Source: Octopus vulgaris (taxonomy: Eukaryota). Taken from it: a DNA stretch of 64,000 nucleotides. The DNA lies in NCBI GenBank assembly GCA_951406725.2, contig OX597815.1, forward strand, positions 115,196,001 through 115,260,000. Reading direction: 5' to 3'. This document shows, piece by piece, positions 1-64,000 of this stretch (its first letter is position 1; every line of letters begins with the position of its first letter). The notes beneath the pieces were generated by a model. That model had not been told where the DNA came from, ran no database searches, and saw only the letters and a list, made by a program, of their open reading frames with translations. Both the position numbers and the translations under genes were made by a program.

Positions 1-1254
1 AACAACCATGTCATTCATTTTTGCAGAGTTTGAACTTCATATTCTTCTTTTGATAAAAAGATTATATACTGGAGGAGGGAGGGGGCAATATTACAAATGT
101 ATGCAAAGAGTACAAAATAAAAGGGAAAAAAGCACAGATGATTGATAAAAATGTCCTCAATATCCAGGATGCACGTCTTGGGTAAATTTGCCAAAGGAAG
201 ATATTAGGTTTTCTCCCCACCACCCACTAGGTTCCTTGCCAAAAAATAGTATAAATTTAATGAATTTACCCTCGCTTAGAATCATGTTGTATAGTTTAGG
301 TCATATGAGCATAGATTGAAATCGTTAACTTTGCTCTTAATGAATTTTGAAGCTTTGAATTTTAATAACCTTATTCTCCAAATAATTTATATGAATGTTC
401 AAGAGGATAGAGTGTAGTGCAATTCCTTCGAGAATATAGCTTTTGGATTTTGTTGCTTTTGAGAAATCGTCTGCTGACAATATACTGTTTTCAGTTCGTC
501 AGAAAATTATTTATTCGACGTATTATGGTGAATAAATTACATAATTATGTAAGAATTCTATATATTTATGGTAAAAGCAACTTTCGCTAACGTACGTGAA
601 CACAAACCAGATAATAAATTCACAACACCTGTCCACTATTAGGGAAAGGACAGAAAATATTGTCACTAATCTGGGCGTTTTACAGACCTTCCTTCTAACT
701 GTTTAAAATATTATATTTACAGCATAACCATGCTTTAACAAATGTTTAAATATATGTTTTAAGCGATACTGAGCGATATAATTACTTTAAACATCGTTAA
801 TGTTAGAGAAATACTGGCAATGGGTGTCAAAAAATGCATTCAAATAAGAAAATGGCGGGGAAAATAAAAATCGTCTGCTTGCCAATATAACACAAAAATA
901 GGGAAGGTCGGACATTCCGAAACTGCTGTGAAACTTTAAGACAACCTTTGCATTTTCACCCAGTGAAAGTAATGCAATGTGCCAGAGATCCCTTGTTTAT
1001 GGAAATAAGGCAAGTACCAGCAAGTAATGCCCCGGCGCCCTTGTTAATGGCAATCATCCAAGTTACCAGATATTTCTTTCATTCGAATGCAAAATAAACT
1101 CTAAGGGTAAAGTGAATAGTATAAAACATTTCGTCTTCACTGTTAGCAGGCAAAATACCCGCCAAGTGCTCAGGAACATACCAACACATTTGCCGGCCTG
1201 ATCTGCATCAATCGAAAGGAACCAATGCCACAGCTTCTATGTAGCTACTAGTCG

Positions 1255-1590
1255 TACAAGAGATATAAGCTAAATCTCCCTCAAATTACATCTATCATCA
1301 TGAAAAGGAGAAAGGTACAGCGACGATGAACTCCTAAATCTGCGTAAAGATGAGAGGAAAAATTGGCTGGAACGCCTTCGCTTATAGGTGTGCTCGAATC
1401 AAAACTCTCCTGGGAGTTACCAACAATCTATAAACCCATCCAGTGTAAGAAATAGCAATGAGCTCTCCCTCAAATTATATCCTATCGTCTTAAAGATGTA
1501 GTGGAAAACGTAGTCATGAATATACAAAATAAAAACGATATGGTCCTGACTGGAGCGTCTTAGATTATAGGTCAGTTCCATTAGAGAGAT
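1255..1590 (-). repeat. Two tandem copies of an unclassified short interspersed repeat (other copies near 7.86k, 12.83-13.13k, 19.39-19.56k, 50.43-50.62k, 55.85-56.0k, 61.13-61.27k, 63.84-63.99k)
   Basis: The motif agaaatagc..c.aaatctccctcaaat.a.a..cta.c.tcttaaa...gtagtc(c)tag recurs across the window in both orientations. Confidence 0.55.
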
Positions 1591-3672
1591 GCCAATGTTT
1601 CCCATGTAATACAAATGTCCTGACGGGCAGGATATAAATGAAACTCATTTTTATAATTTAAGAAAACCTCAAATAAAATATCGAAATCTGACAAAGCATA
1701 GAGTGTAATTGATAACATAAGCTTAAATTTTATTTTTTTTAAATGCTCGAACTAAATTGTTTTTTTTTTTAAATGAAATTAGTTAAATGAAATAATCAGT
1801 AACATCCTGGTGCCAAGCCAGTCAACATAATTAGCCCAACAATTGCTTAATGTCTAAATGGGATTATAATAAAGTATTTTAGGGGAAATTTTTGTAAAAA
1901 CTAAAAAGCTCCTAGTAAATTGGTTTCGTTGGAGACCCTTAAGCAAAAAACAAAAGACAACAGTTGGTATGGATAATTTTGCTACGTAACTTTCTATCAT
2001 TATCTTAGAGACAATTAGAATATATATTTTGAGAATAACTTGCTTGTTTCTTTTTTACATGAAAACCATCTGGAGATAGAACCAGACTTGGCGCCTTTTT
2101 ATTTATAAGTACGATTAAGGAGTGGGTAGGGACAGAAAGCGTGGTAACATTGAGATCCCAAAAGCTCGCTTATAAAGTGTCTGTGTACAAACCCTATTCA
2201 ATCCTAAATAATTTTACATAAAAAAAAGTGCTGTCAAAATCTTTAGAAAACAGCACTGGGATTTAGATTTGAGAATAGAGATGAAATAAGGAAAATGAAA
2301 GGGAGTTAGGTTTCGGTGCAACGCGTAAAATAGAGGGTAATCTAACAGATTTTAGTCTCACACACGTGTGTATGCTTACTTGTACACGTTCATACAAGTG
2401 TTGAATTGTTTTATTAGCTGATTGTTTTAACGGGACAATATTATTTTCAATAAATCAGATTTCGTTTAAATTAAAAATACTATAATAACAAAGTGACCCA
2501 AAAGTAAAAAATAAAAATCTACTTAAAACGGTTAAAAAGTAGAGTTGGTTTCTGATGAGGGGAAAAAAAAAAAAAAAAACGCAGGTCATCAGAAGCACAT
2601 TCATGTGTCGACAAGTGTCAGTAGATAAGAACGACGACATTGTCATTTACGTTGCCAGGTGTCATTTGCTCATACAAGCTCACCTGATCTAAGTAAGACC
2701 GAGTTGAGTTCTCTCATGGGGACGCGAACGATGTTATCGCGACGTCGAAATGTCTAGTATGTGACAATGTGACAAGCCCTGCCAATATTGCTTGTCCCCA
2801 AATAAGCACAACAAATACTTATTAGATAGTGTATACTTAAACCGTATGGAAGGTGTATTACTTTATAGTTACGTCCTTTAACAGTTCTGTCAGTAAATAT
2901 TTTGGAATAAATTCACAAATTAAAGAGAGCAACAATTAAGTAAGAGCTAAAAATCAGTACACATTTGTTTTTATAGAAGTAAGGCCTAATGAATATAGGC
3001 TGGTCCTCTTTAACGGAGTTCTAAAGGAATGAATAAACTGCGTGTCAGTTTAACTAATCACAAAATGAATTGAGGAATGCAAAAAAGAAAAATATATATT
3101 TTCGATGAAATAACCAGAAGTATATGTGTATGATTTAAAATTTTCACTTTTCAGACTACTTTTAAAAATTTTTTTTAAAAACTCAAAATCTTTGATTACA
3201 GAGTTTCACACACACACAGAAGTGTGTGTGTTTTCTAATAACTACATAAAACCATAGTTAACAAATCAGTGTGGAAAAAAAGTTTTAAAAGCCTAGAGGT
3301 GAGATTATATACCTGGAAATGTTCACAAACACACACACGCACATATATATATATACACACATACACGCAGGATAAACTTAAACAGCGCACAAGTAATGTT
3401 TGAAGACAGTAAACTATATGCTATAAAAATTACAAAAAAAAAAAGTTTTGAAACAGACAATCGCATCACATACGGAAACCGAAAAATAAAAAAAATATAA
3501 TTCACTTTCATTTATAAACGTTGAAAAAAAAAAAGAAAGAAAAAAAATATACTAGAAAGGTATAAAAGTCACAACTCTTATTATCATAAGCCTTCAAACT
3601 AATAAAATTTATGGTTTGATTTTTCGGTAAAAACCAAATCAAATAAATATATATTTTTTTTCTTCAACTTAC

Positions 3673-3723
3673 CTTTATCCAAAGTTCGAATTCTGGTATC
3701 GTGAGTTTTGTTTCTAGTGACAT
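3673..3723 (-). CDS. CLIC: First coding exon of a chloride intracellular channel (CLIC/EXC-4 family) gene; the rest of the gene is not found in 1-3672 and presumably lies left of the window
   Basis: Minus strand reads ccgtc-ATG TCA CTA GAA ACA AAA CTC ACG ATA CCA GAA TTC GAA CTT TGG ATA AAG|GTAAGT = MSLETKLTIPEFELWIK followed by a perfect phase-0 donor. P-E-x-E-L-x-x-K matches the CLIC N-terminal motif (fly PEIELIIKA, vertebrate IELFVK/VELFVK), and vertebrate CLIC genes have a phase-0 intron right after this K. It lies about 190 nt downstream of a promoter-like region. Confidence 0.75.
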
Positions 3724-3904
3724 GACGGAAAGAAAATATTATTTTGAATTATTCGTACTCCTTTCACAAACACACGCAAGTGTGTGTGCGTGCGTGGAAA
3801 AAGTTTCTCACCACGAAACAGATATCGTAAATGAAAATGAGAAAAGTTTGAGAGAGAGATAAGATATATAGTAAGAAAGAATGAGAAGTAAAACCCTCTT
3901 AACA

Positions 3905-4030
3905 AAATTCACTCCAATCTGAATGCGTTATCCAACAACCAATGATGACGCATAACAACTCAGCTATTGGAGCAACTCCGCTGGCGGGACAACCGAGCGC
4001 ATGCGTATTCGCCACATGCTAGCGCACTTG
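3905..4030. promoter_or_regulatory. CpG-rich TATA-less promoter, probably bidirectional
   Basis: CCAAT at 3914 and 3939, ATTGG at 3966, CRE-like TGACGC at 3946, E2F-like GGCGGGA at 3983, NRF1-like GCGCATGCG at 3997-4005. Local CpG enrichment, immediately upstream of the CLIC-like exon. Confidence 0.7.
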
Positions 4031-4495
4031 CCCCCATTTCATTGACAGGACAGTATTGTCTCTGTTTAACTGGATTTTCGGGGCTAGGGGTGGCTTTTCT
4101 TCTCTGATTTATTTATCTATTTTTTTAAGTAATATTACTGTTGCATTTATGTTTTCTTTCTTAACTTCTTTTTCTCCACTCATTCCCCCCCCCGCTTCTG
4201 ACAACTATTTCTTGTTTATCATTGAATAAAGTTTGATAAACTGGCAGTAGAGATTAATATTCAGAAACAGCAAATTAATTTATTATAAAAACAGAAAATA
4301 ATATTTACAAAACAGAATTAAATATATATACATATATATATATATTTATATCCAAGTAATTATTTTTTCTAGAGCAGGAAGTATAAGTTACTGAAACAAA
4401 GATTTTTTCTTTTTTGGTTATCTTTGCTATTCTTTCAAACTGCCAGATGTTGCCTTGAAAATGACTTTCTTGTAGGTTAACCATCAATAAATCTG

Positions 4496-4546
<51 letters not shown>

Positions 4547-4789
4547 TATCTATACTGGACCTGTCACTTTGACTTTTATAAAAGCTTCAGCTCATTATAA
4601 AATTTGGCTACTAATTTATTGTCTATAGAAAAGTGACCTACTGAATTGACACGATTTAATTTGAAGTCAAACCCGAGAATCCTTAATTCATTTATGGTAA
4701 AATAAATGCAAAATGTTTTATTGTTCTTGTAGACAGAAATATCTAGTTTCTCTATTGGGTCAACCATCTTAGTACAAACTAGGCTTAAT

Positions 4790-5470
4790 ATTGCCTGACT
4801 TCAATAACTGTAAAAGGACCATTATTGATATTACAATCTGTCAGTCAGCATGGGTCTGTGAACTGGACCTTTTATTAGCACCAGATCAGCCAACTGGAAG
4901 CATTCAATATCAGATCATTCCTAAGTGCCCTCAGTCTCACATGGAAGGACAAGGTGCCTCATACCGAAATCTTCCCGAGAGCTGAGATCTACAGCTTTGA
5001 GGCCTGAATCTTTTGTCATCTTCTCCATTGGGTTGAACATGTGATTTGGATGTTGGGTAACCAGCTCTAAAAGATAGTCTGCTTCAACAAGATGAAGACT
5101 GGAAGAAGGCCTCATGGACGTTCAAAACTTCATATCCTTGATCATGTCAAGCAGTCTCTCATTTTATGCAGTGTCCCTCCCAATTTGTTGGAGCCTTTCA
5201 CTGTTAATTGGAAGGCATGGAGATCTGTGTGTGATGCAAGAATAGAGTGTTTTGAAATCAAATGCAGGAGACTGCATGAAGAAGCGAGGAGGACATCATC
5301 ATCAACCCCCTGCAACTGTTGTTTGGGGTCACTTTTAGTGCTCTTAGTGCCACAGGATCTGCTTATCTTGTACCAGTCTTGTCAGCCACAGCCAATCCCA
5401 AGAAAAACAATGTGCTGGTGGTAGAGGAGGATGAATGTCATGAATCATCATTATCATCATCTTTGACGGG
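4790..5470 (+). mobile_element. Old RTE-clade LINE 3' fragment (post-RT region)
   Basis: Translates with stops as ..NWTFY*HQISQLEAFNIRSFLSALSLTWKDKVPHTEIFPRAEI.. and then ..KTGRRPHGRSKL.., resembling the RTE C-terminal 'ETWT..I..LEAF..R.L..I.W.DKV...E.L.RA' segment. Confidence 0.6.
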
Positions 5471-5688
5471 CTGTCATAAGCAAGCAAGCAGTGTCTGTTA
5501 GTTATTATTAATTTATCATTTCTGTAGTAATTAATTTAAACTACATCTAAATTAGATTAGATTAGGAGACTGAACCCTAAACTGTTACTTTGAAGAAAAC
5601 CACACAAACTGTTACACCAGAGATTCTTAGCTAAGTTATAACAACTGCTTAAGATATATACATACATACATTTTTACGTACACACCCA

Positions 5689-6099
5689 TCTATAATATAT
5701 ATAAGATTGAGTTTATGTGTGTGTGTGTGTGTGTGTCAGTGTATAAGTGTGTCTGTGTGTGCATAGACATTTATGTTTTTTATAGAATCCACATTCAATG
5801 TCCGATTGACCTCAAATTTTATACACATGTCAGAGCTAGGTCATGGCAAAGAAATTAACCCTGTGACCTGCACACATGATAGGGGTCATAGATATAAAGT
5901 TACCTTATGTGCACATGTGTTGCTGAACTTTTGTTCATGCCTTAATTGCTCTGTTTTACACGTTAATGTGTTATTTTGGTGGGAGAGAGCAAAATGGCTC
6001 ATTCACCAACACATTTTGCACCTCTAGCTACTCTTTTGACACATGTTCAATACTTTTTGCAAGTTCCAATGCGTAACGTTGAGCAATAGGCTTTCTTAG
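5689..6099 (+). mobile_element. Non-autonomous Helitron-like element
   Basis: Starts a|TCTATAATATAT followed by a (GT)n tract and ends with a GC-richer subterminal segment (gcgtaacgttgagc) and ..TTAG|t, i.e. an A|T insertion without TSD. The 3' end deviates from CTRR. Confidence 0.4.
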
Positions 6100-6204
6100 T
6101 AGAGGGCCATAGCGGTGGTTAGTTGTAAAAAATCACGTCAAAGCTTTTGAAGCCCTATTACTGCTTGCAATAGCTTGTGTGTGTGTGTATATATATATAT
6201 ATGT

Positions 6205-6660
6205 CATACTTGAGAGGACCTGGCAGGCTGGGTGAGATCATAGTTGTGACAGATGCCAGTGTCACATAACTGGCCCATTTAAAAGTACCCTTCAATTGTT
6301 GGGTGATATGCCGTGCTTGTAAAGACCTGCTAAACCAAGTGAAATCGTAGTCAGAGCTGATGCCAGTGCCACCTGACTGGCACCAATGCCGGTGACACGT
6401 AAACAGCACTTTTCAAGCATGGCTGATGCCAGTGCTGCCTGACTGGCACCCGTGCTGGTGGCACATAAAAAGCACCCACTACACTCTTGGAGTGGTTGGC
6501 ATTAGGAAGGGCATCAAGCTGTAGAAATCTTTCCAAATCAAATTGGAGCCTGGTGCAGCCTCTTGGCTTGCCAGTTCTCAGTCAAACCATTGAACCCATG
6601 CCAGCATGGAAAGCAGATCTTAAATGACGACGATGGCAATAGCAATGATGATGATGATGA
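6205..6660 (+). mobile_element. RTE LINE 3' UTR fragment with (GAT)n tail
   Basis: Same 3' sequence as the RT-bearing copy at 39.5-41.7 kb (..ggcattaggaagggcatc.agctgtagaaa..aacccatgccagcatggaaa..ttaaatgacgac(gat)n). Confidence 0.85.
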
Positions 6661-8504
6661 TATATATATATATATATATATACACGTACATATACACACA
6701 CACATATATATATATGTAGAGAGAGAGAGAGAGAAACATGTATGGCAATTTGAACTTGATTGACATTCTGCAATAACTTAATCTTGCTTAAAACAGTTAT
6801 ATGAAAACTAAAAATTAATTTTTACACATCTATGTGAAATTTAGCATATCACAAACAATCTTTAGAGAGCTGAGCCAGTGAAAAATTCTGGTGCATACAT
6901 TCCTTGATAAAGTTGTCCGATAAAATTCAGAAGAAATAGACTTGATAAATTTACAGATTCATTTTACTACACCTAATCTTCACACATACATGCACACGTC
7001 ATTCTCATCATTTTAAGAAAAAAAAAAAACGAAAAAAAAAACTTTAATGATGCCAAACACAAAATTATGCTGTCCTATTAACAACCTAATGCTTACCTTG
7101 AAAGCCATTTTATCACTGTTTTCTATCTATACTGGAATAATTTGCTTGTAAGGTAAGAAAGGAATGAAAAATTGATGGCATGAACAGAGAAAAAATAGTT
7201 ATGACAAATATGTTCAGTTTCTGGGAAACGAAAAACTGAAACATATGATGAGATAATTATGTATTTTGGTGTGCTATCTATAACTATGAGCTCATAGAAT
7301 AAATGAGTGACTGATTATATAGTGAATATGACAACCAGGAAGGACACATTTCTTCATAGGTACTATCTGTAGATCAATTAACCTGGAAATAAGACACAAG
7401 TATTTTATCTCATGCTTGCTAATCTGCCAAATTTTCTCACAAAATCATGAAGTTCCATTACATCAGTGCTTATCACTTTTTTTTTTTAATTTGCTTGGCC
7501 TTCATAGGCTCTCCATGATGAGTAAGACATGTGCTAGGAGAGATTTTCAGATAACCAAAGTTTTGTAGAGGAAGACTGGGTGTAGAAGTTAGTGCAGAGC
7601 CTGAAGGGTGGGGTGTACTAGAACCCAAAATAAGGAATGAGAAGAGAGGAGACAGGTGAGCAAGGCACTTTCGGGTGGCAGTTACATAAGAGTAGCTTAT
7701 TACATTGTAGTAGCAATAGAAAAAGCAGAGAGAAAAGACAGCATGTCTGGTCCAGCTGATGGAGCCTGTATAGGAGTGACTTAATACTAACTTCTATAGC
7801 ACAATAGTATTTAGCAGAAAAAAAAACAAACCTTTCTCTGATCTATGTGATTATTTGACACGCTAGAAATAACAACCAAATTTCCTTTCCATTTCAACCC
7901 ACTGCCTTAAAAAAAATGACATTTGAGGAGTCTATTCTGTCAATGCTGACCTGAAATTTTCAGGAGAGGCTCTTTGAATTAGGATATTTCATTCAGAATT
8001 GTTTATGCTAGAATGGTTTATAAAGTGCAAGTCGTCATCATCATCCTCATCAATAATTTCATATCTACTTTGTATTTTACCATAAATTGGATGGGTTACC
8101 ATGTTCTCAGTCAGTTCTTATTGGAGTTAGTGCTATAGTAGATGTGTTAGAGGAATGTGTTTCCCTTGTAAATTCCATTTTTGGCATGGTTTCTATGGCT
8201 GGATATTCTTCTTAATACAAAAAAGGCAATAAGAAGTGTGAGACTTAATATAGATATACTCTGCATTCCAATTTGCACCACACCACCACCACCATCACTA
8301 CCATCACCACTGCCATTTTGACAATAATTTAATCATTTTTGCACCAGTAAACAGGTCTTCTTCAAAACTGCATGTCACCACTCAGTGTCGTTTATTGTCA
8401 TTGCTTTCACAGCTTATATATTTACCGCATGACTAAATATATATTTATAGATCATATTGTATATGACTTAAATAAGGTTTTATCCCTCTCTCTCTATCTC
8501 TCTC

Positions 8505-8541
<37 letters not shown>

Positions 8542-8766
8542 AATATATACATGTATGTATATAAGGTTCTGTGTTATGGCTGGTCAGAGAGTGACCATTG
8601 GTTTTGCACCTATAAAGTGCTTAGCTATACAGGTGTGAAACCAATGTATAGGTGTGAAACTGGCCAAAATAAACAACTTTCTAAATATTACTATAAAACA
8701 GTAAGATCTTCTATTAAAGCCTGATATCTTCCAACTTTATGTTATATTATTCATATATATATATAT

Positions 8767-8944
8767 AGGGAGAGTTTACAAAAAAAACAAAAGACGAAGA
8801 CAGGTGGTGTACAAAACAAACAGATGTATTAGTATAACGCTCAGGAATTGAAAAAGTCTTTTACGTTTCGAGCCTATGCTCTTCTACAGAAAGGGACACA
8901 GAAAAAACAAGGAGAGAAAAAAATGTGTGTAGTGGCTAACGATC
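8767..8944 (-). mobile_element. Short hammerhead-motif element, family A copy 1 (Penelope pLTR-like), inserted in (TA)n
   Basis: Minus strand: CTTT-CTGTAGA-A-GAGC-ATAG-GCTC-GAAAC-GTA-AAAG (8857-8893). Homologous to 32709-32915 and 48122-48330. TA repeats on both sides. Confidence 0.6.
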
Positions 8945-8960
8945 TATACACATATATATT

Positions 8961-9103
8961 GGGGTGGTTGGCATTAGGAAGGGCATCTAGCTGTAGAAAC
9001 TCTGCCAGATCAAGATTGGAGTCTGGTGCAGCCATCTGGTTCGCCAGCTCTCAGTCAAATCGTCCAACCCATGCTAGCATGGAAAGCAGACGTTAAATGA
9101 TGA
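8961..9103 (+). mobile_element. RTE LINE 3' tail fragment
   Basis: ggttggcattaggaagggcatc...cgtccaacccatgctagcatggaaagcagacgttaaa(tga)n. Confidence 0.85.
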
Positions 9104-9123
9104 TATGTGTGTGTGTGTATGTA

Positions 9124-9170
<47 letters not shown>

Positions 9171-9234
9171 GCAAAACAGGTTTCTTTCAGTTTCTGTCTA
9201 CCAAATCCACTCACAAGACTTTGGTTGGCCAACA

Positions 9235-9930
9235 ACATCTCATATATGTCTCCACAGATGTCTCGTGCAAGGAAGTGGATCCAGATATGCCTTGCTTTCA
9301 TATCACTATCATATTGAATGGAAGTGCATAGATTCAGAAATGTCTCAAAGATATTTGACGGATGTTCTCAGTTATATCCAGCAAATATCTTTCAGGTATT
9401 TTTACTGGTGCTCCACAGCACAAATCTTACATGTATCTACCCTATGTCCTTTTTAATTCCTTACATATGTCTTATCTCACAAATGTCTTACTCTCACAGA
9501 TATCTTATTACAATTTTCTTGTAAATATCCTTACAGATGTCTTCCAGATTATCTCAGATATGTTGCTTCCTATAAATTTGTACTACATATGTTCTCACTC
9601 ATTTATCACAGATGAATATCCCATAGATGTATCCTAGATGTCTCACATATATAACCACAGGTATCTTCATAAATTTTCTCAAATATGCCACATAGGTCAT
9701 CTCACAGATATCTTCACAGATGTCTCCATAGCACTGTCATCACAAGCAACTTCATACTTTTATCCTTTTAAATGTCTACCAGATGTTCATACTGATATTC
9801 CATTAAAGTCCATCTTATGCGTTTCCATAGATGCTTTCAAAGACGTCTCACAGATATACTACTGATAACTCCATGAATGTCCAACATATACCCTCAGAGA
9901 CCATTTCTCAGATATCATCAAAACTGTCTT
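9235..9930. repeat. Degenerate minisatellite built on a short (c)acagat(a/g)tct unit
   Basis: Many spaced recurrences of cagatatc/cagatgtc/agatgt over about 700 bp. Confidence 0.55.
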
Positions 9931-12128
9931 CAATGATGTTGAACCGTTACCCAATTGAGATCTCAAAGTTGTTTTATGAATTAAAAATAAAAAGGAAAAG
10001 AAATGGGAAAACAAAGTTTTACTGAAATACACATAGTTGATAGTTGTAATTCTAATACATATGTTACTTACTGAAATAGTATTCAGGGTTTATTGAGAAC
10101 ATCTTCATTATTAATGTTATCTCAATAACATGGATGGAAACTGAGCTAGTGGGAGGTTCTGCCACCAATGAACTTTGATCAATGTGTTATCTTCATTTTC
10201 AAAGGCAGCACATAAAACAGACATTTTTGTAACAAAGACAAAAAGAAAAATAATTAAAGGTTGGATAAAATTTTATGAGTTAAGGAGTTAAATTGTTTAA
10301 TGTGTAGTCATGAATTAAATAAAAATTGCAGTATATCTTTGAGTATTATCTCAACCAGGAATGTCTCTAAATCCTTGGAAAATGAATGACTGTGTTGGAC
10401 AATCAGAGAAGTGGTTTGAGATTTATTTTCTATTATACGAAATGTTCAGAGCCAAAACCCTTGAATCCAAATACTAAGTTGATTTCTCTGTAAGTAGATA
10501 CTACAGGGTAATATAAATTACTGAAAACTGGGATAATATAGTAAAACTAATAGATGATTATTAGCTTGAATTAGTGAGTTCAACTCTACCAAAAGAAAAA
10601 TATATTTATCAAGAGACAGCCATCTTCTCTAGGTAAAATTTCTTTTCATCTACATACTGAAACAGAAATTAGGAATAAATACTGATCCAGATGCTCATGA
10701 AGCTCTGTGAAATGAAGAAAATAGAATGTAATCTGATGGGTTGTTGGGGCACTACTGAAGATTATGTCTTTGTTTAGTTTTTCAGAATGAGATATAGTGA
10801 AATAGTTTGCTATTACCACATTGCGGTATCTAGAACAATCATGGGAAACTGTAGCCTTTAGAAGTTTCTGAATGGCATGCTAATGAGAAATTAACTTGAA
10901 TCTTTTTACTAGTAAGGCTAACCTCATGAGGAGTCATATCTCATGCAACCTGCTTCTCATAAAAGACTACCTATACCTGCTCTAGAAGGATTTAAACTCA
11001 ATCACTGCAAGCTAAGTAACATTTGTCAATTATACGGTATCCTACCTTCCTTGCACCTTTAACATCGCTTATACAAAATCTCTGCTTTGCACCGGTCAAC
11101 AACTATATATAAGTTGGTTCATAGATATATAACTTTTCATAGATCAAAAGTTATATCTGCTGCAGATGTATATTAGTTGTTTCTGGTCAGAATGTTTTAT
11201 TCTATTTAATTCACTTGACTGTTGGAAAGAAGTGCAAATGTAGCTTCTTGTGGATCAGTGTCCTAATCAGAGAAGTCTTGTCTCTCATCTACTTCACTCA
11301 TGTAATGAAAGGTAGGCAGCAAATAATCAGATATCTGATAATCTCTTGACTCTCGGGAGGCATTTAAAGTTCATATTTACAGAAATGAATATTCATCTAT
11401 TATAAATTAAGTGCTTTTTTTTCCAGGAACATCATAAATCAGTGACAGATACAAACCATTGACATATGTATCGGTATTTTATTTATTTTCTATGGCTTAG
11501 AGAAGAAAGGATGTCTATAGCATTTTTCATGTCCTTCAAAACTAGTGGGAGGATAGGAGAAAGATAACCTGAATGTTTGCAACAGTGTGGACTTTGCTAA
11601 AGATAACCAAGGATCATATGGTGGTGTCTAACTAGACACTGGATTAGGACTACTATCCAAGTATAACAGTATATTATTGACTTTATTAGCTGTAACTTTT
11701 GTTGTACCAATTTATAGTTAACATTGTTATATAACTCTTTACATAATGAACTTTAGGTTAGTTAGAGTATGTTTGACACATTTTAACTTCTAAAGGCAAA
11801 TTCATTGCAGTTACTATGTTGGAAAAATTCTCTCTTTTGGTAAAAGGTGCAAAAACACCATATCTGCCTAGTGTCTCCCTCTAGCAGATTCCCAGATGCA
11901 CATTTCTGGCTCTTTAGCTTTTCTCAATACCAAAAAGAGATAACTCTGGACAAATTCAGAGCTGTAGCTTTAACTAAAAAAAAAAAACAATCAACATTAG
12001 TGACTGAATTGTGCTAGTGGACAGCCTGGTCATTATAAAAATAGAAGCATCAGTGCCAAGCAGTGATTAGGAATAAACAAACATTTGGTTAGTTAAAATA
12101 TGCTTGTAATATATTTTAACTTCTAAAA

Positions 12129-12637
12129 CAGGGGTGGGGAAACCTTTTAGTGCAGCAGACAAAAATTTCCTAAGAAAAAGGTCTGCAGGCAGATCACAAG
12201 TTCTAACTCTTATATCTGTGTATATCTATGCATAATTCGATAGACATTAGTAAAGATATGTTTAACACATTAAATTAACATGTAACATCTTCATAAATTC
12301 CACCACTGAATTTAGGACATTTATATTACTTATGAGGTATTCTATATTTTTCAGCTAGAGTGCAGTTGGGTCTTAAGGGGGTGGTACAAACCTAGCAATA
12401 TGTGTTTCATTTGCAAAAACATTCAAATGGCAATTATCGGATGATTTCTGTTCGAGCCTGACCTTTTTAAGTCGTAGTGGAAATGTGACCTATGTCGCAA
12501 ACAGGCATATGAATATTGTATAAATTTTACGATTGAAAAATTGACTATATTTTGTACATATAAGTATATCAGCCTGCGGGCACAGTAAAATGGGCTCACG
12601 GGCGTATTTGTGCTCGTGGTGGGGTTCCCCATCCTTG
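12129..12637. mobile_element. Non-autonomous hAT (Charlie/Buster-type) transposon
   Basis: Termini CAGGGGTGGGGAA / TTCCCCATCCTTG, flanked by ttctaaaa / ttctaatg (8-bp TSD-like with central TA), with GC-rich subterminal motifs. Confidence 0.65.
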
Positions 12638-13659
12638 TTCTAATGGCTAAGTCATTGCAGTTAGTTAATTTTAATTTGATTAACATTGGATTCATTACAA
12701 TAATCTCATGTCATGAGAGTAGTTAAGATCAATAATAGTACTATGCTACTGCTACAATATCATGAGATAGTTTTCTTTAAATACGTCTCTGTTCAAGGGG
12801 AAAAGGAATAACAGAGTTCAGAAATATGGCAATGTTTAACTCCAGATCAGATCTGATCTGGCAGAATTATCATCAAAGCCTTCCAGTTGTGGCCATCACA
12901 TTTTTTTACACATAATGTCTCTAAGTCTTAAATCATTCAGTGTCTCATTTGTTTTTATAACATGGTATTGTGTTGCTTGAGATTGATTTGGCAGATGTTA
13001 TTGTTGTTTAACCACAGGTCAGCATGAACCGAAGCAGGCTTATTCACCATTTAAGAGGTATCTAGTACTACATTATCCATTATTTCTATTGTTTTTAGGA
13101 TGGTGTGATTTGTTTTGAGAAAGATTTGATTTATTTTGTAATATTGTCGCTCACTCATTTTCATAAGATGTAGCACAAAATTTTCAAAAGGTTACAGCTT
13201 ATAACCTAATGTAGTCCAAAATGAAAATTTTCTTGATAAATTAAAATAAACATACACTGATGATTACCTGTGGATCAGTTCTAATTTACTTAGTTGATAA
13301 TTTAATATGATAATCAATAAGAGACTCCCTCTCGTTATCCTTGTTATTGCCATTGTCATTGTCCTCTTCTGCTTTGTCATTTTAGCATCCATAGTTCCAT
13401 GATTGCACGAATCAGATGAAATTCATTGAGGTAGATTTTCTACAATTGGATGTCCTTCTTATCATCAAACCATACTTTGTTTCCAAGCAAGGTAAAATTT
13501 GCCCATACCTGAACATGTTTGCATGGAAGATTGGAAACAAATTACACTACTTTGTTTGATAGCGAAACTGATTTGCAACTTTCATGCAACATCAAAACAA
13601 GGAGGTGTTTACGCACACACATGCATGTATATATATACATATATATACAAACATACATA

Positions 13660-13710
<51 letters not shown>

Positions 13711-13739
13711 TTATATATATATATATCATCATCATCATC

Positions 13740-13773
<34 letters not shown>

Positions 13774-13831
13774 ATATATATCATCATCATCATCATTTAG
13801 CGTCCGCTTTCCATGCTAGCATGGGTTGGAC

Positions 13832-14449
13832 GGTAATAATTTCTGTCGGCTTTTTTTTTTTTCGAGTAGCGTGCGTATTGTGAAAAATTATATGGTTATG
13901 GACAATATGTCCAATTTTCGGCATATTTGGCATTAGAAAATTTTTCGTTTGCCCTTATTTATAAGTTGTTTATAATTTTAACCGTTAAAGGTATTTTTTA
14001 ATATGCTGGCCATTGATAAAATTTTTTTCTTTTGAAAAAAATTTTATCCTGCATTAAATATAAATTTAAGTGTTCACTTCCGGACTCTCTCACTCTGTGA
14101 GAACCTTAGTTCAAATCGCATGTGTCTTGAATGGGCTGGAGTATTTCTATTTTGGATGTATTTGGGGTACTTAATTGTGCTCTTGACTTAGTGTTTTGCT
14201 TCTTCCATGGGTATGAGTAAGTATTTCATTTATTTCTTTGCCACATTTATCACTGATGAAGGGAGGGTTCTTATGAACTAACCCTGAAATCGGTCCGATA
14301 TGGTAATAATGGAATTTTTTAGAAATTTCTGTCGGCTTTTTTTTCGAGTAGTGTGCGTATTGTGAAAAATTATATGGTTATGGACAATATGTCCAATTTT
14401 CGGCATATTTGGCATTAGAAATTTTTTCGTTTGCCCTTATTTATAAGTT
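13832..14449 (+). mobile_element. Non-coding partial-tandem mini-element (Penelope pLTR/retrozyme-like) containing a hammerhead motif
   Basis: Near-identical terminal direct repeats 13832-13967 and 14302-14449 (period about 480 bp). A hammerhead lies just before the second repeat and the 3' end runs into (TA)n. CpGs are retained, suggesting a young insertion. Confidence 0.7.
14238..14306 (+). ncRNA. Type I hammerhead ribozyme motif
   Basis: CTGATGA (14253-59); stem II AGGG..GGTTC-ttat-GAACT..CCCT; GAAA (14286-89); short stem III T-CG-G then GTC (predicted cleavage after 14295); stem I TATC/GATA plus TTGCCA/TGGTAA around a bulge. One A-C mismatch next to the core. Confidence 0.7.
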
Positions 14450-14479
14450 ATATATATATATATATCATATATCATCTTC

Positions 14480-14860
14480 ATCATCATCATCATTTAACAT
14501 CCACTCTCTATGATGGCATGGGTTAGACAGTTTGATTAGAGCTGACAAGCCATAGGATTACACCAAGTTCCAATCTGATTTAGCATGGTTTCTACTGCTG
14601 GATTCCCTTCCTAACACCAACCACTCCAAGAATGTAATGGGTGATTTTTATGTGCCACCAGCACAGGCGCCATGTACATGACACTGGCAATGGCTATGAC
14701 TATGGTTTCACTTGGCTTAACGAGTCTTCTCAAGCACTGCATATTGCCAAAGGCCTTGGTTGCTTGTCATCACCTGTGTGAGGCCCAGTATCTGAAGATC
14801 ATGCTGCTGACAATGGCCATAACTATGATTTCCTGGGTGCCATTTACATGACACCAACAA
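14480..14860 (-). mobile_element. RTE LINE 3' tail fragment
   Basis: (cat)n-ttaacatccac..gcatgggttagacag..ctggattcccttcctaacaccaaccactcc, the reverse of the RTE tail. Confidence 0.8.
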
Positions 14861-14881
14861 TCGCCCCATATATATATATAT

Positions 14882-15272
14882 CTTTTACTCTTTTACTTTA
14901 TTCAGTCATGTGACTGTGGCCATGCTGGAGCACCGTCTTTAGTCGGGCAAATCGACGCTAGGACTTATTCTTTGTAAGCCTAGTACTTATTCTATCGGTC
15001 TCTTTTGCCAAACTGCTAGGTTACGGGGACATAAACACACCAGCATCGGTTGTCAAGTGATGTTGGGGGGTAAAACATAGACACACAAACATATACACAC
15101 ACATACATATATATACGATGGGCCTCTTTCAGTTTCCGTCTACCAAATCCACTCACAAGGCATTGGTCGGCCCGGGGCTATAGCAGAAGACACTTGCCCA
15201 AGATGCCACGCAGTGGGACTGAACCCGGAACCATGTGGTTGGTTAGCAAGCTACTTACCACACAGCCACTCC
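14882..15272 (-). mobile_element. Full-length tRNA-derived SINE, family 1 (resembles described Octopus OK/OR-type SINEs)
   Basis: Minus strand starts GGAGTGGCTGTGTGGTAAG (A box)..GGTTCAGTCCC (B box), has an internal (TA)(TG) tract and ends in (gtaaaaga)n. Near-identical to 20642-21043. Confidence 0.85.
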
Positions 15273-15400
15273 TCAATTGAATAAAGAATATAAAATCCTC
15301 TTAAAGGCATGTCAGCATCGAAGTTCACTGGTTTTATTCAGTGTCAGTGAAAAACCAAAGATGTTAGTTTCACCCTGATGGATATGGGTATAAGTTATTT

Positions 15401-15895
15401 AAGTAATAGAAAAAGAAAATAGAGAACCTGACATATAGACATCAATTTATTTGAACATATTCAATTCCGTACAATATCAAATTCTTTGCTCCTACAGCCG
15501 TTTCCATACCCAATTAATTCAATTTGAGGAATTAAATTAAATTAATTGAAATTTTCAAATCAGATATCATTAATTGGGTATTTCTTCAGGGAAAGAATTC
15601 AATAAAAAGAGGAGCTACTTTCAATGTGTTGGTTGACCCTTGACTGACTCAGGGTCAACCAGCACACTGAGTGTAGCTCCTTTTTTATTGAATTTTTTTC
15701 CCTGACGAAATACCCAATTAACGATATTCGATATCAAAATTTCAATTGATTTGATTTAATTTAATTCCTCAAATTGAATTATTTGGTCATGGAAACAGCT
15801 GTATGAGCAAAGAATTTGATATTGTACATAACTGAATATGTTCAAATAAATTGATGTCTATATGTCAGGTTCTCTATTTTCTTTTTCTATTACTT
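15401..15895. mobile_element. About 495-bp palindrome of two head-to-head hammerhead-bearing arms
   Basis: Arms of about 240 bp; the outer ~60 bp are perfect reverse complements; centre near 15645. Plus arm: CTGACGA (15702)...GAAAC-AGCT-GTA (15792-15803). Minus arm: CTGAAGA...GAAAC-GGCT-GTA. Confidence 0.75.
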
Positions 15896-15919
15896 GATAT
15901 TACTTAAATAATATATATA

Positions 15920-15955
<36 letters not shown>

Positions 15956-16019
15956 TGTATGTATGTATGTATGTATGTATATGTGTATGTATATATACAC
16001 ACACACATAGGATACATGT

Positions 16020-16420
16020 AATCATAATTGTGTGGTTAAGAAGTTTACTTCACAGCTGTATGGTCTTGCTTTCAGTGCTACTGCACAGTACAATGGGCAA
16101 GTGTCTTTCGTTATGTTCCCAGGTTGACTGATATCTTGTGAGTGAAATTGTGAAATTGTATGATGGAGTGCAGAAAAACCTACACACACGCTTGCGTATG
16201 TATGTGTATATATTTGTATGTGTGTATGTGCATATCTATATTTGAAGTTTTATCATTTGACACAAGTGTAGGTTTGTTTATGACCCCATAACTTAGCAGT
16301 CCAGCCAATAGGACAGGTAATAAGCTTAAAATAACTATTAGTCCTACAGTTTGATGAACCATAAAATCCTTCAAGGTGGTGTTCCCAGTGTTCCCGAAAC
16401 AAATAAAAGGATAAAAGGAA
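16020..16420 (+). mobile_element. Diverged SINE family 1 copy (another partial copy at about 16495-16630)
   Basis: tgtgtggttaagaagttt..gggcaagtgtctt..ttgtgagtgaaatt..internal TG tract..ccataacttagcagt..ccttcaaggtggtgttcccag. Confidence 0.6.
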
Positions 16421-17404
16421 GAATATATCTTCTTTTTAATATCACTCACATAATTTTGTGCATGATAATTTATTACCTTTGAATTTGTGGCACAGGTATA
16501 GCCTTGTGGTTAAGAATTTCACTTCATCAGTGTGTGGTTTAGGGTTCTATCTCCAAATGTCTTTTTTTCTGTCATAGCCTTAAGTCAAGCAAAGCCTTGT
16601 GAGTATAACTTAGTATCTCGAAACTGCATGGAAGATCATTGGTGGTTTTTAAGAGGCAGACTTAATCTGTCTCCTTGTTTAATACCACCAATTGGCTTTT
16701 GTAGCATGCAACAGAGTCTGGTGTGTTGCAGGTATTTGGGTCAGACTTCCTGATTGCTGCTTTTTCCTCATCTAATTAAATCATAAAAAAGAGGAAGAAA
16801 TTAAGAAAAAATCGAAAAAGGTTTCTGCTTGTTTACTGTGTTTGAAGCTAATATACTAAACCATTGTCTGTCGTAGGTCACCTGTATCAATTTACTTTCA
16901 CAAAATATCTATGCCAATCCTATTTCATAGATGAGTAGAGAATATTAAAAAAATGCATCCATTTTTTAATTAATTGCATCAAAAGTACATATGTAATAAT
17001 CCAATCTTTCCAAAAAATATACTGTGGAACAATGAATTCATATGTACTTCAGTTGTATAAGTTACTAGTATTTTTTAGCATAATTTTGCTGGTATCATAG
17101 GTAGCATTATTTTTGGGTGTTTGTATACCTTACCTAATATAATTTCAATTGTTTCTGCTGCTGGAATGTTAGTAAAAAAAACTTTCTACAACTACATGTA
17201 CCAGGTTCCAGTCTGTTTTGGCTTGGTTTCTACAGATGATTGCCCTCCCTAATGCCAACCACACTACAATGTGTACCAGGTGCCTTTTATGTGTCAAACC
17301 AAAACAGATTGGAGCCTGATGCAGTTCTCCAGCTTACCAGTTCCAATCAAACCATCTAACCCATGCCAGCATGGAAAATGGATGCTAAATGATGATGATG
17401 ATGA

Positions 17405-18482
17405 ATAAACACATTGAAAGATGTTGAGAAATTAAGAGGATCTATAGAACAAGTCAGTACTAAAATTAAACATACTATAAAAAAGTTATACTAAGATTAC
17501 ATCATTTCTAAATATAAGCATTCAAGTTAAAACAATAGAAATATGACATTGATTTACACAAACAAATACATACGGTTGCATGGAGATGGCAAAAGCCTGC
17601 TGCATAACTACAAAATGTCAGTGATAAAATTCCTGCTCAGTAGAGTATTTTGTTTCTCTTCCACAAATGAAATGCCGGTAAAGATATCATAGAATAAAAC
17701 AAGCACTAATTAAGAAAAGTTAATCAAACAGACAGGGAGACTAAGCCATCGATGATTATAAACAGTATTAAAAAAAACGTCACCCTTTTCAAACTTAGCC
17801 AGGCTCATGGGTCCAGTTTCCCAGTTTCTGTGGCGTATGTGTTCCCCCAGGTGGACGGGACGTCAGTCCATCGCAGCGTTACTCAAGAAACAGGAAGAGA
17901 GAGTAAGAGAAAGTTGTGGCGAAAGAGTACAACAGGGGTCGCTACCATCCCCTGTCAGAGCCTTGTGGAACTTTTAGGTGTTTTCGCTCAATAAACACAC
18001 ACAACACCTGGTCTGAGAATCAAAATCATGATCCTCCGACCGCGAGTCCGCTGTCCTAACCACTGGGCCATTACGCCTCCACATAAACAGTATTACAATG
18101 CAATAAATATATTAGACAGTATCCCAATAAAAAATACACATATGACACATAAAGTGCATTATATTAATTAAATGTATATCAGGTACAGAAAAGATAAACA
18201 CAATCAAATGACCCAAATGGAATACAAAACCACAAACTGATACTGGTAATATATTGCAAAAACAAGATCAGAAACCTTACTAACAACATATCACAAGCAT
18301 GGAAACCCAAGAACAAACTAAGAAAGATCTATGCAATTTATGAAGCTGTGAAAATTGAAAGCTGGAAACTTCATGATTCCAACTGTTACATTGGCCAGAC
18401 ATGTATAATTCTCTCCTGGAAGCTCACCATGCATTTAACACCAGAAGCAATTGCAACACACAACACCATAAAACAAAGTTAA
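17405..18482 (+). pseudogene. Decayed Penelope-like element ORF (RT thumb + GIY-YIG endonuclease), split by a SINE
   Basis: ..YKMSVIKFLLSRVFCFSST..RIKQALIK.. (17.6-17.72k) resembles the PLE RT thumb. ..LILVIYCKNK.. and ..AIYEAV..NCYIGQTCIILSWKLTMHL..AI..H (18330-18480) resemble the PLE GIY-YIG domain (IY...YIGQT...L.RRL.MH). Many stops and frameshifts. Confidence 0.65.
17771..18082 (-). mobile_element. tRNA-derived SINE, family 3, with 13-bp TSD
   Basis: Minus strand head GTGGAGGCGTAATGGCCCAGTGGTTAGG..; TSD ATAAACAGTATTA at 17758-17770 and 18083-18095. Related copies at about 26.28k, 33.42k, 38.27-38.5k, 44.47-44.65k, 47.33-47.5k. Confidence 0.8.
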
Positions 18483-18656
18483 ATAATATGAGTATGTGTA
18501 TGAATTTAAATGTGTAGCTTGTCTTTAATTATTAATGTCTTTTCAATGAGGCTATATTATTGCTTTGAACTTGAATTTATTCATCTTTGCAGAGCACTCT
18601 TCAAAGCTTTAAAAAACATTTTTGGAACATTTGTAAGCAATAATATTTCTAAAATC

Positions 18657-18701
<45 letters not shown>

Positions 18702-18739
18702 AAATTGCTGTCTTCCACACATACAACTTTGTCCTCTCA

Positions 18740-19020
18740 GGTGCTCATGCCACTTGAAAGCACCTGTACCAGTGCTGTGTTAATGCACTCATGTCAGTGC
18801 TGCATTAATGCACCTATGCCAGTGCTGCATTAGCCCACCTTAGCCAGTGGCACATAAAATGCACCTGGTACACTCTGTTAAATGGCTGATATTAGGAAGG
18901 ACGTCCAACGGTAGAAACCATGTCACAACAGACAATTGGAGTCTGGACAGCTTTGCTCCATGTCAAACCAATCCAACTCATGCCAGCATGGAAAGTAGAT
19001 ATTAAATGATGATGATGATA
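18740..19020 (+). mobile_element. RTE LINE 3' tail with internal short tandem units
   Basis: (cagtgctgcattaatgcacc)-like units, then attaggaagg..catgccagcatggaaagtagatattaaa(tga)n. Confidence 0.7.
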
Positions 19021-19031
19021 TACACACACGT

Positions 19032-19087
<56 letters not shown>

Positions 19088-19100
19088 ACACACAAAGACA

Positions 19101-19134
<34 letters not shown>

Positions 19135-19934
19135 ATCCTCATCTTGTCCAGAATTTCAATCTTCTGGTAGTGTCCAGAGAAGTGCAACCAGAAAACTACT
19201 TTCTGTCAGTTACTCACCATGTCTTGAGCATACTACCTCTTTGAGTATCCAATACACTTAAGTCTCAATGTCTAGCAGCTGACTTGACAGAAACTCACAA
19301 GATTATCCATTATCTTTCCAACAATATTTTTAACCACCTTTTTGAATTCTACCACTTGTAGTCATACTAATTAAATCAAAAACTAGTCACCCCAAGTCAG
19401 TTCTGATCCAACAGACCTAAGTTCAAAGACATTCCAGCTGTGACCATCCTATCTTTTTTCAAGCATAATGTCTCTAGGACTACATCATCATAATGTCCTT
19501 CATTATTTAAGATGATAGGATGTGATATGATGTCAATTTAAGCTGTTATTTCTAGCAAGTCCTGCTTGTTACTGTTGTCTTTGACATAGCTGTTAAGCCC
19601 CAAGTCAGTTTGATTGGAAGCTTACAAACAATGACCACATAATCAAATTATTTACAGACATTACCAGAAGCTTCCAACAATGGCCTTATCCTCAATTTAA
19701 AAAAAAAATATCATCAGAAGTTTACCAGCAATGATCATGCCTTCAATTTTCTTTAGACATTGTTAGAAGCATTCCTACAATGACCTCACCATTGACTTTT
19801 CCAGACATATAATATGGACACACATCAGTTTCTAACAAAAACCAAACCATTGGTTTCTTTCCCTGATAACATTCTTTTGTGACCTTTTGTTAATTTTTTT
19901 ACTAATACACACACATGCACACACACATGTATAT

Positions 19935-20111
19935 ATGATGATGTGCTGCAAATTTGGATTTGAGTAAAAGGAAACATGAGAGGATCAATTAATTATGATT
20001 TTATTCAACATATTCCCCTCTCAGATTCATACACTTATTGCAGTTGTCCTTCAGTTTTTCTAAGCTCTGTAAAAGAACTTGGAAGGTTAGTCTTTTTAGC
20101 ACCCCCTTGTA
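19935..20111. mobile_element. Mariner-type MITE (second copy about 21112-21285)
   Basis: Both copies share ttaattatgattttattcaa.ata..cc.tctcagattca.a.acttatt; termini resemble gggggtgct.aaaag / ctttttagcacccc; TA flanks. Confidence 0.55.
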
Positions 20112-20584
20112 TTGTGTAATTTGAGGGACATTTGTCCTGCTATTTATTGCAGATCATGTATCCTTGTAGAAGCACCTTTGTTGACAAGTGGTTGTGAGTT
20201 CAGGTCCAAAATTATATGTGTGGGTAGTTCATTGCATCTATGTCAAGGACACACTCTAAATTTATTATGTGATGATTTTTATCTGGCTGCTTGCAACAGG
20301 AACTAGACTTCCTATGAATGGTATGTACAATACACTGATGTCTCTGTCACTGTGGAATGGTGGAACTAAGTTTAACTGAGATCATGATAATATTGCAAGT
20401 TTTAGAGGAACTTACTTATTGCTATGGAGAGCATGACAGGCCAGTCTAGTCAGTGACTGTTTGTGACATTATTTAAAATTAAATTACTCCTAAATTCCAA
20501 GTGGCTTTTAAGAGCTGGTGCTTAGTACCAGTGTCTTTGTTTCATTGTGTTTGTTGTGTGTGAGTGTGTGCCTGTGTACATATG

Positions 20585-20629
<45 letters not shown>

Positions 20630-20641
20630 TATATATACATA

Positions 20642-21043
20642 GGAGTGGCTGTGTGGTAAGTAGCTTGCTAACCAACCACATGGTTCCGGGTTCAGTCCCA
20701 CTGCGTGGCATCTTGGGCAAGTGTCTTCTGCTATAGCCCCGGGCCGACCAATGCCTTGTGAGTGGATTTGGTAGACGGAAACTGAAAGAAGCCTCTCGTA
20801 TATATGTATATATATGTGTGTGTGTGTTTGTGTGTCTGTGTTTGTCCCCCTAGCATTGCTTGACAACTGATGCTGGTGTGTCTACGTCCCCGCCACTTAG
20901 CGGTTCGGCAAAAGAGACCGATAGAATAAGTACTGGGCTTACAAAGAATAAGTTCCGGGGTCAATTTGATCGACTAAAGGCAGTGCTCCAGCTTGGCCGC
21001 AGTCAAATGACTGAAACAAGTAAAAGAGTAAAGAGAGTAAAGA
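20642..21043 (+). mobile_element. Full-length young SINE family 1
   Basis: GGAGTGGCTGTGTGGTAAGTAGCTTGC..GGTTCAGTCCCACTGCG..internal microsatellite..gtaaaagagtaaaagagagtaaa tail. CpGs intact. Confidence 0.85.
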
Positions 21044-21091
<48 letters not shown>

Positions 21092-21543
21092 TTGTGTATG
21101 TATATGAATATACAAGGAAGTGCTGAAAAGTCCCTGGATTTGGGCAAAAGATCAGTTAATTATGATTTTATTCAAAATATCTCCCTCTCAGATTCACATA
21201 CTTATTGTAACGGTCCTTCAGGTTTTCTAAGCCCAGTAAAAGAACTCAGAATGTTGGGCCTCTGACCAGGCCTTTCACAATACTGAAATATATATATATA
21301 TATATATGTATATGAATGTATATATATGAATGTATGTATACATATATATATCATGTATATGTATCATATTTATCTGTGTGTGTGTGTGTGTTTGTGTGTA
21401 CATACAAACTTGTTACCAGTTCAAATATGCCTGAGGCATATTCAAACCTGTTAGAAAGCCATTTACAGTATTTTGTCACATACTTTCTCACTGTAGACAA
21501 ATAGGTGTAAATGCAGCAAGTCAGTTCTGAGCATTACCTAACC

Positions 21544-21631
<88 letters not shown>

Positions 21632-21635
<4 letters not shown>

Positions 21636-22008
21636 TCATCATCATCATCATCATCATCGTTTAACGTCCGCTTTCCATGCTAGCATGGGTTGGACTGTTC
21701 AACTGGAGTCTGGCAAGCCCGAAGGCTGCACCAGGCCAGTCAGATCTGGCAGTGTTTCTACAGCTGGATGCCCTTCCTAACGCCAACCACTCCGAGAGTG
21801 TAGTGGGTGATTTTATGTGCCACCGACACAGGTGCCAGACGAGGCTGGCTGACGGCCACGCTCGGATGGTGTTTTCTTATGTGTCACCGACACAGGTGCC
21901 AGGTGAAGCTGGCGGACGGCCACGCTCAGATGGTGTTTGTTACGTGCCCTCAGCACGGAGGCCAGTCGTTGCGGTACTGGCTACGGTCACGTTTGGATGG
22001 TTTTCTTA
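21632..22008 (-). mobile_element. RTE LINE 3' UTR with tandem subrepeats
   Basis: (cat)n-cgtttaacgtccgctttccatgctagcatgggttgg.. followed by repeated ..tgtgccaccgacac.. units. Confidence 0.85.
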
Positions 22009-22010
22009 TG

Positions 22011-22061
<51 letters not shown>

Positions 22062-22302
22062 TAATAAAAGTGAATGGTTTATACTTGGTAGCTTTCTGGT
22101 AAAGCACGTTCACTCTCATAGTGTTCATTGTGTATTTGGTTGTTAAGTATCCCACCTGTGAGGGATTGATGCAAGATGGGTTGAAACAATTGTAGTAATT
22201 ACTAAAAATTCTCATATATGTATGTATGTATGTATGTACGTACGTATGTATGTATGTATGTATGTATGTATGTATGTATGTATGTATGTATGTATGTATG
22301 TA

Positions 22303-22342
<40 letters not shown>

Positions 22343-22507
22343 TGTTTCCTCTTCCTTACTACTTTCTCCTACCATTTTCTCTCAATAATGAACCTATGCA
22401 ACTCTGATAAAAACTTGCTCAGATCTTAACAGACTGTTCAGTCCATGAAGGTATGGGAAGCAGACATAAATACTGATCACATACATACATATAAACATGC
22501 ATAGATG

Positions 22508-22598
<91 letters not shown>

Positions 22599-22611
22599 AC
22601 ACACACACATA

Positions 22612-23140
22612 CAGGGTGTCCCAAAATAATTGACATCATTTCATTGTCTAATATCATAGCCAATTCTTGAACAAATGATCTCAAATTTTAACAAAATGTG
22701 TAAAACCTAAAATTGGATCAGGCATGCCAATGATAATGACATTCTGCTGTTGAAATGATCACCATATTCACCTTGATATTTTCTATGGGGTTATGTGGCA
22801 GGACTGGTCTATATCCCTACTCCTCTTACAAGCCTAGAAGAACCTAAGCAGAAAATCACTGAGGTGCTGGAAAATGTTATGCAAGACATGCTATAGTGTG
22901 CTTGGTAGGAGTTGGCCTACCAATTTGACATGTGTCGTGTCACAGGCCATGCTCATATTGAACATTTGTGAAGCTTTATGAAATCAATTATAAAATCTAT
23001 GTCCCTTTGAATCTCTTGTTCAAGTTTTAATAAATAAATCTTGTATTTTTCAACATAAAGTCTATTTAATTTCATTTGCTTCAGACATGTAGTTACTCAG
23101 ACATTCACATTTCAAATGATGTCAATTTTTGGGGACACCC

Positions 23141-23142
<2 letters not shown>
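22612..23142 (+). mobile_element. Internally deleted Tc1/mariner-superfamily transposon
   Basis: TIRs CAGGGTGTCCCAAAATAATTGACATCATT / AATGATGTCAATTTTTGGGGACACCCT with TA flanks. Internal remnant ..FLWGYV..LVY....TSLEE.KQKITE.LENV.QDML..ELAYQFDMCRVTGHAHIEHL, typical of a transposase C-terminus. Confidence 0.8.
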
Positions 23143-23172
<30 letters not shown>

Positions 23173-24026
23173 TAGAAGAGTATTGAGTCTTTACTACTTG
23201 ATTCACCTTATGATGATGGTATATAAATTGTGATATAAAACAAGTGATATAAATATGTTGGTTTATATATTTAGCTAATATTTCTTTTTTCTTTCTGTTT
23301 TTTTTTTTTTTATTTCCATCTGTTGGAATTGCTTCATCAATGAAGAGATGTTGTTTTTCTAATAGCTAAAGGTCTTAGACAATATTGTCAAGGAAATTCT
23401 TTGTGTTCCTGAATGTGAAACATGGTCACTACCACACCTTGAGATATTTTGTGGTATATATGTTTGTATTACTTTTTTTCTATGCATATTCTGTAATGCT
23501 TGTGTAGTAAGGCACAAAGAAGCCAGTGCCATTTTGAAACAGCAACATCTCACCTGCAACCATTGCCATACATGAGACAAAAACCAGATCTCACCTGCAA
23601 CCACCATTTAAGGAAAAGACAACAACATTTTTCCTCCCATTCTTCTCACACTGATGCTGAGCAAGACTTTGAAGCCAGGAGCTCACAGCAGACTTTTGTT
23701 CCACTGTAATACCACATGCATTGTCTCCAGAGGTTATTGAACCTCATGTGTATGGGAGAGAAGGCTAACTATGCACTGCTGTGAAGATGGTTACTGAAAG
23801 CAAACCCCTTGTATGAAGCACCTGTGAATAAACAATTATTGAATTTACTCTGTCTGAGAACTTCATTCTTCCTATTTCCAGCTCCTTGAATCAACAGAAT
23901 AATTGTAATAGAAGAAGATACTCCAAAAGTATCATAAAAACCTTCCTTCCATTATACTTATATAGTTTGCTCCATTGATGTTAGTTCTGTTAGTTTTAGT
24001 TTTTTAATATTGTCTATTATTAATAA

Positions 24027-24690
24027 AGGGGTGAGCTGGCAGAATTATTAGCACACTGATAAAATACTTAGTGGCATTCCAGTCACCTTTATGTTCTGAG
24101 TTCAAATTCCATTGAGGTTGACTTTTCCTTTCATCCTTTTGGGGGTTGATAAACTAAGTACCTGTTGAGTACTAAGATCAATGTAATCGACCTACACCTT
24201 AGCTCGAAATTGCTGGCCTTCTGTCAAAATTTATTGTCTATTATTATTATTATTATTATTATCATTATTATTATTTATGCATCCTAAGGTGGGGAACTGG
24301 CAGAGTCATTAGTGCTTTGGACAAAATGCTAATTTGCTTTTCTTCTGGCTCTTTATGTTCTAAATTCAAATTCTTCCAAGGCTGACTTTGTCTTTCATCC
24401 TTTCAAGGTCAATAAAAAAAAAGAAAATAAGTACCAGCCAAAAACCAGGGCCAATCTAATGAACTTGCCCCCTCCCCTCAAAATTGCTGATCTTATGCCA
24501 AAATTAGATAGAATAAGGCAGTGTACTAGCAGAATTATTAGCGTGCTGAATAAAATGCATAATGACACTTGTTTTGGCCTTATGCTCAGAGTTTAAATAC
24601 CGTTGAGACCAACTTTGAGGTCAATAAAATGTTGAGCACTTGGGGGGGGGGGATCTCCTTGACAAGACATTTCCTAAAAATGTCATACTT
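24027..24690 (+). mobile_element. Three tandem copies of SINE family 2 (further copy 25043-25240)
   Basis: Each begins ggggtgagctggcagaat..gagttcaaatt..gactttgcctttcatcc..aaataagtacc. The first has TSD attgtctattatta (24009/24233). (ATT)n separates the first two. Confidence 0.75.
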
Positions 24691-26221
24691 TGTGCTTATC
24701 ATAGAATGAATTATTTAGGCAACCTATTCACAGAGCCCAGGCTGAAACATTATACTTCTTCCCCCAGTTTTTTTATTTACTCTTTCTACTTATCTCCATA
24801 TACAAAATCTCAAAACCCATTGGACTAATGATTGAATGACTGACAAATAACCTGTGGAGATAAATAGTATAGATAAGATAGTAAAAGATCTAATTTGAGG
24901 AGAAGAAATGTCAAATTCGTTGTGGTCAATATCAAATTCATTGTTTAATCAATAATAGATATATGGCTTGAGTCCTGTTAGTTGTCTGTTGCACTTTTCT
25001 CTCTCAAATATCTTTGTACTTATCATATCTAATATTCATATTAGTGGTGAGCTGGTAGAATCGTTTGCACACCAGACAAAATATTTTGCAGCATTTTTTC
25101 CAGCTTTATATTCTGAGGTCATCTTTGCTTTTCATCCTCTCAGAGTCAATAAAATAAGTACCAGTTGAACACTGAGATAGATGTAATCGACTAACTCCCC
25201 CCCACTACCGAAATTTCTAGATTTTTGTTTGTTGTAGAGAGGATAGTAGTCCTTTTGTTACCATATTTATGTTAAAATACATTGCCTTTGTTTCAGATAA
25301 TTTTTAAAATAATGAAAAATTTAATTTTGTCATTATCAAGCTGGTGTTTGGAATATAAATCAACTTGAGATTAACCTTAAAACTGAAATTAACATTAATG
25401 CATGATGTTTGCAACAAAGAACTATGGGTGGGAGTAGTGATGGGTGGGGTTGGTATCAAAAGATTTGAAGTTCAGTAAATAACTAATAACAAGGGATTTT
25501 ATCTCAAAATATACAAATACACAGCAGCAATAAAGTGACTAATAGTTGTGATGCTAAGGTGTAAATCTACAGAATACCTGCTCAGGAAGTTAAAGTTTCA
25601 TCCCAATTATTTTGCTGTGATCTCACCTGTAAGGCATTGAGGTCTGTTTCTCGTGACAGAGTGCAAAAAGAAAAAGACCCCTGAAAATATAACAGCAGGT
25701 GTAAAATCCCCTTTCAACTTCAGAGGGAAGTGGTAAGATATAGTAAGACCAGGTTTATAAATAAATAACACTTGCTCCAATAGCATGAAAATATCTAAAT
25801 TTACAAAAAGAAAAAGAACAAAAACAAAAAGAAAGAAAATAAAGAAGTATATAACTTTGGACCATCTACAATGTGCTCCAGTGAACTGTATCCTAAAATA
25901 AGTACAGTAGTAAAGTATCACTGGTCTCCAGAGTTGAGAATCTTCAAAGCTCCAACCATATTCAATATATGGTGTCTAGGAAATGGGAGTGACAGTGTGC
26001 AAAGGAAGTGGAATAGTCAAAATGAAATCATTCATGGAAAATATGACCAATGAACAAAATGAATTCAGTTCAATTACAGCTTCATTCACTGCCACAAATG
26101 AATGGATATTTGCACTCATAACACTTTCAGACAGCAAATATGGTAAATAATCACACACACACACACGCGCACGCGCGCGCGCACGCACGCACACACGCAC
26201 GCACTCACACACACATGTATA

Positions 26222-26273
<52 letters not shown>

Positions 26274-26862
26274 GTGTTGGATTCGTGATCATAAGGCCAT
26301 GAGTTTGATTCCTAGATCAGATGGTATGTTGTGTCCTTGAACAAGGCACTTCATTTCACATTACTCAAGTCTGCTCAGTTGTAATGAGTACTAGTCAGGT
26401 GCTGGTGCAGCCATTTCCCTCCAGGTGTCACATCCTGGATGTTCTGCTGGATGAAGAATGAAGATACAGAGAGGGTATTTATACCTGCTTGCATCTACAT
26501 AAATGCCTAAAACAATTAGTGAAAGCATGGTACATGTTACCAAGAATTATTTGCTGAAGAGAGAAAATAGCAGTACTTATTTTGCTTTGTTATTCAAAAC
26601 ACAAGGTCTGAAATTTAGTGGGAGGGGCTAAATCAATTACACCTACCCAAGTGCTCAACTGGTACCGATTTTATTGCTCCTGAAAGGATGAAAGGCAAAG
26701 TCAACCTTGGCAGAATTTGAACTCAAAACAAAAGTATCAGGTCCTGCTGCTTTCCAATTGCTTATCTTTTTACTCATATTTGTTATACTGTCTTCTGTGA
26801 AGTGGATAGCCTCTTGTTGCGGAATAAGAAGCTGTTTGCTTCAGGCTGCAGAGCCATTCAGC

Positions 26863-26924
<62 letters not shown>

Positions 26925-27112
26925 GCTTTATTTCTCAGAGTGCTTGGTCTTGTTTACTCTGATATATTCTGTGAGAACAGACAACAGCCTGTTGTCGGAG
27001 GTCTCACAGGTGACTTTCCACACAATTTAAGCGTTGATACTTGGTTGTTAATCATTGTGGAAGACATTCAACGTCTAAATACCAATCTCAAAATACTAGC
27101 TGTCACCCACTA

Positions 27113-27143
<31 letters not shown>

Positions 27144-27394
27144 TTCAAGAACTATGTCAAAGAAATCAAAATTGACATGAGAGCAGAGCAAGTCCCCAAA
27201 ACCGCTCTCCTGGCAACAGCTAGGATTTTGAGATTGGTGCTTGGGTATTGAATGCCTTTCACAATAATTAACAACCAATTGTCAAAGCTTATAATGTGTG
27301 GAAAGAGACTCCGTGAGACCTCTGACAGCAGGCTGCTGACAGCTCTCACAGAATCAACCAGAGCAAGCAAGACCAAGCACTCTGAGAAGTAAAA
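26925..27394. mobile_element. Two inverted 3' ends of an R4/Dong-type non-LTR element around a (TAA)n tract
   Basis: 27143-27394(+) translates ..EQVPKTALLATARILRLVLGY*, typical of the R4-clade C-terminus (QK.ALLGTA.ILR.VL). 26925-27108 is its reverse-complement homolog. Confidence 0.65.
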
Positions 27395-27399
27395 TCCTT

Positions 27400-27955
27400 T
27401 TTTACTTTAGCACAAGGCCAACAATTTTGAGGAAGTCAATTGCATCAACCCAAGTGCTCAACTGGTACTTATTCTATGCACTCCCAGTGCCCAGCAGCGC
27501 TTATTTTATTGATCCCAAAAGGATGAATGACAAAGTCAACTTTGGCAGTATTTGAACTCAAGATTTAAAGATGGACAAAATGCCATTAAACATTTTATCC
27601 ATCTTCACTTTCTGAGTTGAAATGTTGCCAAAGTTGACCTTGTCTTTCATCATTTCAACATCAATAAAATAAGTACCAGTTGAGCATTGAGGTCAATGTA
27701 ATCAATTTATCCATTTCCCTAAAATTACTGGTCTTGAGTAAAAATTTGAAACTATTATTTTAAGGTGGTGAGCTGGCAGAATTGTTAGCACATCAGACAA
27801 AATGCTTAGCACCATTTCTTTTGGCTTTCTTCGAGAGTTCAAATAATGCCAAGGTTATCTTTGCCTTTAGTCCTTTTGGGGTCAATAAAATAAAGCACCA
27901 GCCAATTACTGGAGTAAGCATAACTAACTTACCCTTCTGTTAAAATTAGAAAGAT
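27400..27955. mobile_element. Cluster of SINE family 2 copies in mixed orientation
   Basis: Same motifs as 24027-24690. 27400-27600 is minus; 27605-27755 and 27764-27955 are plus. Confidence 0.7.
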
Positions 27956-28456
27956 TCTTATTATCATTTACAACTAGCATTTTGCAATGCTTAAAAATTT
28001 CTGTATATATTTTGGGGTAATTTAATTAATTAGTTAGTATTTGGCATTCATTATTTAGCATTTATTTATTTACTCAATGTGTGACTGGTAATTTATGTGC
28101 AACTATCCTATTGATAACAAGTTGTTATCCTAATTAAATAAATCTATTTTAAGATATTTTCCCATAGTTACCTGCCTGCAACTGAGACAGTGACCTGCAT
28201 TTCAGACTAAGCTATTTTGAAAAAAAAAAGTGATTTTTCTTTTATTTGTGAAACATAGTAAAGATTGAGACTTTTGTAGACTAAACACATGATACTATGC
28301 AAATGTATTTTATAAATTACTGTAATTGGATCTTGGTTTACTTTAGTGCTGAGACACTTAACTTATCAGGTTCTAACAATAATAATAATGTATATATATA
28401 TACATACATTCTAATAATAATGTATATGATATATCTCTATGCATTTATCTAAATAT

Positions 28457-28501
<45 letters not shown>

Positions 28502-28524
28502 TACATACACACACACACACACAC

Positions 28525-28633
<109 letters not shown>

Positions 28634-28734
28634 CATATATACATATATATATTATAATGGAATAAGTACTATGAAGCATTGTGTAGAATATATTGTATAA
28701 AGGATCATGGGTAAGGCCAAAACAAGTTAAAGTA

Positions 28735-28951
28735 AATGCAAGGCAGATCACAAGAAAACAAGTATGTGAATTAATGTAGACTTACCTTGTATTCAATATT
28801 TCGGGGTTAAGACCCCATTTTCAAGAAATAGACAAATATTGCCAGCAACATTCATCTATTTCTTGAAAATGGGGTCATAACCTGAAACATTGAATAGAAG
28901 GTAAATCTACATTAATTCACATACTTGTTTTCTTGTGATTTACCTTGCATT
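28735..28951. mobile_element. About 217-bp palindrome of two head-to-head arms with a variant hammerhead motif
   Basis: Arms of about 100 bp are near-perfect reverse complements. Right arm: TCTATTTC-TTGAAAA-T-GGGGT-CATA-ACCT-GAAAC-ATT-GAATAGA. The left arm on the minus strand has GGGGT-CTTA-ACCCC-GAAA. Followed by (TA)n. Confidence 0.65.
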
Positions 28952-29768
28952 GATATATATATATATTCAATGATAAAATATAGCAAGTATCAGTATTCTA
29001 ATTAACTTGTAGCCATACCTTAGCTGCTCTTCTTGTTAGTGACTTTATCTTATCTTAAACTGGCACAAAACTTGTTCTCCTTACATCAAGGTTCGACAAG
29101 AACAAAATAAATGAATAAATAAATAAACTAAAAAATGAAGGAATGAATAAATAAATAGATGAATGAATGAATAAATAAATAAATGAATAAAATTAAAAAA
29201 GAAAATTGCTTTCATAAGGAAAGGAAAATAAGAAAAAGTTTGACCTTTCTTTAGCTGTTATTACCTACCCAAACTTACAACAATTCCAATATGCTGTCCT
29301 ACATAAATCTACACATACACACATTGGACAAAATAAAAAGTAGTTTAAACCAATAAATGATTGCCATAAGAAAGAAAGTTTCACTTATGAAATTCTCTGA
29401 CCTGAATACATTGTTTTTCTTTAATTAATTTGTAACATAGAAACATAGAAACCTCTGTTATTACATAATTCTAACATAATCTTTTAATGTATTTTAATTG
29501 ATTTTCTAGTCTTTTTTTTTACATTTACATTTGCATACTTTTTTGCCAAAGTAGGAACATATGAAATTATAATTTTTGCCTTCAGAATTAGTTGTTGAGT
29601 GAAGAGAAGGACCAACTGTAAAAATAAGCTAACATGTTTGTGTGTGAAGCTATAGGAGAAATCAGTAAAGGATGTTGGACACTTCAGTGGCTTTTGCTGA
29701 ATTCTTAAAAGCATGTGAATAGATTGGTGTAGTAGCTTTTCTTTTCCCTTTCTTCTAAATCAGAAGAA

Positions 29769-29802
<34 letters not shown>

Positions 29803-29954
29803 GGAGGGAGAGAGACTGTGTGTGAGTGTACATGTACATATATAAAGGGGGTTTGGACTAAATTTGATGATTTTTTTTTGTCTCCTGTTTTCAGGAACAG
29901 TTTAATGTATTGATGAACAATATTGGAGAGCATAAAAATTAAAAGTAGAGTGCT

Positions 29955-30680
29955 GGAAGCCATCTGATTTTTGGAAAAGAGTTACCTGTGCCTTGATGAT
30001 TCACACCAGGTATCAAAATGCCAACGTCATGACTGTTATTCAATGCTCTGTGAACACTACAAAAGCTATAAGATGTAAGATGGACAGCGTCAATGGGGTC
30101 TTTGAAGCTGTAGACAGCAGGAAGGGATACATCAGGCATTCTGACTGCATCTGCTCATCAGAATTCAACACTGCATCTTTGAACAGGGCTTTAGGCTCAA
30201 TTCAGATGACTATGTAATGCTATGGGAAACTATAGTCAATCCTTGGCTGAAGAGGGTTGTTACTGGAAGGCCATATGCATGGCAATGGGATTCTCCAGCT
30301 TCTGGCCATACTTGCAGAAAGAGTTAAAAGTAGCTGTTGGAGAATTTCTACAACTTCACCATCCCCAATTTCTGGCCTCCTAATTCCCAACTGTAATCCC
30401 ATGGATTTCTATGGGTGAGTCACAGTTGAGAAAGACACCCACTGTTCTACTTGCACCACCAAGGCCAAGATCAAGGCGGTGTTGGAAGATCTTCCTAGAG
30501 ATGTGGGTTCTGGAGTCATCTTGAGGCCATGATAGAAGCTGAGGACAGCTACTTTGAGTAAAGTGTTATCTCTCAACCATAATCTAGTTGATATTTTTTT
30601 GATTTCTAAAAATATTTTTATTTTGGATGGGATATGGTGTTTCCTTTCTCCTTTTTATGCAAAATGCCAAATTTAGGGAG
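29955..30680 (+). mobile_element. Decayed Tc1/mariner (maT/DD37D-like) transposase fragment
   Basis: ..VNPWLKRVVTGRPYAWQWDSPA.GHT.RKS....LENFYNF..PNFWPPNS...NPMDF.. matches the 'WQQDSAP.HT...WPPNSPDLNP.D' DDD core. Internal deletion and stops. Confidence 0.7.
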
Positions 30681-32611
30681 CAATGGAAGAGAAACAATAA
30701 TATGTATGTATGTCAGGTTACTTGTGAGTGCTACTGGTAGCATTTAATCCTGTACAATCTACTGCATAGCTGGGTCATTGACAACTAAACTGGCAACTCC
30801 ACTAAGCTTGTTTAGTGAGGAGAGTAATTGGACACCCTGCAGGATGAAAAACAAAATCTGTCATTAAAGTCAACAGCTATCCAATACTGTGCACACATGT
30901 TTGGTCCTGCTATTTCTCATAGATAGAGGTAGTTTCTGCTTTGACAAATTGATGATTTTGGTGCAGAAAACACAGTGGCTGTGCAGAGGATTGACTCATT
31001 TACATCAGGTTCAGTCAGCAAAGAATCATGGGAATGAGAATGTAGGCATGATGTTACCACATTACTGAGAGTCAGTGACCCCTAGTCCTTGTTACATCTC
31101 TCTGGAAGGAAAACTCTAATGTAAAACTTGTGCTTAAATCACAGCCAATGATGTTGACTAGTATTTTGGTGGAGTGGGGGATCTGTCATCTTGTGTTCAG
31201 CTAATGGGATTGGTTGTGTGCAAGGCCTCTCCTAACTTTAAAAAGCATCATGCACAGGTATCATTTGATGTACCGGCATTGTTCCCTTATACTCAAGAAT
31301 GAAAAAGCAGCTATCATATACATGTTTCTGAACACTTGACCTACCATATTGCAGAACATCTGCCTGCTCATAGAATTAGCATGTAAATGGCTGAGTATTC
31401 CACAGACAAATATATCCTTAATGCATTCCTTAAACAGAATTAGAACCACAATAGTGTGTGACAAGGCTGTTGGTTATTGTTGAGTGTATTTCAGTGCATT
31501 TCCTTGAAATTTATGTAATTGCGACAAAGATGACTTTATTGATTTTATATAGGTTTATGTTCTTTGTTGATTTTATATAGGTTTATGTTCTTGTCACATT
31601 TGACAAGGATTTTGTTTGACTTTTTTATAGTGACTAATTTTGTTTGTTACAAGCTTTTGAAATGAGGGATTGAAGTTTCAGAATTTTACCACACAGCCAC
31701 ACCTGTTGTTGTCGTCATCATTATCAGTGTCATCATTGTTGACAGCAGTAGCAGCAGGAGCACCATTTAATGTCTGTTTTCCTTGCTGGCATGGATGGAT
31801 ATTTCTACAGGAACTGACAAGTCAGAAGATTGCATCAAACTCTGCCGTCTGTTTTGGCATGGTTTCTATGGCTCAATGCCCTTCATAATGCCTGTGTAAC
31901 ATAAACAAGAATATCTTCAGATTTTTTGTCCAGAGATTTTCTTGAAGTAATTAGTCTGCCTTGCTCATCAATTAGGGTCTTTAATTTCTTTTGTAACCAA
32001 CTTATCTTACATCCTGGAATACAATACTGTATACATACCAACACTCCTTATCTTAGCTTAGCACAACATGTTACATAACTTTGATTATATTGTTTATGCT
32101 TACATCTAGTCAAATAGAAGAAGTGCCTCAAAACTTGATCAGTTGGTAACATAGTTCCTGATGTGCAGGCAATATGTTTTTGAAAAACTTTCAACAGTTT
32201 TATCTGTTAAAATAATTTTTCTCATATTCAGAAATTCAAATTTTAAGGTAATGAATTTTAATCCAAACTATTTCTAATATATACACCTATAATATTATCA
32301 TAATCATCATCATTTTTACATCCACTTACCCATGCTCACACTTGCCTGGCAGAATTTTGTTGGGGTGGATTTTCTACTATTGAAAACCCTTCCTGTCACC
32401 AACCTTCATCTACTTCTGAATAAAGCACTATTTCATCATAATTAGATATGCCTTCTCAGAAGATTGAGAATGAAGGACATCACTTACTGATAGTGACATT
32501 CATTTACAACTATCACACCTTGTCAAAGCCAGAAGATGGGAACACACTTATACATACACACATGCACACATGCACGCACATATATATGTGTGTGTGTGTT
32601 TGTGTGTATGT

Positions 32612-32708
<97 letters not shown>

Positions 32709-32914
32709 AAGTTAATCCAAACAAGAAGGCACAAAAAAACACAACAACGCAAGGACATGGAACAAATATAGTATTATTGGACGCTCAGGAAAGAAGGGAA
32801 GAAGGAGGGCTTAACGTTTCGAGCGGAGCTCTTCGTCGGAAACATAGGAGAAGGAAAGATCCAGAGAAGGGAAGACAGAGGAAAAAAGATCACCAACAGT
32901 ACACACGTGGTCAC

Positions 32915-32915
<1 letters not shown>
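32709..32915 (-). mobile_element. Short hammerhead-motif element, family A copy 2, inserted in (TA)n
   Basis: Minus strand: GTTT-CCGACGA-A-GAGC-TCC-GCTC-GAAAC-GTT-AAG (32809-32844). Downstream ttcctgagcgt.. is shared with the copy at 8.8 kb. Confidence 0.6.
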
Positions 32916-32959
<44 letters not shown>

Positions 32960-33414
32960 CTACATATATTCTAGAAGTATATGTGTCAAGCCTAATTGCA
33001 TTTATCTGCATTACACCTTCATATCAGATTGTTTTGGATCTCTCGACACCATGGACCTTGTCCTGAGTGCAGACTTCAAAGTTTTAACTCAAATACACTT
33101 AAGCACTACAATGCATCATTGTCGTTTAACATCCACTTTTCATGCTGGCATGGGTTGAACAGTTTGACATGGAGCTGGCTAGCAGGGAGATGTCCAGATA
33201 TTAATTGTCTGTTGTGAGATCATGGTTTCAAAACCCAGATAACTGATGTGTTGTGTTCTTGAACAAAAAAGTAGAAAAAAAGTTTTTTTCACATTACTCC
33301 AATCCAGTCAGCTGCAATGGGCTGGCATTCTGTTAAGAGATACAGTTTGGCTACCCACTTAGCCAGTGGGGTAGCATCATTCAGAAGTTACAACAATGTG
33401 AGGTTGTGCATTGT

Positions 33415-33675
33415 AAAGCAAAATAAAGTTACTATCTCAAGTCATGCCGAATTATAAGGGTTGACTTCCTGGTTTCCATGGCATATATATATTCCCCACT
33501 TGGATAGGACACAGGCCCATCACACTATTACACATATTTGTCAGCTGAGTGCACTGGAGCAATGTGAAATGAAGTGTTTTGCTCAAGAACATGTGTCATG
33601 TAGTCCAGGAATCAAAACCACAATCTTACAATCATGAGTCCAACACCACAACCTCTAAGCCATGCGCCTCCATAA
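33415..33675 (-). mobile_element. SINE family 3 copy with 10-bp TSD, nested in an older repeat
   Basis: TSD TGTGCATTGT at 33405-33414 and 33676-33685; head ggaggcgcatggcttagaggt.. on the minus strand. Confidence 0.75.
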
Positions 33676-33730
33676 TGTGCATTGTGGTGTATAATAAAAT
33701 CTGATAGTCTGGTTGATACAGTGTTGTTAC

Positions 33731-35229
33731 ATCATCATCATCATCATCATCGTTTAACGTCCGTTCTCCATGCTAGCATGGGTTGGACGGTTCGACCGGG
33801 GATCTGGGAAGCCAGAAGGCTGCCCCAGGCTCCGGTCTTGTTTCTACAGCTGGATGCCCCTCCTAACGCCAACCACTCCGTGAGTGTAGTGGGTGCTTTT
33901 TACGTGCCACCTGCACTGGGGCCAGGCGAGGCTGGCATCGGCCATGGTCAGATTGGTGAATTTTACGTGCCACCTGCACGGAAGCCAGTCAAGGCGGCAC
34001 TGGCTTCAGCTATGATTTGGATGGTGCTTTTTACGTGCCACCGACACGGAAGCCAGTCGAGGTGGCGCTGGCATCGGCCACAATTCGGATAGTGCTTTTT
34101 ACGTATCTCCACTCCAGGGGTCCTGGCATCTGCCAGGTGCCACTCATAGGATTGGTTCAATTTCGATTCCAATTACGATTTCGATTTCACTTGCCCCAAC
34201 AGGTCTTCGCAAGCAAAGGGGGGTAGGCATAGGTGCCTGTCGTTGGATGAGGTTCGATATCGACTTCGCTTGCCTCAACAGGTCTTTGTGTGTCCAAGGG
34301 AGGAAAGGCATGCATAAGTGGGCTGGACTCACTTGTCCTGCCTGGTCTTTTCACGCACAGCATATTTCCAAAGGTCTCGGTCGCAGGTCATTTCCTCAGT
34401 GAGACCTAAAGTTTGAAGGTCGTGCTTCACCACCTTGTCCCAAGTTTTCCTGGGTCTACCTCTTCCACGGGTTCCCTCCACTGCTAGGGATTGGCACTCT
34501 TTCACACACCTATCTTCATCCATTCTCGCCACATGACCATACCAGCGCAATCGTCTCTCTTGCACACCACAACTGATACTCCTTAAGTCCAACATTTCTC
34601 TCAGGGTACTAACGCTCTGTCGAGCATGCACACTGACATTACACATCTATCGGAGCATACTGGCTTCATTTCTCGCGAGCTTATGCATGTCCTCAGCAGT
34701 CACGGCCCATGTTTCACTGCCATGTAGCATGGCTGTTCGTACACATGCATCATACAGTCTGCCTTTTACTCTGAGTGAGAGGCCTTTAGTCACCAGCAGA
34801 GGTAAGAGCTCCCTAAACTTTGCCCAGGCTATTCTTACTCTAGCCGTTACACTTTCAGCACACCCACCCCCACTACTGACTTGGTCACCAAGATAACAGA
34901 AGCTATCAACTACTTCTAGTTTTTTCCCCTGGAAAGTGACGGAAGTTGTTTTCTGCAGATTTTTCAGAGGTTAATGCTCCCGAGCATCAGCCATATACAA
35001 AAACTATCTTCCCAGTTAGCCTTCCTTTGACATTGCTGCACCTCTTATGTGTTCATAGCTTACACTGGGTACATCTTATAGAGTTTCTACCTACACCTTT
35101 TCTACAGATCGAGCAGGGCCATCTTCCTGAAGACATTTGTGGATTGTCTACCTTCCTACTTATTAGTACTTTGGTTTTAGCTAGGTTGACTCTAAGGCCC
35201 CTCGATTCTAGACCCTCCTTCCACACCTG
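33731..35229 (-). mobile_element. 5'-truncated RTE LINE (RT C-terminus + 3' UTR + (GAT)n tail)
   Basis: ORF 34329-34646 (..RRLRWYGHVARMDEDRCVK..GTRGRGRPRKTW..) and upstream GSETWA/YLG motifs. Homologous to 40.4-41.7 kb in inverse orientation. Confidence 0.9.
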
Positions 35230-35990
35230 TATTACAAGTAATACAATTTGATAAGGAAAATGATAACAGAGCTACTGCAACAGAAAATGGTAACAGAACA
35301 TTTGGAAGGCTCTTGGACATCTTCAACTGAGAAAATAGTGTATAATTTGTAAAAACAAAAGGAATAATTTCATTTGAACATGCAGTGAAACCAAAGCATT
35401 ACCTTTGCACACACACAGACAGGCACACACGCACGCACACACACACACACACATGCGCACACGCACAAACCCATTGATAGGTGGACCTATGAAGGCCTGA
35501 GTTGTAGTTTAAAGAAACCAAAGTCTAGTAGTAATGACTGAACAAATATTTTTTGAGATTAAATTCAGTTAACTGAGGAAAGAGCCTATTTTATTAATTT
35601 GCAAACTCATTCCTTTTCATAAATCTGCAGCATCAGAATTCATTACTAATAAAATAAGCTTCAATTTTTCTCAATTTTATCATGAATATAAAATAAATTT
35701 CCTACTTTCTCATGTTTTAAAATTGTACTAAAAAAGACAATGTAGAATATTGCTAAATGATATTAATTTTTATCTGATATTTTTACGTGTATTTGGAGCT
35801 GACCAAATATTCTGGATATTTTTTCCCAAATGCTTTTTTTTCTGATTTCTGTTATGCTCTACTCAGTTTTTATGATTATATAAGATCATATAAGCATTGC
35901 ATTTAGTAATTATAACACTGGATTTAAATGATACTTAAACCTTTAGCATTCAAATTATTCTATCAAATGTAATGTTTATTTATTTACATA

Positions 35991-36700
35991 CATCATCATC
36001 ATCATCATCGTTTAATGTCCACTTTCCATGCTAGCATGGGTTGGATGATTTGACTGAGGACTGGTAAACCAGATGGCTGCACCAGGCTCCAATCTGATCT
36101 GGCAGAGTTTCTACAGCTGGATGCCCTTCCTAATGCCAACCACTCCGAGAGTGTAGTGGGTGTTTTTATGTGCCACCGACATGAGGGCCAGTCAGGCAAT
36201 ACTGGCAACAGCCATGCTCAAATGTTTTTTTTTATACATGCTACCTGCACAGGAGCCAGTTCAGCGGCACTGGCAATGACCTCGCTAGAATGTTTTTTCA
36301 CATGCCACCAACACAAGTGCCAGTAAGGTGACACTGGTAACGATCATGCTCGAATGATGCTTTTTATGTGTCACCGGCACAGAAGCCAGTTTGCTACTCT
36401 GGCAGCGATTATGCTCAGATGGTGCTCTTAGCGCTCCACTAGCACAGATGCCAGTCATCGAATTTGATTTCAATTTTGATTTCACTTGCCTCAACAGGTC
36501 TTTGCAAGCAGAGCTTAGTGTCCAATGAAGGAAAGGTATGCATAAGTGGGCTGGTTACACCCCTGGCATAGGCCACAAGGCTATGGTTTCACTTGGCTTG
36601 CCGGGTCTTCTCAAACACAGCATATTTCCAAAGGTCTCAGTCACTAGTCATTGTCTCAGTGAGGCCTAATGTTCAAAGGTTGTGCTTCACCACCTCATTC
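35991..36700 (-). mobile_element. RTE LINE 3' end inserted in a piggyBac-like MITE remnant
   Basis: RTE tail plus ORF end (..VVKHNL..LGLTE..). The flank starts ttaaacctttagcattcaa (about 35936) and appears to resume at about 36703. Confidence 0.75.
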
Positions 36701-37204
36701 CATTGTTTTGAATTAATCATGACTCATTTCATAACTTTGAGATTTCAATGATGTGACTATCTATATTTAAAATGACATTCTAGAATAGGTAGAGGCCGGA
36801 TCTGGCCAGTTTGAACATAAAACAAACAGAATATTTTGGCTGGATATAGCTTGGCAACTTTTGTAGGTTTGATTATGTTCCTGTAACTTAGAGGTTCAGC
36901 AAAAGAGACCAATAACATAAGAACCAGACTTAATAAAATAAGTACTAGGGTTGATTTATTTGACTAAACCCTTCAAGGTAGTGCATCAGCATGGCCACAA
37001 CACAGTCACTGAAACAAGAACAAAAAGAAGTATAGTGGTATTTCATATGGAAATGAATACGTCAAACTTTAAAATATCTTGATAATGGAGTGGATAAACA
37101 ATGTCTGGTGGAAAAAGGTTTTATATTTTAAATTTTTAAAAAAGGCTCTCCCAAAACTGAGGTGCATCTTATAAGTTTATGTGATTTATAAACTATCAAA
37201 TGCA

Positions 37205-37376
37205 GTAGTTTAATATATAGATATACCAATACAGACAATTTAGTATATAGATGTACCAACAGTGGCATAGATTAATGTGTAGATGTACCAACAGTAATAT
37301 TAGTTAATATATAGGTGTACTAACAGTGAATAGTTTAATACATCGGTGTACCAACAGTAATATAGTTTACTATATA
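37205..37376. repeat. About 31-bp minisatellite (about 5.5 units; one more unit at 37870-37905)
   Basis: Unit approximately atatagatgtaccaacagtaatatagtttaa. Confidence 0.75.
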
Positions 37377-39494
37377 TTCATCTATTGGAGACCACATAGT
37401 TATCCTTATAGATGACTGATGACATATGTGATAACTTTGTTGAACTTGTAAAATAGTTGTACACTGTCAACCTCACTCTCATGCCTGTGACCATCCTCGA
37501 TCTAGTAACAAGACCAGGTTGAGATACCTAGAGAGATGAAGACAGATGCAGTGGATCACCAAATGTTTTACTTGCCTCAGTTTGCAGTCTGCATCCCACA
37601 ATGCACTGCTGCAGCCACCTTCCCTGCCATTGAATGATTAAGGTTTCTTCTGCAGAGTCCACAGGACCCAGTCTTCTCAAGCATCGCTAGGCAAGTCCTA
37701 ATATGCTAATTAACCTTTGACTGAGACCCTGATACTTGCTACTACTATGAGTCAGAGTAGATCTGGGAACGATAGTGGCAAAAGGGTGGTTCCACACTTC
37801 TCAAAACTCTGGAACTCCTGAACCAAGGCCTCACTACCAGATGCAGCTTAAAGTCATGCCTTACACAAATTTACTATACAGATGTAACAACAGTGACATA
37901 GTTTGAAATGGAAATGTGGGAGCTGTGACAGTGTTGAGAAAATATATTTGTGACAGTTTATGTGGGAAATTTTTTCATATAGTTCCAGTTAAAATTGAAA
38001 CTAAGAGAGAAACACATTTGGAGACCTTTCTATCAGTTGGTAAATTATTCTAAGTTCTTTTGTTATTTTGTGACATTATCTTTATAGAGCACAAGAATAT
38101 AATGTGATTTATTGTAAGTTTTCTATCTGATCACAACCAACCCAACCAGATTAAATCGTCATGGCTATAAAATTGATGGTGAATGTCACATAGAGGAGAA
38201 AGATAATCTGGATTTAAAACTGTTTCTGTTTTCAAATGTGTAGGCCTCACACAATATATTCAACAGTATCAAAAGTCCTTTCCAAGCCATAAGCTCATAA
38301 GGCCAAATTCTGTGGTGTATATATTCCTCTCCTGAACAGGGTGCTGGTTCATCATGGAATAACTTATTTTTGGCAGCTGAGTAGACTGGGGCAGTGTGAA
38401 ATGAAGTGCCTTGCTCAAGAACACAATGCATTACTTGATCCAGGAATTGGAGTCACCATCATAAGTGCAATATCTTAACTTCTGAGCCATATACCTCCAC
38501 ACATAGTATATTAAAAGTACTTAATTTATTGATTTCAGAAATATAAAGGACGTAAGGAATATTGGTAGATTTAGAACTGAGGCATTATTCAGGCAAATGC
38601 TGTATCACTCCTGCAAAAGTCACAATGGACATACAATTTGATTAAAGAGAGAATGAGAGTGAATGAGAGTGAATAAGAGAGGGAGAGAGAGAGAGAATGA
38701 GAGAGAGTAAAAGAAAAAGAGAATGAAAGATTGAAAGGGAAAGGAAGTTACAAAGTCAAAATTTAAGTGAGTTAAAAATCCTAGAATTAAATTCCTTAGA
38801 TTCTCGTCATGACAATGAAGGCACAGGTGGCAAAAATGTAAGGTGAGAATGTAAGATGAGAACTAGGCAAAGCTATTTTTTAAGGTAGATAAGAACTGGG
38901 TAAAGGTATTTTTTAAGCCTACAACAAATAAGAATCAGAGTATTGGAAGGTCAAGAGAGTCATAGGATATTGTTGTTAATAATGACTTAACAATGCCATG
39001 GAATGTTAGCATAATATTCAGCTAAAAATATTACATTTTCCCTGTTAAATATACCTTTTGCTATGCAAGCTCAGGTAGGTTGTTTTCAAACAAATTTGCA
39101 TATTGTGGGAACATTTGAATTTACAGCTGGAATGTCTACTTATAACTATGTCCTACAAATGTGCAGGAGTGGAAGTGAATTGTAAACTAGACAAATCAAA
39201 GAAAGCAATAAATATATTTTTGAAACTGTATCACACAACAATGGCTTTACTGATGAAAGGTTAAACTTATGATTATGCAGTCAGTACTGCAGAGAATGAC
39301 CAAAGCTTTAGGAAGTAGGTTGATTTGATTTAATAAATGAGCTTACGGAGGTGACTAATGAGTCTGATAATAATTTTAGATAGTTTACTTTTGAATGTGG
39401 TTTTATCATATTTCATATCTACTGCACAATAAAATTTCATTCACTAATATCAGTCATCTTTGAGAAGAGATTTTAATCCAAGTGGTCATACAAC

Positions 39495-41746
39495 CTGGAT
39501 TGCAAGACAGTGTGTGAGAGAAAATTGTAATGTCATAGGAGAGAAATGTGTCCGCATGGATGATGGTGCACTTGCTTTTAATGATTCGGAAAAGTAAGAG
39601 GTTTGGAGAAGCCATTATGAAAGACTGCTGAACATGGAGAATGAATGGGAGGAGGAGAGCCTGCCAAATGTTGACCCAGTAGAGGGTCAAGCTATCCCAA
39701 AAGACAGCTTCCTTGTAGATAAAGCAATTAAGGGTATGAAGCTAGGAAAAGCCCCCGGTCCATCAGGAATCACTGCTGAGATGCTTAAAACATCTGGTGG
39801 TGTGGGCTATTGCCTAGTCACCCACATTGTAAACCAGGTAGTTCATGATGGAGTCATACCCAATGACTGGCGTAGCAGCACCATAGTCAACTGCTACAAG
39901 GGCAAAGGTGATGCTCTAGATAGAAATAACTACAGGGGTATCAAACTACTGGATCAGGTGATGAAGGTCATGGAGAGGGTCATAGCCCATCTCGCTAGGG
40001 ACAGAGTCTGCTTAGATGAGATGCAGTTTAGTTTTGTGCCGGGTAGAAGCACCACTTATGCCATATTCCTGGTTTGACAACTGCAGGAGAAATACATAGC
40101 TAAAGATAAACCCCTATACTTAGCTTTTGTGGACTAGGAAAAAGCCTTTGACAGGGTCCCCCAATCCCTTATCTTGTGGTCAATGCAGAAACTGGGGATT
40201 GACGAATGGTTAATAAGGGCTGTACATGCTCTATACAGAGAGGCCATTAGTAAGGTTAGGATTGGAAATGAATATAGTGAAGAATCCTGGGTATAAGTAG
40301 GGGTCCACCAAGGCTCAGCTCTCAGTCCCCTTTTATTCATCATAGTCCTCCAGGGTTGTCCCTGAGAGCTCCTCTATGCTGATGACCTAGCCCTCTTAGC
40401 AGAATCCCTACCAGAACTAGAAAAGAAAATTTGGGTGTGGAAGCTAGGTTTAAAATCAAAAGGCCTTAGAGTCAATGTAGCAAAGACCAAAGTTCTAGTA
40501 AGTAGTGAGGTGAACACATCACATACCCACTCAGGTAGGTGGCCCTGCTCGATCTATAGAAAAGGTGTTGGTAGAAACTCCATAAGATGTACTCAGTGTA
40601 AGCTATGGACACATAAGAGGTACAACAACAACAAAGGAAGATTAACCAAGAAGATAGCTTTTGTGTGCGGCAGATGCACAGGGGCAATAAACACACAGAT
40701 GCTCAGAAAACAGATTCCATCACATGCCGGAGGAAACACTAGAAGTAGTTGATAGCTACCGCTACCTAGGTGACCAAGTCTGTAGTGGGGATGGATGTCC
40801 AGAGAGTGTTACCACTAGAACAAGAATAGTCAGGGCAAAGTTCAGAAAGCTTCTACCCCTACTGGTGACTAAGGGCTTCTCATTCAGAGTGAAAGGTAGA
40901 TTGTACGATGCCCGTGTGTGAACTGCCATGCTTCACAGCAGTGAAACATTGGCTGTGACTGTGGAGGAGATTTGTAGGCTCGAAAGAAATGAAGCTAGCA
41001 GGATCTGCTGCATGTGTAATGTCAGTGTGCACACACAACAGAGTGTAAGCGCCCTGAGAGAAATGTTACACATAAGAAGCATAGGATGTGGCGTGCAAGA
41101 GAGACATTTGTGCTGGTATGGTCATGTACTATGGATGGATGAGGAGAGATGTGTGAAGAAGTACTACTCCCAAGCAGTTGAAGGAATCCGGAATAGAGAT
41201 AGACCCAGGAAGACATAGGATGAGGTGGTCAAGCATGACCTTTGAATGTTGGGCCTCACAGAGGCAATGACGAAAGACCGAGACCTCTGGAGATATGCTG
41301 TGACTGCAAAGACCCAGCAAATAAAGAGAGTTCACGGCTGAATCCTACACCAGTTTCACATAACCAGCACCATCCCATTCAAAAGTACATTGGGAAGTAG
41401 GGTAACCTGCTGTGCTTGAGGAGACCTATTGAGTCAAGTATATCAACATCAAAATGAAAATCAAATGGAAATTGTAGCTGTGATACCCGTGCGTTTGGCA
41501 CATAAAAAGCACCATCCGAACATGGCCAATGCCAGTGCCGCTTTGACTGGCTTCTGTGTCAGTGGCACGTAAGAAGTACCAACTACACCCATGGAGTGGT
41601 TGGCGTTAGGAAAGGCATCTAGCTGTAGAAACACTGCCAGATCAGACTGGAGCCTGGTGCAGTCTCCTGGCTTTCCAGACCCCGGTCAAACTGTCCAACC
41701 CATGCTAGCATGGAAAATGGACGTTAAATGATGATGATGATGATGA
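39495..41746 (+). mobile_element. 5'-truncated RTE LINE with disrupted reverse transcriptase
   Basis: GKAPGPSGITAEMLK..KGKGD..NYRGIKLL..AFVD*EKAFDRVP..GVHQGSALSPLLF..LYADDL (40375-86)..YRYLG..WYGHV..RPRKT, then the 3' UTR and (GAT)n. Several stops and frameshifts. Confidence 0.95.
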
Positions 41747-41748
41747 TA

Positions 41749-41969
41749 CAGGGAGTGGCAGAAGTAACACCCATTTTACATTTAATAGCTTTTACAGTAT
41801 TTAAATGTTTATGAAGTCATTTTTTATAGAACACAAATTTATTGCATTACTCAAAGAAACGAATAATAAACCAATGAAAAAAATCACAGAAGTTTTAGGA
41901 GATAAAAAAGTAGCTCAATTAGAAACTAGAAAATTCAAATACAAAAGGGCCTTACTTCTGCCACACCTG
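41749..41969. mobile_element. Tc1/mariner-type MITE
   Basis: TIRs CAGGGAGTGGCAGAAGTAA / TTACTTCTGCCACACCTG, TA on both sides. Confidence 0.75.
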
Positions 41970-42273
41970 TATGTATATATGCGTTTAGCAACATAATAGC
42001 AAAAACAACAACAACAATAATACTACAATACCATGCAAAGCATTAAAGTTCAGCATATACATATAAAATGAAAAATGAGAGACATTGGTGTACATGATAT
42101 TAAGTTCCACATATATATATATATATGGCGTTAGGAAGGGCATCCAGCCGTAGAAACACTGCCAGATTTGACTGGGCCTGATGAAGCCTTCTGGCTTCAC
42201 AGACCCCAGCAGAACCGTCCAACCCATGCTAGCATGGAAAACGGACGCTAAATGATGATGATGATGATGATGA

Positions 42274-42330
<57 letters not shown>

Positions 42331-42350
42331 ATATATATATATATATATAC

Positions 42351-43790
42351 ATTGGTTCATCTCATAAATAATGCAGTTTTCTGAACAAAATTATTTTTTC
42401 CTCTAAAATATACTCTCCTTCATTTTCTACAATGCTCTTCCATCTATCTGGTAGACTTGCAAGGTTCCGCTTCCAAAATTCACTTGTCCATCACAAAAAA
42501 TACTCCACCAGTACTGTTCTGACTTCATCTACAGAATTCATATTTTTTCTGTCCAAATGATTTTGAAGACTGCAGAATAAATGATAATCAGATGGGGCAA
42601 TGTCTGGCAAATATGCTGGGTGGGGCATCATTTCCCATTCAAACTGCTCTAGCCTTTTTAATGTCATCCTCTCTGTATGTGGCTGAGCATTATCGTGATG
42701 GAAAAACACCTTTTAGTTTGAAACCAAAGATGGTCATTTTTCTTATAGTGCTAATTTAAGCCACTCGAGCTGCTTACTGTGGATCTTCCATGTTACTGCT
42801 TGGTTTGGGTTTAAATGTTCAATGTGGACTAAACCTTTCATATCCCACTAAACAGATAACAACACCTTATGTGAGTGAAGACCTTCTTTAGCCTGGGGTG
42901 CTAGTGTTCCTCCTTTCCCTACTCACTGTATTCAGCATTTGACATTTTTGTAAAGAACCCATTTCTCATTATCAGTCACTATTTGGTCCAAAAAAGGTTC
43001 ATTCATGAGATGTAACAGCAAAGAAGAGTACATATTAACTCTCTGCATGTGATTAGACTCGGAAAGTTTGTGAGGAATCCATTGACCCAACTTGCTGACT
43101 TTTCCAGTGGCACTCAGTTGTCAATGAATGGTTGAAAGACCAAATCCAAGTTTCTTAGCTAGTTCCTCCACAGTTACAAAGGGATTTTGTTCCCACAAGG
43201 TTTGCAGGACATCTTCATCAAGCTCTACAGATCTTCATGTAAGGTGTTGTTATCTGTTTGGTGGGATATGAAAGGTTTAATCCACTTTGAACATTTAAAC
43301 TCAAAACAAACAATAACAAAGGAGATCTACTGCGAGCAGCTTAAGCAGCTTAAGTCAGAACTATAAGAAAAATAACCATCTTTGGTTTCAAAATGAAAGG
43401 TGTTCTTCCATCAGGATAATGCTTGGCCCCTTACAGCGAGGATGACATTCAAAAGGCTGGAGCAGTTTGAATGAGAAACAATACTCTACCCACCATATTC
43501 GCCGGGCATTGCCTCATCTGATTATCATTTATTCAGAAGTCTTCAAAATCATTTGGATGGAAAAAATATGAATTCTGTAGATGTGGTCAGAACAGTACTG
43601 GAGGAGTATTTTCCATCACGAACAAGTGAATTTTGGAAGAGGGGCCTTGCAAGTCTACCAGATAGATGGAAGAGCATTGTAGAAAATGAAGGAGAGTATA
43701 TAATTTAGATGAAAAAGAACTTTATTCATCTTAATTTTGAAAAATAAAAGAAGTATTTGAAAACCACATTATTTATAGGATGACTCAATA
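42351..43790. mobile_element. Rearranged mariner made of two inverted 3' halves
   Basis: Termini ATTGGTTCATCTCATAAATAATGCAGTTT / AAACCACATTATTTATAGGATGACTCAAT. The minus-strand transposase at 42.4-43.24k reads ..FHHDNAQPH..HPAYLPDIAPSDYHLF... The plus-strand copy at 43240-43700 reads KVLLSVWWDMKG..HQDNA.P..PPYSPGIASSDYHLFRSL. Confidence 0.85.
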
Positions 43791-44079
43791 TATTTATATA
43801 CAAGGAGCCTCTGTTAACCTGTGTAGAACAAATACTGTTTGATATTTTCTTTTGAAAGTATATGTTAATCTATTTTATCTCCAATGTTTATCAGAGAAAA
43901 ATACATACACGCACACACACAAACATGAATACTCACATGCACACAGAGAATTATGCACACACACACACACACCAACAGATATGCATATATATATATATAT
44001 ATGTACTTTCCTACCTACCTTACATACATATATACATACACACACACAATATATATACACATATATATGTACATACATA

Positions 44080-45260
44080 AAAACAGTGTTATTTGGAAAG
44101 TCACTGTACACTTTTTTAAAGTTTATCTGTATTTCTCTCTCATAATCAAAGTTCATTTCTAACTCACCATGCACTTTTGTAATTGACTTATCTGTATTTC
44201 AAATTTAGTTGTTGCAGAGGTATAGCATTGATCATTGAGGAATGTTTTTCTCTTCAAATACATATTTTGAGAAGTTGGTCATTACAGAGACTTAGTATGT
44301 CAGAAGTTTGTTGACAAATTTCCAGATGCACTTGTTTCACATTGCTATATCACTTGTAATCATTGTCTCACCATTTGTAATCCCTATGTCAAACAGACTA
44401 TTTAATGTTGCTATATATTGCTGGTCACAATGTGTTTCCTGGCATTGTTGTATCTTTTAAATGATACCATTCCACTGATCAGAATGTCAATCTGTCACAG
44501 GCATTACTCATTTACAATTGATTGGACCAAAACATCATGAAATAAAGAGTGTTGCTCAAGAGCACATCACACTGACAATCTGGGATTTAAAACTACAATC
44601 TTGTGATCATGAATCTAACACCATAACCACTGGGCCTTGCACCTTCACACCATTTTTAATATCATAGATAAATTCTATGGAAGGAGTTCAATAGAAGATG
44701 CCAAGCATAATGGAAGACCATCAGAGCGAATCAAATAAATGTTATATATTTTTGACTGCATGCTGCTTAATCATCAAAATCATTATGAAAATCAGTGCAG
44801 CAGTAGGATATTGATCTCGCAACTGCTCAAAACTAAATCAAAGCTCTTCTCATATAGTCATGCCAATACAAGAAATAAAAGCAACTGATCATGAAAAGCA
44901 ACAATGTTATCGCAGATAGTTTAACCTATTTATTGAATAGGAAACTGCTAATGTATTTGATATCATTACTCTTTTGCAGATGATGCTTGCTTCCATTTTT
45001 TGTGTTACATCAGTTCACAAAACATGATTGTAGTCAAACTATAATCCTCACAATTTGCATGGAACACCTCTACATGATCTAAAAGCTGGAGTACTGGTTC
45101 TGATTTCAGGCCATTTCACTGTCAACCCTCTTTCCTTTGCAAACATAACAATGAGTCTTGTTATCCTGAGATTCCTTTTAACTTCATCATGCAAATGACC
45201 TGAGAGGAAATGAATTACTCATGGTTTCAATAAAATGCACCACTGTCCACACATCTAATA
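44080..45260 (+). mobile_element. Decayed Tc1/mariner transposase 5' portion, interrupted by a SINE
   Basis: ..KFYGRSSIEDAKHNGRPS.. and ..FADDACFHFLCYISSQN..NPHNLHGTPLHDLKAGV.. resemble 'KF..TGSV.D..RSGRP' and 'FSDEA.FHL.GYVNSQN..NPH...PLH..K.GVW'. Confidence 0.6.
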
Positions 45261-45520
45261 TGCCTGGGGTTAAACAACAACAGCTAACAACATCATCATC
45301 ATTCTTAACGTCCACTTTTCCATGCTTGCATTGGTCAGACAGAATTTGTTGAGGTGGATTTTCTAAGCCCAGATTCCCTTCCTGTCACCAACCCACATCT
45401 GTTTTCCCATGACCAGACATGTTTTTATGAAGGTTGGAAACAAAGGATACGGCTTGCATGATGGTGACACTCAGTTACAACTATCATGTGATGTCAAGTC
45501 AAGGAAACAGTAACACGCAT

Positions 45521-45554
<34 letters not shown>

Positions 45555-45571
<17 letters not shown>

Positions 45572-45730
45572 ATTGGACCTTTTTTAGTTTCCATCTACAC
45601 AATCCACTCATAAGGTTTTGGTTGGACCAAGGCTTTAGTTGAAGAATTTTGCCCAAGGTTCTATGCAGTGAGACTGAACTCAGAACCATGAGGTAAGGAA
45701 GCAAACTTCTTATCACACAGTCACACCCAT
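45555..45730 (-). mobile_element. SINE family 1, 5' half
   Basis: Reverse of gggtgtgactgtgtgataagaagtttgcttcc..gagttcagtctcactgc..ccttgggcaa..gagtggattgtgtagatggaaact. Confidence 0.7.
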
Positions 45731-46419
45731 GTCTATATCCACATCAGTATCTATATCCAAATATAACAATATCTTAGTGTTAGTCCCCTACCACTCATCT
45801 AGTAACATCAGGTGAATAGGGATCTTGATAAAAGATCTCCATCTCTCATAGGCACAAGTTCCATTATGAGTGTGCACCCAGGCCAGGCTTCCTCCTCAGT
45901 CCTCAACCAGCTCTTGGTAAGTCTGTTATATCTCCTGCATCCATTTTCTGGCTTCCAACAATATAACAACTAAAATATTTTCTTATATTCAAAACTTTTC
46001 TGTAAATGAGAAAGATGCAACTGTGATGTTTCATAAGTGCATTGATAATGAAAACAAAATCAGTGCCAAATGGGAATTGAAACTGGAGTGAATATGAACA
46101 ACTGGCTTGCAAACAACATGCTGTCAGTTTTAACAGCAATGATATGCATACCCACAAGATACAAATGAGAACAAATACAGTTTTGCCAATTGCTCTGTTG
46201 AAACATTATTTAATTAGTAACAATGTTTTTTGGTGAATGCTCACCTATATTTTCCTTTCTTCTTCCCCATGCCACTTTTACCTGGTCTCATTAGCATCTT
46301 TCTCATACTTTCATTCAGTTACTTGTTCTGCTTCTACATATAGTCTACCCTTCAGATAAAGCTGCTTCCCATGTCATATAGACTCATAAGGCTGGTTCCC
46401 ATGGATTCTGTGGTATATA

Positions 46420-47315
46420 TAAGAGGGTACCCAAAAGAAACCCAAATTTTACAATATTATTTAATTCACTCAGTTTTACATTTATCCTTTTATTGCCTTC
46501 AAAGTATCCTCCATGTGAAGCACTGCATTGGTCCAGGTACATTTTCCACTGTTCGAAGCAGTGCTGGAACTCTTGTGAAGTGATGCCTTTTAAAGCCTTT
46601 GTCATTTTTTCTTCACCTCTTCCACATCTGCAAATTCCATAGCACCAGCTTTCATCACCAGTGGTGACCTTCAAGGAAAGGTCCAGATCAACTTCCAACT
46701 GTTCTTTTAGTTCATGACATATACTCAGTCATGACTGCTTTTGGGCTTCCATGAGCAAGCAATGAACAAATTTTGCTATAACTCTTTTCATTTGCAATTC
46801 CTCATTCAAAATTCATTGGCAGGAGCACCAGGACACATCAATCATATCAAGTTTGTCAATTGTTTGGTGACGATCCTCCAAGATCAATTCATGAATTTTC
46901 ATGTTTTCACATGTTCAGGAGGTCAATGGTTGTCCTGAACAAGGTTGGTCTTCAAGCAACAAGTGACCATTCCTGAAACATGGAAACCACTTGTAAACTT
47001 GTGTTTTTCTCATGGTAGCATCCTTGTAAGCAGTTTGAAGTATGACAACTGTTTTGGCAGCGGTTTTCCCCAGCAGAAAACAGAATTTCATAGAAGCACA
47101 CTGTCTAGTCATTTCAGCCATCGCAAAAATTGGCAAATGGGGGAGAAGCACAGCAAAACAAAGATGCACCGTGTGACAGTAAACTTAACCAGATGTCGCT
47201 GGTTGGTGCACTGATGCCTGAGGGACACATCAAGTGGCTTCTAGTGGCAGAAGCGTGAACTACAATGGGTTTGTTCCACAGAGAACATTTCCAATTACTA
47301 TTGGGTAGCTCCTCA
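46420..47315 (-). mobile_element. Internally deleted mariner (irritans/Hsmar2-like)
   Basis: ORF 46915-47169 MKFCFLLGKTAAKTVVILQTAYKDATMRKTQVYKWF..FRNG...LEDQPCSGQP is a mariner HTH. ORF 46384-46698 joins TGDESWCY directly to the C-terminal EFQHCFEQWK. TIRs gagggtacccaaaag / ctattgggtagctcctc. Confidence 0.85.
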
Positions 47316-47545
47316 TATGTTCTCCACTAGACAGGACAAAAGTCTGTCAAAGGAATACTCATTTTTGTTAGCTGAGTGGACTGGAGCAACATGAAATGGA
47401 GTGCTTTGCACAAGAACACAACTCATCGCCCAGTCCAGGAATCGAAACCACAGTCTTACGATCATGAGTCCAACACTCTAAACACTAAGCCATGTCCTCC
47501 ACAGTCCACTCTTCAGATAAATGTTAACAAATGTATACGTGTCTA

Positions 47546-47580
<35 letters not shown>

Positions 47581-47608
47581 ACACACACATATATATATTG
47601 TCCCATTT

Positions 47609-47646
<38 letters not shown>

Positions 47647-47672
47647 ACCCGTTCTTGTCCCATTTTGTATTT

Positions 47673-47706
<34 letters not shown>

Positions 47707-48038
47707 AGTGTGTATTATTGCTTTCTAAGAATAGGAACAAGGGCTCATGTTTTATGGGAGAATTATGATCAGCTAAATCAACACCATTTCCTACTTGGTT
47801 CTTTATTTTATTGACCCTCAGAATTATGAAAGACAATGTAAAATGTTTTAACCAAATACATGAAGTATTTCCCTGTCCTTATTTCATAGCTGTTTGACTA
47901 AGAAGCTCACTTTGTAACCATATGCTTTCAGGTTAATTTCTACTGTGTGGTGCCCTGGGCAAATGTCTTTTAGTATAACACCAGGCTGACCAACACCTTG
48001 TGAGTGAATATGGTGAATGGAAGCTATGTAGAAGCCCT

Positions 48039-48072
<34 letters not shown>

Positions 48073-48121
48073 TATATATGATTATACACACACACACACA
48101 TATATACACATTCCAAAATGT

Positions 48122-48330
48122 AACTATATATGGATTGTTGGTGCTTTTTTCCCTCTGTCTTCCTTTTCTTTTGAACTTCCCCTTGTCTCCTGTTTCTGAA
48201 GAAGAGCTTTGCTTGAAAAGTAAAACACCCTTTCTTTCCTTCCCTGACCATCTTATTATTACTTTACATGTACCATATCCTCACATGGTTGTTTTTTCTT
48301 GTCTTTTTTTCCTCTGTTTTTTTTTTTTTA
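48122..48330 (+). mobile_element. Short hammerhead-motif element, family A copy 3
   Basis: TGTTT-CTGAAGA-A-GAGC-TTT-GCTT-GAAA-A-GTA-AAACA (48191-48227). Pyrimidine-rich flanks homologous to 32.7-32.9k. TA tracts at both ends. Confidence 0.6.
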
Positions 48331-48441
48331 TATATATATGCAGCCCACAGGCTTGCCATACCTCAGTCAAACCATCCAACCCATGCCAGCATGGAAAGCA
48401 AATATTAAACAATGATGCTGCTGCTGCTGCTACTGATGATG

Positions 48442-48530
<89 letters not shown>

Positions 48531-49425
48531 TTATCATCATCATTTAACATCCATTTTTGATGCTAGCATGGGTTGGATGGTTCGACCGGGGTCAGGGAAG
48601 CCAAGAGGCTGCACTAGGCTCCAGTCTGATCTGGCAATACTTCTACAGCTGGATGCCCTTCCTAATGCCAACCACTCCGTGAGTGTAGTGGGTGCTTTTT
48701 ATGTGCCACCATATATATATACACATACATGGCATGTATTTTATGCCCATGCCCCACACGACACACACAATCTGTCTTCTGTCAAAACTCACAACTTTTG
48801 TTCACAACACCCCCTTCTCACCACCCACAATCACCATCATTTGCTACAGTCACCTCTTCCCTATCCCTAAGCATCTCTCATCACACTCTTATAAAACATC
48901 CCATCCACTGTACTTTGTGGGTATGTCCCACTGTACTTTGTGGTATGTCTCACTGCATTTCCAACACCATCTATTTCTCTCTCTCCCTCTCTTACCCTGT
49001 ATGTCTCTCTATTTTTTTTCTCTGTAACTCTATCTCTCCTTCTCCTTTCTTTTCCTACTGAGGTACCCAAGTATCTCCTCTATTGTAAGATGCCTATCTC
49101 TATCCCTTTATTGTATTTTAACTTCTCAACTGGCACAAAGCTGCCTCTCTCAGTACTTCTCTGTCTGCCAGCCAAAGGGGTTTTGCCAAATACTTAGCAA
49201 CCCTGCTGGTGCTACATAAAAAGCACCAGTGCTGATGCCACATAAAAAGTACCCAGTACACTCCATAAAATGGTTGACAGATAGAAGGATGTGCAGCTGT
49301 AGAAACCAAACCAAAGCAGGAACAAAGCCTGGTGCAGTTTTCTGTCTTGTCAGCTCATGTCAAACCATTCAACCCAAGCAGCATGGAAAATGGACATTAA
49401 ATAATGATAATGATGATTATATAGG

Positions 49426-49467
<42 letters not shown>

Positions 49468-49762
49468 TGTCTTTGTGTTTGCTCCCTGCTCCTACCGCTT
49501 GACAACCAGTGTTGGTTTGTTTACATCATCTCCATAACTTAATGGTTTGGTATAAGTGACAGACAGAAGTACCAGACTTTAAAAAAACCTAAGTACTGAG
49601 CTCAATTTGTTTGATAAAAATCCTTCAAGGTATTGCCCCAGCATGGCTGCAGTCCAATGACTGCAACTAGTATAAGAAAAAAATTAAAGGTTTTCTTTCA
49701 CGTTTATTTTTAATCAATGTTTTGTTGGAGTAGTAAAGTTTCAAAATCCACAATAATATTAG

Positions 49763-49973
49763 TTTCAAATTTTTGCACAAGGCCGGCAATTTTGGAGGAG
49801 GGGTTAAGTCAATTACATCGACTCCAGTGTTCAAATAGTACTTATGTTATCAACCCCAAAAGGATGAAAGGCAAAGTTGATCTCAGTGGGATTTGAACTA
49901 ACAACATAAAGACAGTTAAAATGTTGCTAAGAATTTTGCCAGTGTGTTAACGATTGTGCCAGCTCACTGCTTT
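49763..49973 (-). mobile_element. SINE family 2 with about 20-bp TSD
   Basis: TSD aaaatccaca(a/g)taatattag at 49743-49762 and 49974-49993; head gcagtgagctggcacaatcgttaacac on the minus strand. Confidence 0.8.
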
Positions 49974-52033
49974 AAAATCCACAGTAATATTAGCATTTCA
50001 AAGCCTTCTCTGACCTTCATGCAAATATTTGTATTGACAATTGATACTTGCGTTCTATTTTCTTTTAAATTTTAGGAAAGAGAAAACAATACGTTCGTTG
50101 TTTATGTCTTTGAGCATTGTGTGTTGTATATAAATTGTATAACCATTGGCATAGAATTTCTCTTTGCTATTACATTGTAATCTGATCATTAGTATTGTGT
50201 TTGAATTCATTACAAGGGTGTCCTATTTATATACTGAGTTTTGGGTAATGTTTGTCTACTAATACAATTGATTGCACGACCAATTTTGTCAAGGTGTTCT
50301 GTGCATGAGAGTTATGTTTTCAATATGCTTTTCTGCTTAGTTTGTTGGTCAAACATCTTGTTGCAGACATATGACCCATCAATGAAGAAAGTGTAGTACC
50401 TATATCCAACAAGGAAGCTTCTATGCAATTAGCTGACCTGTTAGAAATTGCAGCTGAATTTCCTTCAAATCAAAGCATATCGCTTTTAAGAAGGAAGGAT
50501 ACATTGAACAATGTAATCCTAGATATACAAAAAGGAAGAGTATGATCATAGCTGGAATTGTTTTGATAATTATCTTTGAAACTGTGGGTTTGTTGGATCA
50601 GGAAGAATCTTTGACTAAACCACAACATTTATGTTGATGAAATGCATAACTTTTGTGATTAATACATTTGTTGGTGAAAAATCCATTAAACTGAAGTTTT
50701 TAAGTAGAAGTTCCTTGTGTTATATTTGTCCTAGCTGAGTTGTACAGATGCTACCAAGCAGAAGAAAACTGTCTGGTAGTTATAATGAAAGAAATATTAT
50801 GGTGGACAATATTAAGACAACTGAAAACAGGCATTTTCCTCTTTTGCCAAGCCTTCATTAACTTCTCCATGCTCAACTTCAACTTGGAGAGGTAGGTTTG
50901 TCCTTGACCAACAAACCTACAATTTTGAAAGTAATTATCAAAACAATTTTAGCTATAACCATCTCTTCTTTGAATGTCTAGGATGTTCAATGTTGTTCAA
51001 TGTATCTTTCCTTTTCAAAAGTGATACATTGTGATTTTAAAGAAATTCAGCTTCTCTTTCTAGCTGATTAGGATAAGCGGTATTGCTCTCCAGCAAATTT
51101 GCTGGGAGGTGACTGAAAGTGACAAAAATAACCCTGGTGACTGGGCCCACTCTGCGTAAGTTTTACTAGACTGGACAGCACAACTGGGCAGCACAAGAGG
51201 AGGCTCTTGCACTTCATGGTAAAGTGATGATTGAATGTATTGGAACATCTCATTTGATTCCTTTTGTATACTGTTGTTTTCCATGCCTGAATCAATTCTA
51301 TGTAAACCCTACCATTAATAATTTATTCTTCTAATTCATTGCCATTTGGTGTGGCAAATAAAAGAAATCATAACTGGTGTATTGGACAAAATACTTAATG
51401 GCATTTCTTCCACTTCTATGCATTCTGAGATCAAATCCCATTGAAGTCAAATTTGCCTTTCAGCCTTTTAGGAGCTGATAAAATAAAGTACCAGTCAAGC
51501 ACTTTCCCTATACCTCAAAATTACTGATCTTGTGTTAAAATTAGGAATTATTATTGAGTGAGAGAGCAGTACATGCTATCAAAGTGACACTGTGATAAAA
51601 TATACGAAGCCCAATATACCCATTATGACTACTTGCCTGTTAAGAGTACACTAGGCACATGCATCACAACCATATATCCAAAACATGGTGATCTCATATC
51701 AAGTTAAACAGTGCATGACCTTGCAAGCGGGTCCCAGTTAGAATTTTCTTCAAGTTGAGTAGCCTATCCCACTCAAAAGGTCCCTGATTAAAGGTTGTCT
51801 AAACCCAAAAGAATTGCTCCCCGACTACTTCTGCTCATGATCAGAGATGCACATATCATCAGCCACTAAGGGACATGCTCAACTGATTAAAGTCAAACAA
51901 CTGACAAGCAAATCTGTGGTATTGAACAGAATATTTGTTCATTTTTTATACCAAGATAAAACAATGTACATGATAACACTTCCACTGCTTTCTTCTTCTC
52001 CTTCTTCTTCTTCTTCTTCTTCTTCTTCTTCTT

Positions 52034-52112
<79 letters not shown>

Positions 52113-52114
52113 GT

Positions 52115-52830
52115 AGTTTTATTTTTTTTATAGCGTGCTTTCACTTCACTACCGAGCGCAGCTCTGTGTGCCTTGGGTATGTGCTGTGATTTGTTGTGAT
52201 GCTCTGATGGTTATTGTATGGAAAGTGTTCTGCGTAGGATGTGTGCAGTGCCTAGTAGTGCAATTTTCTGTATGTTATATGTGTTTGTAAGTCCTGGTGT
52301 TTTTGTTATGTATTTGTCTGAATATTTTTTATCATGCCTAATGCACCTACTATGATAGGAATTGTTTCTGTTTTCAGATTCCACATTCTAGTTACCTCTA
52401 TTTCCAGGTCTTTGTATTTTGAGAGCTTCTCCATTTCTTTTAGAGACACGTTGTCATCAGCCAGTATTGATACATCAATTAGAAAGCATTTTTTTCTTCA
52501 TGGTCTCTGACAACTATATCTGGTCTGTTGGCCTTAATTTCTCTATCTGTGTGTATCGGCATATCCCAGAGTATGGTTGCTTTCTCGTTTTCTGTGACCT
52601 TTTCTGGTGTGTGCCTATACCATCTTTTTTCTGTTGTTATTCCATAATGTTGGCATAGCTTCCAATGTATGTAGGTTCCAACTCTGTCATGTCTGTGAAT
52701 ATATTCCTTCTTAGCCAGGACTGGGCAGCTAGAGATAATATGATTTATTGTTTCTTGTCCATCTCCACATATTCTGCAGTTACTTGTAATATTTCTTTTC
52801 ATTACATGTTTTTAGTAATTTCTGGTGGGG
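52115..52830 (-). mobile_element. R4/Dong-clade non-LTR retrotransposon 3' fragment (CCHC knuckle + restriction-like endonuclease), flanked by (TAA)n; shorter copy at 53540-53730
   Basis: ORF 52479-52802: CRICGDGQETINHIISSC..YIHRHDRV..ILWDMPIHTDREIKANRPDIVV, then ..YKDLEIEV..W..QKIALLGTAHILR.. The CCHC + RHD + PD..D architecture is that of RLE-type LINEs. Confidence 0.9.
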
Positions 52831-52908
<78 letters not shown>

Positions 52909-52909
52909 T

Positions 52910-53125
52910 AGGCGGTGACCTGACACAATCGTTAGCACACAAGTCAAAATACTTAGTGTCATTTTGTTCATCTTTACATTCCGAGTTCAAATTCTGCTGA
53001 GGTCAACTTCTTCTTTCATCCTTTCAGAGTCAATAAAATAAAATAAGTACTGGTAGAGCACTGGGGTCACTGGACTTAACCTCCTGCCCTGAATTTGCTA
53101 GCCTTATGCCAAAATTTGAAACCAT
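52910..53125 (+). mobile_element. SINE family 2 (other copies 51345-51550, 53757-53965)
   Basis: ggcggtgacctgacacaatcgttagcac..gagttcaaattctgctgaggtcaac..ccaaaatttgaaac, preceded by (ATT)n. Confidence 0.75.
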
Positions 53126-53467
53126 TAGTGTTGTTTTGTTGTTGTATTATTATTATATAATTGTTCAACATTTGGCCGTTTGAGGCAAATTTCTTCATCA
53201 TCTGCTACACCTTCATGTTCCTGGGGGTGTGTGCAGCATTGTGTGTTCTCTTCTGTTGTTGGGAGTGTGCAAACCCTTCCCAGTATTGTATTGCATTAGT
53301 TTTTTTCTTTCTTGAGGTGTGGTGCAGTCTTTTGTTGTATTACTGCTTAAATTGTGTGTTGAATGTCTAATGCATTAGTTATCTAGCTTGCTGGTGGAAG
53401 TCTGAAGAGGCGGTACCATTGGCCAATGAGGTAAATCCGAGGCATGGTTATTGCTAGTTGAAAATTA

Positions 53468-53532
<65 letters not shown>

Positions 53533-54816
53533 TAGTCTTATTTTTATTAAGTGTGTTCACTGCACTACTGAGTGCAGCTCTGTGTGTCTTGGGTATGTGC
53601 TGTGGTTTGTTTTGGTGCTGTTATTTTCACTATATTTAAAGTTTTTACGTAGGGTGTATGTAGTGCCTAACAGTGAGATTTTCTGTATGTTATATATATT
53701 CAGAAGTTCTGGTGCTTTGGTTATGTATTTATATTATCATTATTATTAATATTTAAGGTTGTGAGCTGGCAGAATTGTTTGCATGCTGGGCAAAATGTTT
53801 AGCAGTATTTTGTCTGTCTTTACATTTTGAGTTCAAATTCCTCCATGGTCGACTTTGCCTTTCTTCCAATGGGAGTGTTCGATAAAATAAGTACTAGTAC
53901 TGGAGTCGATGTAAACAACTTCCTCCTCCATTCTAACTCTGCTGGACCTGTGCCAAAATCTCAAAACCATTATTATTATTATATCCATTTTACTTCTCAG
54001 AGCTCTTGATTTCACTTGCTTTAGTTATCCAAATAATCTAAATAATTTCCCTAAAAGTTTAGTCATACATTAACTACTTCTGACATTCCTTCACACATTT
54101 TTCTCCTCTTAATCTCCAATATTTTTCTGTTTATCAACTGTTTCCTCTTCACAAGTTTGTAGCCTTGTACCTATTAATTTCTCTCACAAGCCTTGGGCAA
54201 CCTAAGACAATTGTATCTGCCACTTGCCGAAGATGCTATGCAGTGGAGCTGAACTCAGAATTTCATGATTGCGAAGCTTCAGTTGGTACAATTTGTTTAT
54301 GTATGTTTGTGTGTATGTTATGCATGTGTGTGCGTGCACATGTGTGTGTGTGTGTGTATGTTATGCATGTGTGTGTGAGTAACCAGAGCTGCTGGAAGGC
54401 ATCTTACATCTTTAATCCTGTATGTACAATTCATGAGACAGGACTACAACAAAGCCCTTGTTAACCTCCTTTCTTAAACTATTACAGGCCAACTCCAATT
54501 GCCAAAGTGTGTTTTCAGCCAGAAGCAGTGTCCTTCATCTTGACACCAGCAAAGAAAAAGAAAAAAAGGCAAAAGCAAAAACTGCATGCAATATACATTT
54601 ATGATGAATAGTATCTCACATGTACCTGTTGTGTCATCTTCTTTAGAGCTGAAAATGCTGTAAAATCAAGAATTTTGGGGGTGGGTAGTGTGGAGCATAT
54701 CTAATTAGAGGGTTACATTTTCAAACTCTTCCGCTTTACATTAAGACATAAACTTTATATAAACTGTACTTGAGCTTGATGCTACTCATTCATTTCCCCT
54801 TTAGAGAATGACATAG

Positions 54817-54901
54817 TTGTTGTTGTTGACGACGACGATGATGATGGTGGTAGTGGTGGTGTTGGTGTTGGTGTTGGTGTTGGTGGTGGTGGTGGTGGTG
54901 G

Positions 54902-54959
<58 letters not shown>

Positions 54960-54982
54960 GGTGGTGGTGATGGTAGTGGTGG

Positions 54983-55016
<34 letters not shown>

Positions 55017-55034
55017 GGTGATGATGATGATGAT
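54817..55034. repeat. Compound trinucleotide microsatellite (GTT/GAC/GAT/GGT blocks in one frame)
   Basis: Directly visible alternating (GAT)n and (GGT)n blocks. Confidence 0.95.
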
Positions 55035-56727
55035 TTTAAAATGTACTGTAATTTATTGCAATTATATCTGGTTTTTTTTTTTGATATAGCAACTTTGGTA
55101 TTTATGCTATTGTATTAAGTATAATTTTTACACATACGGCTGCTGCTACACAAAAAATGAATGTCATGGTGTACTGTATCTTACTTTTGTTTTCAAGGAG
55201 GTACTCAGGTGAGATGGATGCAGCTTAGCTGAATGACTATCAAGTAAGCTTTGTGATCATGAGGTTTTGCGTTCAATCCTACAGCATGGCATTTCAGGCA
55301 GGTGCCAGATAACATTGCTTCAAGTTGACCCAAATCTTGTAGGTGAAAGTGGGGAGATAGAAACAGTTAGGAAGGTTGTCAGGTCAGATGAACTCTACCT
55401 GTTATTCAAAATCTGCAGCTTTGTCACAGTGTATGATACGGACTCCACCTGAGGATTATGTTAACTGGAATACTCAGCCACTTAGCTGTTAATACAATGA
55501 GTAGGTAATTCAGTTGAGTGAACAACTGAATACTCAACATTGAAACTGATGGAGACCCAGTTACTTGGTTGAAGGACATCATTCCTCTTGGAAAAGGTGC
55601 CAGTGTACCAACAGCTCTGCATGCAAAAATATCATACAATACACACAAACAACTTGTACTTCCATGTGTTTCTTCATTTACATCAAGGTAGACTGAACCA
55701 TTAAGAATTAAGAGCCTTTTCCTTAGATGTACACCAATTTAATAACAGGATGCAGACCTTCAACTCTTCAGCCTATACAATAAGTGTGTAACCCTAAAAT
55801 TCTTAACTCTTCTCTGCAATTTCTTGTAAATTAAACAAGTAATTTAACAACCTAACAAATCTCCTTCGAATCATATCCTACCATCTCGATAATACAGTCT
55901 TTGGTACACTATATCTGAAAAAAAAAAAAAAAAGATGGAATGATCATGGCTAGAACATCTTTGATTACAGGTTTGCTCAATCAAAAATTACTTGTAGTAA
56001 AACAACAGCAGTAGCAATTTAAAGAGAAATACTTATTTTCTATTCTATTTCATTCTGTACACATTGGTTTTGAATTGATTTCAATTTAGGAAAATAAAAA
56101 AAAAATTATAAAATAAAAAGACCTTCATGAGTGTTACATATTTGAACAACTAGACTTTATTGAATAAGAATTTGTGAACTACAAGACTGTAAATTCAAGA
56201 CTGAGATGAAGGCAAAATTTGAATCCTGCATTTAAAAATACTAACTCAAGTATTCTACTGTTGAACAAATATAAACCTAGAAGAGTTTAAATTGCATTAA
56301 CATCACCCAGTTATAGTTATCTTTTAGATCAGTGATTCTTAACCTGGAGATATAATGAGTTCACAAGGAAATGGAGTACCATGGGGGAGGTTGCACTATG
56401 GTGGAGAGGGTGCTTTTTATTTAGAGGGGTCTTGATTTCTCTTAAAAATAAAATATTTAAACCATGTACACAATACTTATATTTTAAGCATATTTTCAAA
56501 AAAATGTTTGTGAGGATTAAAATATTAGTTGGACATTGAGATATCAGAGAAGAGGACTTACTATGTACCAGAGTTGAGTATAATAATTTTATTATGTGTT
56601 TGTGTCTTCTTTAATAATTTCCATAAAAATTTGATATAGGATGCAAAAGTCAATGGAAATATCTAAAATGCAACACAAGCTGGATGGGGTTAGTAATCAG
56701 AAATATAGATAATATAGACAGTATAGA

Positions 56728-57184
56728 AGTGTGGCTGTGTGATAAGAAGTTTGCTTCCTAACCACATGGTTCTGGGTTCAGTCCCACTGCATGACACCTT
56801 GAGCAAATGTCTTCTACTATAACCACAGGCCAACCAAAGCCTTGTGAGTGGATTTTCAGGACAGAAACTGAAAGAAGCTGGTCATCATCATCATCATCAT
56901 TTAACGTCCATTCTCCATGCTGATATGGGTTGGATGGTATGTCCAGAGCTGGCAAACTGGGGTTGGGGGTTGGGGGGAGGATGCACCAGACCCCAATCTA
57001 ATTTGGCATGGTTTCTATGGCCAGATGCCTTTCCTAATACCAACCACTTTACTTAGTGTGCTGGATGCTTTTACATAGCACTGCATGAGTGCTTTAACAT
57101 GGCACTGCATGGGTGCTCATATGTGGTTACCACACAGGCACTTTTACATGGCACTGCCATGTATGTACTTATGTACCTACATAC

Positions 57185-57237
<53 letters not shown>

Positions 57238-57460
57238 ATCATTATCTATTACATATGCAGATGCATGACTGTGTTTGTCCTCTACTGCCACTTGACAACC
57301 AGTTAGTTAAATCCTTGTAACTTAACAGTTCAGTAAAAGAGACTGATAAAATAAGTACCAGGCTTAAAAAGTGAGTACTGGCGTTTGATTCATTTGATTA
57401 AAATTCTTCAAAGCAGTGCTCCAGCATGGCTGAAGTCTAATGACAGAAAAACATTAAAAA
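56728..57460 (+). mobile_element. SINE family 1 with an RTE tail inserted at its internal microsatellite
   Basis: 5' half 56728-56878, minus-strand RTE tail about 56882-57160, 3' half about 57265-57460. Confidence 0.7.
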
Positions 57461-60400
57461 TTTATAGGATTAAACCAATGCACAAAGTTTGTTTCAGTTT
57501 GATTAAACTAATGCTTTTATTTTTTCTCAAAACATGTGAAGGAGGTATTTATAAGACACCATTTGGTGAAATGGGCGTTGGCTACGAAAGGTTGAAAACC
57601 TCTGCTTTATACATACAGGTTTGAAGTAGCTAAAGGCATTGATATCTACGTAATACTTTTTAACTGATAAAAAGACATATTTCCACTACATATACTGATT
57701 CTACTAACAAAACATTAAAATATTTTGTTATATGAGAATCAGTTTTTGTTACACATGTCCTTCGGGAGAGAAATGTTTAAGATATAGGTAATAGCTTGTG
57801 AACCATTGTTACAAAGAAAGAAAAAAGTTTAGAAAGTTGTATTCAACTTACTTCTTTTATATTTGCATGGAAATACAACAAAGCAAAACTGAATACAATA
57901 AAAGTTTACAAGTTTGAACTCAAGAAAAAGCTCAACAATTAAAACTATGTCAGCAACTAAAGGTTATTTTTTTTTATGCATTTGAAATATATATTTTTCT
58001 TTGCTTGTATCTATATTAGAGTTACTAAGCATTGTTGGAAGAAAAATTATGCAAATATATGCCTTTCACACTTCATACACATAGCATAGGTATCTATTAA
58101 ACTATTTTACGTCTACATATTGCAAATGTAATATATACAATTAATGCAGCATCATCATTTTTTGCGTCTGTGTTGCCATCATTGTCATTATTACCACCAC
58201 CACCACCACCATCGTCGTTTTATGTCTGCTTTCCATGCTAGCATTGGTTGGAAGAGTATTCACGGTTGGAGTCAGCATGTATTCAGGGGTACTACTTACA
58301 TAGATGGGTTGAAAGATCTCATCTCACTTGTGTTTCATTTTTGGTTTAGTTTCTGTGAATAGATGTCCTTTTGAAGACCAGCCTCTTTACAGAGTGTACT
58401 GGGTGAGTTTTTCATGACACATGCACTAGAGAAATAGCCAACACAACAAAAGAAACTCCACTACTTCGTATGTCTGCTTGCTCACTAGATTCTTTAAAAA
58501 GTGAGGAACCTGATTAATAGAGACATGAGTTATAATGATAGGAGGGATATGCAACAAAGGGGAGAGTACTCAGTATTCTGAGATAGGTGTGTGTATTCAA
58601 GACTAGGTAGTGTGACTGAGATGGCAGGGATGTGATAGAAGTCTATGATGCCCAGGGGATAGAGAGCTATGACAGAGACTTAGGAAGTATGGGCGAAAAG
58701 GTGCAAGGTATGATTGCAGTCATGGAGACAGGGTGTGATGACAGGCAGTATAGAGTGGAGGATGAAGGTAGTGTAAAATAAGCAAATGTTATATGTAACC
58801 ACATATACATATACATATACATATTCATAGGCTATGAAGTGGACTGGATCAAAAGATGAATGTGATAGCAGGGGTAATGGTAAGTAGGCAAGTCTTTACA
58901 ACACAAAGGTGTGTAGGAAACAGGGTGAGAATAGGTGCAGGGGTATTTTTAGTTACCCTTGAGGCATTGTACAGTGAACAGTAAACAAAAGAGATCTACT
59001 GTCCCCCCAGTCATATTAGAAACCTACATAGTACAATGAGGATTGAGAAGAGGATGGAATGATCCAGAGATGAGCAATAGGCATGGCTGAAAGAATGTGA
59101 TGTATGGCAAATAGACGTGTAAAAATGGCATTGGCGAGAGGATACAACGTGTGACAACCAAAAGACATCTAATGTCAACCTTAGTCACACTGATAACATA
59201 ATTGAGTGAGATTGAGCACAGAAGGAAATGATTGAGAGATAAGTAATTGAGAGATAGGAGTAGGAAGCAAGAGAGATGAAATGATATATCATTGGACTAT
59301 ATATTATTAAATATTTGTATAGCAATCTCTATAGAAAGCATATGTATCATGATATTTTTGTACAGGTCATGAAGACATCTTATTATCAATAGATATTTTA
59401 AACTCTTGTCTTCATCTGATATTTCACAAGCAACAAATAAGTTTACTGTTAATATTCAATTTCCACAGTTGAGGTGCTATTTTACATAGTGTTTTTTAAA
59501 AATATATTGCAAAATAAATCAATCTGTATTGCTTATCTTTATAACAATACCCAACAATTTTATATTACATTACAGTTAACCATGCTGCATAGCAATATAG
59601 TGGTTCAATTATGGAGCCACAAATTTGTTAGCTTCAAATGTTGAGTCTAAATCCTGTGCATAATTCTATGTTTTACTTTCAGAGGATGTCAACAGCTGTA
59701 TGGAATCCATATCACTGGAATTAATTCTTTATCTTTCAAAAGTAACAAATCTCTACAGAGCAGAGATTGTTATACAAATATATCAATGTGTATAATACAT
59801 TTATAAACCATTTCATGTGGTATTAGAACTGAAATGAATTCATGGTAAATTACCAAATGGAAATTTGTCCCATTTTATATAGAGGAAATAGATCAGGGCA
59901 TACAAATTTTGTCTTTTTTAGCAGAAAAGGGAGAAAACAAATAACTACTTATATCAAGAAGATATTATTGATTGCACCTTACCCCACCAGCCTACTTAAA
60001 CATGAGCAGAATCTAGTTCCAAATATTAAATGTTAGACCTCATTCTCTGAGGAATTCTCATGATGAAAGCACTTCCTTAACATAGCCAGGGATCACACCT
60101 AAAAGACTGGCCCTTCTTTTCAAGGACTGAAAATATTTCAATCTCCTCAACAGTTGCTGCCATTCTACAAAGCTCAGGTAAGGTAACTATAATGACCTCT
60201 GCACTTCAGATTTGGCTGGCTGGTCCCATATCATCTTTACTCATGTTCTTCAACTCACTCATTTATCTGCCTATTATCAGCCATGATGTCTCTAATCCAG
60301 CTAGGCTCCACATTAACCATTAAATACTGTCCTTCCACCCCAGAACATTGGCCCTCTGGAGTTCCTTCTTTGCTCATGTCTTTTCTTGCAACACTTTAAG

Positions 60401-61420
60401 TAGAGCTTAGCTACATTGATCTCATCTGTTTAGGAGGGTCTACAAAGGCCATAAGCATGGTCCCTTCATCTAGCCCTTGCAAGTAAAAACATAAATTGAT
60501 AGATACAGTATCTATGTACATAAGATGTGGAGTTAAGTAAATATCACCTAAGCTCTGATCATCACTTAAGAGTTAGTGCTCAGCTCTGGTTTTGTAGTAA
60601 TTTGCTACATTATATAAATCTCTTCTGGGATAGGAAATCAGTATATCTCACCATACATTTCAGATAAACTGATGCTGCATTTTCTGGCATCCAAATCGAT
60701 GTAGCATATAGTATAAAGATGAAGTGTAAACATTCAAACAATTTCAATATCTTTCCAAATCCTACTGCATTTCACATGGAATTTTTTGTCCTCCTAAGTT
60801 GTCTTGGTGTATACTACTTAATTTTTAGCTGTAAATTTTGGTTTGGAAAATTCAACTTGTATGTTGGTAAAATGCATTATATATTTTTAACAGCTTGGTA
60901 ATCTGAGGTATATAGGCTTTAACACACAGTACAAATATTAAAAAAAATGCCTAAAGTGTGTTCATAGATCAGTTTCATATTGATTTAATCATCTTGCAGT
61001 AAGAATTGATAGTGAGAATACTTTTTCATTTGTGAAAACTTGTAGAAAATAGCAATTAAAATAAACAACTGTCAACTGTCAGTTCCATCTACACACCTCA
61101 GGCAATGAAGGAGCCTCTATACAAGAAATAGCAGCCATACCTTAGTGTCTCAAAGATAGACAAGATATATTTGTAATGAGATCCCTAAAAAGGTGAGATG
61201 GTCATGGTTGTAATATTTTCAATCATATGTCTGCTTGATTGCTGTTGATTTTAGGCTTAATAATAACATATCTCACAGTGATATGGAAATAAAATGAAAA
61301 AAGGAGGGGAAAAATTCTGATAGATAGCATCAGTTAAAGAGAAATAGTAGAATGATATTTCATTCCTGGATTATAAATAGATTTGGAGTTTGCCATCATT
61401 GGTTTGTAGTGATGCTACTG

Positions 61421-61988
61421 TGTAAGGTTCAGTGTGCATGCGCAGAATGGGACTACTTCCGGGTGGCCACCGGAAGTCTTCCCTATGCGCATGTGCGGGA
61501 AACTGACCCCTAAGGCACAGTCCACTCACTCACTCTCTCTGGCCCCAACAGTGCTCGTGAACAGACGTGCATTAGAAGTCTCTGAGAACTACGCATCGAC
61601 TTAGCAGCGGACACATCGAACCACTTCGACCAGCCTACAAGAAGCAGTACAACAGATACGGCTGTCGGTCCCCCTCAGAAATAGGCACACCAGATCAACA
61701 CCATCACGAGTAATAAAACAACATTTGCTGTCTTTCCCAGATAACCTGACTTCGTCTGTTATCATTCATCATCATCATCATCATCATCGTTTAACGTCCA
61801 TTCTCCATGCTAGCATGGGTTGGACGGTTCGACCGAGGATCTGGGAAGCCAGAAGGCTGCACCAGGCTCCAGTCTTATCTGGCAATGTTTCTACAGCTGG
61901 ATGCCCTTCCTAACGCCAACCACTCCGTGAATGTGCTGGGATCGGATCGGACACCCCTTCAGTGATACCGATTCCAGATCCTGTTACA
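61421..61988 (+). mobile_element. LTR-like element (Gypsy/BEL-type) interrupted by an RTE tail (about 61765-61930)
   Basis: Termini TGTAA...TTACA, followed by a-TTGGTGA (start of a PBS-like sequence). Internal AATAAA at about 61712. CpG-rich. Confidence 0.6.
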
Positions 61989-62548
61989 ATTGGTGATTAT
62001 TCCCAGTGATATAAACAGTCATCTCTATTTCCTCTAATTGTGCCACCCATTCTACCCCCTTTCTTTGTCACTCTTCACTGTGATATATTTTCCTACTTCA
62101 TGTATCAGTCGAATTAGTAGACACACAACTACATATTCTTTGGATTTATTATTTGAAGAGAGCCATGGCATAGTAATGGTGAAGTAAAAATATCAAATGA
62201 CCTGAACCAACTCATGTTCACCATAGTCCTTATGCTAAACTTCAGTTTGATGAGAGACTATGTTGTATATTGTAGGGTCATGTTGAGTGTAATGAGACAA
62301 TCATTAAATGTTGAATCCACTTTGAAGTCAAACATGTTAACCTATGAATGAAAGCTTCAGTGCTACTTGTTGCAGAGATGGACAAATTAGAAGCAATCGA
62401 TGTGTGATTTTTTGAGATTCACTGAACATGGAGATAAAACTTGGACATGATTTGAACCTGGCAAAGCAACTGATGTTGCTGCTATTTTATTTTTATTTGT
62501 TTAGAGAATAGGGATATGTCCATAATGATTGTAAGCATTTATAAGTGC

Positions 62549-62850
62549 AGGAGTGGTTGTGTGGTAAGTAGCTTGCTTACCAACTACATGGTTCCAAGAT
62601 CAGTTCCACTGTGTGGCACCTTGAGCAAGTGTCTTCCACTATAGCCTTGGGCCGACCAAAGCCTTGTGAGTGGATTTGGTAGACGAAAACTAGTGTGCTT
62701 ATGTCCCCATAGCTTAGCGGTTTGGGAAAAGAGACTGATAGAATAAGTACTAGGCTCAGAAAGAATACGTCTTAGGGTTGATTTGCTCACCTAAAGGTGG
62801 TGCTCCAGCATGGCTGCAGTCAAAAGACTGAAACAAATAAAGGAATAAAA
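62549..62850 (+). mobile_element. SINE family 1 lacking the internal microsatellite
   Basis: ggagtggttgtgtggtaagtagcttgc..gtgagtggatttggtagacg|..ccatagcttagcggtt..gtgctccagcatggctgcagtcaaa. Confidence 0.8.
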
Positions 62851-63229
62851 TTCTGGTGACCAGTCAGATTACTACTTTTAATGTATATGTGTAATTTGTG
62901 TTTGCCTGGTTCTGGTAGGACAGATACTAATTTTTAATGGTGCTATAGTGTTTTGTAGCTTTTCTCATTGTGTCTAGGTGTTTGTGGGTGGATTAGTTAT
63001 TGAAACTTTGTCAGTTGGAGCAGGTTGCAATCCTGAATCATATTTCTTGTTTGTTTCAATGGTCCTTCTGTTTAGTTGTTTAAAAGGCCTATGGGTGTGG
63101 TATATTAAACCACCTGTCATAATGCTATAATCTATACTTTTAAAAAGTATATCAGTTTTTAAATGTAGCTTTCTTTGACACAATTATAGCAAAAGTTTTT
63201 TACTGGTTAATCAGAAGAGCAGGTCAGTG

Positions 63230-63830
63230 CCAATGACTTTCACAGGTCTTTGCTCCAACTGGCAAACCTGATATGGATAATATTCAGCTTGAACAGCTGG
63301 CTGACATCTACAGGAAAAGCGTAAGTAGAGAGTAAAGTTCAGAGGGTTGAAGTTCTGAAGAAGAACAATTGAATGTTGTGTTTACTGTGGGAACTTAAAG
63401 GTGAGATATGGTAGTAGTTACAAAAAGAGCAAGGATGATATGTTTTGAATGGGTGACAAGATTTTGGAGCTTGTTAGCTAAGAGGGGAAGAGGTCTTTCA
63501 ATAACTATAGAAGAAAGACAAATAAAAAACTATGCCTGTAAAGTAGTGGTTCTAGTGTCTTCCTGCCAATCAACCAAATAACCTTTTTGATTCTGACTAG
63601 GATGTTTGTGCATGTAGCAGCAGTGGTGTCCCAGAAATTTGAACAAAACCCTAATATGAGTCATACTTGGGTTTTAAAGAGAATCAGCAAGCGATGAGGA
63701 TCAGACAATTTTCTGGCCCTGAAGAGAAATCCTAGTCTTTGGGATGAAGTTTTGGTATTATGTAAAGTCTGTTTGAAGGTTCATTTGAGATTGTGAGGCC
63801 AAGCATACGTAGAGACTTTGTAGTTGCTTA
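63230..63830 (-). mobile_element. Old CR1/L2/Jockey-group LINE fragment (post-RT region)
   Basis: Minus strand ..KRLGFLFRARKLSDPHRLLILFKTQV*LILGFCSNFWD..ILVRIKKVIWLIG resembles 'KLGFLFRAR...LL.LYK.QVRP.LEYCS..W'. Confidence 0.6.
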
Positions 63831-64000
63831 ACCTGCAAGAAATAGCGACTAAATTTCCTCATATCACACTGTACAGTCTTAAAAAAGGAATGGTATACTG
63901 GTCAGTATAGTCCTAGAAATACAAAATGGCAGAATGCTCAGGACTGAAGTGTGTTTCATCATAGGACAGCTAAATCAGAGTTGACAACAATTCCGAGGGT

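Follow-up and report, generated by a model that had tools for sequence, protein, structure and literature searches.

In a window of 64,000 nt of Octopus vulgaris DNA, a repetitive element was found at 13832 (or 13838) to 14449, equal to about 1.3 units of a repeat of 482-486 bp. Self-alignment placed the first repeat, R1, at 13838-13967 on the + strand, and it corresponded to the part of the unit that lies downstream of a predicted hammerhead cleavage site. R1 was followed by a non-coding body at 13968-14237 (+), a type I hammerhead motif at 14238-14306 (+) with its predicted cut after 14295, and a second repeat, R2, at 14302-14449 (+), which spans +7 to +154 after the cut. At 14449 the element entered a (TA)n tract.

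The direct repeats, aligned as 13838-13967 and 14324-14449, were 94% identical over 137 aligned nt. They differed by two substitutions (13870/14352 and 13940/14422) and by 4 nt in the length of a poly-T. This confirmed the repeat-body-hammerhead-repeat layout, with a period of about 480 bp, that had been proposed in an initial annotation of this DNA. The only hammerhead motif in the copy lay outside the repeats, and no second copy of the element was present in the 64-kb window.

The element contained no ORF, as had also been stated. Its longest stop-to-stop frame was 68 aa, and a Pfam scan of 6 of its 21 listed frames gave no match to a reverse transcriptase or to GIY-YIG. The GC content of the unit was 0.32. 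The copy was rich in CpG (observed/expected 1.06, versus 0.27 for the window), but these CpGs were not all intact, contrary to what had been claimed: at 7 of the 30 common alleles in the family, a CpG stands in place of a TG or CA of the copy.

At 14109-14117 the body contained a motif resembling a Pol III B box, and the loose-end consensus of a diverged relative retained this motif with different neighbors. Such motifs occurred 18 times in the window against a chance expectation of 21, and a search for an A box gave no good candidate. The hairpin at 13958-13974, around the 3' end, did not reach significance (z 0.0).

The left flank consisted of a microsatellite of (TA)n interspersed with (ATC)n at 13628-13779 (no strand; the TA array was called at 13628-13781), and of a 55-nt LINE 3' tail at 13780-13834 on the - strand, with its 3' end pointing left. 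The tail lay outside the element and was truncated at the junction. We take it to be RTE-like. Eighteen further copies of this tail occurred in the window (best identity 54/55), and blastn tied it to the LINE sequence adjoining the RVT_1 fragment at 40366. On the right, the (TA)n target tract occupied 14450-14466 (no strand), and was followed by (ATC)n and then, starting near 14478, by a LINE tail of greater age. No target-site duplication was found around the element, and no second arm at the locus.

The LINE 3' tail was very abundant. It ended in (ATG)n and usually adjoined (TA)n, at 13780-13834 and at the 18 other sites. The copy at 13780-13834 lay head to head with the element, and the 3' ends of both pointed outward into (TA)n.

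The surrounding sequence was AT-rich animal DNA with many microsatellites and LINE fragments. Decayed LINE coding fragments with weak RVT_1 and zf-RVT matches were found at 34329-34970, 39598-41747 and 52479-52811, and a LINE 3' UTR at 33892-34110 contained subrepeats of 64-68 bp. The 5' part of U4 snRNA at 53396-53463 (Rfam RF00015, 50 bits) was joined directly to an (ATT)n tract, and looks like a truncated U4 retro-copy. A palindrome of about 495 bp at 15401-15895, with 150-nt arms that were 93% complementary and (TA)n at its right side, suggests a MITE-like or fold-back element. Neither Rfam (at the gathering score and at E up to 10) nor ARAGORN detected a tRNA.

Other copies of the element were seen as short contigs of public sequencing runs. 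The element stretch, or part of it, was present in 20 of the 24 runs listed, which came from 9 studies and 4 organisms; none of the listed runs was recorded as RNA. On one 481-bp unit, 6473 contigs from one run (X1) and 3594 from another (X3) were aligned, and 29 of 29 bins, those of the body included, were covered in both. The contigs bridged R to the body and the hammerhead to R, and at most 1 in 100 ran on into unlike sequence. This full coverage, together with the bridging contigs, indicated that the head-to-tail permutation is a trait of the family.

Thirty-five X1 contigs left the unit and entered (TA)n at the position homologous to 14449 (+154), which marked 14449 as a 3' end that recurs among family members. 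This exit was not among the six loose ends listed for X3. Contigs that aligned only in part numbered 744 and 598 in the two runs. The aligned depth dipped at 14036-14137, where the bases at which the copy differs from the majority are clustered. Summed contig depth was not taken as copy number, for which a rough floor of some hundreds may be estimated.

R1 and R2 both carried G14335 and T14337. These alleles made up 18% and 8% of the depth in X1, and 61% and 46% in X3. The sharing of alleles that are in the minority in X1 indicated that the two repeats came from one lineage.

Several candidate signals were discarded. Joints going back by about 476-481 were not taken as evidence for circles or arrays, for they follow from the repeat itself or from the position at which the reference unit was cut. 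An apparent second fixed 3' end near 14029 consisted of loose letters that proved to be element sequence after a poly-T/poly-A indel. Exact matches of 20 and 18 nt in metagenome and viral contigs (one locus each, L001 and L002) had no further similarity around them, and were ascribed to chance.

The hammerhead motif contained the elements CUGANGA, GAAA and NUH in type I order, as CUGAUGA at 14253-14259, GAAA at 14286-14289 and GUC at 14293-14295 (all +). Helices I and II were predicted to form. Stem I (14238-14251 with 14297-14306, +) had 4 and 6 pairs around a 4-nt bulge, and stem II (14260-14285, +) had 4 and 5 pairs around a 2x2 loop, so that the bulged stem I and the well-formed, extended stem II of the initial annotation were both as described. 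Stem III (14289-14294, +) consisted of one pair closing a near-palindromic loop.

The 76-nt hammerhead stretch folded at z -4.1, and none of 200 shuffles equaled it; the reverse complement gave z -1.3. Our own hammerhead descriptor matched the window at 14253 and, doubtfully, at 48196, and at least one match was obtained in 4 of 100 simulated windows. The pattern at 48196-48223 folded no better than its shuffles (z +1.2), and was probably a chance occurrence. Rfam gave no hammerhead match at the element, whether the gathering score was applied or E values of up to 10 were allowed. Such a match would concern the library, and is not among the defining biochemical features of hammerheads.

The motif had weak points that were absent from the initial annotation, namely the A2.1-C1.1 mismatch beside the cut, the A10.1-U11.1 pair at the base of stem II, the single pair of stem III, and a fold of lowest energy in which the core was paired with stem III (-24.8 kcal/mol, versus -16.6 kcal/mol when the core was left free). 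The self-dimer duplex of stem III was predicted at -3.1 kcal/mol.

Variation within the family was compatible with the motif. No variant reached 20% at the 12 core positions in runs X1 and X3, which taken alone is weak evidence, and position N7 varied. All six common variants in the hammerhead were tolerated by the motif (P 0.03). At N7 the majority base was C (77% and 75% of the depth in the two runs), which weakens the inactive helix. The earlier proposal to restore a C at 14290 did not agree with the state of the family: T is the family base there, and no variant reached 20% at 14290 or 14296. In the more diverged relatives, seen as loose ends, position 2.1 was a G, a base able to pair with C1.1.

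The unit as a whole was predicted to be highly structured. Folded as a circle, 13968-14449 was 67% paired with z -5.3, compared with -1.6 for the antisense strand and -1.9 for the lowest of 24 control tiles from the window. The predicted structure contained a 15-pair hairpin at 14015-14048, a helix of 14110-14149 with 14320-14366, and a helix of 14154-14185 with 14206-14237 (all +). The duplex between 14112-14160 and 14318-14367 joins the sequence right after the cut to sequence 140-180 nt before it. It scored -26.0, versus -14.7 +/- 3.0 for shuffled sequences, none of which reached it in 500 trials.

Common family variants were then placed on this fold. They were unphased, and came from contigs of two runs at least 80% like the copy. 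Variant 13940 was dropped because R2 already carries the majority base, which reduced the set from 30 to 29. Fifteen variants fell at paired sites, and 2 broke a predicted pair where 9.7 were expected (P 2e-4 with random placement; P 5e-5 with a null matched for CpG context). Outside the hammerhead, 1 of 23 broke a pair versus 8.1 expected (P 5e-5). On the antisense fold there were 6 breaking variants versus 8.2 expected (P 0.18). The two pair-breakers were N7 and 14335, and the latter, which breaks a high-probability pair, counts against constraint. On the predicted fold, these results support a sense-strand sequence constraint that would act on the whole unit and not on the ribozyme alone.

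We interpreted 13832-14449 as a copy, about 1.3 units long, of a repeat that is present in many copies, encodes no protein and carries a hammerhead motif, and which is most likely a non-LTR retrozyme that was likely written into (TA)n by a Penelope-type reverse transcriptase. We give this reading a probability of about three in four.

Metazoan retrozymes have been described as tandem units of 170-400 nt with type I hammerheads, a GC content below 50% and self-paired circles (PMC7229834), into which the retrozyme RNA is ligated (PMC7229834). A 2026 preprint treats retrozymes as non-autonomous derivatives of Penelope, with units of 51-972 bp, and describes monomer offspring (bioRxiv 10.64898/2026.07.22.740005). 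The present element resembled the metazoan non-LTR retrozymes in its non-coding unit, several hundred bp long, with one type I hammerhead and 32% GC, in the more-than-unit length of the copy, in the highly self-paired circle predicted for it, and in its many dispersed copies. Its weak helix III resembled that of axolotl HHR_Amex1.

The unit of 482-486 nt was longer than those of the coral, mussel and axolotl retrozymes, and lay within the range of 51-972 bp in the 2026 preprint. The copy also differed from metazoan retrozymes in its single hammerhead, in the 2x2 loop of its extended stem II, in A10.1-U11.1 and A2.1-C1.1, and in having no target-site duplication, and its cleavage and circles are predictions. 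An active retrozyme is expected to carry two hammerheads (bioRxiv 10.64898/2026.07.22.740005), where the copy has one; no array with two was seen for the family in the short contigs, which are not of a kind to reveal one. Under the scheme of the same 2026 preprint, the copy would be a monomer-type offspring. In the same preprint, 8 of 9 predicted frog retrozymes gave no cleavage in vitro (bioRxiv 10.64898/2026.07.22.740005).

Penelope-like elements provided the other comparison. A Penelope-type element has internal fixed starts of reverse transcription, AT-rich targets and protein-assisted cleavage (PMC11167929), and a bias for (TA)n and inverted truncated arms are described for Penelope-like elements (PMC8557442). 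The octopus element shared with them the partial-tandem layout, a hammerhead shortly upstream of a fixed 3' end, and an AT-rich or (TA)n target (PMC4209133, PMC11167929, PMC8557442). It also shared a long helix II, a near-palindromic helix III and, within the family, strand-switch (inverted) joints. The copy itself displayed two features of Penelope mobilization, the fixed internal 3' end at 14449 and the (TA)n target; strand-switch joints occurred in the family but were absent from this copy.

Penelope-mobilized elements are expected to have a second start with a tail of 30-40 bp as well; in the family, a single fixed 3' end was seen. Unlike the autonomous members, the element had no reverse transcriptase or GIY-YIG frame. 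Unlike their minimal hammerheads, it had neither the unpaired base between 9 and 10.1 nor the G10.1-C11.1 pair, both of which are typical of that group.

Plant LTR retrozymes are likewise non-coding, have a repeat-body-repeat appearance and carry a hammerhead (PMC7761336). They differ in having a type III hammerhead in both LTRs, a PBS, a PPT and a 4-bp target-site duplication (PMC7761336). The hammerhead of the octopus element was of type I and lay outside the repeats, no target-site duplication was present, and the flanks were a LINE tail and (TA)n.

Under the retrozyme reading, the copy may have arisen as follows. A tandem or partial-tandem source copy would be transcribed. The hammerhead is predicted to cut after 14295, and would probably do so in dimeric form or with the assistance of a protein. 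Such help is proposed because stem III has one pair and a near-palindrome, and because an inactive form predominates when the motif is folded by itself. Weak helix III has been associated with dimer-dependent cleavage (PMC4209133, PMC7229834). The unit is then predicted to form a rod in which the sequence after the cut pairs with far sequence before it, as backed by the family variation, and this would suit ligation into a circle.

A helper enzyme would nick (TA)n and begin to copy from a constant site inside the unit, at +154 past the cut. The layout shows that copying passed through one intact cut site and continued for one full unit more, so that the copy ends shortly before the following site. 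Copying may have come to a halt at +7 to +10 in the following unit, or its end may have been trimmed later, with the LINE tail joined through a 3-nt microhomology.

The evidence for this last step lies at the 5' junction. A 9-mer at 13832-13840 (+) matched 14302-14310, which is +7 to +15 after the predicted cut, and was separated from the remainder of the repeat by a gap or deletion of 16 nt. The chance of a 9-mer match within 30 nt was about 3e-4. This suggested that the junction bases probably came from the element, which would place its end +7 to +10 nt past the cut. The first three nucleotides of the 9-mer (GGT) were also the last three of the LINE tail, the alignment of which ends at 13834, and the last three (AAT) were common to the far side of the 16-nt deletion. 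With the 9-mer ignored, the conservative 5' boundary was +29. At this junction, 244, 231, 139 and 50 contigs in four runs departed into LINE sequence.

The repeat starts of 13832 and 14302 given in the initial annotation are favored by a match that is unlikely to be chance, but they depend on a single 9-mer, whose GGT also belongs to the LINE tail, and on an assumed deletion of 16 nt.

The same annotation held that the 5' end maps almost exactly to the cleavage site, and proposed as a check whether the 5' junctions of other copies cluster just past GUC. The family data seen argued against cleavage-set ends as the dominant class of 5' ends. Among 15 joints listed, 5 were strand switches, three of which were seen again in the alignment to a single unit. 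Their 10 breakpoints in other copies lay at +76 to +424, and none lay at +1 to +30. The joints were counted without regard to orientation, and 20-29 further joints lay outside the listing. One joint is situated within a palindrome and is possibly an artefact; without it the count is 0 of 8. The absence of breakpoints from +1 to +30 has P 0.001-0.004 if half of the ends lie there, which excludes such a share, and 0.11-0.17 if a fifth do, which leaves that share compatible with the data.

Loose ends gave the same picture. Among the 12 listed of 486, there was no true junction at 14296-14325 and no pile-up at the cut. A loose end at 14298 was rejected as a junction, since its median length was 13 and it reads as a diverged hammerhead.

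For the single copy at 13832, a cleavage-set end remained plausible. Uniform truncation would reach +1 to +10 in about 2% of cases, and +1 to +30 in 6%. There is a precedent in the R2 element, a retroelement in which self-cleavage determines the 5' end and in which junctions vary because priming relies on microhomologies that occur by chance (PMC3774820). R2 differs in that its ribozyme is HDV-like, that it is autonomous and rDNA-specific, and that its cleavage has been demonstrated in vitro (PMC3774820). We put the odds that the 5' end of this copy marks a cut RNA end near even.

A circle has no 5' end, so a boundary at the cut would mean a linear template at that junction. Circularization of the RNA and an end at the cut, which had been offered as one account, are thus alternatives. 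An end at the cut would imply a once-cut linear multimer, or a template jump between cut monomers.

Four other explanations were weighed, the first of which is compatible with the identification as a retrozyme. In this explanation, to which we give somewhat less than an even chance, the 5' boundary is uninformative about cleavage. It would be the scar of a later microhomology deletion or of the insertion of the LINE tail, or a stall of the reverse transcriptase at the outer helix of stem I (14301-14306), which coincides with the boundary in position. The two microhomology joints, GGT and AAT, lie 6 nt apart and flank a 16-nt deletion that is absent among the common family indels listed. The LINE tail is itself truncated at the junction, where 13 of the 18 other copies in the window extend beyond the stopping point. 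The six bases right after the cut are missing, and the lack of a target-site duplication and of a second arm is also as this explanation would have it. On the other hand, a random breakpoint would fall so near the cut only in the 2-6% of cases given above, and the R2 precedent predicts just such loose junctions (PMC3774820).

That cleavage sets the 5' ends of the family as a rule, with the 13832 copy as a record of the cut, is unlikely. The improbability of the 9-mer match by chance, the 2% expectation under uniform truncation and the variable junctions of R2 are in its favor. The breakpoints and loose ends of the family speak against it, as does the anole Poseidon element, which did not require cleavage in vitro and for which RNA reads ending at the cut were absent (PMC11167929). 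In a further reading, which we also consider unlikely, the hammerhead of a Penelope-mobilized retrozyme would cut in vivo and set the 5' ends of a minority of insertions, those for which the template was a linear multimer cut once and not a circle, and the 13832 insertion would be a chimera with two arms. Of the two broken (TA)n ends, one would have been primed on RNA of the retrozyme and one on the 3' tail of a LINE, and the resulting cDNAs would have met head to head at the 3-nt microhomology.

It is similarly improbable that the copy is a pseudo-LTR remnant, in partial tandem, of an autonomous coding Penelope-like element, and not a self-contained small RNA. The pseudo-LTRs of Penelope-like elements do carry type I hammerheads and have fixed ends shortly downstream of the cut (PMC4209133, PMC11167929). 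The dip in depth at 14036-14137 is also in its favor, and only 12 of the 486 loose ends were listed. But the dip matches the cluster of differences between the copy and the majority, and the sequence of the loose ends at 14028-14100 looks like a diverged form of the element. The bridging of R into the body, with all bins covered and at most 1 in 100 contigs running into unlike sequence, also argues against it. No coding remnant was found, and the conserved fold brings the two termini of the 482-nt unit together.

That the repeat arose by tandem duplication at this locus, with a motif that resembles a hammerhead by chance, is hardly tenable, although the initial annotation had named such a duplication as a refuting outcome: it would agree with the absence of an Rfam hammerhead match, the lack of a second copy in the window and the doubtful descriptor match at 48196, but thousands of contigs in several organisms cover the whole unit with family-wide continuity from R to body, the (TA)n 3' end recurs, and the core and fold are conserved. 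These results support a dispersed, retro-inserted, non-coding hammerhead element in place of a duplication specific to this locus.

We found no description of a cephalopod retrozyme in the literature, with the proviso that the supplements of PMC7229834 and of the 2026 preprint may list some. The words 'hammerhead' and 'ribozyme' are absent from the main text of the Octopus vulgaris repeat paper (PMC13282606). The element fits the testable features of metazoan non-LTR retrozymes. It is of a kind already known, and extends a class known from mussels.

The function of the hammerhead in Penelope-type elements has been called unclear (PMC8557442). Where a family has many copies and its 3' end is fixed, the question of its role can be addressed by counting. 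The way in which 5' ends are spread along the 482-nt unit would tell linear cut templates from circles, which one copy cannot settle. The solid addition made here is the population evidence for a sense-strand constraint on the predicted fold of the whole unit.

Follow-up and report, generated by a model that had tools for sequence, protein, structure and literature searches.

At positions 15395-15911 of the window (the whole stretch of 64,000 nt of Octopus vulgaris DNA analysed), an imperfect palindrome is found, the arms of which (15395-15640 and 15651-15911) align with each other at 88.3% identity over 256 columns (E 6e-89). Two inverted-repeat blocks were detected, namely 15401-15550/15746-15895 (93%) and 15530-15640/15651-15761 (83%). 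The 495-bp palindrome described in a first-pass annotation (15401..15895) is thus real, but its true span is wider. Compared with 100 shuffles, the hairpin of the whole palindrome reaches a z of -39.5, and folding predicts a duplex of 227 bp with about -311 kcal/mol on the plus strand and about -319 kcal/mol on the minus strand. The outermost 63 columns of the two arms are identical (permutation p = 0.008), in agreement with the approximately 60 bp noted earlier. Concerning the flanks that were inspected, no target-site duplication (TSD) was found around the palindrome, and a short duplication is situated close to its right end. The true left boundary of the insertion is hidden, because a SINE-like repeat abuts the left end (Table 1).

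Table 1. Features at the palindromic locus, with positions in the window
Feature	Position	Strand	Basis
SINE-like repeat, unrelated, adjoining the left end	15115..15273	-	6 further matches in the window, 74-98% identical
Left-copy extension outside the palindrome; family sequence, left end only	15274..15394	-	contigs of other copies span into the arm
Left copy (pLTR-like), 5'-truncated at the centre, 10-nt spacer included	15395..15650	-	inverted-repeat and arm alignment; a contig of another copy (X6 record 32) aligns on the minus strand from 15651
Type I hammerhead, intact-looking	15479..15600	-	core and helices I-III read from sequence; resampled controls
Spacer, 10 nt unpaired, head-to-head junction	15641..15650		inverted-repeat search, folding
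Right copy, inverted, 5' end 10 nt shorter, without extension, ending at (TA)n	15651..15911	+	arm alignment
Decayed type I hammerhead with intact core (15702-15708, 15792-15795, 15802-15803)	15690..15817	+	sequence, folding
(TA)n/(TATG)n microsatellite at the right end; likely target site	15912..16009		sequence; (TA)n preference of Hydra/Naiad PLEs

Hammerhead motifs of the two arms

In both arms, the core of a type I hammerhead is complete, lies on the strand of the arm concerned and is directed outward, as had been proposed, and the minimal core of Penelope-like element (PLE) hammerheads (C3-A9, G12-A15.1, U16.1-H17) is present in both. Hammerhead-like motifs with a helix II of at least 13 pairs occurred in none of 300 Markov-resampled 64-kb controls, and those with at least 10 pairs at a rate of 0.007 per control. 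Rfam returned no hammerhead match, neither for the whole window nor for 13800-16000.

The core of the minus arm consists of CUGAAGA (15589-15583), A15582, G15505, GAAA (15504-15501), C-GGCU-G and GUA (15495-15493), with cleavage predicted after A15493. All 13 of 13 pairs of helix II are formed (15581-15569 with 15518-15506) and enclose a loop of 50 nt with 82% A+U, which confirms the perfect 13-bp stem around a long AT-rich insert reported before. Helix I comprises 2-3 bp, a bulge and a further 8 bp, whereas helix III (15501-15494) is self-complementary and can form an 8-bp self-duplex of -9.7 kcal/mol (-11.1 kcal/mol for the equivalent of the other arm); a family variant at 15499 (42% in X1) preserves this self-complementarity. 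Judged from its letters, the minus-arm ribozyme looks structurally intact.

In the plus arm, the earlier description of a motif CTGACGA..GAAAC-AGCT-GTA held for the core, which is complete (CUGACGA at 15702-15708, GGAAA at 15791-15795, C-AGCU-G, and GUA at 15801-15803). The surrounding helices are damaged: 9 of the 13 pairs of helix II are retained and the first pair of helix I is broken. Helix III is a perfect palindrome. With the core held open, helices I and II are lost in folding (-11.5 vs -21.7 kcal/mol when free), and the plus-arm ribozyme is, as far as primary structure tells, decayed.

In either direction, a read-through transcript is predicted to meet the antisense arm first, and the 227-bp duplex would then block the ribozyme, such that the locus would likely be inert apart from being a possible source of dsRNA. 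The host belongs to a group of animals noted for extensive A-to-I editing, in which such stumps, if transcribed, would give rise to long dsRNA.

A second, unrelated hammerhead element is situated at 13838-14456 on the plus strand, with direct repeats of 137 bp (94% identical) that lie about 486 bp apart and end at (TA)n. Just before the second repeat it contains a well-formed type I hammerhead (core at 14253) with a helix I of 6 bp, a palindromic helix III of 4 bp and an A-U pair at 10.1/11.1; as a candidate for ribozyme activity, this hammerhead ranks above those in the arms of 15395-15911. In its make-up, the element resembles a partial tandem, either retrozyme-like or derived from a PLE, and a near-perfect palindrome of 34 bp is found within it (14015-14048). 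A relaxed scan gave a further, weak hammerhead-like match at 10755 (plus strand), with a helix II of 9 pairs including many G-U and a helix I of 2, which is probably due to chance.

Other features of the window comprise a U4 snRNA match at 53396-53534 on the plus strand (50 bits vs a gathering score of 46, over the full model length), representing a gene or a recent pseudogene, and a young SINE-like repeat with copies at 15115-15273, at 20641-20799 (98% identical to the former) and in five further places. Remnants of mobile elements are a broken non-LTR reverse transcriptase at 39598-40752 on the plus strand (weak RVT_1 match), which we take to be RTE-like from its general resemblance, a zinc-knuckle remnant of a retrotransposon with restriction-like endonuclease at 52479-52811 on the minus strand (weak zf-RVT match), and Mariner/Mos1 transposase remnants (Transposase_1, HTH_48) at 43163-43363 (plus) and 46918-47184 (minus).

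The repeat family and its hammerhead variant

Of the 24 listed runs, 4 were used, and their Logan contigs were aligned to 15270-15690 (421 bp; the left arm, its flank and the centre) at a likeness of at least 80%. In three DNA runs of different organism labels, 359, 307 and 334 contigs matched, mostly 80-95% alike, and the summed depth in X1, which is not equivalent to a copy number, amounted to 200-4200 over 15285-15599, compared with 9.8 for the contig of the locus itself. On the basis of these depths and contig numbers, the arm is a multicopy dispersed repeat older than the split of the three labelled organisms. One further run, guessed to be RNA, yielded 8 contigs, all less than 90% alike, which have no bearing on expression or editing. 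No second copy of the arm was found in the window, where the best other match (24858-24943) reached 63% with an E of 0.18. Exact-motif scans gave 0 matches in viral contigs and 0 in metagenomes. A looser metagenome pattern hit 53 loci, 3 of which had minimal helix pairing and none of which was family-like, and these hits were treated as chance.

Contigs of other copies pass through position 15394 (15273-15454, 15273-15539, 15284-15462) and run on to about 15274-15288, with a summed depth over the extension of 200-640 in X1 vs 9.8 for the contig of this locus. The palindrome thus has its left outer end inside the element. Towards the centre, depth drops between the bins 15585-15599 and 15615-15629 to 0.15, 0.34 and 0.12 in the three runs, about 25-40 nt upstream of the hammerhead core, as 5' truncation would give; divergence among subfamilies could produce this drop instead, or contribute to it. 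Few copies thus extend to the centre, and the palindrome is not recurrent as a high-copy unit. Among the 15 of 24 joints listed, 6 change strand and none is a tandem joint. Head-to-head joints were identified in two other copies (X6 record 32, 15473/15651; X14 record 16, 15597/15420), both with unequal breakpoints that differ from the points of this locus, whereas 3 of the 6 listed strand-changing joints could not be oriented. The joint 15607/15686 was disregarded, as it probably results from the palindromic nature of the reference.

Concerning variation within the family, no core variants were found among the 40 of 186 variant rows listed. Loose ends that begin in the loop of helix II (15543-15553) agree poorly with each other (0.52-0.71), which indicates that the loop is hypervariable while the strands of helix II hold. 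For the third pair of helix I, a loose end before 15491 and a 79% change at 15592, each on separate evidence and not linked on one contig, suggest a subfamily swap from U-A to C-G.

At position 10.1/11.1, A is apposed to G in both arms (A15582.G15505 in the minus arm), and the G10.1-C11.1 pair, to which high conservation among PLE hammerheads is ascribed (PMC4209133), is missing. The first-pass annotation had seen in this mismatch a possible mark of inactive copies, a view that the comparison with the family does not support. Among the 40 of 186 rows listed, no variant row occurs at 15501-15505 or 15581-15589 in the three DNA runs; since every listed row attains about 40% or more in at least one run, A.G is apparently the majority state in all three, and it appears to be a trait of most of the family and not a product of decay. 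Mismatches at this position are, furthermore, common in Hydra-clade PLE hammerheads, the relevant table of PMC8557442 containing them in 15 of 26 rows (14 U.U, 1 U.C and 0 A.G). According to Perreault et al. 2011 (PMC3088659), U-U is the mispair best tolerated there, and mispairs at 10.1/11.1 were rejected in the published search; by analogy, A.G may lower the activity of the ribozyme and would escape searches of this kind. In the literature searched on cephalopod PLEs, foldback palindromes and 10.1/11.1 variants, the coverage of which was incomplete, no description of the A.G variant or of this repeat family was found.

It might tentatively be proposed, although we hold the opposite to be the better bet, that the family represents a working hammerhead variant in which a helix II of 13 bp has A.G at its base and ends in a hypervariable AU loop of 50 nt; this variant would be kept across several species, would cut as a dimer and would be invisible to Rfam and to standard descriptors, because these reject mispairs at 10.1-11.1 or cap the length of the spacer. 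If so, many cephalopod PLE families scored as hammerhead-less or as possessing half a core would harbour hidden ribozymes, and fold-back insertions like 15395-15911 would be ready-made dsRNA substrates for ADAR. Should the form with A.G and a long helix II cleave, the tolerated hammerhead core would be widened, and descriptor-based surveys would undercount PLE ribozymes.

The affiliation with inverted pLTR pairs of Penelope elements, suggested from the outset, is supported by the dispersed multicopy nature of the repeat, by the extension at one end, by the right end at (TA)n and by the head-to-head joints in other copies. The PLE traits found are a type I hammerhead in a terminal repeat, an inverted 5'-truncated copy placed head to head, and a multicopy family with 5' truncation. 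The extension (15274-15394) is absent from the right arm and measures about 120 nt vs the usual 30-40. Both the (TA)n at the right end and the hammerhead layout, assessed by eye, are of the Hydra type, which is suggestive but not diagnostic, and the Hydra clade is, as far as sequence features go, probably the best fit for the parent element. An ORF for a reverse transcriptase or GIY-YIG endonuclease of PLE type was found in none of the 155 (of 219 qualifying) window segments compared with Pfam, which yielded non-PLE remnants only. By eye, the arm did not match the 3' end of Hydra-1_Obim, the 3' part of Naiad_Obim, Naiad_Ovul or the Naiad_Omin consensus. Short motifs of the family are absent or incidental in the supplement of PMC8557442 as far as its text runs, the line breaks of which can hide motifs.

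The extension possibly, on weak grounds, represents the first approximately 120 nt of the ORF of the parent, a length close to the 111-118 nt into the ORF at which reverse transcription begins in the anole PLE (PMC11167929). Of its variant letters, 6 of 9 fall on codon position 3 (p = 0.04), in a frame chosen post hoc and with significance failing once the choice of frame is considered; its read-through of 41 residues, a weak test, showed no protein relative.

Origin of the head-to-head joint

In our view, the locus goes back to one insertion event and consists of two head-to-head copies from the same repeat family, both truncated at the 5' end. Most likely they are the hammerhead-bearing pseudo-LTR end of an endonuclease-encoding PLE (best fit the Hydra clade), and the structure probably arose through fold-back copying during target-primed reverse transcription; to this reading as a whole we assign a probability of roughly 0.7. 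The GIY-YIG endonuclease of the element would nick AT-rich or (TA)n DNA, and reverse transcription would begin internally on the RNA and copy about 375 nt (15274 to 15650), until it halted about 60 nt upstream of the core of the ribozyme. Next, the newly made strand would prime itself, leaving a loop of 10 nt, and would be copied back over about 260 nt before being joined to the target; the outcome would be a palindrome that is extended on one side and lacks a clear TSD. Subsequently, the arms would have drifted to 88% identity, the plus-arm ribozyme losing helix pairs and the minus-arm one staying intact. Within the parent element, cleavage would occur in dimeric form, made possible by the self-complementary helix III of the ribozyme.

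At 9 positions of the arm more than 70% of the depth in X1 differs from the locus; at 7 of them both arms have the same minority letter, whereas the right arm possesses the family letter at the remaining 2. The shared minority letters point to one recent template for both arms, and the junction, symmetric within 10 nt, together with the one-sided extension makes fold-back copying of the first cDNA strand the simplest account. From this symmetry and these letters, fold-back copying is likely. It counts against it that the joints of other copies are asymmetric, whereas that of this locus is nearly symmetric.

Alternatively, two separate priming events may have occurred, one for each cut strand of the target and both from RNAs of one master PLE locus, the resulting arms being joined at their truncated 5' ends: breakpoints of the other head-to-head copies are unequal, one master would likewise leave minority letters in common, and the PLE protein of the anole acts on both strands in vitro, cleaving as well as extending them (PMC11167929, in the assays considered). 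Independent truncations, however, seldom stop within 10 nt of each other, and arms primed in this way should start at similar 3' sites, yet they differ by about 120 nt, so that we regard two primings as unlikely.

Quite improbable, too, is a non-autonomous hammerhead repeat, i.e., a retrozyme-like monomer of about 330-380 nt mobilised by PLEs, of which the locus would contain an inverted pair. Unit size and type I hammerhead fit the animal retrozymes as characterised in the sections used of PMC7229834 and bioRxiv 10.64898/2026.07.22.740005, no ORF is linked to the repeat, and a separate retrozyme-like partial tandem exists 1 kb away; yet no tandem joint occurs among the 15 of 24 joints listed, no tandem copy is present in the window, and the variable loop II of 50 nt contrasts with the short one that canonical retrozyme hammerheads possess.

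The near-symmetric centre and the common minority letters would also result if one ordinary copy had been inserted first and had later undergone an inverted duplication at the DNA level (through a hairpin or a template switch in replication), and the identical run of 63 bp hints at later conversion from arm to arm. Such an origin is very doubtful: the centre itself is family sequence in a few other copies and not unique flank, and head-to-head joints recur both in the family and, according to the parts of PMC3846280 on junctions, generally in PLEs. The alternative named in the first-pass annotation (there with TIR, TSD and an unconserved core) is a MITE or a foldback DNA transposon whose terminal inverted repeats are long and whose hammerhead is incidental. 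It is largely refuted in spite of the suitable size, the AT richness, the identical outer 63 bp and the mariner remnants elsewhere in the window, because the repeat runs 120 bp past one supposed terminus, no TSD is seen, the centre is rare among copies, no core variant occurs among the 40 of 186 rows listed, and the hammerhead motif exceeds chance (300 resampled controls).

The near-symmetric junction with its common minority letters constitutes one more case that bears on how PLEs make their inverted arm.

Comparison with known systems

Like the non-LTR retrozymes of animals, as far as these are treated in the consulted parts of PMC7229834 and of the bioRxiv study cited above, the family consists of dispersed, short, non-coding repeats that carry a type I hammerhead; it differs from them by its inverted instead of direct tandem pair and by the absence of a canonical short loop II, and it is not known to yield circular RNAs.

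For metazoan PLEs, Cervera and de la Pena 2014 (PMC4209133) describe dual minimal hammerheads on opposite strands, 100-700 bp apart, with a short helix I, a long helix II and a palindromic helix III. The hammerheads studied here share with them all core nucleotides, the extra purine after A9, the long helix II, a short helix I whose 5' flank is U-rich and whose 3' flank is AU-rich, and the palindromic helix III for dimers. Compared with the examples in the consulted portion of that paper, they are distinguished by the missing G10.1-C11.1 pair, by an extra G before G12 and by a much longer helix II and loop.

The organization of the locus is most similar to that of inverted-pLTR insertions of EN+ PLEs. 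Inverted pLTRs whose tail is confined to one end have been described, and palindromes at head-to-head junctions have been read as products of self-priming (Arkhipova et al. 2013, PMC3846280); an inverted 5'-truncated copy adjacent at the 5' end, together with a (TA)n bias, is described by Craig et al. 2021 (PMC8557442), and for an anole PLE a start of reverse transcription within the RNA, 111-118 nt into the ORF, and AT-rich nicking are reported (PMC11167929). In common with the insertions covered by the relevant sections of PMC3846280 and PMC8557442, the locus possesses head-to-head 5'-truncated copies, a palindromic junction, an extension at one end, a microsatellite target, no clear TSD and a ribozyme in each arm; unlike in these sections, no ORF is situated between or beside the arms, and the extension measures about 120 nt, not 30-40. 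The architecture is already published, and the palindrome itself adds little to it.

A preference for (TA)n is listed for Hydra and Naiad PLEs, and a Hydra-clade family in Octopus bimaculoides as well as Naiads in Octopus are already listed (PMC8557442). With Hydra-clade hammerheads (Penelope-1_NV, Penelope-13_HM, Hydra-1_Obim), the arms have in common a short palindromic helix III of the form acag..ctgt, a GUA cut, a short C-rich/G-rich helix I, a mismatch at 10.1/11.1 (15 of 26 rows there) and the (TA)n target. Differences from the Hydra-clade hammerheads tabulated in that paper concern the mismatch itself, which is A.G here vs U.U or U.C there, and helix II, with 13 bp and a variable AU loop of 50-55 nt here vs 3-7 bp and a loop of 3-9 nt in the Hydra clade. 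Penelope-13_HM likewise has an inverted copy with a second hammerhead (PMC8557442).

Follow-up and report, generated by a model that had tools for sequence, protein, structure and literature searches.

The 64,000 nucleotides of Octopus vulgaris DNA analysed here, referred to as the window (contig OX597815.1, positions 115,196,001 to 115,260,000), contain at 28735-28951 an outward-facing palindrome in which each arm carries a motif resembling the core of the hammerhead ribozyme, with U3-A8 in place of the canonical C3-G8 pair. The question raised by this locus is whether two such motifs, pointing away from each other, constitute a paired device, or whether they were brought there together by the same event. 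The analysis presented here indicates that the palindrome is an insertion scar, not a paired device. We are confident, well beyond an even balance, that it represents a dispersed high-copy repeat, here in decayed form and accompanied by a shorter copy in inverted orientation, both having entered a TA microsatellite. The repeat is likely a pseudo-LTR, the 3' end of a Penelope-like retroelement (PLE) or of a non-autonomous derivative, truncated on its 5' side.

By blastn, the inverted repeat comprises 28735-28843 and 28845-28951 at 89% identity. Alignment of the arms gave 107 pairs with 10 mismatches and 2 gaps, at a score of 164 against a maximum of 12 among 500 shuffles, which confirms the outward-facing palindrome of the original prediction. 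Its extent had been drawn ~80 bp too short, since 28653-28734 belong to the left arm as well. We place the left arm at 28688..28843 on the minus strand, as the 5'-truncated 3' end of the repeat with its main 3' end at 28688, followed by an optional 3' tail of ~31-35 bp (28653..28687, minus strand), which is found on the left arm only and whose outer end (~28653-28657) was set from the point where the microsatellite stops in the window (~28652-28656). That microsatellite, a (TA)n/(CA)n tract at 28390..28652 defined by the sequence and by the loose ends of the family, adjoins the 3' end of the element and is likely the insertion target. The right arm (28845..28951, plus strand) is an inverted copy of 107 bp without the tail; it stops 47 bp before the main 3' end and is followed in the sequence by a short (AT)n at 28952..28966. 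The arms are therefore unequal, ~190 bp on the left against 107 bp on the right, and meet as two 5'-truncated ends in a head-to-head junction at 28843..28845, with 28844 as the one unmatched base. They have diverged by ~10%, with CpG-type decay, and because both carry the same two minority letters (28830/28857 and 28762/28924), they were likely copied twice from one template. Within the 64-kb window, neither a further copy of the arm nor a partial tandem of its family was found, and exact arm motifs gave 0 matches in metagenome contigs and 0 in viral contigs. Eight exact matches in prokaryote genomes, none extending beyond 21 bases, were taken as chance. Rfam models returned only generic microRNA hairpins over the palindrome, far under their cut-offs.

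The sequence of the left arm and its conservation in the family define a minimal type I hammerhead motif at 28792..28827 on the minus strand. Stem I consists of 3 bp, UUC/GAA (28827-28825 with 28794-28792); U3 lies at 28824 and A8 at 28819, and an extra U at 28817, absent from the original prediction, separates A9 from G10.1. Stem II (28816-28812 with 28807-28803) is followed by GAAA at 28802-28799, then by a palindromic AUAU at 28799-28796 and a U, forming the NUH site, with the predicted cut between 28795 and 28794. A second, decayed motif was recognized in the right arm (28860..28894, plus strand) from the sequence and the majority letters of the family, with U3 at 28863 and A8 at 28868. 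Here stem II is damaged by the loss of one C and a C>T change, and the stem III palindrome, which together with the following U is the family majority, is interrupted by C28888; the majority letters at 28883 and 28888, as well as an insertion behind 28883, bear on this decay.

Several elements of the original prediction are borne out by these arms: the UUGAAAA core with U3-A8 for C3-G8 is seen in both (TTGAAAA at 28824 on the minus strand and at 28863 on the plus strand), and the GGGGT-CTTA-ACCCC stem II is perfect in the left arm, as had been claimed. The single ribozyme that was described is, however, a composite. GAAA follows stem II in both arms, but GAAAC, as proposed, occurs only in the right arm, the left reading GAAAT; GAATAGA also belongs to the right arm, where the left has GAATACA, and the perfect stem II comes from the left. 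The proposed 7-bp stem I requires T28857 and G28897, whereas the family majority at these positions is A and C; stem I of the family is therefore 3 bp, a length inside the published range for PLE-type minimal hammerheads.

Descriptors composed after the motif had been seen gave the following frequencies: the left arm was among 3 window sites matching a descriptor made up of core, stem II, GAAA, NUH and stem I, for which 100 shuffles averaged 0.07 sites each; a plain U3-A8 pattern matched once where 0.03 matches were expected, and 3 of 100 shuffles gave 1. The Rfam hammerhead models were silent, both at the palindrome (E<=10) and elsewhere in the window (E<=5), in keeping with the expectation that standard CUGANGA-type searches would miss the motif. 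Folding predictions for the left arm gave pair probabilities of 0.85-1.0 for the 5 bp of helix II, including G10.1-C11.1, and weak ones of 0.24-0.35 for stem I, and taken alone the ribozyme stretch has no folding advantage over shuffles (z -0.62 and -0.72). Judged by its sequence, the left arm holds a hammerhead-like motif of the minimal type I class with U3-A8, and the family conserves it.

The family itself was examined in public sequencing runs. A search listed 24 runs, 20 of them with part of the stretch and none of them RNA, which has no bearing on expression; 4 were analysed, one from each of four organism labels. In these, 1,357, 1,616, 1,142 and 1,224 contigs were placed on 28660-28960, with pieces beginning at 28688, and the summed depth, which is no copy number, was 10^4-10^5 on the left arm in all four runs and 0-343 on the right flank, coverage being absent at 28990-29100 in every run. 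The contig counts and the contrast in depth between arm and right flank indicate that the repeat is dispersed and abundant. Among the variants listed, none of at least 5% falls in the core or helix II of the left arm (28818-28824 and 28799-28807) in any of the four runs, except at the loop base 28810, from which we conclude that U3 and A8 characterize the family. Variants at 5-70% among those listed affect 0 of 39 core positions and 12 of 117 other arm positions (Fisher p=0.038), a weak sign that polymorphic sites may avoid the core through constraint. Position 28888 is mostly T across the family, which reads GAAAUAUU, still self-complementary, and not GAAACGUU; the majority found, GAAATATT, departs from the consensus that had been expected, GAAACGTT. 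The copies do keep TTGA.AA and GAAA, as anticipated, among the variants listed for the four runs. The covariation that was to accompany them in stem II was not seen among copies, where with no variation listed in helix II there is nothing to covary; likewise, the change from C3-G8 to U3-A8 is a covariation against the canonical core and not among family copies.

The contigs also define the ends of the repeat. Loose ends at 28688 consist of (TA)n in 14-44 contigs per run, and 60-79 contigs per run go beyond 28660; the repeat has two alternative 3' termini next to (TA)n, separated by ~31-35 bp. Beyond the centre of the palindrome the family continues as GT-rich, non-palindromic sequence in 10-24 contigs per run. 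This upstream continuation is heterogeneous (agreement 0.47-0.69) and, given this and its GT-richness, a non-coding parent is conceivable. The loose ends that follow 28951 read as the left-arm extension in reverse complement. Among the 15 joints listed (44 more exist), 9 lead from the left arm into the right, never at the same place twice, 4 switch strand with ambiguous orientation, and 2 are internal skips within an arm; the letters between some joints are the upstream continuation of the family. Other copies thus invert at different breakpoints.

These features recall the PLEs, for which an inverted 5'-truncated copy, usually head-to-head, a one-sided tail of 30-40 bp and microsatellite targets have been described (PMC8557442, PMC3846280), the tail being tied to two start sites of the reverse transcriptase (PMC11167929). 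The octopus family shares with the EN-containing PLEs the head-to-head inversion with variable breakpoints, the optional one-sided tail, 5' truncation, an AT-rich target, here (TA)n on both flanks, and a hammerhead 100-170 nt from the 3' end (PMC8557442, PMC3846280, PMC11167929); it differs in that neither a PLE ORF nor a partial tandem of the family was seen in the window. From these likenesses we infer a PLE parentage. The head-to-head layout had been taken to suggest a recurring mechanism, and this is supported in the sense that it is the standard Penelope insertion pattern, and as such not novel. None of the 113 ORFs in the window matches GIY-YIG, and the copy at the palindrome is itself too short; the only RVT_1 match in the window, a weak one at 40.4 kb, lies 11 kb away.

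A PLE-type origin would proceed as follows. The GIY-YIG nuclease of the parent element would nick (TA)n DNA, and its reverse transcriptase would start at either of two sites ~31-35 nt apart, yielding ends with or without the tail, and halt after ~190 nt. Fold-back or a template switch would then send the enzyme back over that stretch in reverse, producing the head-to-head arms. In the parent RNA, the U3-A8 minimal hammerhead would cut weakly, either as a dimer held together by the self-complementary AUAU or with the assistance of a protein. The 47-bp shortfall of the right arm is not predicted by the Penelope model.

A near-symmetric palindrome with AT repeats on each flank, in a window rich in other foldback repeats, could also be a foldback or MITE-type DNA transposon with long terminal inverted repeats and TA insertion, its hammerhead look being due to chance, and the motif region indeed shows no unusual folding energy. 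Such an element does not account for the unequal arms, the variable centre or the extension of the family past that centre, nor for two alternative ends and head-to-head joints at differing places in 9 of the 15 joints listed, and the motif is expected by chance only 0.03-0.07 times per window. We consider this origin, largely refuted already by the variable junctions, to be very improbable.

Another source to be weighed is the 3' end of a SINE or LINE that is not a PLE, with a 5' inversion generated by twin priming and a hammerhead-like motif of its own. Truncation at the 5' end and inversion occur in LINEs too, and remnants of both kinds of element are present in the window. Twin priming, however, inverts a different, more 5' segment and does not duplicate the 3' end. 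The octopus repeat moreover has neither poly(A) nor a short-repeat tail of its own, and the optional ~33-bp tail combined with a minimal hammerhead is a set of PLE traits. We rate this source highly unlikely.

With the PLE-type origin retained, there is the matter of what the two motifs could do at this locus. Folding predictions for read-through RNA, whichever the strand, give a single hairpin of ~100 bp, at -145 to -152 kcal/mol, in which the pairing probability of stem II is 0.0. With this predicted fold, and with one motif on each strand, the hammerheads at 28735-28951 are best regarded as passengers. That the outward pair is a functional device, in which two ribozymes trim divergent transcripts, is exceedingly unlikely: the 7-bp stem I in the right arm and the recurrence of the layout at 15.4 kb would favour it, but that long stem I is made of minority letters, the arms show ~10% divergence with CpG-type decay, stems II and III of the right arm are damaged, stem II is unpaired in the predicted read-through RNA, and minimal-hammerhead monomers, as single motifs, were without cleavage in the experiments that PMC4209133 describes for them.

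Neither the motif nor its arrangement is new, since U3-A8 minimal hammerheads and their opposite-strand pairs were already published in 2014 (PMC4209133). The account of minimal motifs given there includes ~1,300 U3-A8 matches in Schistosoma mansoni, a UUGAAAA core whose helix I has 3 bp in family 4 of S. mansoni, a Cercyon PLE serving as the example, and pairs on opposite strands 100-700 bp apart (PMC4209133). PLE hammerheads are also described as having an extra base between 9 and 10.1, a G10.1-C11.1 pair and a palindromic 15.2-16.2, and GAAA-U-A-U-U is found in the hammerheads of C. remanei and Latimeria (PMC4209133). Each feature of the octopus motif has its counterpart in that account. 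Cercyon of S. mansoni (Cervera & de la Pena 2014) resembles the octopus palindrome in its core, extra base, G10.1-C11.1 pair, palindrome and 3-bp helix I, and its hammerheads are mostly solitary with some opposite-strand pairs, as in the octopus family. The octopus motif is set apart from it by unrelated flanks, a 5-bp stem II with a 4-nt loop, AUAU where Cercyon has ACGU, the lack of a linked ORF, and a long hairpin with a splice-donor-like site that follows the motif. In PAc of Anolis, the AUG that starts the ORF lies near stem II; A9-U-G10.1 of the octopus motif is also an AUG, but with the majority loop it reaches a stop after three codons. A natural covariation from C3-G8 to U3-A8, said to be active in vitro, was noted earlier (Perreault et al. 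2011, PMC3088659); it is the same U3-A8 as in the palindrome, and the passage concerned gives no rate for a minimal motif free of tertiary contacts.

The animal non-LTR retrozymes (PMC7229834; bioRxiv 10.64898/2026.07.22.740005) are similar to the octopus repeat in being non-coding, type I, PLE-related and of high copy number. They form head-to-tail tandems with mostly canonical hammerheads, whereas the palindrome is an inverted pair of a minimal motif, and a retrozyme was rejected because the copy is inverted and the window holds no tandem of it. Among cephalopods, many Penelope families have been listed for Octopus vulgaris, with hammerheads unmentioned in that listing (PMC13282606), and Rfam hammerheads have been counted in the giant squid (PMC6962438). 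In our literature search no paper on the repeat family of the palindrome was found; a name for it may already exist in Dfam or Repbase.

A parallel to the octopus family was provided by metagenome contigs. A degenerate U3-A8 pattern identified 49 loci, of which 12 were dropped as duplicate contexts to leave 37 distinct ones; a further 5 distinct contexts (7 loci), gene-dense and bacterial-looking, were then set aside, leaving 32 loci. Most of these represent one repeat, unrelated to the palindrome and without homology to its arm beyond the pattern, in non-coding DNA; one locus adjoins an ecdysteroid-kinase-like ORF, and none of the 92 ORFs in the loci is a GIY-YIG or PLE ORF. Nearly half of the loci (15/32) are head-to-head, with cores 7-77 bases apart where measurable. 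A tail of ~30 bp is found on exactly one arm in 14 of these 15 and on both in none, compared with a control rate of 1.8%. Because U3.G8 predominates among the partner cores (4 of the 6 that match in full), this family supports the architecture and not the A8 state, and its A8 matches may be decay selected by the search pattern. An abundant minimal-hammerhead repeat whose core is mostly U3.G8, with head-to-head pairs and the one-sided tail of ~30 bp, was noted in host-like DNA at the metagenome loci L003, L005, L006, L010, L017, L020, L022-L024, L026, L027, L029, L044, L048 and L049; it is possible that this repeat represents an intermediate between C3-G8 and U3-A8.

The window as a whole is AT-rich (GC 0.28-0.44) and microsatellite-rich, with LINE and mariner remnants scattered through it and no long ORFs. 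At 15391-15906 there is a second head-to-head palindrome (88%). Its cores are C3-G8 (CUGACGA and CUGAAGA), its stem III is palindromic, and its stem II, rich in AU, reaches the unusual length of ~80 nt; it is likely another PLE-type inverted end. A canonical-looking type I hammerhead with a 6-bp stem I and a 5-bp stem III (z -3.1), missed by Rfam, is located at 14253 on the plus strand between direct copies at 13838-13974 and 14324-14456, the second of which ends in (TA)n; the whole, 13838-14456, looks like a partial tandem resembling a PLE pseudo-LTR or a retrozyme. The match at 53396-53534 to U4 snRNA (50 bits against an Rfam cut-off of 46), which runs into a (TTA)n tract, probably marks a repeat junction that holds a U4 pseudogene or fragment. 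Other transposon-related features are an inverted pair at 42382-42869 and 43240-43728 (~490 bp, 86%, 370 bp apart) that by eye has the look of a mariner-derived foldback, a Mos1-type HTH above cut-off at 46918-47184 (minus strand), weak remnants of RVT_1 at 40366-40749 (plus strand) and zf-RVT at 52482-52811 (minus strand), and a family of short foldback repeats, with members at 27500-27673 and some ten related places from 24.0 to 53.9 kb.

Directly 3' of the cut site in the left arm, folding and family variants point to a predicted hairpin at 28734..28794 on the minus strand (-15.1 kcal/mol, z -3.14; z -4.00 for the copy in the right arm). Within its ~16 bp, the 3' strand of stem I would be paired, as would a site like the consensus 5' splice donor, AAG/GTAAGT, at 28780..28788 on the minus strand. 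Among the variants listed, those at 28744, 28746, 28790 and 28905, all one-sided, keep or restore the outer stem, and a minor variant at 28750 breaks one inner pair, these effects having been read by hand from the majority letters. The donor-like site is one of 2 matches in the window, where 2.34 are expected by chance; its chance occurrence in a 190-base arm is ~0.35%, for a site that was noticed post hoc. It is retained by the family majority letters, and in the metagenome family GGTAAGG follows the cut site in 4 of 16 partner arms, a weak echo seen by eye.

One can imagine from these predictions that the hairpin acts as an RNA switch, which would mask the 3' strand of stem I together with the splice donor and keep the RNA uncut and unspliced until the protein of the element opened it; as reverse transcription would start at the two 3' ends, downstream and inside the would-be intron, only unspliced RNA would be copied. 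We regard this as very doubtful, because an inverted duplication of long standing is enough to account for the hairpin, with no function required. If true, the switch would explain the retention of introns by Penelope elements, the reason for which is stated as unknown (PMC8557442). Only a demonstration that the hairpin couples cleavage with splicing would give the palindrome greater weight, given that this retention is unexplained (PMC8557442) and the role of the PLE hammerhead, which is protein-assisted and dispensable in vitro, is open (PMC11167929). As it stands, the palindrome adds one more host family to the known pattern of U3-A8 minimal hammerheads. Such motifs are missed by Rfam and CUGANGA scans, and palindromes like the one at 28735-28951 are the scars of insertion.
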